Assembly: GCA_000004985.1 (NCBI GenBank)
Contig: GG738865.1
Direction: 5' to 3' (one strand)
DNA length: 64,000 nt
Origin: Naegleria gruberi
Lineage: Eukaryota
The translations under genes were made by a program, and so were the position numbers. The notes under the pieces are model-generated. The model made no database searches. It was not told the DNA's origin and saw only the letters and a program-made list of their open reading frames with translations. Below, piece by piece: positions 1 to 64,000 of the stretch (the stretch's first letter is position 1; every line of letters starts with the position of its first letter).

Positions 1-210
1 CATTACAAAATTGTGCCAAGACAAATGGGTCATCTTTAAAGATAGGATCATCTTTTAAATGATAATAAAATCCTCTTCGCTTACTCCTCTCGAATATTTA
101 AGGATCGCCAAATTTCGATCTCTTTAGAGAAAATTTACGTTTTGCTTTTTTTTAAAATTGGTGTTTCCTCATCAACATTTGCATCCTCATACAATAAATC
201 AACAATAAAA

Positions 211-795
211 ATGTCAAATAGTGAAAGCGGATCAAAAATAGAGTTAGAATTTGAGGTTGTTCAAAATGGTATTTATGGTAAGAAGGATTTCAGAGATGCT
301 CTCATTTTGCAATCGTAAGTGTTGTTATGTGGAAGTTGTTGTGTGTTGAAAATATTTATCATCATCATGGAATAGAGCAAAGGATTGTCCAAGTGTAGCA
401 ATCAAAAAGGAAGTAGAAACACACACTAATTTTGATACACACGTGTTGGTTTATGTTTCATCAGGAAATAAACCAACTGGTGGATATAGTGTTGTAGTAA
501 AGAAAGCACAATATGATTCCGAAAAGAAGGCAATTGTTGTGCACGCAAAGGTAAGATCAAATTGTTGCTGCTTTTCAAATATATTAATAATATTAATATT
601 TATTCCGTCGTTTGATATCAAACTTATGAATACCTGAAAATATAGGATGCTGAACCAAAGGATTCCTGTGCAACAATGGCTTTGACTGTGCCATTTTCTG
701 TCATTCGTGTAAAGAAACTTGAACATCCATTTGAAAAGGTAAAGCTCAGATGGATGAAAAAGAAATCATCAAGCCACGAAAGTCAGCACGAATAA
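211..795 (+). CDS. Small protein with a PrcB_C-like domain (three exons; ends approximate)
   Basis: Exon 1 runs from the ATG at 211 to 314 and is followed by GTAAGT. Exon 2 ends at 550 before GTAAGA and probably starts at 376 or 394, both after AG and in frame. Exon 3 starts at 646 after ..TATAG and reaches a TAA at 795. The translation ..GNKPTGGYSVVVKKAQYDSEKKAIVVHAKV / DAEPKDSCATMALTVPFSVIRVKK matches the PTGGY..tqA.t.Pf..v.v motif of bacterial PrcB C-terminal domains. Confidence 0.4.
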
Positions 796-923
796 AGCAA
801 AATAAATTTGTATTTTAATTTTACTTGTGAGATTGTTTTACACCCAATGTAATATCGTCAAAAGTTTGTTCATCTTGTACGTTAAAATGTTGTTATTATT
901 GTGTTTATGATGAAAAATCCAAT

Positions 924-1265
924 TTAATCTTCAGCAACTTCTCCGAGGAAGACTCTTCTCAAGACCATGTTGGAGTGTGGGAGCAAAGCGTACCAAGCCC
1001 AGAAACCTAATGAAACACCCCAGAAAGCACCAGACTTAGCTCTAGGAGTCCAGACAGCTGTAGCGTTCTTCAAAAATCCAAAATAGTGCTTTGGGTACAA
1101 TGACTTTCCTTGCAAAGCATAGACTGGAAGACGGGAACCAGAAACAGATGAAACAGATGATGATTTAGCAACTTCTCCAGCAAAGACAGAGACTGGAGTG
1201 TGGTGAGGGACATCATGAACAATAACGTCCTTTGGCAAGGAGGTGGAGCCAATATTAATTTTCAT
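924..1265 (-). CDS. Small conserved protein, possibly an ATP synthase subunit f-like mitochondrial membrane protein
   Basis: An ATG (reverse complement of cat at 1263-1265) opens a 113-aa ORF. Its C-terminal segment ..KHYFGFLKNATAVWTPRAKSGAFWGVSLGFWAWYALLPHS resembles the hydrophobic C-terminus of Atp17/subunit f. The similarity is weak. Confidence 0.3.
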   Translation of the reverse strand: MKINIGSTSLPKDVIVHDVPHHTPVSVFAGEVAKSSSVSSVSGSRLPVYALQGKSLYPKHYFGFLKNATAVWTPRAKSGAFWGVSLGFWAWYALLPHSNMVLRRVFLGEVAED

Positions 1266-1406
1266 TTTTTTTTGTTGTTTACAAAATTTACTCCTTTTGG
1301 TCTACTGGAGGAGAATTATTCATTTGAAAGATAGAACAATTGTGCATTCATTTCAGATTGTTTGAAATTTTCAACACTTTTAAACAGTACATCCAATAAT
1401 TATTTA

Positions 1407-2657
1407 TTAAAATAAATTATCATTGTGCATACTTTTAATGATTGGTGGAATGAGCGATTGTGACGACTTGTCGTAATCTATACTGAGCAGTGGATGTTGA
1501 TTCTTAATGTTGCAGTCTGCTAACCAATCTGGTACAGCATTATTGGTTTTGATAAGATGCATTTTGAATAGTTTAGAGCTAGAAAGATTTTTGAGTTTTT
1601 CCCTAATCACCTTTTCAGAATGGTCATGTTTCTCCCTCTTTATCTTATTCTTGTTATCCATATCTATGCTCCACTGAGATGGATGTAAGAACCATCTCTG
1701 TCCAAAATTTTGGGCTTTCTTTCTTTTTTGAACCAAGAATTCCTGTTCATGATTTGTCCTCGTAATAGACGTTATTTTCGTTTCCTCTTCTTCATCTGAT
1801 GAGTCTCTACCATCATCCAATCTTCTCTTATAATCCAGATAATCACTGTCTTCAACATACAGCTCTTCATCCTCAACTAAATCAGCAGGAAAATCAATGG
1901 TTTCTTTCATCTCTTGTTCCAAAGGGTGTAGCGAACAATAGGATGGAACTAAATCATCTCCACCTTCATCTGAAGATCCTCTTGATCCATTTTCATCCTC
2001 ATTATCAATTGGAGAAGGCCTTTTATTTCCTGAACCCATTGCAGACAGGTTTCCTCCAGAGCCTTGCCTCCTCATTAATCTTGGTAAAGAAATTTTCCTC
2101 TCAAATGATTGTTCTTGACCCTTTTCAATTCCTATATTATTGTACATTTTAATATCTCGCTCTCTAAGTATTTCCTCAACTTCATTCTGTTTGTGTCCAA
2201 ATTTTTCTCTATGTTTTGCTAGAACATTTGACATTGTTTCAGATATTGCAAATCTATCTTTCACAATAGGTGAAACAGGATGATAAGTCTCATCCTCTTC
2301 TCTTTTTTCTCTAATGTTATGTTCAATTTCTTGAAATAAAACCTGTTGTTTCAAAATTCTTTCATTCTTTAATTGCAAAATACCTTTCTTTTCTCTTGCA
2401 GAAATCGAACCAGATTGATCCAAGGAGGTGTCCATATAACTTTCTTCTTGATCTATTTGTTCTTCATCCATATTATAAAACCTCCAATTCTTTGAAGCTA
2501 ATTTTCTCTGAGGTACTTTTTCCGATTTATGTTTCTTCTCTATGAGTGCTGTTCGTTGCTTTGGTATTTCAAGCGATGACTTTGCCTGATTATGCCTTAC
2601 ATGCCCCGATGTTGGAATATCTTCAATTGGTGATTTTCCAAGGTAAAAGAGAGACAT
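1407..2657 (-). CDS. Hypothetical acidic, Ser/Glu-rich protein (416 aa)
   Basis: A long intronless ORF starts at an ATG at 2657. It is charged and of low complexity, and I recognise no domain. The antisense ORF 1799..2152 is spurious. Confidence 0.45.
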   Translation of the reverse strand: MSLFYLGKSPIEDIPTSGHVRHNQAKSSLEIPKQRTALIEKKHKSEKVPQRKLASKNWRFYNMDEEQIDQEESYMDTSLDQSGSISAREKKGILQLKNERILKQQVLFQEIEHNIREKREEDETYHPVSPIVKDRFAISETMSNVLAKHREKFGHKQNEVEEILRERDIKMYNNIGIEKGQEQSFERKISLPRLMRRQGSGGNLSAMGSGNKRPSPIDNEDENGSRGSSDEGGDDLVPSYCSLHPLEQEMKETIDFPADLVEDEELYVEDSDYLDYKRRLDDGRDSSDEEEETKITSITRTNHEQEFLVQKRKKAQNFGQRWFLHPSQWSIDMDNKNKIKREKHDHSEKVIREKLKNLSSSKLFKMHLIKTNNAVPDWLADCNIKNQHPLLSIDYDKSSQSLIPPIIKSMHNDNLF

Positions 2658-2915
2658 TTTACTTTGATTTTAATATGATTATGTAAATGTATGTTTTCCT
2701 ACTGAGTGTTCTTCATATTCTAATGACCAGCATTGAGGTTGAGGTTTTTTTTGCAAATGAAATTTTACTGGTTGCGAATTATTATTTACAGTATGTGCAG
2801 ATCAGAACTCTGAATTGTTCCTCATCACGAATTTAATTAGTAATTAATTAATCAAAATATCAAAATCAAATAGCATAAAAATCTAAATTACTAACATATG
2901 ATATTCTCTTAAAAA

Positions 2916-4643
2916 ATGATTTCAAGAAATGGCTCGGATCAACAAAAAATTAGTAAATCATTAAATTCCATTGAACATGATGATGCAGATGAAGAATATT
3001 ATAATGATATTATTGAATTATCTCCGAGTGAATTCATTTCCAAGTATATTGATGATTCAATTTATTTTAATGATGATGCTGTTGATGATTTTAATTCAAT
3101 GGGAATAGAAGAACCAAAAAGAAAAGCAAATTTTCATGATGTTTCAACAGATGTATTGTGTTATATTATTTTGACTTATCTGGATTGGAAGACTGTCTTT
3201 TCAAGTTGCTTGTCTGTGAGCAAGGAGTTTTTCAGAAGAATTGCAAATAATAGACTATTATTTATTAATTTATTTAATGAATTGTTTGTGATGAAACAGG
3301 AAGAAATTGATAGCTTGACATTTAATAGTACATTTAAACACAAAAACTGTCATGTGGAAGATATTGCTCAATATGCAGGGTTTGGAATACCTAATGAACA
3401 TTATCATTTTTGTAGAGATTACGATTATGAGTGGCCAAATCAATCTGAATTTAATGAAATGCACAAGCTTCTAAAAAAGCATTATGTCAATAACAGTAGA
3501 ATGACTGATGCAAAATTGAGATTAATTAGAGAAAGGTGGAATAATGCTATTTCTGTCTATAAAAAGAGTAAGAATATGAAACGAACCACATCTAAAAAGG
3601 AAGAAAACCAAGCTTTACTAAATCTCATCAAGAGAATTATCAAGGATAGATTATTTATGAGAAAGTTCTTTAATAAGGATTTGAAATCAGTGAAAATATG
3701 TCATCTTCACTATTCCCATTTCGTCAAACATGAGAGGTTGGGTTATGAGGAAGCAAGAAATAGATCTGCTAATCAACTTCCATTGAAAGATCAGGTAGAG
3801 CATCTAGTTAATGGAGAAGGCCCATATGAAATGTTTGAGCTCGAGGAAATAGTTATTGGAAACCTCAATAGTGTTTATAATCCTACAGATGAATTTATAC
3901 GTTGTTTTAAAAATTATTCATATGCAGATAGCGAAGGAATAGTTTCGTTTTTAGCGAGTAAGTTTTATTAGAATTAAAATCATTAACAATATCAAGATGA
4001 CATACCCGACAGACAAAAAATGATTTCGACAATCTCAACATATGATATTGAACCAATATTCACAACTTTCCCAAATTTGAAAGCATTTGTGAGTAGAGGT
4101 CACTTTGGAAACATCAGCCATATCAAAAGCATTAACTTGGTTGTGCTAATCTTAACAACAGGTGGCATGGATGCTTCAACATTGAATGGTATTTTAAATT
4201 GTGAATTCCCACAGCTTAAACATTTAGAGTTATGGTTTGGATCGTATGATTATGGAAATTCTATTCATGCAAATGATTTGGAAGAATTGCTTTCTCCTGA
4301 AGAAAATGGAAGATACCCGTTATTGGAATACTTTGGAATCCGTAACTCCCAAAATGTAGATCAGTTTTTAACACCAATAGCTAACTCTAACCTCTTGAAA
4401 AGATTGAGAATTCTTGACTTGTCTCTATGTGGCATGTCCACAACAGGACCTACATTTCTTGACTTCTCTAAAATGTTAGAGAAAAAAACAAGAAGCTCAT
4501 TTCCTCTATTGGAACTAGTAGATATCCATAGAAATTATATTACAAATCAGGATAGAGATGCCATTATTGAAATATTTGATAGACTTGGAATCATAGTTGA
4601 CGTCTCAATCATATATTACAGATATATTGCTGTCGGGGAATAA
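2916..4643 (+). CDS. F-box / leucine-rich-repeat (RNI-like) protein, two exons
   Basis: Exon 1 is 2916..3957 and exon 2 is 3997..4643. A 39-bp GTAAGT..CAAG intron (3958..3996) joins the two track ORFs in frame (..FLAS-N-DIPDRQKMISTIS..). An F-box-like motif (DVLCYIILTYLDWKTVFSSCLSVSKEF) is followed by LRR-like segments (LRILDLSLCGMS..). Confidence 0.6.
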
Positions 4644-4741
4644 TTTATAGTTAGATTCATATATAGTTGGTTAGGATTTTGGATTTTTTGTCACAGAATT
4701 GATGATGAAGATTATGAAGATTCATTTTCTACAGCAATGAT

Positions 4742-7700
4742 TTATTTACTATTCACAAGGTTGAATTTGGACATTGATTTTTCAATCATTTCAGAATCTT
4801 TGGAAAAAGAAATATAATCATCGGTAAATACAAATCTTGAGAAGGTATCTGAAAGATTTAGGATAACATTTTCCATCAATGTTTCAATACATTGAGAGAT
4901 TGAGCTAGTGTCAATCTCTTGACTTTCTTCACAATATTCCTTATACATTTTTGCAAATGACTTACTACAATTCGAAGGAATATTCACTTCCATTATTGAA
5001 CCTGCCTTGACATAATTTTCATAAATATGGGAAATTATTTCACAATTGAAATTTCCATTCTGTTGTTTGATATAGTGGTAGAGATATAAATTCTCAGTTG
5101 AAAATTCCTTCTTACAGAATTGTTCCAACAATGAAGAACCATGGCTATTTCCAAGTAAGGTAAATAATTCCTTATTATCTTCTTCATCTTGAAGTTTTTC
5201 GGCCCCTTTTCTGTTAAAAGTTTTGATTTTGTAAAGAATTGTCATCAATGAGCTGAATCCACCAAATACTAAAATGTAGAACAAAATATAAACTAATTCG
5301 AAAGCAAACGAAGCGTTATCATTAGGCAGTATTCTCACATAGCCTTCCTCTGACTTGTATCTCGATTCTAAAGTGCTCAAACCAAGTGAAATATTCAAAA
5401 TAAGAAAGAAGAAGCTCACAATAAACAAAATCATTTCCCATCTAAAGAATAGAGGTGAATCTTGTGTGAAAATCAAATCTTTGAAAGATCTGTTCTTTGA
5501 TTTGACACAACCAAAAATGAAATCAAAAAGGAATACACAAGTAATCAATGTACCCATGGTAAGAATCATCACTGCATATGAGATTACAACTATATATCCG
5601 AATGTTTCTAATGAAATTGCCTTCACACCAAGTAATATTACCCACAAAGTCCAATAACACAAATTTGCAACACAGAAAACGATCAATGTTCCAATGAAAA
5701 CCTTATTTGAGGTTAGAATTTTCAATACTTTCAATGTTGCATTCTTTGATTTGTCTTCTTTAATGGAAATGAGATCGTAGAAATATTTCAATAATTCGAA
5801 TCTAATAACTTGAATCAGATAGGACAAAATTGCTGTCAAATTGAGAGAATTGGCAAAGATCATGACAATGTTGGCAATTAGAGTTGCTGCCGAATCGGCG
5901 TTCTTACTCTCTTCACTTAAAATGTTTGTTTGACGAATTAATTGGTCAACCAGAACACTTCTCTGAACAATATAAATTAACACGCATTCAACAATCAATG
6001 CAATCATTCCAATATAGGGAGTTGCTAATCTAGAAGCTATTGGTTGACTCTTTCTAAATATGAATAAAGTTATCAAAACCATTAAGGAAATTATTAAATA
6101 GAAAATACCAAAACTAATTTGAGCAAAGTATGTATCAGATAATTGATTCATCACAGAAATGCTTGTTGCTACTCTCTTCTGACCAATAAATGTTGTAAAC
6201 AATGTGGTGTGATTACAAGCACATTCAATAAAACCATCTTGAACTTGGTTGACCAAACAACCTTCACTGCTCCACAATCTAGCTTGTTCATCCCAATAAT
6301 CACAACTATATTCTTCTGATTTGTTGATGGATTTAGACTCAAACGTCAATAAAATAGGTTGTTCCAAATTTGAAAGTTTTACAATTTGATTTTCTTTGTA
6401 AAATTTAAAGTCCATAGCTGAGGAAGAAGCATTTCTGGAATCATTGTAATGATTTTCACCATAATTGATCAATGAAATAGCACATTCTTTATCAAAGGCA
6501 TCGTATCTTGATAGAATTGCATTAGAATCGAATAGAACCTTATTGCTTCCTTGATTAATTGATTTTTGACTGTTTCCTGATTTGTAAATCTTGAATGATG
6601 ATATTATTAAATTAATATTCGTGCTATTGAATTCAATCTTTGGTAATTGTGATAGCGTTGAGTTCACTGACAATTCGCTAATGATTAGTATTTCAGAAAG
6701 TGAATTAGTCAACTTTCTAATATTATCAAAATCAGAAATTAAATTAGACAGTATACCAACTAGTTGTTCAATATCTTGCTTTGGGATCTTGTTTCTGACA
6801 AATCCAAATAGCTGATTCGAATATTGATAAGCAACTTTAGTCACACTTAACAAATCACCAAATTTAGATTCCAAATCGAAAATTACATCCTGATCTAAAA
6901 GGGCATATGTGTTGGTAAGGAATTTCAATAGAAACATGTTGGAAAATTGATTATTCAATAGAAGTTGTTTAACTAGTTGATTATTAAGTTCTTTTGATCT
7001 GTCAAGTGTCATATCTAAGGCAATGCTAGCAAGAATGTTAAAGTTAGAATTGCTATTGATAACTCTATTCATTAATTCAAGATAATTTCCATCAAATTTT
7101 GATATTTTGATAGAAAATGAACTTGTAATTGTCTCAACATTTCCATATTCATCTTTACCAATTATGGAAAGATAATAATTAGACTGTTTTAAAAATGGAA
7201 ATCTAACATTTTGTGTTCTATTATATGAAAAATCAGTAATTCTCATTAATTGTCCCATATAATGCACCCCAATTGCATATTGTAAAGATACAGAGCTGTT
7301 CCAACTATTGATTGTCAAATTGAATACATCTCTAATAGCAACACCTTCCAATGGAGTATTATTGGCGAACAAGTTATTAGAATCGACTGGTTTCATATAT
7401 TGATAAACTGGAATTTCTGAAGAATAGACAATTTCACTTCCCGCCAAATTTGTGAAATTCAAAGAAAATATCAAAGTTCCATATTGGTCAACTGAATTGC
7501 CATTGAATTGAACGAGAAGAGGTGATTTCAAACTAACTTTTTGTAATAAGGTTTCTTGTGCCATTGTCACCATTGAACTTTCGGTCTTTTTCAGATAAAC
7601 TTGTGAATTAATCATGTAATAAATTGACAATGAATACTTGGTTTCACATTTTGATTCACTCAATTTACAATCCTTCATCCATAAACTACTTATTTCATCC

Positions 7701-9283
7701 TTCATTTCAAGTTTTGAAACAATAAATGTATAATCAATAGTATTATTCTTATTGGAAATCAAAACTTGTGGCATTCCCAAAACTGTAAACAAATTATTTG
7801 AAATATTTGTGGGATGTGTGTTACTAGAAACAATTGTCAGGGTGAAATATTGCAGTGTGGAGTTCATTTCTGTGCCTTTCAATGCTTTTGCTTGGAATAA
7901 ATAGGTTCCAGTAAAACTTCCAGAGTTGATTACTAAAATTGGAGATTGAGCATTTGTTGAGTAATTGACCATATTGGAACAATTAAGACATTTCCATTCA
8001 TACGTAAGTAATTCAGTTAATGAACTAAGAATAACCACTTGGGTTGATTGAGAATCATCAATGGTTTCTTCATATTTGCTCAACCAAATATTAAATGTCT
8101 TTACAACAGGATCTGGTTGAGTAGAATTAATACTAGACATTGCAGAACAATCAGTTCCACTAAAACCAGCATTACATACACAATAGTTTTGTAAAATGCA
8201 TGTTCCATTACCTGAACAAACATTTGAATCATTTGACAATTTTCCAAAACAAGTAATGACATCTACATTAGGACTGTTTTGATAACATCTTGTCAAATTT
8301 TGAGTCAAAGAATATCCTGAATTGCATCTGGGTGTAAGTTTTCTTACCCTCTTTTCATCCCTATCAATGAAATAAATTTCTCCTTTCCAAACTTTAACTG
8401 AAATTGGAAATTTCAATGATGAAAGAGTTGCATCCAAATTATCAGCAGTGGAAACGTCAATTTGTGAACCTGCAATGATGGAAATGTTTCCATCTGGTTG
8501 AATTCTCTTAATGAATTTACCAGAAGAAACAAAGAGTTGACCTTGCTCATCCATAAATGAACTTGTTGGTTGGTCAATTGGTTGAAAATGAATTGTTTGA
8601 GAAGATATGTTAACAACATTAATCATGTTAATTCCAATATCTGAAATATAACAAAGTGAACCAGAAATGTGAATATCAACTGGTTGGCTCAAAGCTCCTG
8701 TGGTAATAGCACTTTCGGTCACAATTTTCTTCCAAACTTTTTTTTGTTTCGAATCCAAATAATAAATTGAAGAATCAGCAAGTCCTACTTGAATTCTAAA
8801 CACTTCATTCGATGTGTGAACTTTGGCAGAAGGTAACGTAGTTGAGTTCTCAAAAATCTTAAATACGAAACTTGTTGTCGAATAGAAACTGCCAAAATAA
8901 ATAGCATCTCCATCCATAACAATGCTAGTTAAATTTCCCAACGTGGCCTCACTCATTAAAACTCCAGGAGATGGATAACCAAATGTGGATGTACCAAAAA
9001 GTTTTTGCATGTGTCCAGTGGATTTGTTAATCTTTCGAATATTAAATTCATCCAATAGATAGATATCTCCTGTTTGTTCATGAATGGCTAATTCTTTAGG
9101 ATCATGTAACATGATTTGGGTTGCAAGAGTTGAGTTGTTTGTGTCCATGCTGCCACCACCAGCGATGGTTTCAATTGAGTAAGAAGGTGAAACATATTGT
9201 TGTGCATGTAGTGCCTTGAATGTGGTGAGTAGCATGGCTAAAGTAACTAACACAAGACACATCAAGCGTCCAATACCTTTCAT
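4742..9283 (-). CDS. Giant adhesion-GPCR-like receptor: signal peptide, NHL-like propeller, EGF, GAIN/GPS, 7TM and a C-terminal RGS domain
   Basis: This is a 1512-aa intronless ORF starting at an ATG at 9283. It opens with a signal peptide (MKGIGRLMCLVLVTLAMLLTTFKALHA). Propeller-like repeats follow, then an EGF module (CSGNGTCILQNYCVCNAGFSGTDC) and a long N-glycosylation-rich stalk. A GPS motif (CDYWDEQARLWSSEGC..FIECACNHTTLFTTF) sits immediately before seven hydrophobic helices. The cytoplasmic tail carries an RGS-like domain (LLEQFCKKEFSTENLYLYHYIKQQ...EVNI...FAKMYKEY). Confidence 0.65.
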   Translation of the reverse strand: MKGIGRLMCLVLVTLAMLLTTFKALHAQQYVSPSYSIETIAGGGSMDTNNSTLATQIMLHDPKELAIHEQTGDIYLLDEFNIRKINKSTGHMQKLFGTSTFGYPSPGVLMSEATLGNLTSIVMDGDAIYFGSFYSTTSFVFKIFENSTTLPSAKVHTSNEVFRIQVGLADSSIYYLDSKQKKVWKKIVTESAITTGALSQPVDIHISGSLCYISDIGINMINVVNISSQTIHFQPIDQPTSSFMDEQGQLFVSSGKFIKRIQPDGNISIIAGSQIDVSTADNLDATLSSLKFPISVKVWKGEIYFIDRDEKRVRKLTPRCNSGYSLTQNLTRCYQNSPNVDVITCFGKLSNDSNVCSGNGTCILQNYCVCNAGFSGTDCSAMSSINSTQPDPVVKTFNIWLSKYEETIDDSQSTQVVILSSLTELLTYEWKCLNCSNMVNYSTNAQSPILVINSGSFTGTYLFQAKALKGTEMNSTLQYFTLTIVSSNTHPTNISNNLFTVLGMPQVLISNKNNTIDYTFIVSKLEMKDEISSLWMKDCKLSESKCETKYSLSIYYMINSQVYLKKTESSMVTMAQETLLQKVSLKSPLLVQFNGNSVDQYGTLIFSLNFTNLAGSEIVYSSEIPVYQYMKPVDSNNLFANNTPLEGVAIRDVFNLTINSWNSSVSLQYAIGVHYMGQLMRITDFSYNRTQNVRFPFLKQSNYYLSIIGKDEYGNVETITSSFSIKISKFDGNYLELMNRVINSNSNFNILASIALDMTLDRSKELNNQLVKQLLLNNQFSNMFLLKFLTNTYALLDQDVIFDLESKFGDLLSVTKVAYQYSNQLFGFVRNKIPKQDIEQLVGILSNLISDFDNIRKLTNSLSEILIISELSVNSTLSQLPKIEFNSTNINLIISSFKIYKSGNSQKSINQGSNKVLFDSNAILSRYDAFDKECAISLINYGENHYNDSRNASSSAMDFKFYKENQIVKLSNLEQPILLTFESKSINKSEEYSCDYWDEQARLWSSEGCLVNQVQDGFIECACNHTTLFTTFIGQKRVATSISVMNQLSDTYFAQISFGIFYLIISLMVLITLFIFRKSQPIASRLATPYIGMIALIVECVLIYIVQRSVLVDQLIRQTNILSEESKNADSAATLIANIVMIFANSLNLTAILSYLIQVIRFELLKYFYDLISIKEDKSKNATLKVLKILTSNKVFIGTLIVFCVANLCYWTLWVILLGVKAISLETFGYIVVISYAVMILTMGTLITCVFLFDFIFGCVKSKNRSFKDLIFTQDSPLFFRWEMILFIVSFFFLILNISLGLSTLESRYKSEEGYVRILPNDNASFAFELVYILFYILVFGGFSSLMTILYKIKTFNRKGAEKLQDEEDNKELFTLLGNSHGSSLLEQFCKKEFSTENLYLYHYIKQQNGNFNCEIISHIYENYVKAGSIMEVNIPSNCSKSFAKMYKEYCEESQEIDTSSISQCIETLMENVILNLSDTFSRFVFTDDYISFSKDSEMIEKSMSKFNLVNSK

Positions 9284-9688
9284 TCTATGACCTTTCGAAT
9301 AAAAACAATTTCAGTGAAGGTGTGAATTTTTTTTTTAAGAAACAACAATACCAACAAAAGAGCATCCAAATTCACAACTATTGACTCTTCCATGCTACCA
9401 ATCGTGGAACAATTACCCGTGACTCGCTTTGTAAACTCCAAAATGATTCCCTTTTCGAAATGGATGTTTCTCATGTCCATTGGAGAACTACAAGTTAAAG
9501 CAAGAAATATCTGGAAATGTAACATGGTCACCACAGAGATATATGTTAAATGTTAGAGAACTCTTGGTTTCCTAGGAGTTGAATGCAACACAACATAATG
9601 ATTACTATTTTAATGTGTTTGGTTCAACCAAGTACTTAACAGTGATTGAATATCATCTTGGTGTGAACAGGTGGACAAACAGACCGAA

Positions 9689-11509
9689 TCATTGGTCTTC
9701 AGTTTGAAAGTTAAAGTTGTGAGCTTTGATTCTATCGGTCAGTCGAATGCTATCTTGTACGAAATTAATTGGATGAAGCATGTGTAAGTGGAAAATAAGG
9801 TCAGTACCCTTGTCTGGCATTTCTGATGGATCGAAACAAGTTGTGATGAAGGTCAGATACTTTTCTACTTGATCCTGGATCCAATCATTGGTTTCCTCTA
9901 AAGAGGGCATGCATTCGCTCAGCTCTACAACATGTTCCTTGAGGAATGCAATTGAATTGCATGGTTTTTCAAAGGAATTCATCAAGTCTGATTTGACAAT
10001 ACTAAAATTGAAATCCTCATTCTTAATTGGTGTTGCAATTAGTTCCAAAAAATCCATTTTTAAATCTGGGGGAAGTAAATGACTTGTTCTGACCTTATCT
10101 GAGTGTTGCTTTCTATTATTTAGTAATTTCCTCATGTCAATATCCGAAAGTTTGAATAGATTTTCCTGTTCAATATAATAATTATCAAGGAGTATCAAAT
10201 GTAGGCCAATTAATATATCATCTTCGACCAATAATTCATTGCAAGGAAGTTGTGGCAAGATATTTTCCATGAAATAGTTTGCCTTTTCTATCATTTTCAA
10301 CATGCATTTGTGAATCCATTCGAGTTCTTGGGGGTCCAACTGTTTGCTTATTTGAGGAGAAACTCTATTGGCAACTGATTTTAAAAATTCAATATAGAGA
10401 GGAATGGTATTTTCAAAATCAACTGAAAGTTCATTCTTTAAAATTGGCTTTTTCACACAAAATAGGCACTTCTCAAAGAGTTTCAATAGACTAGAGTCTC
10501 TTTTAAACTCTAAACAATGATCAGCATGTGGAATATAGGTATCAATTGTATGTGGTAAACAATTCACGGAAACTAGAATCTTCTTTGTTTGAATTTTGGC
10601 TAATCTTTGCATGAGAATGTGTTGTTCTGGAAGAAATCTCAAATTTTGCAATGGGTCAAAGTTCAAAATCATGAAAAAGAAAGTCTTGTCCTCAGCAGAT
10701 GCAAGCCGGTTAAACTCTTCAATAATTCTTTCTCCAAATAACTCAAATTGGAACATTCCACAAACAAAATATGTCTGCAACCAATCAAGGTCATACCACT
10801 GATTTAACTTTCTTAAGGAATCACTCTCATCTTTGAAATAACTCAATGTTCTACTCATAAATATCTGATTGACAGTATTAGAATCGTATAAAATTATCTT
10901 ATGCCACTTTGAACTAACAAATGAACATTTTTCAATGAGAAATTTGGTATCAATAAACTCAAATATCAAAGCCAACACATGATCTTCGATTGTCAATTTA
11001 AACTTCTTGTCATTTTCACCTGCAATTGATTTCTTCTGACTACTGTATGCAGCACCCTTCCAGATTATATCAATAATTTGCAAAGGATCAAGATAACGGT
11101 CATAAATAGCTTCCAAATCAATATCTATTGAGAGAATATCATTATCCATTCGTGGCACAATTGCTTTATAAGAATTGTCAGCAGAGTTGTGTAATTCAAT
11201 CGAAGTGAATGTCATTTTCATTTCTTCGACACTGTCAAATGTTGCAAATCTCTCTCCATCAACAATTTTCGAATCTCTCATATAGGGTGATTGTTCATCA
11301 TCTATTTCAATGTCTTCACTTGTTTCTCCTCCAACCGAAAGAAAGAGAAAATTATCTAGAGGACTCACATAAGAATCACATGTTGTTGATAATTTAGTAG
11401 GAATTTTGTGATTGAATAACCATTGATCGATGAGTGATGTGGCATTTAAAAATGTTCCTTCTCTGTCATCGTTGAAATCATACCATCCTCCCTCTCCATC
11501 ACACGGCAT
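9689..11509 (-). CDS. Hypothetical conserved protein (606 aa), no domain recognised
   Basis: A 606-aa intronless ORF of ordinary composition starts at an ATG at 11509, in the same orientation as the receptor gene downstream. It may be a trafficking or tethering-type helical protein, but I could not assign it. Confidence 0.45.
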   Translation of the reverse strand: MPCDGEGGWYDFNDDREGTFLNATSLIDQWLFNHKIPTKLSTTCDSYVSPLDNFLFLSVGGETSEDIEIDDEQSPYMRDSKIVDGERFATFDSVEEMKMTFTSIELHNSADNSYKAIVPRMDNDILSIDIDLEAIYDRYLDPLQIIDIIWKGAAYSSQKKSIAGENDKKFKLTIEDHVLALIFEFIDTKFLIEKCSFVSSKWHKIILYDSNTVNQIFMSRTLSYFKDESDSLRKLNQWYDLDWLQTYFVCGMFQFELFGERIIEEFNRLASAEDKTFFFMILNFDPLQNLRFLPEQHILMQRLAKIQTKKILVSVNCLPHTIDTYIPHADHCLEFKRDSSLLKLFEKCLFCVKKPILKNELSVDFENTIPLYIEFLKSVANRVSPQISKQLDPQELEWIHKCMLKMIEKANYFMENILPQLPCNELLVEDDILIGLHLILLDNYYIEQENLFKLSDIDMRKLLNNRKQHSDKVRTSHLLPPDLKMDFLELIATPIKNEDFNFSIVKSDLMNSFEKPCNSIAFLKEHVVELSECMPSLEETNDWIQDQVEKYLTFITTCFDPSEMPDKGTDLIFHLHMLHPINFVQDSIRLTDRIKAHNFNFQTEDQ

Positions 11510-12012
11510 TTTTTTTTATTTGTGAAAATGTATTGTAATAGTCCAGTTTATGAAGTAATGGGATCAATTTCGGGTATGCATTTCGGATCAAATCAGAATT
11601 GCACCAATGTGAGAATTGTAATCATCATCAAGGACTCCTTAGTTGAGTAGGAATCATAGATGGTTGAAAAACAATTAATCTATTGGAAGTAATGAATTGT
11701 TCATCCTTAAACACTGTATCAACCCATCTAGATGTATGCGTTTCGCTAATTGTTAGAAATATCTAAACTGTAACTGAGTTCAATTGGTGAGTATTATTTA
11801 TTTCAATGCGGATCTTGAGGGTGAGGCTTAATTATCATGTTGTTGAATCGATTGTTAGGTGTAACGAGTATTGCTTGTTGAAGATGTTCAATGTCAATAC
11901 TGTTACTGCAGTCGGTACGTAAATTCAATATATATATTCTGATGATTTTATTTCTAATTGTATAGAATGTCCACCTGCTGCTTGCTCTCTTTTTAAGGGT
12001 GAACGGATTAAT

Positions 12013-12600
12013 TTGAAGAGTTGTGAATGTATAATGTTTTTAGATCAAATTACTGTTCCTGCTCTCCTTACTGTTGTCAATCCATCTAAGAATATTGGAT
12101 CTCTTTCCATGAAAGTTGGAGGTGATGAATTCTCCTCAGCTCTGGTTCCAATGGATTTGTCAATACTATTCCTCTCCAAGTTGCACACAAAAACCTCATT
12201 CTTCTCAATAATGGATCTCGAATAGTTCAATTGGGAACTATCCAGGAAGTCCAACTATTTGGTTATGTTGTTAGTGGTAAAACTCCTGTTATTTGAAAGA
12301 AATAGTTCCATTAATTTGGAACCATTGGAAAGTGCAATAAGAGCAACCACTGCAAGTTATGAAGAATTCAATTTCTGTCCATCTGCTCCAGGTAAAATAA
12401 TGATGTATTATTCTTCATTTACTCTTTCCATTCCTTTCAGCGACACAACTTGTAAACGATCTGGAAAAACAAACTATATGGGTGCTAATGTTTATATGGT
12501 TAATGTTTCCAATCTTAAAGGTGGCACTATTGAGGTATCTGATATGGTATATTAATAAACCAGTACATACCAAGTTATTATTCTACAACTTTAAAGAATA
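12013..12600 (+). other. Possible small spliced gene in an otherwise ORF-poor 1.4-kb gap
   Basis: ORFs at 12013..12225 and 12259..12555 lie in different frames. A well-formed candidate intron (GTAAAATAATG..TTCCATTCCTTTCAG, ending about 12440) has a pyrimidine tract. A hairpin (tcctggc-N15-gccagga) lies near 12640..12680. There is no recognisable homology. Confidence 0.2.
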
Positions 12601-12979
12601 TAGTACTACAACCTTGCTAATATAATATTTTAAAGTTGAGTGGCAGCTTTGCTTCCTGGCTTGATGGTTGCTTTGCCAGGAGCAATTTTTTAAAACATTC
12701 AATTTACTGCGTGACAATTCAATTCTCAATCTTTAATAATGAGATTTAAATAAAAACAAAAGAACTGCTGTTATGGAAATAAGGCAACACCAGTCTTTCC
12801 TTTTTGAAAAATTTAGACAAATGACGTTACACTGCGGTGACAAGTAGAACTTTTAAAAAAAAATAGCTATTCACAACATTCATCAAGAAATGGGTGGAAG
12901 TGGTAAGTTTCATCATCCACTATCGAAACTAAACTAAACTAAAGTTTCTAGATCAGATCTTGGTTTAAAACCATGGTTT

Positions 12980-14551
12980 ATGCTTTACGAAATCGAAGAA
13001 AATTTAAGTACGGGAGACATTGTTTTATTTTCAACAAGATCCATACCCGGAAGAACATTCAGACATTGCACAGAATCTAAATATTGTCACGTAGGAATAA
13101 TTGTTAAACTGCCAAAATCTGACAAATCAAATTATGGAAACTCTGAGAATAGTAATATATTAAACACAACAGGAATGAAACAACCACCAACAGCAGAACA
13201 TGTCTATGTATTAGAAGCACAAGTTGATTATGATGGATTATTAGAAATTGCAAAATCAGCTGCTTCCGATTCAACCTCTACAAGTCAACAAGCTGCAATC
13301 AATTTTAAAGTTAAAACTTGGGCAAGTTTACAAAGATTGAGCTCAAAATTATATAGTGGATATTATGATTTAGTTTCGGTTAGAAAGTTGAAATATTTAC
13401 ATGGAAAGAAAGGTGCTGATAAAATTCAAGAAGAATTAATGGATTTATTATTTACTAGAGATTCTAATAATTCAGCAACTGAAGAGGGAAAGATTTCGAA
13501 TATTCTTGAGAATGGTATTTCATTTACAATTCATCCACATTATTTCCAAAACTTTTTTAGAGATTCATTGTTTGAGAATGGTTTAATTTATGCTTCTCCA
13601 GTTGAGGATCGTCAAATTATTGTGAGTGCTTATTTCACCGCTTTTATTTATCAGAGATTGGGAATTTTTGATATGGAAAACAAATCACTCATTACAAAAT
13701 TCACACCATTCCATTTTTCTGAAGATTCCACTTACAAATTACCTTTCAACAAGTCATTTGTAATGGGTTTGGAAAGTCCAATGTACATTTATTTGGATTA
13801 TGAAGTATTTGCTGATCAGGTGAAAGTGGAAAACAAACCTCTTCCGCTTCCTGTAACTGATTTTCCAATTGTTGATAAAATTGTGAGAGAGAGAATGACA
13901 TTTAATGAGTCAATTCTTGGTACATTGAGATCTGGTGATTTGATTTTTACTCAGGAGGAATCATCTGTTGGAAAGGCAATAAGAAGAGCTTGGAATGGTT
14001 CAGTATTCTCTAGAGTGGGTGTTATCATTAGAATTCAAGGTCAACACTTTGTTTATGACATAGCTCCATATTATGTGAGTCAGGAGGAAGCCAAAATACC
14101 TCAAACAAAGATTTTAGAAGGAAGAATTCAATCATTACACTCCTATATTCACTCAACTCCATTCACTAAAGTAACTGTGAGAAAATTAGAAAATGAAGGA
14201 ACCAATGTTTCTGTCAGAATGCAAGAAAAACGTGTTCATGTAGCTCTAGAATTCCAACAAACATTGGAATGTCCACTCAATAAGAAGATTCGTGAAGTTT
14301 TTGATAATATTGATGCTAACAGTTATATTCCAAGAATTAGATTTGATATTTCAGGAGTTTTCTCATGTGTATTTGTATTACTAATGCTCAAACAATTGAG
14401 ATTAATTAATGTGAGTGATGAACCAGCTGATCTTTTATCTTACACTCCTCAGAGTATTCTTGATTTTAAGAAATTGAATGGTGATTACAAATTAACTGAT
14501 GAATTAACTGTATTGAATGCCTTTGTTACAACTGGTAACCATAAAGTTTGA
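12980..14551 (+). CDS. Protein with two tandem YiiX/DUF830-type (NlpC/P60 superfamily, permuted papain fold) domains
   Basis: The 523-aa ORF contains an internally duplicated motif: GDIVLFSTRSIPGRTFRHCTESKYCHVGIIV in the N-terminal half and GDLIFTQEESSVGKAIRRAWNGSVFSRVGVIIR in the C-terminal half. Both fit the GD.iF..s...s.aI...t.S.ysHvGI pattern of bacterial YiiX and poxvirus G6R-like putative amidases. Confidence 0.5.
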   Translation: MLYEIEENLSTGDIVLFSTRSIPGRTFRHCTESKYCHVGIIVKLPKSDKSNYGNSENSNILNTTGMKQPPTAEHVYVLEAQVDYDGLLEIAKSAASDSTSTSQQAAINFKVKTWASLQRLSSKLYSGYYDLVSVRKLKYLHGKKGADKIQEELMDLLFTRDSNNSATEEGKISNILENGISFTIHPHYFQNFFRDSLFENGLIYASPVEDRQIIVSAYFTAFIYQRLGIFDMENKSLITKFTPFHFSEDSTYKLPFNKSFVMGLESPMYIYLDYEVFADQVKVENKPLPLPVTDFPIVDKIVRERMTFNESILGTLRSGDLIFTQEESSVGKAIRRAWNGSVFSRVGVIIRIQGQHFVYDIAPYYVSQEEAKIPQTKILEGRIQSLHSYIHSTPFTKVTVRKLENEGTNVSVRMQEKRVHVALEFQQTLECPLNKKIREVFDNIDANSYIPRIRFDISGVFSCVFVLLMLKQLRLINVSDEPADLLSYTPQSILDFKKLNGDYKLTDELTVLNAFVTTGNHKV

Positions 14552-14660
14552 GTTATTTGACTCTAAATGTTAACTCTCAAAATCTTTGTTGTTCTTTTAA
14601 AGTCATGAATAAAATTTTCGCGCCAAAATTGTATTATTCAAAAAAACACAAGTAAAAAAA

Positions 14661-16835
14661 ATGGTTTCATCACCTGCCATGATCGACCCACCTTCACCAA
14701 CACAAAATGATACACAGAGTAGTGTATCACAATTTCCGGAGGAGCCCGAATGGTTGAAAACAAGACAGTTTTTAACGCATGATTTTTTAAAAAAGCAAAC
14801 AGGTGAATTGAATGTTGCTCAGGGTTTTTCTCTTGAATCACTCCCATCAAAAGTACAGGAATATATTATTATTGAAGAATTATTAAATTGTTTGATGGGA
14901 TTTGAAGGAAAATATATTAGATGTGTTTCACAAATTGAAACCGATCAAGATTCGTATATGACCACTGAAGAAGGTCTTCCGATCACTGATATCACATTAT
15001 TGGAAACTTACAAATATTCTCTTCTTTGTGAAATCGACTCTTCACTCCATGATATGGTAAATAGAATATTACCACTTTGTGAAAAACATACAAGAGTGTC
15101 TAGTTTTTTGGAAAAAAGATCGGGTTATGGTAATGGTCTTGTTTGTCAGGCATTTTGCTCGGCACTGAGAGCTTTGGAAAAGGAATACCTTATGTTTATT
15201 AATCAATTGGATTTACTCTTCAAACAAGATCAAATATCTCTACAAAAATTATACTATCACCTTCAAACAGGTGCTTGGAAAACAATTGAAATTTTGGATA
15301 GATTGGTTGGAGAAATATTGAAGGATAATGCAAAAGGAGGTTCTTTATTGAATGTGCTTCAAAATGTTTCCAGAGTAATTAGTTCAGATGAGAAAACTCA
15401 AAAGTTATTCAATTTTATTTTTACCAAATCGTGTGCTCCCTATTTTGAAATGATAGAGTCGTGGATTTTTAAGGGTGAAATTGAGGATTTATACGAAGAA
15501 TTTTTCGTAGAAGAAAATAAGAATGTAAGAAAGGAACAGCTACTTGAAGATTTTAACTCATTATATTGGGATTCCAAATACTCCATAACACGAGAGGTGC
15601 CATTCTTCTTAACAAAGCTTAGTGATAAGGTTTTAACTTGTGGTAAATATTTGAGTTTACTCAAAGAATGTGGCCAGCGAGTGGATAAACGTATTGTAGA
15701 TAGAATTAATTTTGCTGATGGGAAAGCAATATCAATAATTGAAGAAGCTCACAATCATGCTGCCAAGCAAGTTTTGGATTACTTCTTTGGAGATGTCAAA
15801 GTAATGGATCGTTTAAAGTCCATTAAGTATTATTTTTTATTCGATCATGGTGACTTTTTCGTGCACTTTATGGACACAGCAGAACAAGAGAATGAACTTG
15901 CCAAGAAGAGTACGGATGTTTCGTTATCGAAACTTCAATCCTCGATAGAATTTGCTGCCAAAACTTGCTCGATACCCAACGACGAATATAAGGATAATCT
16001 CACCTGTAGTTTGAAACCTATGAATTTGGCCAACTTTTTAAGTATTATCAAACAGCTTTCCTCATCCAACAGACTGGATGCAGCAGTGCTAGAACAGCAA
16101 CAATTACAAGAATCTCCAATTGAGGGCTATGAAGCATTCTGTTTAGAATATAAGGCAGAGTGGCCAATGTCTCTCATCATCAATAGGAAGAATATTACCA
16201 AATATCAAATTTTATTCAGACACTTATTCTGCTTTAAGTATGCAGAAAGATGCCTCTGTAATACTTGGATTAATCACAAATTTTCAAAGGAGCTGAAATT
16301 GGGGACATCCTTCTCAACATTTTATGCATTAAGGCACAAGATGATACATTTCATTCAACACTTTTTATCATATGCTCTCATAGAAGTTGTTGAAAAGAAT
16401 TGGGTAGAAATGGAAAAGAAAATCAAAACAGCAACAAGTATAGATGAAGTTATCAAGAGTCACGATCAATTTTTGGATTCTTCACTGAATGGCTGTTTAG
16501 TTTCTTCCACTGATGCCTTCAAGTGCTTGACCAAGCTTGTATCTTGTTGCAACAGTTTTTCAAAATACATGAATCAATTCTCCACTGTAATTAGTAATAA
16601 TTTGAATGAAGATGTTCAGGAATCAGATGAACTAACAGATAAATTCGAAAGAAGACGTGAAAGAATAGAACAAGCATCTGAACTGGCTAAAAACACAGTC
16701 CAAGATGACAATTATAGACGAGCCATTTTAAAATTCACCCAAGTATTCGAGACAACCCTTAATCAACTCAGATCTCATACAGCTCACATTTTTACATTAT
16801 CCATGAGTTTTGACAAGGAATCAACTCACTATTAA
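14661..16835 (+). CDS. Gamma-tubulin complex component (Spc97/Spc98, GCP family)
   Basis: A 724-aa intronless ORF starts at an ATG at 14661. Its length and helical GRIP-like organisation, with segments such as ..LLNCLMGFEGKYI.. and ..FLFDHGDFFVHFMD.., are typical of GCP2-GCP4. Confidence 0.65.
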   Translation: MVSSPAMIDPPSPTQNDTQSSVSQFPEEPEWLKTRQFLTHDFLKKQTGELNVAQGFSLESLPSKVQEYIIIEELLNCLMGFEGKYIRCVSQIETDQDSYMTTEEGLPITDITLLETYKYSLLCEIDSSLHDMVNRILPLCEKHTRVSSFLEKRSGYGNGLVCQAFCSALRALEKEYLMFINQLDLLFKQDQISLQKLYYHLQTGAWKTIEILDRLVGEILKDNAKGGSLLNVLQNVSRVISSDEKTQKLFNFIFTKSCAPYFEMIESWIFKGEIEDLYEEFFVEENKNVRKEQLLEDFNSLYWDSKYSITREVPFFLTKLSDKVLTCGKYLSLLKECGQRVDKRIVDRINFADGKAISIIEEAHNHAAKQVLDYFFGDVKVMDRLKSIKYYFLFDHGDFFVHFMDTAEQENELAKKSTDVSLSKLQSSIEFAAKTCSIPNDEYKDNLTCSLKPMNLANFLSIIKQLSSSNRLDAAVLEQQQLQESPIEGYEAFCLEYKAEWPMSLIINRKNITKYQILFRHLFCFKYAERCLCNTWINHKFSKELKLGTSFSTFYALRHKMIHFIQHFLSYALIEVVEKNWVEMEKKIKTATSIDEVIKSHDQFLDSSLNGCLVSSTDAFKCLTKLVSCCNSFSKYMNQFSTVISNNLNEDVQESDELTDKFERRRERIEQASELAKNTVQDDNYRRAILKFTQVFETTLNQLRSHTAHIFTLSMSFDKESTHY

Positions 16836-16862
16836 GCAAATTTATTAATAATAAATTTAAAA

Positions 16863-18038
16863 ATGGCGGCAAAATCTACAGTTTCAAAGTTAGAAAAAAT
16901 GTCTAGTGATGAGTATGATGAACCACTCTCTCCAAACACTCTCTACAGGGAGCAGTTGGGAAGTATGTTTGATACCTACAAATCAATGCAAGAGCAGAAG
17001 GAAACAATCACGTTGGAGGAAATAAGAGAAGTCATACAATTATCAAACCTGAATATTTCGATTGTGGATTTTACTGAGGCATACAAGATGAAGATCGGAA
17101 TGGATAGGAGTGCAACTAGGGAAGAATTTATTTCGATACTGAAGGATATTCTATCACCACCTTCCGATGCTGATTCAAGTCCTAAAACAGCATCACCTAG
17201 AATTAATTCCTCATTGGATTTTCAAGAAAAATGTATTATGGATGTAAAGAGAGAAAAACATTTGACGGAACATAAGAGATATATTAGGGATCACCCTTTA
17301 TTGCATCAAATATTGTTTGATTTCTTGAATACTACTTTGATTTATCAGCCGGATGATGTCTTTTCGTTTGCCTCAGAATATTTCGAAAAGCTGTCTGCAG
17401 TTTCAAGAAAAATCAAGTCAAACAAGAAGGTTCTTATAGTTTCTGGAGCTGTTGTATCGTCAAGCAATTTTGCATTCAAGGTGCAATCAACTTTCCCTCA
17501 TGACATTGAAAGAGCTGTGAGCTATACAACAAGAAAACCTAGGTCAGACGAAGTGGAAGGAGTTCATCACTTCTTTGTGCCTTCCAATGAAACAATGAAA
17601 GAAATGATGAAAGATCACATGTTTTATGAAATTGTACAGATAGGAAATGATTATTATGGAAATGCAAAGAGTGAAATTGATTCTATACTGGAAAAAGACA
17701 AGGTTTGCCTTGTGTTTGCTAACTTGAAAGGAGTTCAACAATTACAAATGATTTTCAAAGAACAAAATATCAATACTGCCACAGTTTATGTCAAACCTGT
17801 CACCACAGCCAAGTATTCAACAAGTATAACAAAGCTTTCAAACGAAGAAATGAGTTTCGATTATTGTTCAAACAGAGTTGCCATGATAGAAGAGGAGATT
17901 AAGCAAGATTTATACAGTTTCTATGATTTTGTAATTGCTTTTGATGATATCTATATGCCTGAAAGTGAAATACCACTAGAGTATGAAATGCCAAATAATC
18001 TTTACAATTTCATTTACAAATTTATTAGCAATAAATAA
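16863..18038 (+). CDS. Guanylate-kinase-like protein with a degenerate P-loop, preceded by a RIIa/Dpy-30-like motif
   Basis: The GK fold is clear (SYTTRKPRSDEVEGVHHFFVPSNETMKEMMKDHMFYEIVQIGNDYYGNAKSEI..VCLVFANLKGVQQL). The GxxGxGK P-loop is replaced by VLIVSGAVVSSSNF, so the domain is probably catalytically inactive. Upstream, LIYQPDDVFSFASEYFEKL resembles a RIIa dimerisation/docking motif. The ATG lies only 27 bp after the stop of the preceding gene. Confidence 0.55.
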   Translation: MAAKSTVSKLEKMSSDEYDEPLSPNTLYREQLGSMFDTYKSMQEQKETITLEEIREVIQLSNLNISIVDFTEAYKMKIGMDRSATREEFISILKDILSPPSDADSSPKTASPRINSSLDFQEKCIMDVKREKHLTEHKRYIRDHPLLHQILFDFLNTTLIYQPDDVFSFASEYFEKLSAVSRKIKSNKKVLIVSGAVVSSSNFAFKVQSTFPHDIERAVSYTTRKPRSDEVEGVHHFFVPSNETMKEMMKDHMFYEIVQIGNDYYGNAKSEIDSILEKDKVCLVFANLKGVQQLQMIFKEQNINTATVYVKPVTTAKYSTSITKLSNEEMSFDYCSNRVAMIEEEIKQDLYSFYDFVIAFDDIYMPESEIPLEYEMPNNLYNFIYKFISNK

Positions 18039-18039
18039 T

Positions 18040-19284
18040 TTAAACAGATTCATTGTTTTGAGTGTTTGGATCTGACTCAGTAGTTGTATTACCGCCATCA
18101 GTTAAGAAGCTTCTAACATTTGTTCTGCAGATTGGGCACTTATCAATTCTTGAAAAACATTCATGACAAACACACTTATGTTTGCATGGTAAAATAGTAA
18201 TATCTCTTGGTTCAGAGAAACAAACAATACATTCCTCAACTTCGTTTTCATCATTCTCATCGGCACCGTATACTTCTTCCAATTCAAATAATTCTGACTC
18301 AGTTTGAGCAAATATTTTAACAACATTTCCTCTATAATATACACCTTCTTCCGAGTTTTCATATCTCTTAAAATTACAAATCACGTAAAGTGATTGGAGT
18401 TCTCTATCGTAATCAAGTGAGCTATCTTCTCCCTCATATCTTTTTAAGGTATCTGATGAATTAGTTGGTTTCAATACAATAACAAGTGGAAGTTTAGAAT
18501 CGGATTGGATTGTTTCATCTTCGTCAGCAAGTAAATCACGAGTAAGTTGATTACCCAATCTTTCTTCCTCTGTATTCTGAATTTCAGGTGCTGTTGTTTC
18601 TACTTGGCCTTCAGCATTTTCAGCTTCCTCGTTATTGGTATTATTATTTGTTTGAGGAGTTTCTCTCACAATTAGTGATGTAAAATAATTATCAACTACG
18701 TTTTGATCAATCATTTCGTCCACAGGCATTTCAAATGATTGGTTTAATCCCTTATCAAAATAAATAAGATCACTCTTTTCTACATATTCCTCATATGTCA
18801 AAAGTCTATTCATATCTATTTGAGAAAGAGGAGTTTCATAAACTGATGCTGTAATATCATCCACTTGATTTTCATTCACATCCAATAAACCTCTTTCCAT
18901 ATTTTCGTCATCCTCCAAATGTTGATCTTGTTGATAATTTTCCTTTCCTTTCTCCTTTGCTTCATTTACAATTTTTTCAAAGTTATCCTTAAAAGGTTGT
19001 AAAATTTTTCTCTTGAAAGATAATTCTGAAACACCCCAAAATAATTGAACACTTGATTTGACAAGAGTGTCAAAATTAAACTTTACACCATTCAATTTTC
19101 TTTGATCATCTTGAGCAGTAATGCATGAAAAAGTATTCTTCTTCAAATGAACAGTGCCATTAACTCTATTTACAGTTAAAACAGGTGAAGTAATACTTCC
19201 TCTAAAAAGTGCTTGGACATACGAACGAATATTTCCTTCTCCCCACATACTTTCAATATTATCAAAATTTGCAATCTTTTCCAA
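18040..19284 (-). CDS. RING-type E3 ubiquitin ligase, MGRN1/LOG2-like (5' end unresolved)
   Basis: A C-terminal C3HC4 RING (ECIVCFSEPRDITILPCKHKCVCHECFSRIDKCPICR) and the preceding ..VYGADENDENEVEE.. match the MGRN1 family. The track start is a TTG directly preceded by a TAA, so the initiator must lie in an upstream exon. The end of this gene is 1 bp from the stop of the convergent GK-like gene. Confidence 0.6.
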   Translation of the reverse strand: MEKIANFDNIESMWGEGNIRSYVQALFRGSITSPVLTVNRVNGTVHLKKNTFSCITAQDDQRKLNGVKFNFDTLVKSSVQLFWGVSELSFKRKILQPFKDNFEKIVNEAKEKGKENYQQDQHLEDDENMERGLLDVNENQVDDITASVYETPLSQIDMNRLLTYEEYVEKSDLIYFDKGLNQSFEMPVDEMIDQNVVDNYFTSLIVRETPQTNNNTNNEEAENAEGQVETTAPEIQNTEEERLGNQLTRDLLADEDETIQSDSKLPLVIVLKPTNSSDTLKRYEGEDSSLDYDRELQSLYVICNFKRYENSEEGVYYRGNVVKIFAQTESELFELEEVYGADENDENEVEECIVCFSEPRDITILPCKHKCVCHECFSRIDKCPICRTNVRSFLTDGGNTTTESDPNTQNNESV

Positions 19285-19313
19285 TTAATGATTATTTGTT
19301 CCTATGATTATTA

Positions 19314-19682
19314 TTAGATAATATAACATACATTCACAATATTAAATGCTCCTGATCGGATAACATAATACAAATAAGAATTTGAAAATGTAGTTTTCAA
19401 TAATCTAAAAAACCAATACAACAAGAATACATAAATCATCATTATAAATAAATTATACATTTCTGGACTGAAAACATTAGGATAAATAACATCCGATGTT
19501 GATGAAAATATGAACCACCAACTTGCAGAAGTAGTACTAGTCATTTCTCCACCAGCAGTATTACTCAACGAAGCTCCTCCTCCAACAATACTATTCGTTA
19601 CATCCCCTAGCCAACTACCAGAAGAAGCTCCTCCAACAGCCTGATTCAGAGAGGATGAGAAGAGAGCGTGCTCTGATTTCAT
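19314..19682 (-). CDS. Gly/Ser-rich ORF, possibly the 5' exon of the RING gene or an independent small protein
   Basis: The ORF has an ATG start. A GTATGT donor after ..FNIVN and a phase-0 acceptor ..GGAAAAG|ATTGCA would join it to the RING ORF through a 57-bp intron. The hydrophobic tail of this ORF argues against the link. Confidence 0.2.
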   Translation of the reverse strand: MKSEHALFSSSLNQAVGGASSGSWLGDVTNSIVGGGASLSNTAGGEMTSTTSASWWFIFSSTSDVIYPNVFSPEMYNLFIMMIYVFLLYWFFRLLKTTFSNSYLYYVIRSGAFNIVNVCYII

Positions 19683-20107
19683 TTTTTATCTTTGAATCTA
19701 ATGTTGTATTAGAACCTCATCATTGATGATAAGAAACTATCCTAACTGTAGACTGATGTTCCGATTGATCTATTGATGGAGAAATTATGTTGCTGAAGAA
19801 TAATTTAATGTTTTTGATGAAGAAGATGAAGCAGCCAAATTTTGATGAATCAAACAAAAGGCTTGATTTTGCAATAACAATAAAAATAAAATTAGATTCA
19901 AAAAAAAATATTCAACCACACATTGTTCCGTTTTGTTGTTGTTACTATTTTTAGCCTTGAAAATCACATTGTAGCTTGTACAAATTGTTAAATAATAATA
20001 CATCATACTCTCTGATCATCGTATTGTAGTGATATAGAGTACCTAGGAGTAAATTGATTTAATATTCCGATTGATTTTTGTATCATACAAAATATAGATT
20101 AAAAAAG

Positions 20108-30557: not shown

Positions 30558-31936
30558 TTAATATTCCTCTCCTGTTGCCTTATAAATCTTGCAAGTATTA
30601 TCTTTTGAACCTGTAATAATTGTGTCACCTTCATAATTGAAGGCGCAACTGAAAACTTCATCTTTGTGTCCTCTAAGAACTTGCAAACAATTTCCAGTCT
30701 TGGCATCCCACAATCTACAAGTCTTATCATTAGAAGCAGTAATAATCATATTACCTTGAGGATTGAATGAAACCTTGGAGATTTCAGCATGATGTCCATA
30801 ACAGACAGCAAGACACTCTCCTGTCATTGTATCATAAATTCTGGCAGAACAATCTTGGGAGGCTGTTGCTACTCTTGTTCCAGTTCCATTGAAAGACACA
30901 TCTATTACTTCATCATTATGTCCAGTTAATGTTCTTACACATGTTCCTGTATGCATACTCCATAATTTACAAGTCTTATCGATAGAACTTGAAACAACCA
31001 TATCACCTGAAAAGTTGAATTGAGTTGCTGAAACTTCGCATTCGTGGCCATGGAAATTATAAACACATTCTGCTGATCTAACATCCCAAACACGTACTGT
31101 ATTGTCGAATGATCCAGTGACAATAAAGTTACCAGCATTATTGAAACTCATACTGATAATTTCCTTATTGTGTCCTAATAAAGAATATACTTCCTTTCCA
31201 GTTTCCACATCCCAAACCTTTGCTGTTGTATCAATTGAGGCAGTTGCAATCAAGCTGCTATCTGGATTGAAAGAGACGCAAACAATTTCCAATTCATGCC
31301 CTCTAAGAGTATATTGACATTCACCAGTTTCTGCATCCCACAATTTACATGTTTTATCAAAAGATCCTGTAACAATCTTATCACCGAATGGATTATTGAA
31401 TGCAATAGCATATACTACGTTTTTGTGCCCTTCTAAACTCTTTAATTCCAATCCTGTTTCTGTATCCCATATTTTACAAGTTCTGTCATAGCTTCCAGTG
31501 ATAAATCTATCTCCTGATTTGTTGAAAGCACAATTGGTAAGAGGTAACAAGTGAGCCTGGAGTGATTTCTCTTCTTTGAATTTCTTGCATTTAAGGGATG
31601 ACAACTTGTTTACCAACTCTTTAATATGAATTAGTTTTCAAAGCCTTTAATTTTAAGTACTTACTTTCAACGAGTTGTTTAATTTGTTCAGTCTTTCCGC
31701 TCGGAATTAAAGGTTCGCTGGCAACAATATCTTCGGCCACTGTATTTACATCAGAACTGTAAAATACAAAAACAAATAATACAACACAAATTAAAACAAG
31801 ATGAAATCATTAATACATACAACTCAGTTAAATCTAATAAATCAATAGTCTTTGTACCCTCTCTGCCATTAGATCGTTCATATTCAAGTATAATGCCAGG
31901 TGGATAATATCTGAGCATAAATTTCTTCAGCTTCAT
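30558..31936 (-). CDS. Dynein assembly factor with WD repeats 1 (DAW1/ODA16/WDR69), three exons
   Basis: The exons are 31821..31936, 31665..31756 and 30558..31618. The introns are 31757..31820 (64 bp, GTATGT..TTTTACAG) and 31619..31664 (46 bp, GTAAGT..ATTAAAG). Exon 1, [38 protein letters not shown], matches the DAW1 N-terminus [21 protein letters not shown]. The remainder, ..[49 protein letters not shown], is collinear with human DAW1 WD repeats. Confidence 0.85.
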
Positions 31937-32009
31937 TTTTGCGATTTTTTATTTGGTGTGTTTGTAGTGACTTTGAGCGCCAAATTGTGCAAAGTAGTAA
32001 AACAAAAAA

Positions 32010-35000
32010 ATGAAGTTGTTTGATGGTGGACAAAATAAACAACTACATCAGCGACGTGGTTTTGATGGGTTGAAATGTGTAATCATTTTGATGATGACAA
32101 TTTTCTCTTTAATTTATGTAATTTCTGCTAATAATAGCAGCACTGATCAAGTTAGGAGCAAGCTTGATATTGAATTAAAAGCAACATGGAAGGAAACATC
32201 ATTGTTGATGGAAGCTTTGTAAGTTTTAAATTTTCGGAATTTGTTTATCGGAATTTATTATTTAGTGAATATTTTTCTGATAAATTGCCAGATCGCAAGA
32301 CATCTTTTTTAAAGTCAATCCCTTGTGAAAAAGTTGATCAGATCAAGAATGATAGAAATGCTATTTTGACTCTTGCTCAACAAAGCAAAGCTACTGTTGC
32401 TGAAGTTTCACTTCTCGATTTTGCACTCGATACTAGACATTATTCTCCAAGAGTTAAAGTTCAATACACCAAGAATACGAACATTGTTAAATCGAATTTA
32501 AATACCATTGTTCCTAAGAATGTTGAGGATATTGAAGTTTTGGATCATACTTTTAACATTAATTCCGAAACACAAATTAATTTTATTTATTCAGACATCA
32601 CAACACAAGAGGGATGTAAATTTGTAAAGGAAAATATTGATTCAATTAAACCAATCGTTTTACGATTGGTAAGACTTGATTCAACAGGTTCAATTGACAA
32701 GGAAGAAATGATAAAGGAAAAATACATGGAAGAAGCCTCAAGTGATTTACTCTCTATTCGTGGTTATGGTGTGGAATTACAAATCAAAAATATGGAATAC
32801 AAACAAACTGCCGACGATGATGTTGTTAGTGGAAATGACACCTTCTATAAGGGTGTTAACTTTAACAAGTTGAAGAAGAATTATCCTCACTTGTCAAATG
32901 ACTTGGATACCCTCAAGCTTCACATTCAACAAAGTGATTCCAAATCGGAGAAGCTTAAGGTTTGGGAAATGAAATATTTTGGTGTACAAGCAATGAAAAA
33001 GATTAGCGACCAACCTTCATTTGATGAAAAAATCAAAATGTTACAAGATATTTCACAAAACTTCCCAAGTTACATGAAAGAATTGAAGAATACAGCATTT
33101 GAAAACAGTTTTAAAGACCAAATCCAATCACATTTGTCCAGATATGATGGAGAATTCAAGTCTAGAAATCCAAACAATCCACAAGAAGTTATTAGAAGAA
33201 ATGCTTTGTTTTTGAATGGTTTAGAGTTGGATCTTACAAAGTTGTCTGTCTTCTCTTTGTTTGAAACTATGGATAAGGAATTGAAGCTTGTCAAGTCCCT
33301 TTCATCAGATTATCATCTTAGTTCCAATTCTGTTGAATCAGTCTTGTTTACTCCTTCTACTGCTAGCAAGGACTTGAGATTCAAGTTCTCCTCTGAATTA
33401 GAAAAGCAAGTTATTTGGTTCAATAATATTGAAAGTGATAGTTACAATAACTTCCCAAGAGATCTCAAGTCAATGCTCCATCCAACCATGTATGGACAAA
33501 TGAGATTTGTAAGAAGAAATTTGTTCAATGTTGTTTTCATTTTGGATCCTGCAAGTACACAAAAACAAGTAGCCCAATTACTTTACATCCTTGGTAACAT
33601 TATGAACAGAGGTTATCCAATTAGAATTGGTGCCTTGTTTATTCCAAAAGTTTCTTCCGGTTTTGTTGACGTTGACCTTACTGGATCATCCTCTGCCTCC
33701 CCTGAAACTGTTGATGAATTGTCTTTGCACGCTGTTTCTTTATTGGAACGTATGGCTAAGGAAAACAGAGCTGTTTTCCCAATTCTTAGGGAATTTATGG
33801 ATAGAGAATCCTTTGATAGTCAATTTGTTGATGATCTTCAAAAAAGATTCTTTGGCTCTGTAAGATTAATGTCGCAACAAGAACTTATTAGTAGATACAG
33901 AAGTTTTACAAATATGGGATTTGATGTTAAGTCATCTCCAATTGTAATGGTAAACGGTGCTGTAATTCAAGGCGAGGAGCAAGACTCTGGTGACCAACTT
34001 GTAATGAAGGGAGTTAGAGAACAATACGATGCTGTTAAGAATTTAATTGAAAATAATGTAGTTGTAGATAATGACAAGAACCTATTGGAAAAGATAATTA
34101 ACCACTATGGTGGGTTTGATAAGTTCAACTCTGAAATCTTCAGTAAGAAACAATATGGTATTGTATCCTTGGGTGATATTGATCAAATTAATTTTGTTCA
34201 ACATCCTGAAAGTGGAGGAGTTGTTAAAAAGACACACATTGTCTGTGTAGGTGATAACCAAGACGCATCATTATTAGTTAAGGAAGCTATTTCATTCATC
34301 TCCAAAAATCAGAAGACAAGAATTGGTTTCTTGAATGTTGCTGATTCTAGTTTTTCATCTCTTGCTAAATACCATGTTCTCTACAAACCTAATGGATCTA
34401 ATCAATTATCTGGTAAGAATTTCTGTTCCAAACACTTTAATGCCAAAGAATCTGGTATTATTTCTATGAATGGTAGAATCATCCCGCTTACTAATTTATT
34501 TACAAGCAAAGATATTACTATTCTTGATGCCTTCGAGGATGTTAACTCTGCCATTATTTCTACAATTGAATCAAATTCCTACTCAACTGTTGACCCTGAT
34601 ATTGTAACAAGTGATTACTTGAGCGATGTTCTCTTTGGTGTTTCATCTGTATTGAAGGTCTTCAATCAGTATAAGAGACAAGATTTGAACCATGTTCAAT
34701 CAAGCAGTGTTGCTACTCTTGAAACTGAGTCAAATCCATCTGCAGAAATCAAGTTGATTGCCATCCTCAATCCACTCTCCAAATTTGCTCAAAAAATTTC
34801 TCCACTTATTAGATTTGTTAAGGAAAAGCTTGGAAAATCTGTAAACGTGGTTGTTCATCTTAATCCAGATCTTGAAACTTCAAATTTACCTCTTCAAAGT
34901 TATTACACATATGTTTTATCTGGGTCAAGTGTTGCAGAATTCAATACTAGATTCTCAGATGTTAAAGGACGTATTTTCACCATGTGGATGGATGTTCCAG

Positions 35001-36400
35001 AATCTTGGTTGGTTGATAGTACTTACGCTAAAGAAGATTTGGATAACTTGAAGCTCGATGAATGTGCCTCTCAAAAGTGTTATGCTCGCTTCCAATTGGA
35101 ATACTTTGTTGCTTCAGGTACATGTATTGATGATAATGGAAGACCAGTTAGAGGATTACAATTACAACTGGTCCACAACTATGGTGTCAATGCTACAAAT
35201 GTTGACGATACTACATTGGTTATGGCAAACTATGGTTATTTCCAACTTAGAGCTTCTTCACCAAATATTTATTCTGTTAACCTTCCAAAGGGTAGACACT
35301 CTGATATTTATTCTGTTCAATCCACTAAGCAAGTAGATTTCTACTCTCAAAGTGAATTGCAACATTCTGATGGATATGGAAGTGCTGATACAAAGAAATT
35401 CCTTATTTCAGTTCATTCATTTGATGCACCATTTGCAAGAGTTGTTGTTAAGAGAAATAGTGGAATGGAAAAGGAAGATCTTTTAGCACCTACTCCATCT
35501 TCTGGTGGCTGGAGTTCATGGCTCTCTTCTAACAGCAACCAAGAAAAGAAGACCATTCACATTTTCTCTTTGGCATCAGGTTTGATGTATGAAAGATTGT
35601 TAAAGATTATGATCTTGTCAGTAAGAAAGCATTTGAAGAGAAGTGATGTCAAAGTCAAATTCTGGTTCTTGAAGCAATTCTTATCTCCTTCTTTGAAGCA
35701 ATTCTTACCAGAATATGCCAAAGCTTACAACTTTGAATACGGTTTAATCAGCTACCAATGGCCTCACTGGCTTCATAAGCAACAAACCAAGCAAAGATTA
35801 ATTTGGGCCTATAAGGTTCTCTTCCTTGACGTATTATTCCCACTTCAAGAAGTTAACAAGATTATCTTTGTGGATGCTGATCAAGTTTGTAGAACTGACA
35901 TGTCAGAATTATTCTTTGATTTGGATATGCAAGGTAAAGCTTTGGCCTACACTCCTTTCTGTGAATCTAGAAAGGAGATGGATGGTTACAGATTCTGGAA
36001 GACTGGTTATTGGGCCAACCATCTCGGTGGAAGACCATACCACATTTCTGCTCTCTATGTAGTTGATATTGATATGTTTAGAAGAAATTATCATGGTGAT
36101 CAATTTAGAATGGTTTATGATAATCTTGCCAGAGATCCAAATAGTTTATCCAATCTCGATCAAGATCTTCCAAACTATGCTCAACACAATGTTCCAATTC
36201 GTTCACTTCCTCAAGAATGGTTGTGGTGTGAAAGTTGGTGTTCAGATGAAAGCAAGGCTAAAGCCAAGACAATTGATCTTTGTAACAATCCACAAACTAA
36301 GGAACACAAATTGGCAAGTGCCAAGAGAATTATTCCTGAATGGACTGATTATGATAATGAAATTAAGGATTTCCAAAAGAAATTAGTTGTTGGAAAATAA
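32010..36400 (+). CDS. UDP-glucose:glycoprotein glucosyltransferase (UGGT), two exons
   Basis: Exon 1 (32010..32218) encodes a signal peptide and ..ELKATWKETSLLMEA, cf. human ..LTTKWFSTPLLLEASEF. A 47-bp intron at 32219..32265 is GTAAGT..TATTTAG. Exon 2 (32266..36400) ends in the GT24 catalytic domain (..DADQVCRTDMSELFFDLDMQGKALAYTPFC..WLWCESWC..). Confidence 0.85.
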
Positions 36401-36823
36401 AGAATTTAATTACAATTTTAAACAAATCCATTCTTAATTCACAGCACCTGTAATGGATGACTTTTTAACAAGAGATTACTGAATTGGCTTGTACTTGTTA
36501 AATGACCATATTCCCAAAAACCTCCATTGGCGGCAACTTCCCTCCTTGTGTTTTTCATTTAAACAATTAATTGCAATTTGCAATAATTCAAAATAATCTC
36601 AATTTTTTGGATTTATTTATTGGCCATTTTCTTGAGTATCAATTGTAGAAAGATATTCTTCTTTAATTGGAGTATTTTCCATCAATTTGCAAGGATCTTT
36701 AATAACAAACTCTGGTGATACATATTTGGACAAAGTAGCAATACTGGTAAATATATGACTGATGTATTTGGATTTTTGTTTTGATTCAATGGTTTTGAAT
36801 TTGAGTTTAGCATTTGAATTTTC

Positions 36824-37357
36824 TTATTCCTTGCTTGTCTTGGCCAATTCTAAAGCAAGATAACTTTGTAATTGAATGGCATCATCTAATTTCTTCTGAA
36901 GTTCAATATTTTGACTCGAAAGACGATTCACCAAATTATCTTCTTTTTTATCGTTATTACCATTAATTGAAGTGACATTTGTTTCACCAACATCCTCCTC
37001 TTTGTTCATCTCTTCAGGGTCCAAACCTAACTCACTCAATAGAAAATCATCATTTTTCCCTAAACACTTATCCAATGGTTGATTCATATGTTGTTTTTTA
37101 GGTTGCATTGGTTTTGGGTCACTGTTGATAGAACTTTCGGAATTATCTTCTTCATGTCTTTTTCTTTTATTTGATGTGGTTGAGGTGTTAAAAGTAGTAT
37201 TGTCAGCCACTTGTAAGGATGGAGACTGGTTATTGCCATTACTTACAAATTTAAAAACACCTCCAGAAATCCTTTCAAGATCGGTTGCAAATTTTGCAAA
37301 GGCGTGTTTTACCATTTTTTTCAAATTGTTTTGTTGTAATGGATTCAATCGATTCAC
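36824..37357 (-). CDS. Hypothetical basic/acidic, probably nuclear protein (start uncertain)
   Basis: The track start is a GTG directly preceded by a TAA. The first ATG in frame would begin at MVKHAFAKF (about 37318). The sequence has a KRKRHEED basic patch and a C-terminal helical segment, with no domain recognised. Confidence 0.3.
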   Translation of the reverse strand: MNRLNPLQQNNLKKMVKHAFAKFATDLERISGGVFKFVSNGNNQSPSLQVADNTTFNTSTTSNKRKRHEEDNSESSINSDPKPMQPKKQHMNQPLDKCLGKNDDFLLSELGLDPEEMNKEEDVGETNVTSINGNNDKKEDNLVNRLSSQNIELQKKLDDAIQLQSYLALELAKTSKE

Positions 37358-37601
37358 TTGTTAGCTTACAATATCTAAAAAAAGATTGTTAAAATAACTT
37401 GAACCCAATCATCCTATCATGTTAACATAACCACAAATAGAGAAAGTTTGAAAATAAAAATGTCAAAGAAGCGAAAACCACCAATACATCAACTTCAAAG
37501 AAGAAGATACGAATCGTGGCAAAAGGAAAATACCAACAGTTTTGGGTCCACTAATAAAACTGTTGAAAAACAATTAAATTTATTTAAAATTTAAAAAAAA
37601 A

Positions 37602-38027
37602 ATGTTCAAACAAGGCTATCAAAAACACAACACACTGTTATTTTCTCTTCGTACCATGAAACAAGTTACTACTTTAAATAATTTATCGATAATGTCATCA
37701 TTAGGAAGAAATTATGTCACTCTATTCGGAGCACCAAAAACTGAAAAGAAAATGCCAGTGTGGTTTCCGATTTATAGAATGATTTTTAAATTGCACAGGG
37801 AAACATTTCCTCCTTCACAATTGGCAGAAACAAATAGAATGATGAGAGAAATATTTAGAGATTATATTCACAGATATAGAAAGGAATGTTCATCTTTTGA
37901 AGAACAAGAAATATTATTGGAAGAGGCAAAAGAAAGGGCTGTATCTTATATTGAAAATTTGAGAAAAATGTCATTTGGTGGATCTGAAAAATTGGAATTA
38001 CATTCAATTGATTTTTGGGATAGGTAA
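37602..38027 (+). CDS. LYR-motif protein, ACN9/SDHAF3-like, with a mitochondrial-type presequence
   Basis: The ATG is at 37602. The LYR core ..VWFPIYRMIFKLHRETFPPSQLAETNRMMREIFRDYIHRY matches Complex1_LYR/ACN9 family proteins. It may be spliced to the downstream methyltransferase; see the findings. Confidence 0.5.
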   Translation: MFKQGYQKHNTLLFSLRTMKQVTTLNNLSIMSSLGRNYVTLFGAPKTEKKMPVWFPIYRMIFKLHRETFPPSQLAETNRMMREIFRDYIHRYRKECSSFEEQEILLEEAKERAVSYIENLRKMSFGGSEKLELHSIDFWDR

Positions 38028-38062
38028 GCATTGTTGTGGATTTAATAACTCATCCAAAAAGA

Positions 38063-38743
38063 ATGTATTCAAAAATCAAATTGGATTATGAGGAAAAAAA
38101 GAAATTGAATAATGAATTAACACTTTCTCAATATTTTGAAAATGAGAAATATTTGGAAAGGGATTGGTACGGTGAATTTTCAGTGGTAAAGAAGCATTTG
38201 AAACCAATAATGAAGAATTTGAAAAAGGATTCTACAATTTTGATTTTGGGAGCTGGACTTTCAACACTTCCTGTTGATATTTACAAAATGGGTTACAAAA
38301 ATATTGTATGCACAGACATTTCTCAAAGTTTGTGTGAAATGATGAAAGAATATTCCATTGAAGTTTTAGGAGAGAATTCAATTCAATATATTTTACAAGA
38401 TATGAGAAATATGGAAAGTACATTTGCTGAAAACTCATTTGATATTGTGATTGATAAGGCAACATTAGACTCTTTATACATGGAAGAAGATGCAGAATCC
38501 TACGAAGAAGGAATTGTTGATAAAGGAATTGAAAATGTGAGAACAGTTCAACACCAAGTCATAAGAATTTTAAAACCAAAACGTAAATGGGTTGTATTTA
38601 GCCAATACGATTACTCATTAGAACCAGAAACTGAGGAAGAATCCAAAGATGACTTGATTTCATTCGACACCCACAATTGTTCAAAAATCAGCATTACACA
38701 TGATGATGAAGAAAGTTTGTTCGTCTATGTACTAACAAAATAA
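38063..38743 (+). CDS. Class I SAM-dependent methyltransferase (EFM7/EEF1AKMT4/ECE2-MTase-like)
   Basis: ..YFENEKYLERDWYGEF..DSTILILGAGLSTLPVDIYKMGYKNIVCTDISQSLCEMMK..FDIVIDKATLDSL.. gives Rossmann motifs I-III. The first ATG is at 38063, and the track start at 38036 is a GTG. Confidence 0.6.
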   Translation: MYSKIKLDYEEKKKLNNELTLSQYFENEKYLERDWYGEFSVVKKHLKPIMKNLKKDSTILILGAGLSTLPVDIYKMGYKNIVCTDISQSLCEMMKEYSIEVLGENSIQYILQDMRNMESTFAENSFDIVIDKATLDSLYMEEDAESYEEGIVDKGIENVRTVQHQVIRILKPKRKWVVFSQYDYSLEPETEEESKDDLISFDTHNCSKISITHDDEESLFVYVLTK

Positions 38744-38754
38744 TACACCCAATC

Positions 38755-39039
38755 TTAGTATTTGACACCATTCTTCTTTTTCCATTCAAGCCATTCTTCA
38801 ACTAATTTCGGATCCGAAAATTCATCAGCCATTGGTTGCATTCCATTGGCAATTCTTCTCTGATTTAATCTATCTCTATCTTTGAAAATTCCTTCATGTC
38901 TTCTCCACTTGGTATCGGAATCATCTTTTAATACTTTAATTGATCCAATAAAACCTGCAACTGTGATGGCAGAGAAAATAACAACAGATTTATTATTTTT
39001 AAAAAGGTGTAAAACTCCCTTTGAAAAACTGCTGGACAT
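38755..39039 (-). CDS. Small single-pass membrane protein (about 94 aa), hypothetical
   Basis: A predicted TM segment SVVIFSAITVAGFIGSIKVL is followed by a C-terminal ..WLEWKKKNGVKY. There is no homology assignment. Confidence 0.3.
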   Translation of the reverse strand: MSSSFSKGVLHLFKNNKSVVIFSAITVAGFIGSIKVLKDDSDTKWRRHEGIFKDRDRLNQRRIANGMQPMADEFSDPKLVEEWLEWKKKNGVKY

Positions 39040-39714
39040 TTTTTTTTTAATAATTTCAAAATAAATTAAAGATAATTTAATTATTATTAAATATTCAATC
39101 AAATTATTAATGTATTAACTGGTCAACCGCAAGAATGAACCATTTCGAGAATTTCAACAAATGTGATAACCCAGATGTGTAATGTTTCTTTTAAAGCGAT
39201 AAGGGTGAATATTCATATTTGAAGCTTCGGAAAATTTCGAAATTTAGCAAACTCAACATCAATTATGAAACCTGTGAAGTCTCTTCTTCCTCAACCTTCC
39301 AATAAATAGCTTACTCATCTGTGAAACTGTTCCTTTCTCAATGATTTGGTTGAATATTACCATCACAACAATATTGAGATCAACTGATAAATGATCCACT
39401 TCAGCTCCCTCTATGTATACGGATCAATAAGCTGATTTAATATTAAACAATTCAAAAACTCCTAATGTTGTGGCCTATGAATATTGTACGCTTATGCCTG
39501 CACCTTGCTTGTTCTTTCAGGAAATTTCAACAAAAAGCAACGCTCAATTTTAGCCCATTGCCTAGTGCACGCTCTCACTTCACGCCATCAACAACCGATT
39601 GGTTCGGACATGTACCGTCGCTTAAATCCCCTGGCTTGAATCTTTAATTTGCTATTAAAAAAAAACTACCACACCTGCTCTTTGTTGCGCTTCTCGTTAC
39701 TACACAGAGAGAAA

Positions 39715-41856
39715 ATGACTGTCAGTCGTGGTGAGGATACACAATTGCTGCTTCAACAGCAAGATCAGAATAATCTCTCTTGGGATGAAATCAAACGTTT
39801 ATTGCAAGATTCGGATGCTTTCCAATTGTCAAGTACCAAAGCTTGGTCTCAAGTTTTAATGACAATTGCCTTCCTTACTCTTGGTATTGTTGCTGCTGCC
39901 ATGTTTCCATGGTATTTACTTCCAATCAGTTGGTTCTTTGTTGGCTTGTGTGCCAGTGGTTTGATGGGTGTTGCTTATGCTTGTAGTGAAAATAGATTTT
40001 TCAATCAAAAGACAATGCCAAGTTGGGTCAATGATTTGGTTGGTATGATTTGCATGTTGCCATTGCTTTATCCATTTGAAGCTTTTAAGACCTTGGCAAA
40101 CAAGTCAGAAGAAGAAAAATCACAAAATGTCAATCAAGAAGATGAAGGTTTTGTTATGAAAGCTTTGGCTTTTGTTTTGAAGAGTCCATTGTGGTTTTTG
40201 AGTTCAATCTTTGATTGGTTCAGAGCTAACATTTATTTTGAAACTAAGAAGAGTATTGTTATCAATGCAGTTGTTCTCTATGTATTTGCTGCTGCATTCT
40301 TCTCTTTGATGGTTTACTTTGTTGGTTTGTGGGGATTGGTCAAGTTCTATGTTGCTCCACTTATTGCCTACCATTTGATCAACTCTACTTTTATGAAGGT
40401 CAATGATGCTGATGCTAAGAAGAATACCATTACTCATTTCCCATCTATTATTGAATTCTTGACTAACTATGCCAACCATTCTTATAGAATCAAGTTGAAG
40501 TGGAACAAGAAGGCCAATAATAACAATGAAACAATTACTCAAAACTTGAAGGAAAAGTTGATCAAGGTTGTTCCAAACTATAACTGGAATAAGGCTAAGA
40601 ATGCTCTCTGTGAAAAGTTTGGTAAGAATTTGGAAGGTATTGGTGGTACTACTTTCTTCTCTGATTTGGGAAAGACTTTTGAAAATGAAGTTGATTTGAG
40701 AAATATTGACTGGTTCATCACCATTTACTTGATTGGATCCGTTGTTGGTACTATTTATGGTGTTATGACTTGTGCTTTCAACTGGAAGACTTATGTTTTG
40801 AGCTTTGTTGGATATTACATTGCTGGTATTGGTATTACTGCTGGTTATCACAGAGTTTTTGCTCATCGTTCCTGTAAGGCAACATGGCCAGTTAGAGTTT
40901 TCTTAATGTTACTCGGTACAAGTGCTTTCCAAGGAAGTGTTGTTTCTTGGTCAGCTGATCACCGTAGACACCATCAATATGTTGATACTGAAAGAGATCC
41001 ATACAATATTAAGAACTCTTTCTTCTATGCTCACATGGGATGGTTGATGTGGAAGAGAGAAGTTGATACTACAAATGCTAAGGATTTACTTTCTGATCCT
41101 GTTATCAAATTCCATCATGAATATTATCCATATTTGGCTGTCTTTTTGGGATATTTGTGTCCAATGCTGATTGCTGGTTTATGTTGGGGCGATTATTATG
41201 GTGGCTTCTTCATCGCAGGTGTCTTGTCAAAGACTTTCCTCCAACATTGTACTTTCTTTATTAACAGTTTGGCTCACTCTTGGGGTGTTTCCACTTTCAA
41301 TGACGATCACACAGCTTGTGATTCATATATGGTCAGTTTGTTCACTTTTGGTGAAGGTTATCACAATTTCCATCACACATTCGCCTACGATTACAGAAAT
41401 GGTGTTCGTTGGTATCACTATGACCCAGGCAAATGGCTTCTCTATATGTTCTCTCTCTTTGGCATGACCTATGATTTGAAACGTTGTGATCCAATTCACT
41501 ACGAAAAGGGTAAACTTATCATGATGCAAAAGAGAATCGATGAAGAACAAAAGAAGATTGATGAAGAAAAGAAACTTTATGATTGGGGTACTCCTCTTGA
41601 AAAGTTGCCAACCAAATCATATGAAGAATTCCAAAAGGATTGCAAGACCAAATCTTTAATCATTATTGATAATGTTGTCCATGATGTCACTAACTTTATT
41701 GGTGAACATCCAGGTGGTGAAACTATCTTGAAAGCTTATCTTGGTAAGGATGCCACTAAGGCCTTCAAGGGTGATGTTTACTTGCACACTAACGTTGCCA
41801 AGAATATTTTGGCTCAAATCAGAATTTACAAACTTGCTCCCCAAAAGAGTGATTAA
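39715..41856 (+). CDS. Delta-9 acyl-CoA desaturase with C-terminal cytochrome b5 domain and a long N-terminal extension
   Basis: The three His boxes HRVFAHRS, HRRHHQ and HNFHHTF are present, and the C-terminal cytochrome b5 heme motif EHPGG follows. This is the fungal OLE1-type architecture. About 350 aa precede the first His box, including extra hydrophobic segments and an Asn-rich insert. The first ATG is at 39715, and the antisense ORF 40204..40866 is spurious. Confidence 0.85.
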   Translation: MTVSRGEDTQLLLQQQDQNNLSWDEIKRLLQDSDAFQLSSTKAWSQVLMTIAFLTLGIVAAAMFPWYLLPISWFFVGLCASGLMGVAYACSENRFFNQKTMPSWVNDLVGMICMLPLLYPFEAFKTLANKSEEEKSQNVNQEDEGFVMKALAFVLKSPLWFLSSIFDWFRANIYFETKKSIVINAVVLYVFAAAFFSLMVYFVGLWGLVKFYVAPLIAYHLINSTFMKVNDADAKKNTITHFPSIIEFLTNYANHSYRIKLKWNKKANNNNETITQNLKEKLIKVVPNYNWNKAKNALCEKFGKNLEGIGGTTFFSDLGKTFENEVDLRNIDWFITIYLIGSVVGTIYGVMTCAFNWKTYVLSFVGYYIAGIGITAGYHRVFAHRSCKATWPVRVFLMLLGTSAFQGSVVSWSADHRRHHQYVDTERDPYNIKNSFFYAHMGWLMWKREVDTTNAKDLLSDPVIKFHHEYYPYLAVFLGYLCPMLIAGLCWGDYYGGFFIAGVLSKTFLQHCTFFINSLAHSWGVSTFNDDHTACDSYMVSLFTFGEGYHNFHHTFAYDYRNGVRWYHYDPGKWLLYMFSLFGMTYDLKRCDPIHYEKGKLIMMQKRIDEEQKKIDEEKKLYDWGTPLEKLPTKSYEEFQKDCKTKSLIIIDNVVHDVTNFIGEHPGGETILKAYLGKDATKAFKGDVYLHTNVAKNILAQIRIYKLAPQKSD

Positions 41857-42082
41857 ACTTTCCGATATTAATTTTTGAAGCAGAATTAGACATTGCACCA
41901 TTACACAATAAATAATAACCAAGTTCTGTTCTCAAAATTAATCAAAAACTCTTTTAGATTGCAATTTGCATACAATTATTTGTACAAACCTATGAAACAA
42001 CAAGTTATTTTTCGAAGGCTTTAAGGCATTCCTTAATGTTTCTAACCGCCATCCGCAGAAAGCAAACAAAAAAAACACAAAA

Positions 42083-43420
42083 ATGAGATTCGTTAAGGAA
42101 CACCTTGAGGTGATTACTTGTTACATTCCTTCTGCTCATGAAATTACCTCCACAATTGAAAGCTTTGACGAATTGAAACTGTGTAAGGATCATTTTCCTC
42201 CCAACACTTGTTTCAATGTTTTTTGGTTTAATCAGAAATCTTGGGCTGCCCCAATATGCAGGTATATTAGTGAATATTTTGATACTTTGAAGGAATTATC
42301 TAGTGCCAAAGAGGGTTCAATGGCTGTAGTTAGGTTGTGTGCATTGGACAAACAACGCGAATCCTCTCTACCAAAGAAGGTTGTAACATCAGGATCTGGT
42401 TTTTATATGCTTCCCAATTTGGTGATTACTAATTGCCATGTTAATGAAAAGATTGGAACAAATCCTTGCTTTGCATTTAGTAATGCATGGAATATTGGTT
42501 ATTTTGATGATGCTCTTAAACAAGTAGAGCAACTTCCAGAAAAGAAGAGATTATGTTTTTCAGGACAATTATTGAAACTAACTCCCTACGAAACCAAGTT
42601 CAAACAAACAAAAATATGGACAGGAATTGATGCAATTACTGGAGAGATTGGAGACTTTTCATTCTTTGATTTTTCTGCTGTCCTATTCACAGGCAAACCA
42701 AATAATGTGATTTTCATACCTTCATCAACAGTATTGCAACCAGGAGATGAAATTATTACTCTTTCCTATCCTGGTGATGAAGAAAACACTTCACCATTAA
42801 AAGATTATGCAAACTATGCTAGTTGGGCACCCAGTGAATTGGTTATGAAAAGCAATATCTTTAATGGTTATGGAACTTTGTGTGCAAGTTTCGGCAAAAT
42901 TTTACATCCTTTCAGAAACATCAATGATGAATGGGAGAAGGACGAAGAGTTCAGGTACAACTCTTCCAATCAAGAGTGTCTAGCTAGCTCTGAATGTCTA
43001 TTTTTTGGCAGCTCTGGAGGAGTTATGATTTCCAAATCATGCCAAGTGCATCATGTTAATAATTTAACTCTTGTTGAATTTCATGCCATTCATGTTGGAG
43101 GAGAATTTGTTAGATGCAATGATTGCTTAAGAAAACATAGTGTTGCCATGAGGGAGTTTTGGGAAGATAATCACAATTCAGATCAACGAATTAAAGTTGA
43201 CTGTCAACCACAAGATTGGAGAATTTGTGAAAAGTGCTTGAATGATTCAGATCTGAATTTCAATAATCCATTATCGTATTCAAATAGTATATCAGTTCAT
43301 TCGAAGCCATTCGTTGAGTTTTTTGAAATGATTATTCTACCAGAATTGAAAAAATTGATTAATGTTTCAGATGTTTCTTCACTTGTTGAATATTGCCAAG
43401 AACATGGGATTAATTATTGA
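42083..43420 (+). CDS. Trypsin-like (chymotrypsin-fold) serine peptidase domain protein, no signal peptide, Cys-rich C-terminus
   Basis: ..SGSGFYMLPNLVITNCHV.. supplies the His motif and ..CLFFGSSGGVMI.. the GxSGG serine motif. The C-terminal part contains CNDCLRKH...CQPQDWRICEKC, which may bind zinc. Confidence 0.5.
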   Translation: MRFVKEHLEVITCYIPSAHEITSTIESFDELKLCKDHFPPNTCFNVFWFNQKSWAAPICRYISEYFDTLKELSSAKEGSMAVVRLCALDKQRESSLPKKVVTSGSGFYMLPNLVITNCHVNEKIGTNPCFAFSNAWNIGYFDDALKQVEQLPEKKRLCFSGQLLKLTPYETKFKQTKIWTGIDAITGEIGDFSFFDFSAVLFTGKPNNVIFIPSSTVLQPGDEIITLSYPGDEENTSPLKDYANYASWAPSELVMKSNIFNGYGTLCASFGKILHPFRNINDEWEKDEEFRYNSSNQECLASSECLFFGSSGGVMISKSCQVHHVNNLTLVEFHAIHVGGEFVRCNDCLRKHSVAMREFWEDNHNSDQRIKVDCQPQDWRICEKCLNDSDLNFNNPLSYSNSISVHSKPFVEFFEMIILPELKKLINVSDVSSLVEYCQEHGINY

Positions 43421-43491
43421 ACTGGTCAATTTATTTAATTTCTGATTATAAATAATAGTTTTATTATCAGCTTTCAGAATGTTGTAATCTC

Positions 43492-44232
43492 ATGAAATTA
43501 ATGCTAGCGCAGTCCAGTTCAACCAATCAGAAAAAAATGTCCCAACAGCAAACACAGCCCATCCACCAAGTGAGAACTTTTCTCTCACCTCTCTACGTTT
43601 TACTTTACAACAGATTCAAAAATGAAACTGTAAAATTGACTAACCAACAAAACGAATGCGAACACATTTTACAACAAACTCTTGCATTCACACATTATTT
43701 TCACCCATCAAAATTGAATAGATTTTTACACTTGTTGACCATTATTCCATTTTTTAGTGGATTATGGTTAATGTTTGGATTTTTAACAAGATTTACAACT
43801 GGATTGGAATTGACTCTGCCATTGATTTATTTGTGGAGTGTTTTATATGTGATATTTTCAATGGGAATTGATAGAATTGTTCCATATTTTTTGACATTTA
43901 TTTGTTTGGCTATTTCCTTATTTGTTAAATCAATTGTTTGCTTGAATAGTGGAGATCCAAATAGTCAATCATTTACAGTTTTATTCAATGCAGTTGGTTG
44001 TTTGTTAATTGCCTTAATTTTCCAAATCATTATAGGACATATTTTGATTGATGACAGAACTCCAGCATTTCTCTTACAAGAAGCATTTGTGATTACACCA
44101 ATTTATATGATCATGTCTTGTTTATTGATGGACAATCCACTTGTTGAATATTTACCTGAACTCAAAAGAGAAATTGAAACAAATGCAACAAGAGAAAGAT
44201 TTCACAAATTTGCAAGATTTAAAAAGACATAA
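43492..44232 (+). CDS. Hypothetical multipass membrane protein (246 aa)
   Basis: The ORF starts at an ATG and has four to five hydrophobic helices. No domain is recognised. Confidence 0.35.
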   Translation: MKLMLAQSSSTNQKKMSQQQTQPIHQVRTFLSPLYVLLYNRFKNETVKLTNQQNECEHILQQTLAFTHYFHPSKLNRFLHLLTIIPFFSGLWLMFGFLTRFTTGLELTLPLIYLWSVLYVIFSMGIDRIVPYFLTFICLAISLFVKSIVCLNSGDPNSQSFTVLFNAVGCLLIALIFQIIIGHILIDDRTPAFLLQEAFVITPIYMIMSCLLMDNPLVEYLPELKREIETNATRERFHKFARFKKT

Positions 44233-44516
44233 CTGCATGTTCTTTTCCCCAACAGATTACAATTCCAAAAACACCCAATTGATTATCTCAATAAAGTTCT
44301 TAGTAGTACCGTTTTATTTTCCCCAGTGACTGTATTTACGGTACTACTAAGAAATTGGGAGGATTGACACAACTTGATAATATATTGAAATCTAATTTTT
44401 TGAATGATTAGCACGGTTATTATTTTGGTCCGATATTATTGTAAAAATTCTTAATTTGTGAACAAATTTGTAACATTCATGGACATTGACGCGTTTCAAG
44501 GAAGATTCAAAAAAAA

Positions 44517-47500
44517 ATGCATCCAAACCATGCAACACCCATCCATCAGCCACATTGTTTTTATTTGGTCTTGTCGATTCTAATCTTCTTTTCATCATTT
44601 AGTTTGGCAAATAATGTGGAATTTTATATTCACTCCAGGATTGGACAAGATTCTCCCACATGTGGAATGATGGAAAGTTTACCATGTAAAACAATTCGAT
44701 ATCCTATTGATAATTTAATGAATAATACAAATTCAGGAAATAATATTCTAATTAAATTGATGAATAATTGGATAGGTGATTGTATTTTGTTTAATAATGA
44801 GAATGTGACTATTGATAGCATTCATTTTATGGGAACGAATCGATTGGTCAACTTGGAATGTAGTGCGGATCAGAACCAAGTCAAAATACCATTGGTTAGA
44901 TTTTCAAATTTGAATTTGGATTTGGTAATGTTTGGAGTTAGTCAATTGGAAATTTTCAACTGTACAATAGTTGATTTTGTGGTGAATGATATTCGGAGAA
45001 GTTTAATTCTGGATAATATACAAGTAGGAACAGAAAATTTGAAACAATTGCTTGAAAAAGATTCGAATATCGATTTGAAAAAGGTTATATTTAATATTTT
45101 CATTGAACTTGGATCAATAGATACGAGCAGTAAGGAAGTTATTGTAAGAAATTCACATATTATTGGCTGTAATTTATATGTTGGATCTACACTTTCGAAT
45201 GGTTCGTTGCTAGTTGAAAATTCCACATTTGAATATTCTCTTTTAGATTTAACTAATGGTTTAGGATACACTCCAAAATCGGTCCCTAGACCATCATTTT
45301 ATATTGCCAGTTCCAAATTTTATAGGTCATCCATTCAAGCACGTGAAGCACTTTCTGTTACTATTCAAAATTGTGAACTCATTCAAAATATTCCAAACAA
45401 ATTGGCAATTGTACTTTCATTAATACCCAATTCCATTTATGCAGCATTTTCAGTTACTTCCTCTGCAATCTGCAACGTATTAGTGTCAGCGTCTGTATTT
45501 TCCAATTGTCAATCAGTTGGTGCAATGTATTTAGAGGGAACTGGTATCAATGCAGAAGTAGAATGGTCACATTTTAAAGATAATTCGAATGTTAAGGGAG
45601 GAGCAGCTATTAATTTACAAACTATTTATAATCTATTTGCTCATAATACAATATTTGAGAATAACAAGCAAGTTTTAGATTCGAGTGAAAGTTTATCAAA
45701 TATTAAGGCAGACGAAAGAGGAGGCGGAGCTATTTTACAATATCAATCCCTATTAACAACAGAATCATGTATTTTTATTAACAATGAAGGAATTACAGGA
45801 GGTGCAGTTCTCAATTTTCAAGCTCATAAATACAAAAGTAGTGTAGATGTAAGTAGTTTCGTTAAGGTTGGCCTAATTGACCAAAAATTAATCAAAAATA
45901 GTATTTTTATAACAATACAGCATCTTATGGAGGTGCTTGTGCATCTATTGATTTTACCTATTCCTCTAGTGTTTATATATACTCATCAACATTTGAGAAA
46001 AACAAAGCCACCAAATATGGTGGAGCTATTTTCACATTGAAAACCGTCTTGAATCTTGGATTTCAAACATTTTCAATCAATAATAATTATGCAGGAATAT
46101 CTGGTGGAGGTGCCTATACTGTTGGAACGAAACAAGAGAATGGCGTACCTTTGATAGATCGGTGCAAAGACAATTACAATGGAAATGGAAAGCTTTCAAA
46201 TCATGATGCATTCCCAGAGATTATCAGTTTAAGAATTCCAGTAAAACAATTTCTATCAATGAGTAATGATAGCAATAGCAATGCTAAAATGTTGGAAACA
46301 TCATTTGGAGAGAAATTAGTGCTCAATTTAGATTTGTTTGACAATACATATGGAAATGATAATATTCCAGTGAATTCGTTCACTGAAATGGAACTCTCTG
46401 TGGAAACAAAACCTTCCAAGGACATGACATTTGAAATTCATCAGCCGACCACCAATGAAATTGATGGAATTCTATATTCTAGATCTACCAATGAAAAATT
46501 AAGAGGAAATGGAACTTTAATATTTACAATCAAGTCATCTCTATTCAAAACTGGAACATTTTCATCCCAAATAGAAATTGCTGTGACCCCAATGGAATGT
46601 AAACCTTGGTTCTCTCTTCAAGCGGATATGAAAAAGATTGTAAATGGTGGTTTTGCATACTCATGTGAATTTAACTCATACCTTATCATTCCATTTGTAG
46701 TGTCATCTGTACTTATTGTAGGATGTATAGTTTTTACTATTATTGGAATTGTTTGTTTCAAATTTTATGGAATGAAGAGTAAAATTAAAGTTCTTCATAA
46801 GAAGGAACAAGCAGAGGAAGAGTTGACTCAAAAATTATTGGATTTACAATCACTATATACATCTGAATTAGAATCCAAATATTCCATTAAGAATTGGCTA
46901 ATCAAGATTGAGGATATCAAGGTTATAAAAAAGATTGGTGAAGGAGGAATGGGAGTTGTCTATCTAGCTCTGTAAGTTTAATTCATGGACTCTATAATCT
47001 TATTCAATTATGTGAAATTTAGTTGGAAAAATGTTGAAGTTGCTTTGAAGACAATTAAATTAGAGGAAGATGATATGGATTCTAGTGAATTTGAACATGA
47101 ATCTTCAATGCTTTCATCTATAAGACATCCAAATGTTGTTAACCTTTATGGAGTGGTCTTATCAGATCAATCAAAATTCATGGTAACTGAATATATGAAT
47201 GGAGGATGTTTGGAAAAATTAATTTATGATTGTAAAATGAAGAAGAAACATATCAATCTGAGAGAAAAAGTTTCAATTCTTATTGGAATTGCAAATGGAA
47301 TGAGTTATTTACATGGTGGAAAGGATAATTGTATGATTATTCACAGGTGAGTTGATTTCGTATATTTTTAACTAATCAATTCAATCAGAGATTTGAAACC
47401 AGGAAATATTCTACTATCCAATGATTTAACACCTAAAATTGCTGACTTTGGTTTATCAACACTTTCCAATCAAAGCTCAAACACAACCAAAACACAGCAT

Positions 47501-48022
47501 ATTGGAACATTGCTCTACATGTGTCCAGAGATTCTATTAGGAAAAAATTACAATGAAAAATCAGATGTCTATAGTTTTTCTATTATAATGTGGCAATTGT
47601 TATTTGATGAGACAGTACTATTCCATCAAAACTATACAACAAATCCAAAAATTTCTACCATCATGTCAAAACAGGAAATTGAAACATTTTCATCACTTGC
47701 CAATCAAAGCTCTCTATTGTTTATTCCAAAATTGATTTCTGAAGGATTACGTTTACCAATTCCAACCTTGCCAATCAATTCTCATTCACAAATTATGAGA
47801 ATGTGGATTAGAGAATATTTTGTTGTGGAAGATTTCAAATTTACCAATCAAGGGAATGTGGGAAATAATCTTGGACTAGTTGATGATCCATTAGATAGTT
47901 ATATGAAAGCACTCGATGGATTATTTTCCATTTTAAAGATGGCATGGGCTGATGATTTCAATAATCGACCATCTTTTACTGAAATTTCAGTGGAATTGAT
48001 GCATATTAAACAAAACTTGTAA
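44517..48022 (+). CDS. Receptor-type protein kinase: signal peptide, parallel beta-helix repeat ectodomain, TM helix and TKL/Tyr-like kinase, four exons
   Basis: The exons are 44517..45848, 45902..46971, 47023..47346 and 47389..48022, separated by introns of 53 bp (GTAAGT..AAATAG), 51 bp (GTAAGT..ATTTAG) and 42 bp (GTGAGT..AATCAG). The ectodomain carries repeated ..GGGAILQY.., ..GGAVLNFQA.., ..YGGACASIDF.., ..KYGGAIFTL.. and ..GISGGGAYTV.. beta-helix units with many NxT sites. A TM helix (LIIPFVVSSVLIVGCIVFTIIGIVCF) follows. The kinase motifs GEGGMGVVYLALW..VALK, HRDLKPGNILL, DFGLS and YMCPE are all present. Confidence 0.7.
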
Positions 48023-48150
48023 ACCTTCCAAAAATTAATTTGAAATTCATACGGATTTGCCATTGTGGTGGTAATGTGACCTAGCAATTCAGAACCAAAG
48101 AAGCAAATAGAAATTTATAAAGGATTCAATCAAATGAGACCTTCTTAATT

Positions 48151-49530
48151 CTATTTCATTGGATGTGGTTTTCTAGTTTCATATTTACAACCCCATTTAT
48201 CCACCTCAACTGGCTTCAGAAAAATACAATCGTCAAGCAATTGATGGGCTTCATCTGAGAAGACATTTCGTGACAGATTCAGCTCTTTCAAGTCGAGCAT
48301 ATTTCCAAATGTAAGTCCAATAATTCCAACTTCATTAATTTTGTTATTGGAAATATTGAGATATGTCAAATTATACAAATATTCACTAGAGCCAATTTTT
48401 AAACAGCCAACATTTCCTATTCCGGGATCACTGTTGCTTACATTCAGGGATGTGACATTCCTCATAATTGGTGATGTTATTAATGCTTCAAACCCAGATC
48501 CAATTCCATTATCCGCTAAGGAGAGATAGGTGAGGTTTCTGATAAGTCTATTGGAAGCAAGTGCTATAGCTTCCTCTTTTTTAATTTCACAGGAGTCAGC
48601 TATTAATGTTTTCATTGTTGACATGATATGACTTGAGAATAGTTTGACCAATCCTTCGTTTTCAATTAATAGTCGAGAAATATCCAAGTATCTCAATTTA
48701 GTTAAAAATGGATTGTTAGCTATTAAACAAATGCTGCTTTCAAAATACTCATAAGTTTGTGGTTGAACAGAGAGGTAAGTTAATTGAGATAAATTCTCAT
48801 TTTTGGAAAAGTATTCAAATACCTCATCATTCTCTTTTGTTACTCTAAATTCCAATGCTTTCAACTTGAAAGTGTCAACAAGAGCAATAATTGACAGTTT
48901 TTTCAGAGGTGAATGAGCATAAAACTCTTCCAATTTCTTCAAGTATGGACTATTTGTCATTGCCAAAATGCCATCATTTGTAAAATCACCAGAAACATGC
49001 AAAACTCTCAAATTTTTCATTCCCTCATTTTGGCTCAATATCACCAATGAATCATCACTAATACTATTAAATGAAAAATTCAAAGATTCCAATCTTAGAG
49101 TTGTTACAATAATCTTGAAACTCTCTGCATCACATCCTGTTCCAGTCAAGTTCAATTCTCTCAGTAAATGTGAATTAGCTCCTTTACAAAGGGAATTCAT
49201 TGATTTTCCATTCAAATTAACAAGAGAAGTTAGACGAATTTTCAATGATGAAACATTGTAATATTTCAAACATCCATCACGGAGTTTTTTCTTCAATTCT
49301 TTGTTTTTTGCAAAGTGAATATCTATTTTCAGGCCACATTCGTATTTGATAAATTGACGCCACTGGCTACAAACTTTCGAACAAGAATCGACAAGAAATT
49401 TCGTATTTTCTGCAGAATTGATGAAGGAAAAGATGAGTATACAAACATCGTTGGAAAATTTCTGAGGTTCAGCGTGTTCAATACTGTTTAGGTCACTTTC
49501 GGCAAGAGCTTTAGTATTTTGTGATCCCAT
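48151..49530 (-). CDS. F-box / LRR (RNI-like) protein
   Basis: The first ATG is at 49530 (MGSQNTKAL..). An F-box-like segment (FSNDVCILIFSFINSAENTKFLVDSCSKVCSQWRQFI) is followed by about 14 LRR-like units (..LNLTGTGCD.., ..LRVLHVSGDF.., ..LTYLSLADNGIG..). The longer track ORF includes 5' leader read-through. Confidence 0.55.
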   Translation of the reverse strand: MGSQNTKALAESDLNSIEHAEPQKFSNDVCILIFSFINSAENTKFLVDSCSKVCSQWRQFIKYECGLKIDIHFAKNKELKKKLRDGCLKYYNVSSLKIRLTSLVNLNGKSMNSLCKGANSHLLRELNLTGTGCDAESFKIIVTTLRLESLNFSFNSISDDSLVILSQNEGMKNLRVLHVSGDFTNDGILAMTNSPYLKKLEEFYAHSPLKKLSIIALVDTFKLKALEFRVTKENDEVFEYFSKNENLSQLTYLSVQPQTYEYFESSICLIANNPFLTKLRYLDISRLLIENEGLVKLFSSHIMSTMKTLIADSCEIKKEEAIALASNRLIRNLTYLSLADNGIGSGFEALITSPIMRNVTSLNVSNSDPGIGNVGCLKIGSSEYLYNLTYLNISNNKINEVGIIGLTFGNMLDLKELNLSRNVFSDEAHQLLDDCIFLKPVEVDKWGCKYETRKPHPMK

Positions 49531-49925
49531 TTTTTTATGAATTTTCTTGATGGCTTTTAATGGAATACCTTTTTTGTCAGAATCTATCCTAAAGCACAAA
49601 CTTTCAATTTCTAAATAAATAGTAATGGTAAATAAGATAACCAAGTTTCATATGTTGTAACAAATTTATAAATATTTAGAAAGCAACAATTATCCCTTAA
49701 TAAGTTTAGTTAATGTTTCATTCGTCTTGAACCTCTTTTTGTGAGTCATCTTTCTGAAAGGAATTGATTTTAACTAATCTCTTTTAGAATTGATAACGTA
49801 ATTTCCACAAACACATTCAAGCAGAAGGATGCTTTCTGATAATTGAGCACTGGTAGCAAATTTCAAGATTTCATTCATGATATCCTTTAGAGGCAATTAA
49901 GGCGCCAAAAAATTATTTTAAAAAA

Positions 49926-51812
49926 ATGAGTAAAAGAAAAATTGGTCCTCTATTAACAAAATCGGCAACCCAACGATGGGAAGAGGCTTTCGAAGCAGTG
50001 GCTGATGACGATATCAAATTGGATATGGTACTGCAATACGTTGATAAATTGCAGGAAAGTTCCGAATTAAATTTCACGAAAACAGAATGGACAAAAACAC
50101 AATTCACCACCAAGTTTTGCTCCTTGTTGAATATTGTTCCCAAACCAGAAAATGAAAATCCTCTATGTGTTGAAGAATCACCCTTCCTGATCAGCCTTCT
50201 GTCATTGTATCAACAATTTCAAAGCAACAAGTTATCTGAATCCATTTCCTTATTTAAAGAATGTCAACAGAATATGATAAAAGAATTTGCACTTCCACCC
50301 CATAACAATACAGAGAAGGCACTCTTTTCTTTATTGTCTGCACTTGAACGATTGGAAAGAATTTCATTCGAGCGCAATTTAGGAGAGGTGGTTGTTTCTG
50401 GTGCAATGTTTTCGTTGTTAGATGTAATCTGCACACTAAAAGGTCACAAACAAAACGAGTAAGTTATGTTACTTGTTCATCACATTCAATTTTGTAGAGA
50501 CAAGCAAAACACAGTGATATTAGATGACAAAATCAAAAGCTTCAATGTAAGAAATGATGGCCTTATTCAAACTGAAAAAGACTATGTATATTGTAGAAGA
50601 GAGGATACATCTTTTGATGATCGCGTGGATTGGGAAGATTTTGGCATTGATGCCTATAAACTGATTATTTCAATGAAGAGCCAGCTGAAACAAAACATGA
50701 ATACAGTATTTATGTGCCAAGAAGAAATTAACAAATATAGCAAAGTCTTGGGGTTATGTTATACCAAATTAGATACATTCGTTTTTATATTAGATGCACA
50801 AATTAATAAGAAAGGAAATGAAAACATCCCAGAATATTCTCTCTACTTTCAAAGGTTTGATATGAAGTTGCATGGAGCGATATTATTGTTTACGTATATT
50901 ATGCAATTTATTTTGCAATACGTTCCTTCTAATATTTTCACAACCATCACTCCTTTCAGACCAGCCAATACACCAAATAAGCTTTTGATACCAACTGGGC
51001 AATTACTATCTGATATTCTCAGTTCAAAGAGGTGTAGTAAAATTTCCAAACACGGAAAAGTGGTGTTAAAAAAACACGAAGACGAAAAGAACGAAAGAGT
51101 CAACTATGTCCTACAATCAAACTCTTTCCTGAAAGTGGTTTCACCTGAAGAGAAAGAAATCATTCTGAAATTGATTAGTAATTCATGTTACTGCATGTAC
51201 TTGCCCCAAATTCTAAATGTGTATAAGAATGACGTAGAGTTTGAAAAGTTGAACAGTCTCCCAGAGAAAATGTCTGAAAAAGATATAATGGCCTTGGCAA
51301 TAGATATTTCCATAGCATTGAACCATCTCCATGGCCACAATATTATTCATAGAGATGTTAAGCCCGATAATATAATGACTAGATCACTCAGTGATCCATC
51401 AAGCTTCATGTGGTTTGTATTAATTGACTTTGGGTTAAGTTTAGAGTTTGTGGAAAAGAATGGAATATACTTTTGCAAAAATTCAGGAACTGAAATCAAC
51501 GAAAACTTAGGTACCAGTATTTTTAAAGCCCCAGAAGTTGCTGCTTCCCAACCATACACTGAGAAATGTGACATTTACTCATTGGGAGCCTCTTTATTGT
51601 ATCTGAAAAATGAATCAGTCTTTTTACAACTGTGGAGACAGGGTATTAAGAACATTCCAACAAACATGTTGAAAACTCTAGATTGGGATTACACTGAATT
51701 TGGTGATATCATTAGGGATATGGTGGCTGATGATCCAAAAATTAGACCTTCAGCAGAAAATATTGAAAATCGCCTTTCAACGTTATTCCAAAACTGCATT
51801 AACCTTGATTGA
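49926..51812 (+). CDS. Protein kinase with an about 290-aa N-terminal non-kinase region, two exons
   Basis: The exons are 49926..50458 and 50498..51812, separated by a 39-bp intron at 50459..50497 (GTAAGT..TTTGTAG) in phase 2. The C-terminal kinase core has HGHNIIHRDVKPDNIM, DFGLS and APE..DIYSLG. No canonical GxGxxG is visible, so the kinase may be atypical. Confidence 0.55.
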
Positions 51813-52012
51813 AAATATCATGTGACCATATTTCTACAAAAAACAAGCATGCAATTCGAACATTGTAAACTAATGTTTGCTTTCTAATACTACTTCCAAA
51901 AGATTCTTCCAATCCGATTTGTTTATACAAACAAATATTTTTGCTGTTTATTTTTAATCACAACCTATTTTCTCGTCGCCAAGCAAAACTCTCTTGCTCT
52001 ACTCAAAAAAAA

Positions 52013-53185
52013 ATGAAAACACACCAAGAACAAACTACCCTCGAACGTTATGCCAAAGCAAAAGATGATCTAGAGGCTAAAATTTCCATGATGGATTTAT
52101 GTTCAGAATTGCAACAAGTTTACAAACAGCAAGAAGACAAAGCATTATATCAAAAATTGTTGAATGGAAATGTTGAAGAGGATATTCAAAGACTTGCTAC
52201 ATTAATGAGAAGAGATCCGACAAGTTATTTGGCCCATCAACATGAGAGAATTAGCCAAGCCTTTGAAAAGTTTAACGAAACTGAATTCGAAAGGTTTAAA
52301 CTAATCTTTTTGATCATGGGTCCCTATTTATTTGAAAGTGGTGGATTGATTAATGATTTTTTAGTGAGGCAATATTCACAAATTAAGAAAATCACATTAG
52401 AGAGTAAGATAATGAAATCTATTCCAATTGAAGATTTTTCACTCAGTTATTTGGAAGAAACTGATCGATTAGTTGGAAGCTTTGACATTGAACAAGAAAT
52501 TTATGATTTAAATCAAGAATTGTACAATGTTGAAACATTGAGAGAAGCCAGAAAATTGATTGATGACCTCTTGGATAAGATATATTACTATCGATGGAAT
52601 ACCATGAATAGGTTAAATGAGAAAAAATTCTGGGAACCTTGGTTGGATGATTCAATGACACACCTTTCTAGGCAAAAGAGAGACCTAGTTTCACGAATTG
52701 TTGCTTTATACACAACAGTTGATATTGTAAAGAAAGTACTGATAGCTATATCAATTATTTTAGTTGTGTCATTCATCATCTACTTGATATTTTTAGGTGT
52801 TAAGGGATTTATTATCAATCAGTCATATTATGGGACATGCAGCACAACAGAATCAAACTTTGAAAAGATTAAGACAGTTGCAACCAAATTTACGATTACC
52901 AAGTTCCATATTACTGTCTATGGAGCTACTGATTTTTTAAGATTTTTTTCTGCATTCTTAATACTTCCTGTTTCTCTTTCAACTTTCCTTCTATGGTATT
53001 GGATGGAAATATCATATTGGAAATTGATTGGGATTTCAAATCTACCAACCACAAAGGCAATTATTAATTTTCTGTTTTGGGATTCAGTTTTGAAACTACT
53101 TATTATTGGAGTTTATTATTTATCTGCTGTAGTTTGGATTATTGACCAAGTAGTGTATAATAGAATAGCTGGTTTGTGTGATTAA
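52013..53185 (+). CDS. Hypothetical protein with a C-terminal multi-TM region
   Basis: The first ATG is at MKTHQEQ. The N-terminal half is helical and soluble, the C-terminal half has three to four TM helices, and no domain is recognised. Confidence 0.35.
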   Translation: MKTHQEQTTLERYAKAKDDLEAKISMMDLCSELQQVYKQQEDKALYQKLLNGNVEEDIQRLATLMRRDPTSYLAHQHERISQAFEKFNETEFERFKLIFLIMGPYLFESGGLINDFLVRQYSQIKKITLESKIMKSIPIEDFSLSYLEETDRLVGSFDIEQEIYDLNQELYNVETLREARKLIDDLLDKIYYYRWNTMNRLNEKKFWEPWLDDSMTHLSRQKRDLVSRIVALYTTVDIVKKVLIAISIILVVSFIIYLIFLGVKGFIINQSYYGTCSTTESNFEKIKTVATKFTITKFHITVYGATDFLRFFSAFLILPVSLSTFLLWYWMEISYWKLIGISNLPTTKAIINFLFWDSVLKLLIIGVYYLSAVVWIIDQVVYNRIAGLCD

Positions 53186-53570
53186 TATTTCAAATAATTG
53201 TTGTAAATAAATTGAAATTGTTGTTGCCTTCCTTAATATTGTGGTAATCGTACATTGTTTCGAATAAATCAAAGGCTAGCAATCATGAAAAGGAGATGAT
53301 CATCAATTACTGTATTGAGTTTTACGATTGTTATCTACAGTCTTCTTACTATTTCAGTAACTATTCTCAAAAATCATGACAATAGAATTTGTTTGAACGT
53401 GATGATAACAATTGTTTGCCGCCAACAACTTTTCCGTTACGTTCATCAAGGCTTTTCCGAAGGCTTTGTGTGTAAAGAAGTCTACCTTGAAATTGCGCTC
53501 AAAATTTTTTCGCAAGAGAGTTTGGCTGCAACAGAACTCACTCCAATAAAAAAAACCAACAAAAAATACA

Positions 53571-54252
53571 ATGCCACCAAAGAAGAAGGCCGCTGCTGAT
53601 TCTGATGACGAAAAGCCAAAGAGAGCACCAACACCTCTTGCTTTGTTCAAAGAAGGTATGATTTATCATCATCATCATCAAGTTTTATTTAATATATTAT
53701 TCATCATTGATATATATAGATAATATGGAAAAAGTAAAGAAGGATAACGCAGGAAAGAAGCAAAATGAAATTAATAAGATCTTGTCTCAAATGTTTAAAG
53801 ATGCTGATGATGATGTAAAGGAAAAATACACTAAGAAGAGTAAGAAGCTCAAGGCTGAACTCGAAGGAGATGATGATGAAGAAGAAGAAGAAAAGACAAC
53901 AACAAAGGGATCAAAGAAGAGAGGTGCACCAAAGAAGTCTGACGAAGAAAAGACTACAACATCTGACAAGCCTAAGAGAGCCCAATCTGCTTTGCAAATT
54001 TTCCAAGCTGCCAAGTTAGAGGAAACTAAGAACAAGAAGGAAAATGAAGGAAAGAAACCTGCTGAACTTAAGAAGATCTTGAGTGAAATGTGGAAGGAAA
54101 TGGATGATGACGAAAAGAAGCCATATGTTGATTTGTCTAATCAACAAAAGGAACAAAACAAGGCTGCTAAGAAATCAAGTGCTCCTCCAAAGAAGAAGAA
54201 GAAGAAGGATGAATCTGAAGATGAAGAAGGAAGCGAATCTGATGAGGAATAA
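53571..54252 (+). CDS. HMGB-type protein with two HMG boxes and an acidic tail, two exons
   Basis: The exons are 53571..53655 and 53720..54252, separated by a 64-bp intron at 53656..53719 (GTATGA..TATATAG). The boxes are KPKRAPTPLALFKE-DNMEKVKKDN..KILSQMFKDADDDVKEKY and KPKRAQSALQIFQAAKLEE..KKILSEMWKEMDDDEKKPYV. The tail is poly-K followed by poly-E/D. Confidence 0.8.
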
Positions 54253-54301
54253 ATTGTAGAGATGTAAATTATTTATCAAAATTGCAGTGATGAGCTTTTT
54301 G

Positions 54302-57300
54302 TTAATGGATTTTAGTTTTCTTTCTTGGTTGACGAATACTGGTTGATTGTTTCCTATTATGATTGTTGTCATCTTGTGATTTTCTCTTGTTTTTTGATGA
54401 ATTAGAGGAAGAAGAAGAAGAAGCATTCTTGATTGAAGTGTTGATTTTCTCTGATTTTCTAAAAAGTCTTTCAATGGCTTCTTCCTTATCAGCAGTGGAA
54501 TTGAAATTCTTCTTGAATTCCTTTGAAAGTGCTTGTAATCTTGCTCTTTCTCTTGGTCCAACTGAGAGAATTTCACAATCTTGAGCTCCAATCAAATGTT
54601 TTGATCTTCTCTTACTCTTCTGAACTTGTTGATAATAATTTACTCTGACAGGATTATGAATATATTCAACTCGAGTTGTCTTGTCATCTAAAGTGGTTGT
54701 CTTTTTAACATATTGATTATTGAGTGAAATCTTCTTCTTTCGTCCTCTTTTCTTCTTATTTCCATTTTCTTCTATTGGATTCTCATCCAATATTTCACTT
54801 CTTGAATGGGTTGACAATGAATCATTACTTGCGATATCTGCATTTATAGCATTGTTAGTGCGATGACCTTTCTTTTTCAAGATTAGCTCTTGAACTTCTT
54901 TTTCAGATGTTTCATAAAAGTTTAATCCATTCGAAAGTTTGATTGATTCTTTCCAATAAACATCTCGAAGGGCATCTTTGAAAACATTAATCCTGGCAAG
55001 TGTTTTGGCTGATCTTTTATCTAATTCTGAATCTACTTTCGAATATTCTTCACTTTGTTTCAACAACGTTCTGGCTTGGAACTTTCTTTCAGATCTGCTC
55101 ATATTACTAATAGTTTCGTCTTGGAATAGTTTGGAATCGATTAGAATCTTTCTTGCTTGTGAATCAGTCAAAGATGGAAGAATTTCTTCAGCTTCCATTT
55201 CAATTTGTTTGTTAATTTCACTCACAAACAACTCAACATTTTTCACATTCTGCTGAACTAGCTCTAATAATTCTAATTTGACATTTTCCTTATTACTCTT
55301 AAAGCAAAGTTGGAAATTGCTTGTCTGTTCCCAAGGTAAATTATTTTTAATTCTCTGAATTGCATTAATTAATTTACGATACTTGTCTTCTAATTTGGCA
55401 TATGACAGCTCATAAGCAACCATGTCAGATCTGTCATCAATATGTTGTCTATTAAACTTGTAGTCTCCTAATATCATTGATTCATTCACACAAATCATTT
55501 CAGGTGTCACTAATCTTTGTAATTCTTCATCGGTTGGCAATTTTTCTTTAATTGCAACCCAAACATTTCCTTTTCTGTCCAAAGTGGCAAATTCTTTGAG
55601 TTTTTCTCTAATAGTTTGACGAGGAATATCATCAAACTTTGAAGTTATATCCTTTACACTTATTTTTGCCTTCTTTCCATTTCTAATTTTATCCTTAAAG
55701 AATTTACATATATGGTAAGAGAGTGCATTATTAATGTAGGAATCTAGTGAACGAGTTCTTGGAGGATAAACTTCAATTTGAGGCTGAATATGTCCAACTA
55801 GATATTCATTCGGTATTTCTCTTATAAACCATGTGCTTCTACCATCTGTGGTTGTTCTTTGACATAAAAGGAAATCAGAATTCTTAACTTTTTGTTCATA
55901 AATTTGTGACGAGTACATGTTATTTTGTGCAGTAATTATTTTATCATTAGATTCTAGATTAGTCAACAATGGTATCTCATCCTCATTATCAACCATTATA
56001 GTTATTCCATTTTTGTTAATTGGAATTGGTTGAAATGTTTCTGGTTTCTTACAATAGTTTACAATATTTGTTGCCATTCCAAATTTGTTAATGAGTGAAG
56101 GGGATCTTTCCAAAAATTCCATTAAAACAAGTTGATTATCAACAGCAGATAAATCCATTCTTGATTGAATCGATTTAATCTTTCTTTTTGGTTTCGAATA
56201 ATTCAAGCGGATAGATTCGTTCTTCTTGAAATGTGACAATTTCTTTTGACTAACTTCCTTTCCTTTAGGGAAGAGGTTATAATATTTGGAATCTAACTCT
56301 ATGGCCGGTTTCGAATGTTGAACATGATACTTCTTTGGAATTATTTCATTTCTATTCGAAACTTGATTACAAGAAGATTGATAAAGAAATTCAACTGAAA
56401 TTTCATCATTATCTTTGATTTCTAAATCAATATCATAAATCATTGATTTATCATTCAGGTCAAGAATTAGTTTTTCTTCGTTTGGTTTCGGTTGATTATC
56501 ATCCCAATAAATTTCGTCCAACCAATCACAATTGAGTAGATCAGTATTAAGGAATTGAAGATTTTCTTCTTTTAAATTAGATTTATCTATCAATTTGTTT
56601 GGAGAAACTTGAACATTTTCTTGAGGAGAGTCGAATTTCTTTTTCTTTCGGTATTTTCTCTTCTTTTTCAGAGAGGTTTCGGATAGGAAAGGAGTTTCTT
56701 CTAGAATGGAATTGGATAAAGGTACAGTAGTAATTGTTATTGATTTAGGCAAAGGAATAATTGCTTCCTCCTCAGACGAAACATGAATCATTCCCCAATT
56801 ACCAGAATTATGTTCATAACCAATTACTGATAATTCTTCTAGTATCGAATAACTTTGTTTACCAATTTCAACTCTACTATCATCTTCCCAAACAATTTCA
56901 TCTTCCCATTTCACCATATCAACATTTTCCACATTAACTCTCTCAGGAGGAATAAAGTTATCAATTTCATCTCTCTTCTTGAAATTATTCGAATCAACTT
57001 TAACCTTTCCATTCGAAACAGCTTTAATTTCAATCAAATTATCAAAATAGAAATTTTCCATTCCCTCCTGAACTTGTAAATCATCATTTCTTATCTTTGC
57101 ATAACTTTTTTTGGTAATCTTTTCAATTAAACCACCAAGAAAAAGAGTTTTATATTCATATTCACATTCTTCTTTAGATTTTCTGTTGTGCAAAATTAAT
57201 TCTTCTTCTTCATTATCAGAATTATCAAGTTGACAGTTGACTTCAAATTGCTGACCTATTCCACTTAAACTTTGAACCATATCTTGATCCATGGATTCAA

Positions 57301-57349
57301 AATTACCCAATAGGAGTGATAATCCTATATTTGTTGCCTTTTTAACCAT
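54302..57349 (-). CDS. Transcription initiation factor TFIID subunit 1 (TAF1), no bromodomains
   Basis: The central DUF3591 region aligns with human TAF1: ..KFGMATNIVNYCKK.. (cf. QVGMATKIKNYYKRK), ..TWFIREIPNEYLVGHIQPQIEVYPPRTRSLDSYINNALSYHICKFFKD.. and ..LPTDEELQRLVTPEMICVNESMI.. (cf. [23 protein letters not shown]). The gene is intronless over 3 kb. Confidence 0.75.
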   Translation of the reverse strand: MVKKATNIGLSLLLGNFESMDQDMVQSLSGIGQQFEVNCQLDNSDNEEEELILHNRKSKEECEYEYKTLFLGGLIEKITKKSYAKIRNDDLQVQEGMENFYFDNLIEIKAVSNGKVKVDSNNFKKRDEIDNFIPPERVNVENVDMVKWEDEIVWEDDSRVEIGKQSYSILEELSVIGYEHNSGNWGMIHVSSEEEAIIPLPKSITITTVPLSNSILEETPFLSETSLKKKRKYRKKKKFDSPQENVQVSPNKLIDKSNLKEENLQFLNTDLLNCDWLDEIYWDDNQPKPNEEKLILDLNDKSMIYDIDLEIKDNDEISVEFLYQSSCNQVSNRNEIIPKKYHVQHSKPAIELDSKYYNLFPKGKEVSQKKLSHFKKNESIRLNYSKPKRKIKSIQSRMDLSAVDNQLVLMEFLERSPSLINKFGMATNIVNYCKKPETFQPIPINKNGITIMVDNEDEIPLLTNLESNDKIITAQNNMYSSQIYEQKVKNSDFLLCQRTTTDGRSTWFIREIPNEYLVGHIQPQIEVYPPRTRSLDSYINNALSYHICKFFKDKIRNGKKAKISVKDITSKFDDIPRQTIREKLKEFATLDRKGNVWVAIKEKLPTDEELQRLVTPEMICVNESMILGDYKFNRQHIDDRSDMVAYELSYAKLEDKYRKLINAIQRIKNNLPWEQTSNFQLCFKSNKENVKLELLELVQQNVKNVELFVSEINKQIEMEAEEILPSLTDSQARKILIDSKLFQDETISNMSRSERKFQARTLLKQSEEYSKVDSELDKRSAKTLARINVFKDALRDVYWKESIKLSNGLNFYETSEKEVQELILKKKGHRTNNAINADIASNDSLSTHSRSEILDENPIEENGNKKKRGRKKKISLNNQYVKKTTTLDDKTTRVEYIHNPVRVNYYQQVQKSKRRSKHLIGAQDCEILSVGPRERARLQALSKEFKKNFNSTADKEEAIERLFRKSEKINTSIKNASSSSSSNSSKNKRKSQDDNNHNRKQSTSIRQPRKKTKIH

Positions 57350-57811
57350 ATATGTTTATACTTTTTTGAAGTTTACGCAACAGTGTCACATTCTTTGACA
57401 TTTCAACTTTTCAATTTTTGTAAAGTTCTTTAAATTGTTATGGTTTTCATATTATTTAAGGCAAATAAATAGTGAACTTGATGAATTTACAAATTTCACC
57501 AACTTCATATCCAATTGTTTGAAAAAAATATCATCAAATCAACAACATGCTGCAATTCATATTGGTCACCACATTACGTGCTTCTTGATCCTTCTTGAGG
57601 GAGGAATAAAAAAATAGTTTACAAAATTTAGGAGATTTTGGATTTTAAACAAAATACTCAAACAGTAGTACATCATGATATTTATGTCATCTGTGCTTGA
57701 ACGAATCCAATAATGTGGTGACCAAGCCATTGGAAAGATTGTCATCATATAAACTTGTGTGAATTTCAGAAGTTCACAACCTTGAGAATTTCAAAAACCA
57801 ACACAAAAAAA

Positions 57812-58357
57812 ATGGCGCAACATTCCCTGTGCAACAATGATGAATGCAACAAACGAATTCGATCCACCATTGAACAATTACCCACCGAATGTTGGTTAAA
57901 TATTTTCAAATATTTAGAATTGCAAGAAATTAAAAGAATTTCCCTCCTAATGAGTCCTGTCATTACTTGGCAATTATTGGACACAACTGATCAGAGTTTT
58001 TTCCGATTATTGTGTGAAGCAAATTTAAAAAGTGATTTGGAGAAGGTTATTCAATCCATTATAGAAAGACCTCAGGTACCACAGTTAGCATACAAGGTGT
58101 TGAAAGGAGCAAGTGCATTGCCACGTAGTCAATTCGTGTACTCCATTTCACAATTGAGAGAAAAACTTAGAATTTGTGTTTTAAAATCAAAAGTATTGTT
58201 TCCTAATTGGTTTAAAGAGGAATCTTTGAATGAATCAATTGATGAAGCTGTTCAGTATTCCTATTCGATTAATAGACCAGTAGTTTTTGATGATGATGAA
58301 AATGATGAAATTGTTGGAAATTATGTGGAAAAGCAAAGACGAAAGGCATCAATTTAG
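57812..58357 (+). CDS. F-box protein, N-terminal part ending at an in-frame TAG
   Basis: The ATG is at 57812. An F-box motif (LPTECWLNIFKYLELQEIKRISLL) is present. The ORF ends at a TAG at 58355..58357, and the same frame reopens 12 bp later. Confidence 0.5.
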   Translation: MAQHSLCNNDECNKRIRSTIEQLPTECWLNIFKYLELQEIKRISLLMSPVITWQLLDTTDQSFFRLLCEANLKSDLEKVIQSIIERPQVPQLAYKVLKGASALPRSQFVYSISQLREKLRICVLKSKVLFPNWFKEESLNESIDEAVQYSYSINRPVVFDDDENDEIVGNYVEKQRRKASI

Positions 58358-58369
58358 AAGAGATTAAAA

Positions 58370-59517
58370 TTGAAGAGCTACACTTTTTTGAAAGATTTGC
58401 AAAAGCAAGTTGACAAACAATCAAAAAGACCTACTAAATGGAAATCAGTATGGAATGGTTATTGTAATCAGCACGTTATCAATGATATTACAAATTACAC
58501 ATTAGAATTGGAACATTCCGTGCTAAAAGAAGATGAATTAGTTCCAGATGATTTATATAGATTTATAGAAAAAATCAACAAGTTGTTTGATATGGAACCT
58601 CTATTAAGAAGAAAGATAATGTTCGAAACCATGGCGTTTCCTACCAAGAAATCTAGGACGGCCAATACACATTTTAGGAGGTTCAATACGGAAGTGTATC
58701 GTATTGATTTCCAAGACAGCTCAGTTTTCTTTTCTAAAATTGTGAGAATTTTCTCAAAATTCAGAACAACCATATCTTCTTACTATGTTGCAGAGAAGTA
58801 TAAGAATATCATTGACTTTTTTGTGCAGGAATCAATTGAATATGGAGTTAAAATTCCAATTCTTGTTGATTGTAAGTTTTTTATTCATGTTTGATTTACA
58901 AGTTTTTAGGTTTCTTGGAGAATAATGCACCAATTCACTCGATTCTAACATCCGACTATGGCGGATTGGGTTTGCATATTATTAGAAAGTACCCTCATTT
59001 CATTAAGGAAAGCTCAATAGATTTCAGATTCTATATTCTAGTCAGGTGTTTGAAACATCACTTGGATATCAATATCATTCATTCACTCTTTTATAGTGGG
59101 ATACTCGATTCTAATGTTTTGGAGCATGTACACCGTAATCAATCTGGAGCTACGCCTATAAATCGTTGTAGTATTGGAAAAAGGAATCAAGATACACTTG
59201 ATGGGTCAATGCCTTTATATTTCATGTATGCCATTCATCGACAATATCTTACGAATGAGAATAGATGTTACTTTAGAGAAATATTTAATTTATTTATTGA
59301 TTGCTTTGAAGGAAGAAAAATCCCAGAGTCAAGAAATCCAAATTCTGGAAATTCATTTCATAGATCTGAAAATCATCAATTCCAACAATTCTTGGAAGGA
59401 GCTCTTAATTTCCATTATTATTCATTTAAGGATTTTGCTAAAGAAATGGAAGAACTCAAATTTCCCAAGGACCAAGAAATTGAAACCAACATCTATCAAG
59501 AAGGAGATGAATGGTAA
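58370..59517 (+). CDS. ORF continuing the frame of the preceding F-box gene, with no ATG for 75 codons; two exons
   Basis: The exons are about 58370..58871 and 58910..59517, separated by a 38-bp intron at 58872..58909 (GTAAGT..TTTTTAG) in phase 1. The first part is non-repetitive, coding-like sequence in the same frame as 57812..58354. Confidence 0.35.
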
Positions 59518-59557
59518 ATTTATGAATGTGGTTTGTCACATACCTCTTGGACAGGAT

Positions 59558-60866
59558 TTATTTTCTAATAAATTCATCAATTTCCTTAATAAACTTTTCT
59601 CCATAAAATTGAATCCAATGAGAACTCTCTTTCACAATAAAAACCTTTGATTCCTTCTGAGCTCTTTCGGTCAATGCTTCCTTCAATGCAAAGTGTGCAC
59701 TTTCCTCAGTTAAATATCTGTCATTTTCTGCATGCAAAAACAAAACTGGCACATCAACCTTCTCCTTATCAAAACTTCTAGTCGATTGAGTACGAAATGC
59801 AGCTCTGTAAAATGAAGTTGCTGTAATGTAGCTCGATTTAATATTTTCCAACCAGAGTTTAGCTTCTTCAGCACTCAATCTTCCTTGATGAGCTTCTTGG
59901 TCGAAACCTGCTGTATTGAAGAACATGGCATAGTCGTTTCTTGTGGAAATTAATTCACTCAATCCAACCAATTGAAGGAAGAAAATGTACCAACTCTTGG
60001 TCAATTGCCTGAAGAATTTTGCAGTATGTTCCTTGATATATTTACCTTCATTTACACGCATTGCAAGTCCAAGAACTGATTTTTCAATAATTTCTGGATA
60101 TTCTCTGAGAAATTGAATTTAAAGTTTACAATGAGTCAACTTACTTCATGGTGAAACCCAATGCTGCTGCACCCCAATCGTGAGAAATGAAGATAGCCTT
60201 TTCTCTCTTGGCATATTCTGTAACTAAAAGTTGATAATCTTTGGCCAATTTCACATCAACATATTCATATGGAATTGAATTGAGATCCTTGAGATATTTC
60301 TTTAAAGATTCAAAGGACATGTCAGTTGGCAGTCCTTTGCTAACTTGTTCCAAATCAACACCTTCTGGAACTGGTTTAGAGCTTGCATTGTATCCTCTAT
60401 TATCGAAAAAAGGAGGAAATATATTTCAAATAAATATTCGAAACTATTGAAACACATACCTCATATCAGGAGCAATGACCCAATATCCTTGTTGAATGAA
60501 ATGATCCAGATATCTTCCGAAACACAACAAGGCAGTTTCTGGATAGCCATGCATAAAAATCAATAACTTTTGATTCGTTTCTCCTTCCTTTCTTCCTCCT
60601 TCCAATGCATTAAAAATAATTCCATTCGAAAGTGAAATCTTGACAAAATTAGCCAATTTAGGTGGGAAATTCATAGTAATACCATTGGCTTTCATAATGG
60701 GATTCATCTTTTCATGATATTCCTCCAATGTTTGGATTGGCCAATCTTTACTCAACTGGTCAAGGTTTGGAAATGGATAAAAAGCTAAAAAACCAAACCA
60801 AGCCGAAATGAGAAGAATGATGGAAAGGAAAACAGTTCGACAACAGGTGGAGAGCAATCCTGACAT
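59558..60866 (-). CDS. Epoxide hydrolase-like alpha/beta hydrolase with an N-terminal signal anchor, three exons
   Basis: The exons are 60460..60866, 60145..60396 and 59558..60104, separated by introns of 63 bp (GTATGT..AATAG) and 40 bp (GTAAGT..TCTCAG). The spliced protein carries HGYPE..W, a ..DMRGYNASSKP motif (cf. DLRGYGDS), the ISHDWGAA nucleophile elbow, and a C-terminal ..SSHWIQ His region. Confidence 0.75.
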
Positions 60867-61085
60867 TTTTTTTTCAATCAAGATCTTGTGAAAAACTGTT
60901 GAAAGAAACGAAAGCTTCCGAAATGGAACGTGGGAGGAGATTCATGATGTGGTAACCAATCAATTGATTACATTATTTTTTCTTTACAATTAATTGTACA
61001 ATTTATTTATTAATATAATATAATTTAAATATATATTGTTCGTCTTTTTAACAAAATTTTGATATTGAACTGATAAGAAATCAAA

Positions 61086-63026
61086 TTATTCAACGTCAAG
61101 ATCATTAAAAGTTGGAGCTTTTGTTTCTGTTGGTTCTGATTGAAATGAATCAGAGGAAGCAGCAGATTGAGGAGAATGAATGTTAGCCATAATTGGAGAA
61201 CAAATTCTTTCTAATTGTTGCTTCTTTTGTTCAATTTCTTCCAATGAACAACTCAATACATTATTCATATTATCTAACCATGATTGAATCTCATTACATG
61301 CAGAGTTGACCTTACTCTTATCATCTTGTGAGATCTTTGTTGAATAGTTAGGATCTTCCATGGTAGATTTGATGGAGAAGACATAATTTTCCAATGAATT
61401 CTTTGCATCAATCTTTTCCTTTGCAATTTTATCTTGAGCTTCCATTTCTTGAGCTTGTTTTAACATTTCTTTGATTTCTTCATCGGATAATCTTCCTTTT
61501 TCATTGTTAATAGTTAAAGATTCAGTCTTACCAGAACATTGAGCAGAAACTGTCATGATACTATTAGTGTCAACATTAAATGTCACATCAATTACTGGAA
61601 CACCTCTTTTAGCAGGTGGAATTCCTTCCAAATTGAATTTACCCAATAAGTGATTATCCTTTGTCAATGGTCTTTCACCTTCATACACTTGAATAGTGAC
61701 AGCTGTCTGATTATCAGCATAGGTAGAAAATTGCATGGTTTTCTTACATGGAATCTTTGAATTTCTATCAATCAATTTAGTCATTACTCCACCAGCAGTT
61801 TCAATTCCCAATGACAATGGAGCAACATCAACCAATAGAACTTTCTTTTCCTTTCCTGTCAACACAGCACCTTGAACAGCAGCTCCATAAGCAACTGCTT
61901 CATCTGGATTGATTGACTTGCAAAGTTCTTTACCATTGAAGAAGTCTTTGAGCATATCTTGAACTTTTGGAATACGAGTTGAACCACCAACCAAAACAAT
62001 GTCATCAATTTGTGACTTGTCATAACCAGAATCTTGAATTACCTTCTTGACAGGTTCGAAACATTTCTTGAACAATTCCAAATTCAATTGTTCAAATTTG
62101 GCACGTGTCATGACAATGTCCATATCCAATCCATCCATAATGGCATCCACGTTAATGGAAGCATTCGATGCTGCAGATAAATTTCTCTTTGCTCTTTCAC
62201 ATGCAGTTCTCAATCTTCTTAATGCTCTTGGATTTTCCTTAACATTCTTCTTGAACTTTCTCTTGAATTCTTCACAACAGAATTCGACCATCAAATTATC
62301 AAAATCTTCACCTCCTAAATGGGTATCACCTGCTGTTGCTTTCACTTCAAATAATTCACCATCATCAATGTCAAGAATTGAAACATCAAATGTACCACCA
62401 CCCAAATCGAATATCAAAACAGTTCTTTCACCTTTCTTATTTAAACCATAGGCAATAGCAGCAGCTGTTGGTTCATTAACAATTCTCAAAACATCTAAAC
62501 CAGCAATGGTTCCACTATCTTTGGTGGATTGTCTTTGAGAGTCATTGAAATAGGCAGGAACTGTGATGACTGCCTTCTTTACAGTTTTACCCAAATATTG
62601 TTCAGCAATGTCTTTCATTTTGGTTAGAACCATGGCTGAGATTTGTTCTGGAGTGAATGTGTGAATTTCACCTTTGAATTCGACTTGAATTTTAGGTTTA
62701 TCATCACCTGTTTCAGAGACAACTTTGAATGGCCAATGTTTCATATCATCTTGAACAGTTTCCTCTGAAAACTTTCTACCAATTAAACGTTTAGCATCGA
62801 ATACAGTATTGTGTGGGTTCATTGCCACTTGATTCTTTGCAGAATCACCAATCAATCTCTCTTGATCTGTGAATGCAACATAGGAAGGAGTTGTTCTATT
62901 ACCTTGATCATTTGGAACAATTTCAATAGTATCATTCATGTAAACACCAACACAGGAATAGGTTGTTCCCAAATCAATTCCAATAGCACCGTCAAATAGT
63001 TCAGAAGTTGTTGAAGTAGTAGACAT
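61086..63026 (-). CDS. Hsp70 family chaperone (cytosolic type, divergent, C-terminus not EEVD)
   Basis: The 646-aa ORF has an ATG at 63026 and the signatures [24 protein letters not shown] and [14 protein letters not shown]. There is no signal peptide or presequence. It ends ..TFNDLDVE. Confidence 0.9.
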
Positions 63027-63115
63027 TTTGAAATTATAGTATATTAATTACAATAGTATTGTTTTTTTTCAGTTTGTGATTTTGTTGCTGCTGTTGATAA
63101 ATGTTGCATTGGTGG

Positions 63116-63125
63116 TTTTTATATA
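63116..63125 (-). promoter_or_regulatory. TATA-like element upstream of the Hsp70 gene
   Basis: The minus strand reads TATATAAAAA about 90 nt upstream of the Hsp70 ATG. GAA-containing repeats lie further upstream at 63160..63240. Confidence 0.3.
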
Positions 63126-63358
63126 GATTGTTGTTTGTGGATTTTGTCATGGAAGTTATTTCGGTAAATAAGGAAGTGAAACCGAAAATCAAGGAAATTA
63201 AGGAACTGAGATACCGAAGTTACCGAGAGTGAAAATTAGATATTTTTCAGACCATTTTTGTAAACAACCAACTTTCAATCAGAATCCAAAAGTAATATTT
63301 TTAAATTCTTTAATGTTTAGTAATAGTATAAATTTTGGCGCCAATCAAATACAAAAAA

Positions 63359-64000
63359 ATGTTTCGAGGTGGTAAACCCACTGCTTCTCGGGTTTCTACG
63401 AATATACAAAAACCATCCACGAATAGGGTATTACCCTCATCAGCATCATCAAAAGGTGGTACTTCTGCTTCTTCGGGAGTAAAAGGAGTAGTCACTACAC
63501 CATCCACTCCAAAGACAAGGCTATCAGCAGCATCATCGGTGGTGAGAACTTCCTCTTCATCGCAACCTCAACCATCTAAGAGCCCTAGTAATATTGGAAA
63601 GAATAATATACATTATAATCATAGAAATCCTAGTGAGGATATATCCCGAGAATCAAATAATAGTAAAATTGAGGAAGAAGATGACGACGATATGGAAATA
63701 ATGTCAGTCAATGACCAATATCAATATTTAAAAGACTCGAACAAATCTAAGGATCAAAATTCTAGTATCAAGTCAATTAGATCAAGTCGATCGAGTAAAT
63801 CTAATAGATCTACAATGTCGGAAATGGGTATGTCTGACGATTCAATCCCTTTGAAAATGAAAAAGAAGGTTCAAATTGAAACTCCAAGAGAAAGGGACTA
63901 CAGAGATTCAAGAGATTCTAGTAGTACTCGTTCAATACCAACTGAGGAGCAAAATGAGGACTTTGGGGAAGAGCAAAGTGTATCCAGTTCAAATAATTCT
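63359..64000 (+). CDS. Ser-rich hypothetical protein, 5' part (runs off the window)
   Basis: The ATG at 63359 follows a TATAAA at 63326. The frame stays open for 214 codons to the window end (MFRGGKPTASRVSTNIQKPS...). The composition is Ser/Asn-rich and low-complexity, with an acidic patch. Confidence 0.4.
   Translation, partial: MFRGGKPTASRVSTNIQKPSTNRVLPSSASSKGGTSASSGVKGVVTTPSTPKTRLSAASSVVRTSSSSQPQPSKSPSNIGKNNIHYNHRNPSEDISRESNNSKIEEEDDDDMEIMSVNDQYQYLKDSNKSKDQNSSIKSIRSSRSSKSNRSTMSEMGMSDDSIPLKMKKKVQIETPRERDYRDSRDSSSTRSIPTEEQNEDFGEEQSVSSSNNS

What the first reader, a model, noticed from the sequence alone, without database searches (positions are those of the whole stretch)
44517..48022. Single-pass receptor kinase with a pectin-lyase-like parallel beta-helix ectodomain, assembled from four exons
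Two track ORFs that overlap by 4 nt are in fact joined by a 53-bp GTAAGT..AG intron at 45849..45901. The C-terminal ORF then continues through two more short introns into a complete TKL/Tyr-like kinase (GxGxxG-VALK, HRDLKPGN, DFG, CPE). The ectodomain is a long run of GG[AG] beta-helix coils with dense NxT sites, followed by one TM helix. Receptor kinases are uncommon outside animals, plants and a few protist lineages, and a beta-helix (adhesin or carbohydrate-binding-like) sensor coupled to a kinase is an unusual pairing.
Basis: partly seen in the sequence, partly recalled or inferred. Interest (0 to 1): 0.6.

Follow-up and report, generated by a model that had tools for sequence, protein, structure and literature searches.

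The report
Naegleria beta-helix receptor kinase gene
This is a real four-exon gene of the amoeboflagellate Naegleria gruberi that encodes a cell-surface receptor kinase whose outer part is a bacterial-adhesin-like beta-helix; the public annotation mis-assembles it and leaves out the kinase, but a correctly built sister gene is already in the databases.

Summary
Exons 44517-45848, 45902-46971, 47023-47346 and 47389-48022 (+) splice into a stop-free 1119-aa protein. It has a signal peptide, a ~670-aa ectodomain, one TM helix, a conserved juxtamembrane segment and a complete protein kinase domain.

All three introns (53, 51 and 42 nt, GT..AG) are supported by homology. The N. gruberi paralogue has introns at the same three positions and phases. 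A more distant homologue shares intron 2 only. Another is one uninterrupted ORF. No homologue has an indel at any junction.

The kinase is TKL-like with a Ser/Thr-type catalytic loop (HRDLKPGN), so it is not a tyrosine kinase.

NxS/T sites are not dense (8 against 11.9 expected). Single-pass kinases are not rare in protists.

The public model of this gene is a chimera that lacks the kinase. I found the beta-helix-plus-kinase pairing only in close relatives, and no paper describing it among those I could search. Function is inferred, not shown.

The parts
44517..45848 (+). Exon 1 (aa 1-444): start codon, signal peptide, N-terminal cap and most of the beta-helix
   Evidence: ORF; spliced translation. 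The start Met and the 'IHQP' N-terminus align with paralogue P0271.
44517..44609 (+). Predicted signal peptide (aa 1-31, hydrophobic core FYLVLSILIFFSSFSLA)
   Evidence: Hydropathy peak at aa 12-34; coordinates. The paralogue has an equivalent Leu-rich N-terminus. Cleavage is inferred, not tested.
45849..45901 (+). Intron 1, 53 nt, GTAAGT..AG, phase 0
   Evidence: The paralogue has a 43-nt intron at the same position and phase (L003:2775-2817). Homologues P0126, P0124 and P0275 read straight through with no indel.
45902..46971 (+). Exon 2 (aa 445-801): last beta-helix coils, membrane-proximal domain, TM helix, juxtamembrane segment, kinase G-loop
   Evidence: Both strain differences in this exon are synonymous in the proposed frame.
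44934..46129 (+). Right-handed parallel beta-helix (aa ~141-521; interrupted by intron 1)
45573..46123 (+). Six PMP-type coils with alternating FxxN and GG[AG] motifs (aa 353-518; interrupted by intron 1)
   Evidence: Motif positions. This is the region matched by nearly all of the 521 HMMER hits, which carry Chlam_PMP/Beta_helix domains. The window protein's own Pfam Chlam_PMP score is 17.5, below the 20.6 cut-off.
46292..46669 (+). Membrane-proximal beta-sandwich domain (aa ~575-701) with two family-invariant cysteines (C677, C699)
   Evidence: All-beta segment in the AlphaFold model, pLDDT ~60-80. Weak Foldseek matches to Ig-like/IPT folds. Invariant Cys. The fold assignment is tentative.
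46679..46759 (+). Single transmembrane helix (aa 704-730), followed by a Lys-rich cytoplasmic flank
   Evidence: The only strong internal hydropathy peak (KD up to 2.83); coordinates. 'KFYGMKSKIKVLHKK' after the helix fits the positive-inside rule (inference).
46760..46915 (+). Juxtamembrane segment (aa 731-782)
   Evidence: Its last 50 aa are 90% identical to paralogue P0271, against 42% for the ectodomain and 75% for the kinase.
46916..48007 (+). Protein kinase domain (aa 783-~1115; interrupted by introns 2 and 3), with an ~80-aa insert before subdomain XI
   Evidence: Pfam PK_Tyr_Ser-Thr E=3.2e-50 and Pkinase E=4e-50. Catalytic motifs located. Best solved relatives after a two-kinase-domain EGFR chain are CTR1, SymRK and TAK1, with Src/Abl-type tyrosine kinases scoring in the same range.
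46972..47022 (+). Intron 2, 51 nt, GTAAGT..AG, phase 2 (splits the Leu codon CT|T between the G-loop and VALK)
   Evidence: Same position and phase in the paralogue (L003:3861-3907) and in the distant homologue on L004. Absent in P0126 and P0275, which read through with no indel.
47023..47346 (+). Exon 3 (aa 801-909): VALK, alpha-C Glu, hinge, HR of HRD
47347..47388 (+). Intron 3, 42 nt, GTGAGT..AG, phase 2 (splits the Arg codon of HRD, AG|A)
   Evidence: Same position and phase in the paralogue (L003:4232-4275). Absent in P0126, P0275 and P0003, which read IIHRDLKPGN or IMHRDLKPGN continuously.
47389..48022 (+). Exon 4 (aa 909-1119 plus TAA stop): catalytic loop, DFG, activation segment, C-lobe
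   Evidence: The C-terminus aligns to the last residues of P0271 and P0126.

Best explanation
The locus is one protein-coding gene of Naegleria gruberi with four exons. It encodes a type-I membrane protein of 1119 aa.

Shown by sequence and structure prediction, in order from the N-terminus:
- a signal peptide
- an extracellular right-handed parallel beta-helix of the Chlamydia-PMP repeat type, including six FxxN/GG[AG] coils
- a small beta-sandwich with two conserved cysteines next to the membrane
- one TM helix
- a very conserved juxtamembrane segment
- a protein kinase domain with every catalytic residue intact and a Ser/Thr-type catalytic loop, TKL-like

Inferred mechanism: the beta-helix acts as a non-enzymatic binding surface for an extracellular ligand. 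The most likely ligand is a polysaccharide or other repetitive surface on prey bacteria, on the substratum or on other cells. Ligand-driven clustering or dimerisation is passed through the single helix and the juxtamembrane segment. The cytoplasmic kinase domains then trans-phosphorylate and phosphorylate Ser/Thr substrates.

The gene belongs to a small family: at least one in-genome paralogue, FM172, and three environmental homologues. In this family the sensor evolves much faster than the signalling half.
For: Organism: near-identical hit to an N. gruberi predicted protein.

Gene model:
- stop-free splice product
- no indels at the junctions in homologues
- all three intron positions and phases shared with the paralogue on L003, although the intron sequences and lengths differ (43/47/44 nt against 53/51/42 nt)
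- intron 2 shared with the distant homologue on L004
- homologue P0126 is a single 3120-nt ORF covering ectodomain, TM and kinase
- strain comparison shows indels only outside exons, and synonymous changes in exon 2

Kinase: Pfam E=3e-50; motifs. The best solved relatives after a two-kinase-domain EGFR chain include CTR1, SymRK, TAK1 and MLK1, with Src/Abl-type tyrosine kinases scoring in the same range.

Beta-helix:
- 521 HMMER hits centred on aa 331-521
- of the ten best non-self hits scanned, eight carry Chlam_PMP, Beta_helix or both, with scores up to 266 bits

Binding rather than catalysis:
- the 28 family-invariant ectodomain columns are Gly, Asn, Phe, Ala, Ile, Val, Ser, Tyr, Pro and Cys, plus a single Asp that lies outside the helix
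- none of the lyase, hydrolase or epimerase motifs I searched for is present

Receptor-like evolution, window gene against paralogue: ectodomain 42%, kinase 75%, juxtamembrane 90% identity.
Against: - No transcript or protein evidence could be consulted, so splicing is inferred from homology only.
- The window protein itself scores below Pfam's Chlam_PMP gathering threshold (17.5 against 20.6) and gets no Beta_helix hit.
- The AlphaFold model rests on only five sequences. Mean pLDDT is 68.5, and the first ~110 ectodomain residues are unmodelled.
- Foldseek against the PDB gave no match with E<=0.001.
- Ligand, dimerisation, kinase activity and substrate specificity are all untested.
- The absence of invariant charged residues is judged from five sequences only.
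Confidence: 0.8

Rival explanations
1. There are two or more separate genes: a secreted or membrane-anchored PMP-like surface protein ending near 46975, and an independent cytoplasmic kinase. This is roughly how the public annotation and prokaryote-style gene callers cut the region.
For: The public N. gruberi model P0001 ends at ...GVVYLAL, the stop read through into intron 2. No database protein identical to the kinase part was found. Metagenome gene calls split relatives in the same way: P0123/P0273/P0272 and P0124/P0003.
Against: - The upstream ORF would end 8 residues after the kinase G-loop, and the 'kinase gene' would lack its G-loop. Neither makes a functional unit.
- P0126 and P0275 encode ectodomain, TM and kinase in a single ORF.
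- The paralogue's public model P0271 joins them.
- The intron positions are conserved.
Confidence: 0.03
2. The gene model is right, but the ectodomain is an active carbohydrate-acting enzyme (lyase, hydrolase or epimerase), like most solved pectin-lyase-fold proteins. The protein would then be a membrane-tethered enzyme fused to a kinase rather than a ligand-binding receptor.
Against: - No invariant Asp, Glu, Lys, Arg or His lies inside the helix across the five family members.
- The searched catalytic motifs are absent.
Confidence: 0.1
3. The protein is mainly an adhesion molecule for substratum or prey attachment. Its kinase domain regulates cytoskeleton or turnover locally, rather than acting as a ligand-gated signalling receptor.
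Against: Nothing separates adhesion from sensing at the sequence level. An intact RD-type kinase and a 90%-conserved juxtamembrane segment argue that signalling output is under strong selection. The two roles are not exclusive.
Confidence: 0.25

Closest known systems
N. gruberi paralogue NAEGRDRAFT_80536 / 'Uncharacterized protein FM172' (XP_002674732.1, UniProt D2VMG6; P0271)
   Same: Same architecture from end to end: signal peptide, PMP-like beta-helix, conserved Cys pair, TM helix, juxtamembrane segment, TKL-like kinase with the same insert. It is 54% identical overall and has the same three intron positions.
   Different: The ectodomain is only 42% identical. The paralogue is uncharacterised. 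Its public model drops one 30-aa coil through an over-long intron 1.
Chlamydia polymorphic membrane proteins and other bacterial/archaeal PMP-repeat beta-helix proteins (Pfam PF02415 Chlam_PMP, PF13229 Beta_helix)
   Same: Alternating FxxN and GGA(I/L/V)-type motifs on a right-handed parallel beta-helix. Significant HMMER similarity, E down to 3e-26.
   Different: There is no autotransporter beta-barrel or other bacterial anchor. The helix is followed instead by a eukaryotic TM helix and a kinase. This protein is sub-threshold for the Pfam repeat model.
Entamoeba histolytica transmembrane kinases (EhTMKs) and other protist single-pass TMKs (PMC2880585, PMC10463195)
   Same: Protist type-I membrane proteins with a lineage-specific ectodomain, one TM helix and a Ser/Thr/Tyr-superfamily kinase. 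They form multigene families.
   Different: The ectodomain type differs. I recall the EhTMK ectodomains as Cys-rich repeats, not beta-helices, but I did not check this in the papers held. The lineage is also different: Heterolobosea against Amoebozoa.
Plant RLK/Pelle receptor kinases (for example SymRK and the cysteine-rich RLKs) and the Raf-like kinase CTR1
   Same: Among the best-scoring kinase-domain relatives by sequence. The RLKs share the single-pass receptor layout.
   Different: Only about 31-42% identity over about half of the query. The ectodomains are unrelated (LRR, DUF26, malectin). The Naegleria kinase has an ~80-aa C-lobe insert. Membership of the RLK/Pelle clade was not tested by phylogeny.
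Animal receptor tyrosine kinases
   Same: Overall logic: ectodomain, one TM helix, juxtamembrane segment and kinase, with presumed activation by dimerisation.
   Different: The catalytic loop is HRDLKPGN and the P+1 region is GTLLYMCPE, the Ser/Thr type. It is not HRDLAARN with the tyrosine-kinase P+1 motif (motif rules from established kinase knowledge).

Membership tests
Eukaryotic protein kinase superfamily (active kinase) | Pfam kinase models above the gathering score | tested here: met
   PK_Tyr_Ser-Thr 171.3 bits (cut-off 23.1); Pkinase 171.1 bits (cut-off 31.7).
Eukaryotic protein kinase superfamily (active kinase) | Catalytic residues: GxGxxG, VAIK Lys, alpha-C Glu, HRD Asp, catalytic-loop Asn, DFG, APE | tested here: met
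   GEGGMG 790-795, VALK 807-810, EFEHE 823-827, HRDLKPGN 908-915, DFG 928-930, CPE 954-956. All are conserved in the homologues that include the kinase domain; P0124 ends just after the G-loop. Enzymatic activity was not tested.
Tyrosine kinase (TK) group | Catalytic loop HRDL(A/R)A(A/R)N and the TK-type P+1 loop | tested here: not met
   The loop is HRDLKPGN and the P+1 region is GTLLYMCPE. These are Ser/Thr-type signatures.
Tyrosine kinase-like (TKL) group | Clusters with TKL kinases in kinome HMM classification or phylogeny | tested here: inconclusive
   Leaving aside an EGFR chain that holds two kinase domains, the best solved relatives are CTR1, SymRK, TAK1, MLK1 and TNNI3K, all TKL. The best named database relatives are plant RLK/Pelle kinases and amoebozoan SH2-kinases. 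However, TK structures score almost as well, and no kinome HMM set or tree was available.
Single-pass (type I) receptor kinase architecture | N-terminal signal peptide, one TM helix, extracellular N-terminal domain, cytoplasmic C-terminal kinase on one polypeptide | tested here: met
   Hydropathy profile, spliced ORF, and the single-ORF homologue P0126. Actual topology and localisation cannot be tested here.
Chlamydia PMP repeat (Pfam PF02415) | Score above the Pfam gathering threshold | tested here: not met
   17.5 bits against a cut-off of 20.6 for the window protein. Homologue P0124 passes (24.4), P0126 does not (19.2), and P0271 has no hit.
Chlamydia PMP repeat (Pfam PF02415) | Repeated, alternating FxxN and GGA(I/L/V) motifs | tested here: met
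   Six FxxN/GG[AG] pairs between aa 353 and 514, spaced 26-41 residues apart.
Chlamydia PMP repeat (Pfam PF02415) | Significant sequence similarity to bona fide members | tested here: met
   phmmer E=3e-26 to P0125 and 2.5e-15 to P0130. These score 174 and 266 bits on Chlam_PMP, and 144 and 257 bits on Beta_helix.
Chlamydial Pmp autotransporter family (type V secretion) | C-terminal autotransporter beta-barrel translocator | tested here: not met
   No autotransporter domain appears in the Pfam scan. The C-terminal half is a TM helix plus a kinase. Only the repeat module is shared.
Pectin lyase-like right-handed parallel beta-helix fold | Three-stranded right-handed coils superposable on solved members | tested here: met
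Pectate lyase, polygalacturonase or alginate epimerase enzymes | Conserved catalytic acid/base residues and signature motifs | tested here: not met
   No DPHD, NTD, GHG, RIK or WIDH-type motifs. No invariant charged residue inside the helix across the five family members. This is a coarse test.

The most novel reading that the evidence does not exclude
Heterolobosean amoebae independently built a receptor-kinase family whose sensor is a PMP-type beta-helix. That module is otherwise known as a bacterial and archaeal surface adhesin. The family would be used to recognise polysaccharide or surface patterns on prey bacteria, or on the substratum. This would be a further independent origin of the 'ectodomain-TM-kinase' design, with a sensor class not reported for any receptor kinase. 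The fast-diverging ectodomains would mark a prey- or environment-recognition repertoire.
Probability: 0.35. Interest if true: 0.55.

Novelty: new variant of a known kind. Interest (0 to 1): 0.35.

Why it matters
Single-pass receptor kinases arose several times in eukaryotes by joining a conserved kinase to a lineage-specific sensor. What free-living protists sense with them is largely unknown: about 40% of protist TMK non-kinase regions have no annotated domain (PMC10463195).

This locus gives a clean example from Discoba, a deep and little-studied branch. Its sensor class, a PMP-type beta-helix, is not described for receptor kinases in the literature I could search.

There is also a practical point. 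The reference annotation of this gene is a chimera of two genes and lacks the kinase, and the paralogue's model drops a repeat. Kinome or receptor surveys based on the public N. gruberi proteome will therefore under-count this family.

The gene is otherwise an ordinary, intact protein-coding gene. No function has been shown.

Tried and rejected
- Ectodomain against PDB sequences: no hit at E<=1.
- Word-indexed protein search with the ectodomain: only the gene itself and a strain variant.
- Profile search with a five-sequence family alignment: only non-kinase PMP/Beta_helix proteins, and it did not even recover the alignment's own members, so it says nothing about family size.
- AFDB50 fold search: library not installed.
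- Locus look-up for the paralogue P0271: not on record. I used the >=90%-identical metagenome contig L003 instead.
- Naegleria genome paper (Cell 2010): not held, so neither the meaning of 'FM172' nor the paper's account of receptor kinases could be checked.
- Literature searches found nothing on this architecture: Naegleria + receptor kinase, Naegleria + PMP, pectin lyase fold + transmembrane kinase, and beta-helix + receptor-like kinase.
- The TMK survey PMC10463195 does not mention Naegleria, and no supplement is held.
- Bacterial origin of the sensor by gene transfer: not settled. The closest non-kinase relative, P0125, lies on a contig with BIR and LRR_8 ORFs, which does not look bacterial.
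- Rejected: 'dense N-glycosylation', tyrosine-kinase specificity, and the public gene model.
Full report
**What is there**

The window is AT-rich (33% GC). An ectodomain query hits 'predicted protein [Naegleria gruberi]' at near identity, so the organism is the amoeboflagellate N. gruberi.

The mechanical ORF list shows four same-strand ORFs: 44517-46040, 46037-46975, 46985-47350 and 47393-48022.

Three segments can be removed:
- 45849-45901 (53 nt, GTAAGT..AG)
- 46972-47022 (51 nt, GTAAGT..AG)
- 47347-47388 (42 nt, GTGAGT..AG)

Removing them gives a 3360-nt reading frame with no internal stop. It encodes 1119 aa and ends at TAA 48020-48022.

**Are the introns real?**

No transcript data could be consulted, so I tested the joins by homology. 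Five independent lines agree.

1. In an alignment with four relatives (P0271, P0126, P0275, P0124) there is no gap at any of the three junctions. The joined sequences are SSVD|YFYNNTASYGGA, GVVYLAL|WKNVEVALK and MIIHR|DLKPGN. They align residue for residue with the relatives.
2. P0126 is encoded by a single uninterrupted 3120-nt ORF on a metagenome contig, L001:1241-4360. P0275 (801 aa) likewise carries ectodomain, TM and kinase in one called protein. Sensor and kinase are therefore one polypeptide in relatives.
3. The in-genome paralogue was read from contig L003, which is at least 90% identical to N. gruberi XP_002674732.1. It has introns at exactly the same three positions and phases. Their sequences and lengths differ (43, 47 and 44 nt). 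Splicing them gives a stop-free protein to the end of the contig.
4. A more distant homologue on L004 (33% identity in the ectodomain, 51% in the kinase) shares intron 2 at the same codon position. It lacks introns 1 and 3.
5. A strain variant on L002 is 98.8% identical. All its indels lie outside the exons, and both of its exon-2 substitutions are synonymous in the proposed frame.

The start codon is supported by the paralogue's aligned N-terminus.

**The public annotation is wrong here**

The NCBI/UniProt model for this locus is P0001 (1019 aa). It differs from the model above in four ways:
- It takes aa 1-299 from the unrelated upstream ORF 42083-43420.
- It jumps over ORF 43492-44232 and enters the receptor gene at 44637.
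- It uses an over-long intron 1 that deletes 33 aa.
- It terminates at ...GVVYLAL, the stop codon inside intron 2.

A search with the cytoplasmic part found no identical database protein; the best hit was 51% identical. The kinase exons therefore appear to be unannotated.

The paralogue's public model (P0271) also loses one 30-aa coil to an over-long intron.

**Anatomy of the protein**

Hydropathy windows above 1.6 cluster in two segments, an N-terminal signal-peptide-like core (aa 15-31) and one strong TM helix (aa 704-730); one isolated window at aa 296 also passes. The TM helix is followed by a Lys-rich flank. Together these predict a type-I topology.

The cytoplasmic part contains a kinase domain, with Pfam PK_Tyr_Ser-Thr E=3.2e-50 and Pkinase E=4e-50. 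All catalytic motifs are present:
- GEGGMG
- VALK
- the alpha-C Glu
- HRDLKPGN
- DFG
- CPE

HRDLKPGN and the GTxxYxxPE P+1 segment are Ser/Thr-type signatures, not tyrosine-kinase ones. That rule comes from established kinase knowledge.

The top-scoring solved chain is an EGFR construct that holds two kinase domains. After it, the best solved relatives are CTR1, SymRK, TAK1, MLK1 and TNNI3K. The best named database relatives are plant RLK/Pelle kinases and amoebozoan SH2-kinases. The domain is therefore TKL-like, though tyrosine kinases score nearly as well and no kinome classifier was available.

An ~80-aa insert precedes subdomain XI. It is shared by the family.

**The ectodomain**

Pfam gives only a sub-threshold Chlam_PMP hit, 17.5 bits against a cut-off of 20.6.

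An exhaustive HMMER search of 1.84 billion representative proteins found 521 proteins with E<=0.001, and 37 with E<=1e-10. Almost all match aa ~331-521. Of the ten best non-self hits I scanned, eight carry Chlam_PMP, Beta_helix or both, with scores up to 266 and 257 bits. The profile search gave the same families.

In the window protein this region holds six alternating FxxN/GG[AG] pairs, spaced 26-41 residues apart. That alternation is the hallmark of PMP repeats.

An AlphaFold model was built from a five-sequence family alignment. Mean pLDDT is 68.5. Block pLDDT over ectodomain residues 110-490 runs from 57 to 98, about 82 on average. The first ~110 residues are unmodelled. The model shows repeating three-strand coils.

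The last ~125 ectodomain residues form a beta-sandwich. It has two family-invariant cysteines just outside the membrane, and weak Ig-like/IPT matches. That assignment is tentative.

**How it probably works**

Shown: the domain order, an intact catalytic site, a beta-helix sensor, and a conserved family.

Inferred: the helix binds rather than cleaves. Three observations support this:
- The 28 invariant ectodomain columns are structural residues (Gly, Asn, Phe, Ala, Ile, Val, Ser, Tyr, Pro, Cys), plus one Asp outside the helix.
- No lyase, hydrolase or epimerase signature is present.
- The nearest sequence relatives are adhesin-type repeats.

Between the two N. gruberi paralogues the ectodomain is 42% identical, the kinase 75%, and the last 50 juxtamembrane residues 90%. 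A fast-evolving sensor on a constrained signalling module is what a ligand-recognition receptor would show.

The most likely mechanism is ligand-induced clustering of a single-pass receptor, then trans-autophosphorylation and Ser/Thr signalling. The ligand is unknown. Polysaccharide or other repetitive surfaces of prey bacteria or substratum are the obvious candidates. An adhesion role is not excluded and is compatible with this.

**Comparison with what is known**

The architecture is that of the single-pass transmembrane kinases. A cross-kingdom survey found these to be the major TMK type in protists, at about 0.4% of proteomes, with about 40% of protist non-kinase regions unannotated (PMC10463195). 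Receptor kinases in a protist are therefore not surprising in themselves. Entamoeba TMKs are the classic protist example (PMC2880585).

What is unusual is the sensor. Among the 150 listed hits of the ectodomain search (521 in all), only close relatives of this gene carry a kinase. Four literature searches found no description of a beta-helix or PMP ectodomain on a kinase.

The protein is not a member of the chlamydial Pmp autotransporter family, because it has no beta-barrel. It shares only the repeat module.

A full-length paralogue is already in the public databases as an uncharacterised protein, NAEGRDRAFT_80536 'FM172'. The architecture is therefore present in sequence databases but, as far as I could find, undescribed.

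**Verdict**

It is a new variant of a known kind: a protist single-pass TKL-like Ser/Thr receptor kinase with a PMP-type beta-helix sensor. It belongs to a small family so far seen only in Naegleria and related environmental contigs. Function is inferred. Interest is moderate.

Noticed in passing
window 42083-46975 (+): The public N. gruberi gene model P0001 is a chimera. It takes aa 1-299 from ORF 42083-43420, skips ORF 43492-44232, joins the receptor gene at 44637 and stops inside intron 2. The kinase exons 47023-48022 appear to be unannotated.
   Followed up: yes
L003:2775-2817 (paralogue of the window gene): The public model of the paralogue FM172 (P0271) lacks one 30-aa beta-helix coil (VVRCYFFNNSALIGGAIFSQYAKQFQSSSN). 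The contig supports a 43-nt intron at the same place as window intron 1, so the public intron is too long.
   Followed up: yes
window 44505-44513: The A-run just upstream of the start codon differs in length between strains (L002 against the window). In the other strain this lets an upstream ATG run into the ORF, which explains the false N-terminal extension of P0002.
   Followed up: partly
window 39649-41856 (+): ORF of 735 aa with a fatty-acid desaturase domain followed by a C-terminal cytochrome b5 domain (a fusion desaturase).
   Followed up: no
window 48151-49644 (-): ORF of 497 aa with ribonuclease-inhibitor-type leucine-rich repeats (LRR_6). It converges on the 3' end of the receptor kinase gene.
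   Followed up: no
window 49926-51812 (+): A second, unrelated protein kinase ORF (50466-51812, Pkinase E=4e-26). An adjoining 178-aa ORF (49926-50462) lies just upstream and may be an upstream exon of the same gene.
   Followed up: no
window 42083-43420 and 43492-44232 (+): Two ORFs (445 aa and 246 aa) with no Pfam match.
   Followed up: no
L005:8001-12722: The closest non-kinase PMP/Beta_helix relative (P0125, 1573 aa) sits on a 44.5-kb metagenome contig next to BIR-domain and LRR_8 ORFs. That suggests a eukaryote or giant virus rather than a bacterium, and bears on where the Naegleria sensor module came from.
   Followed up: no
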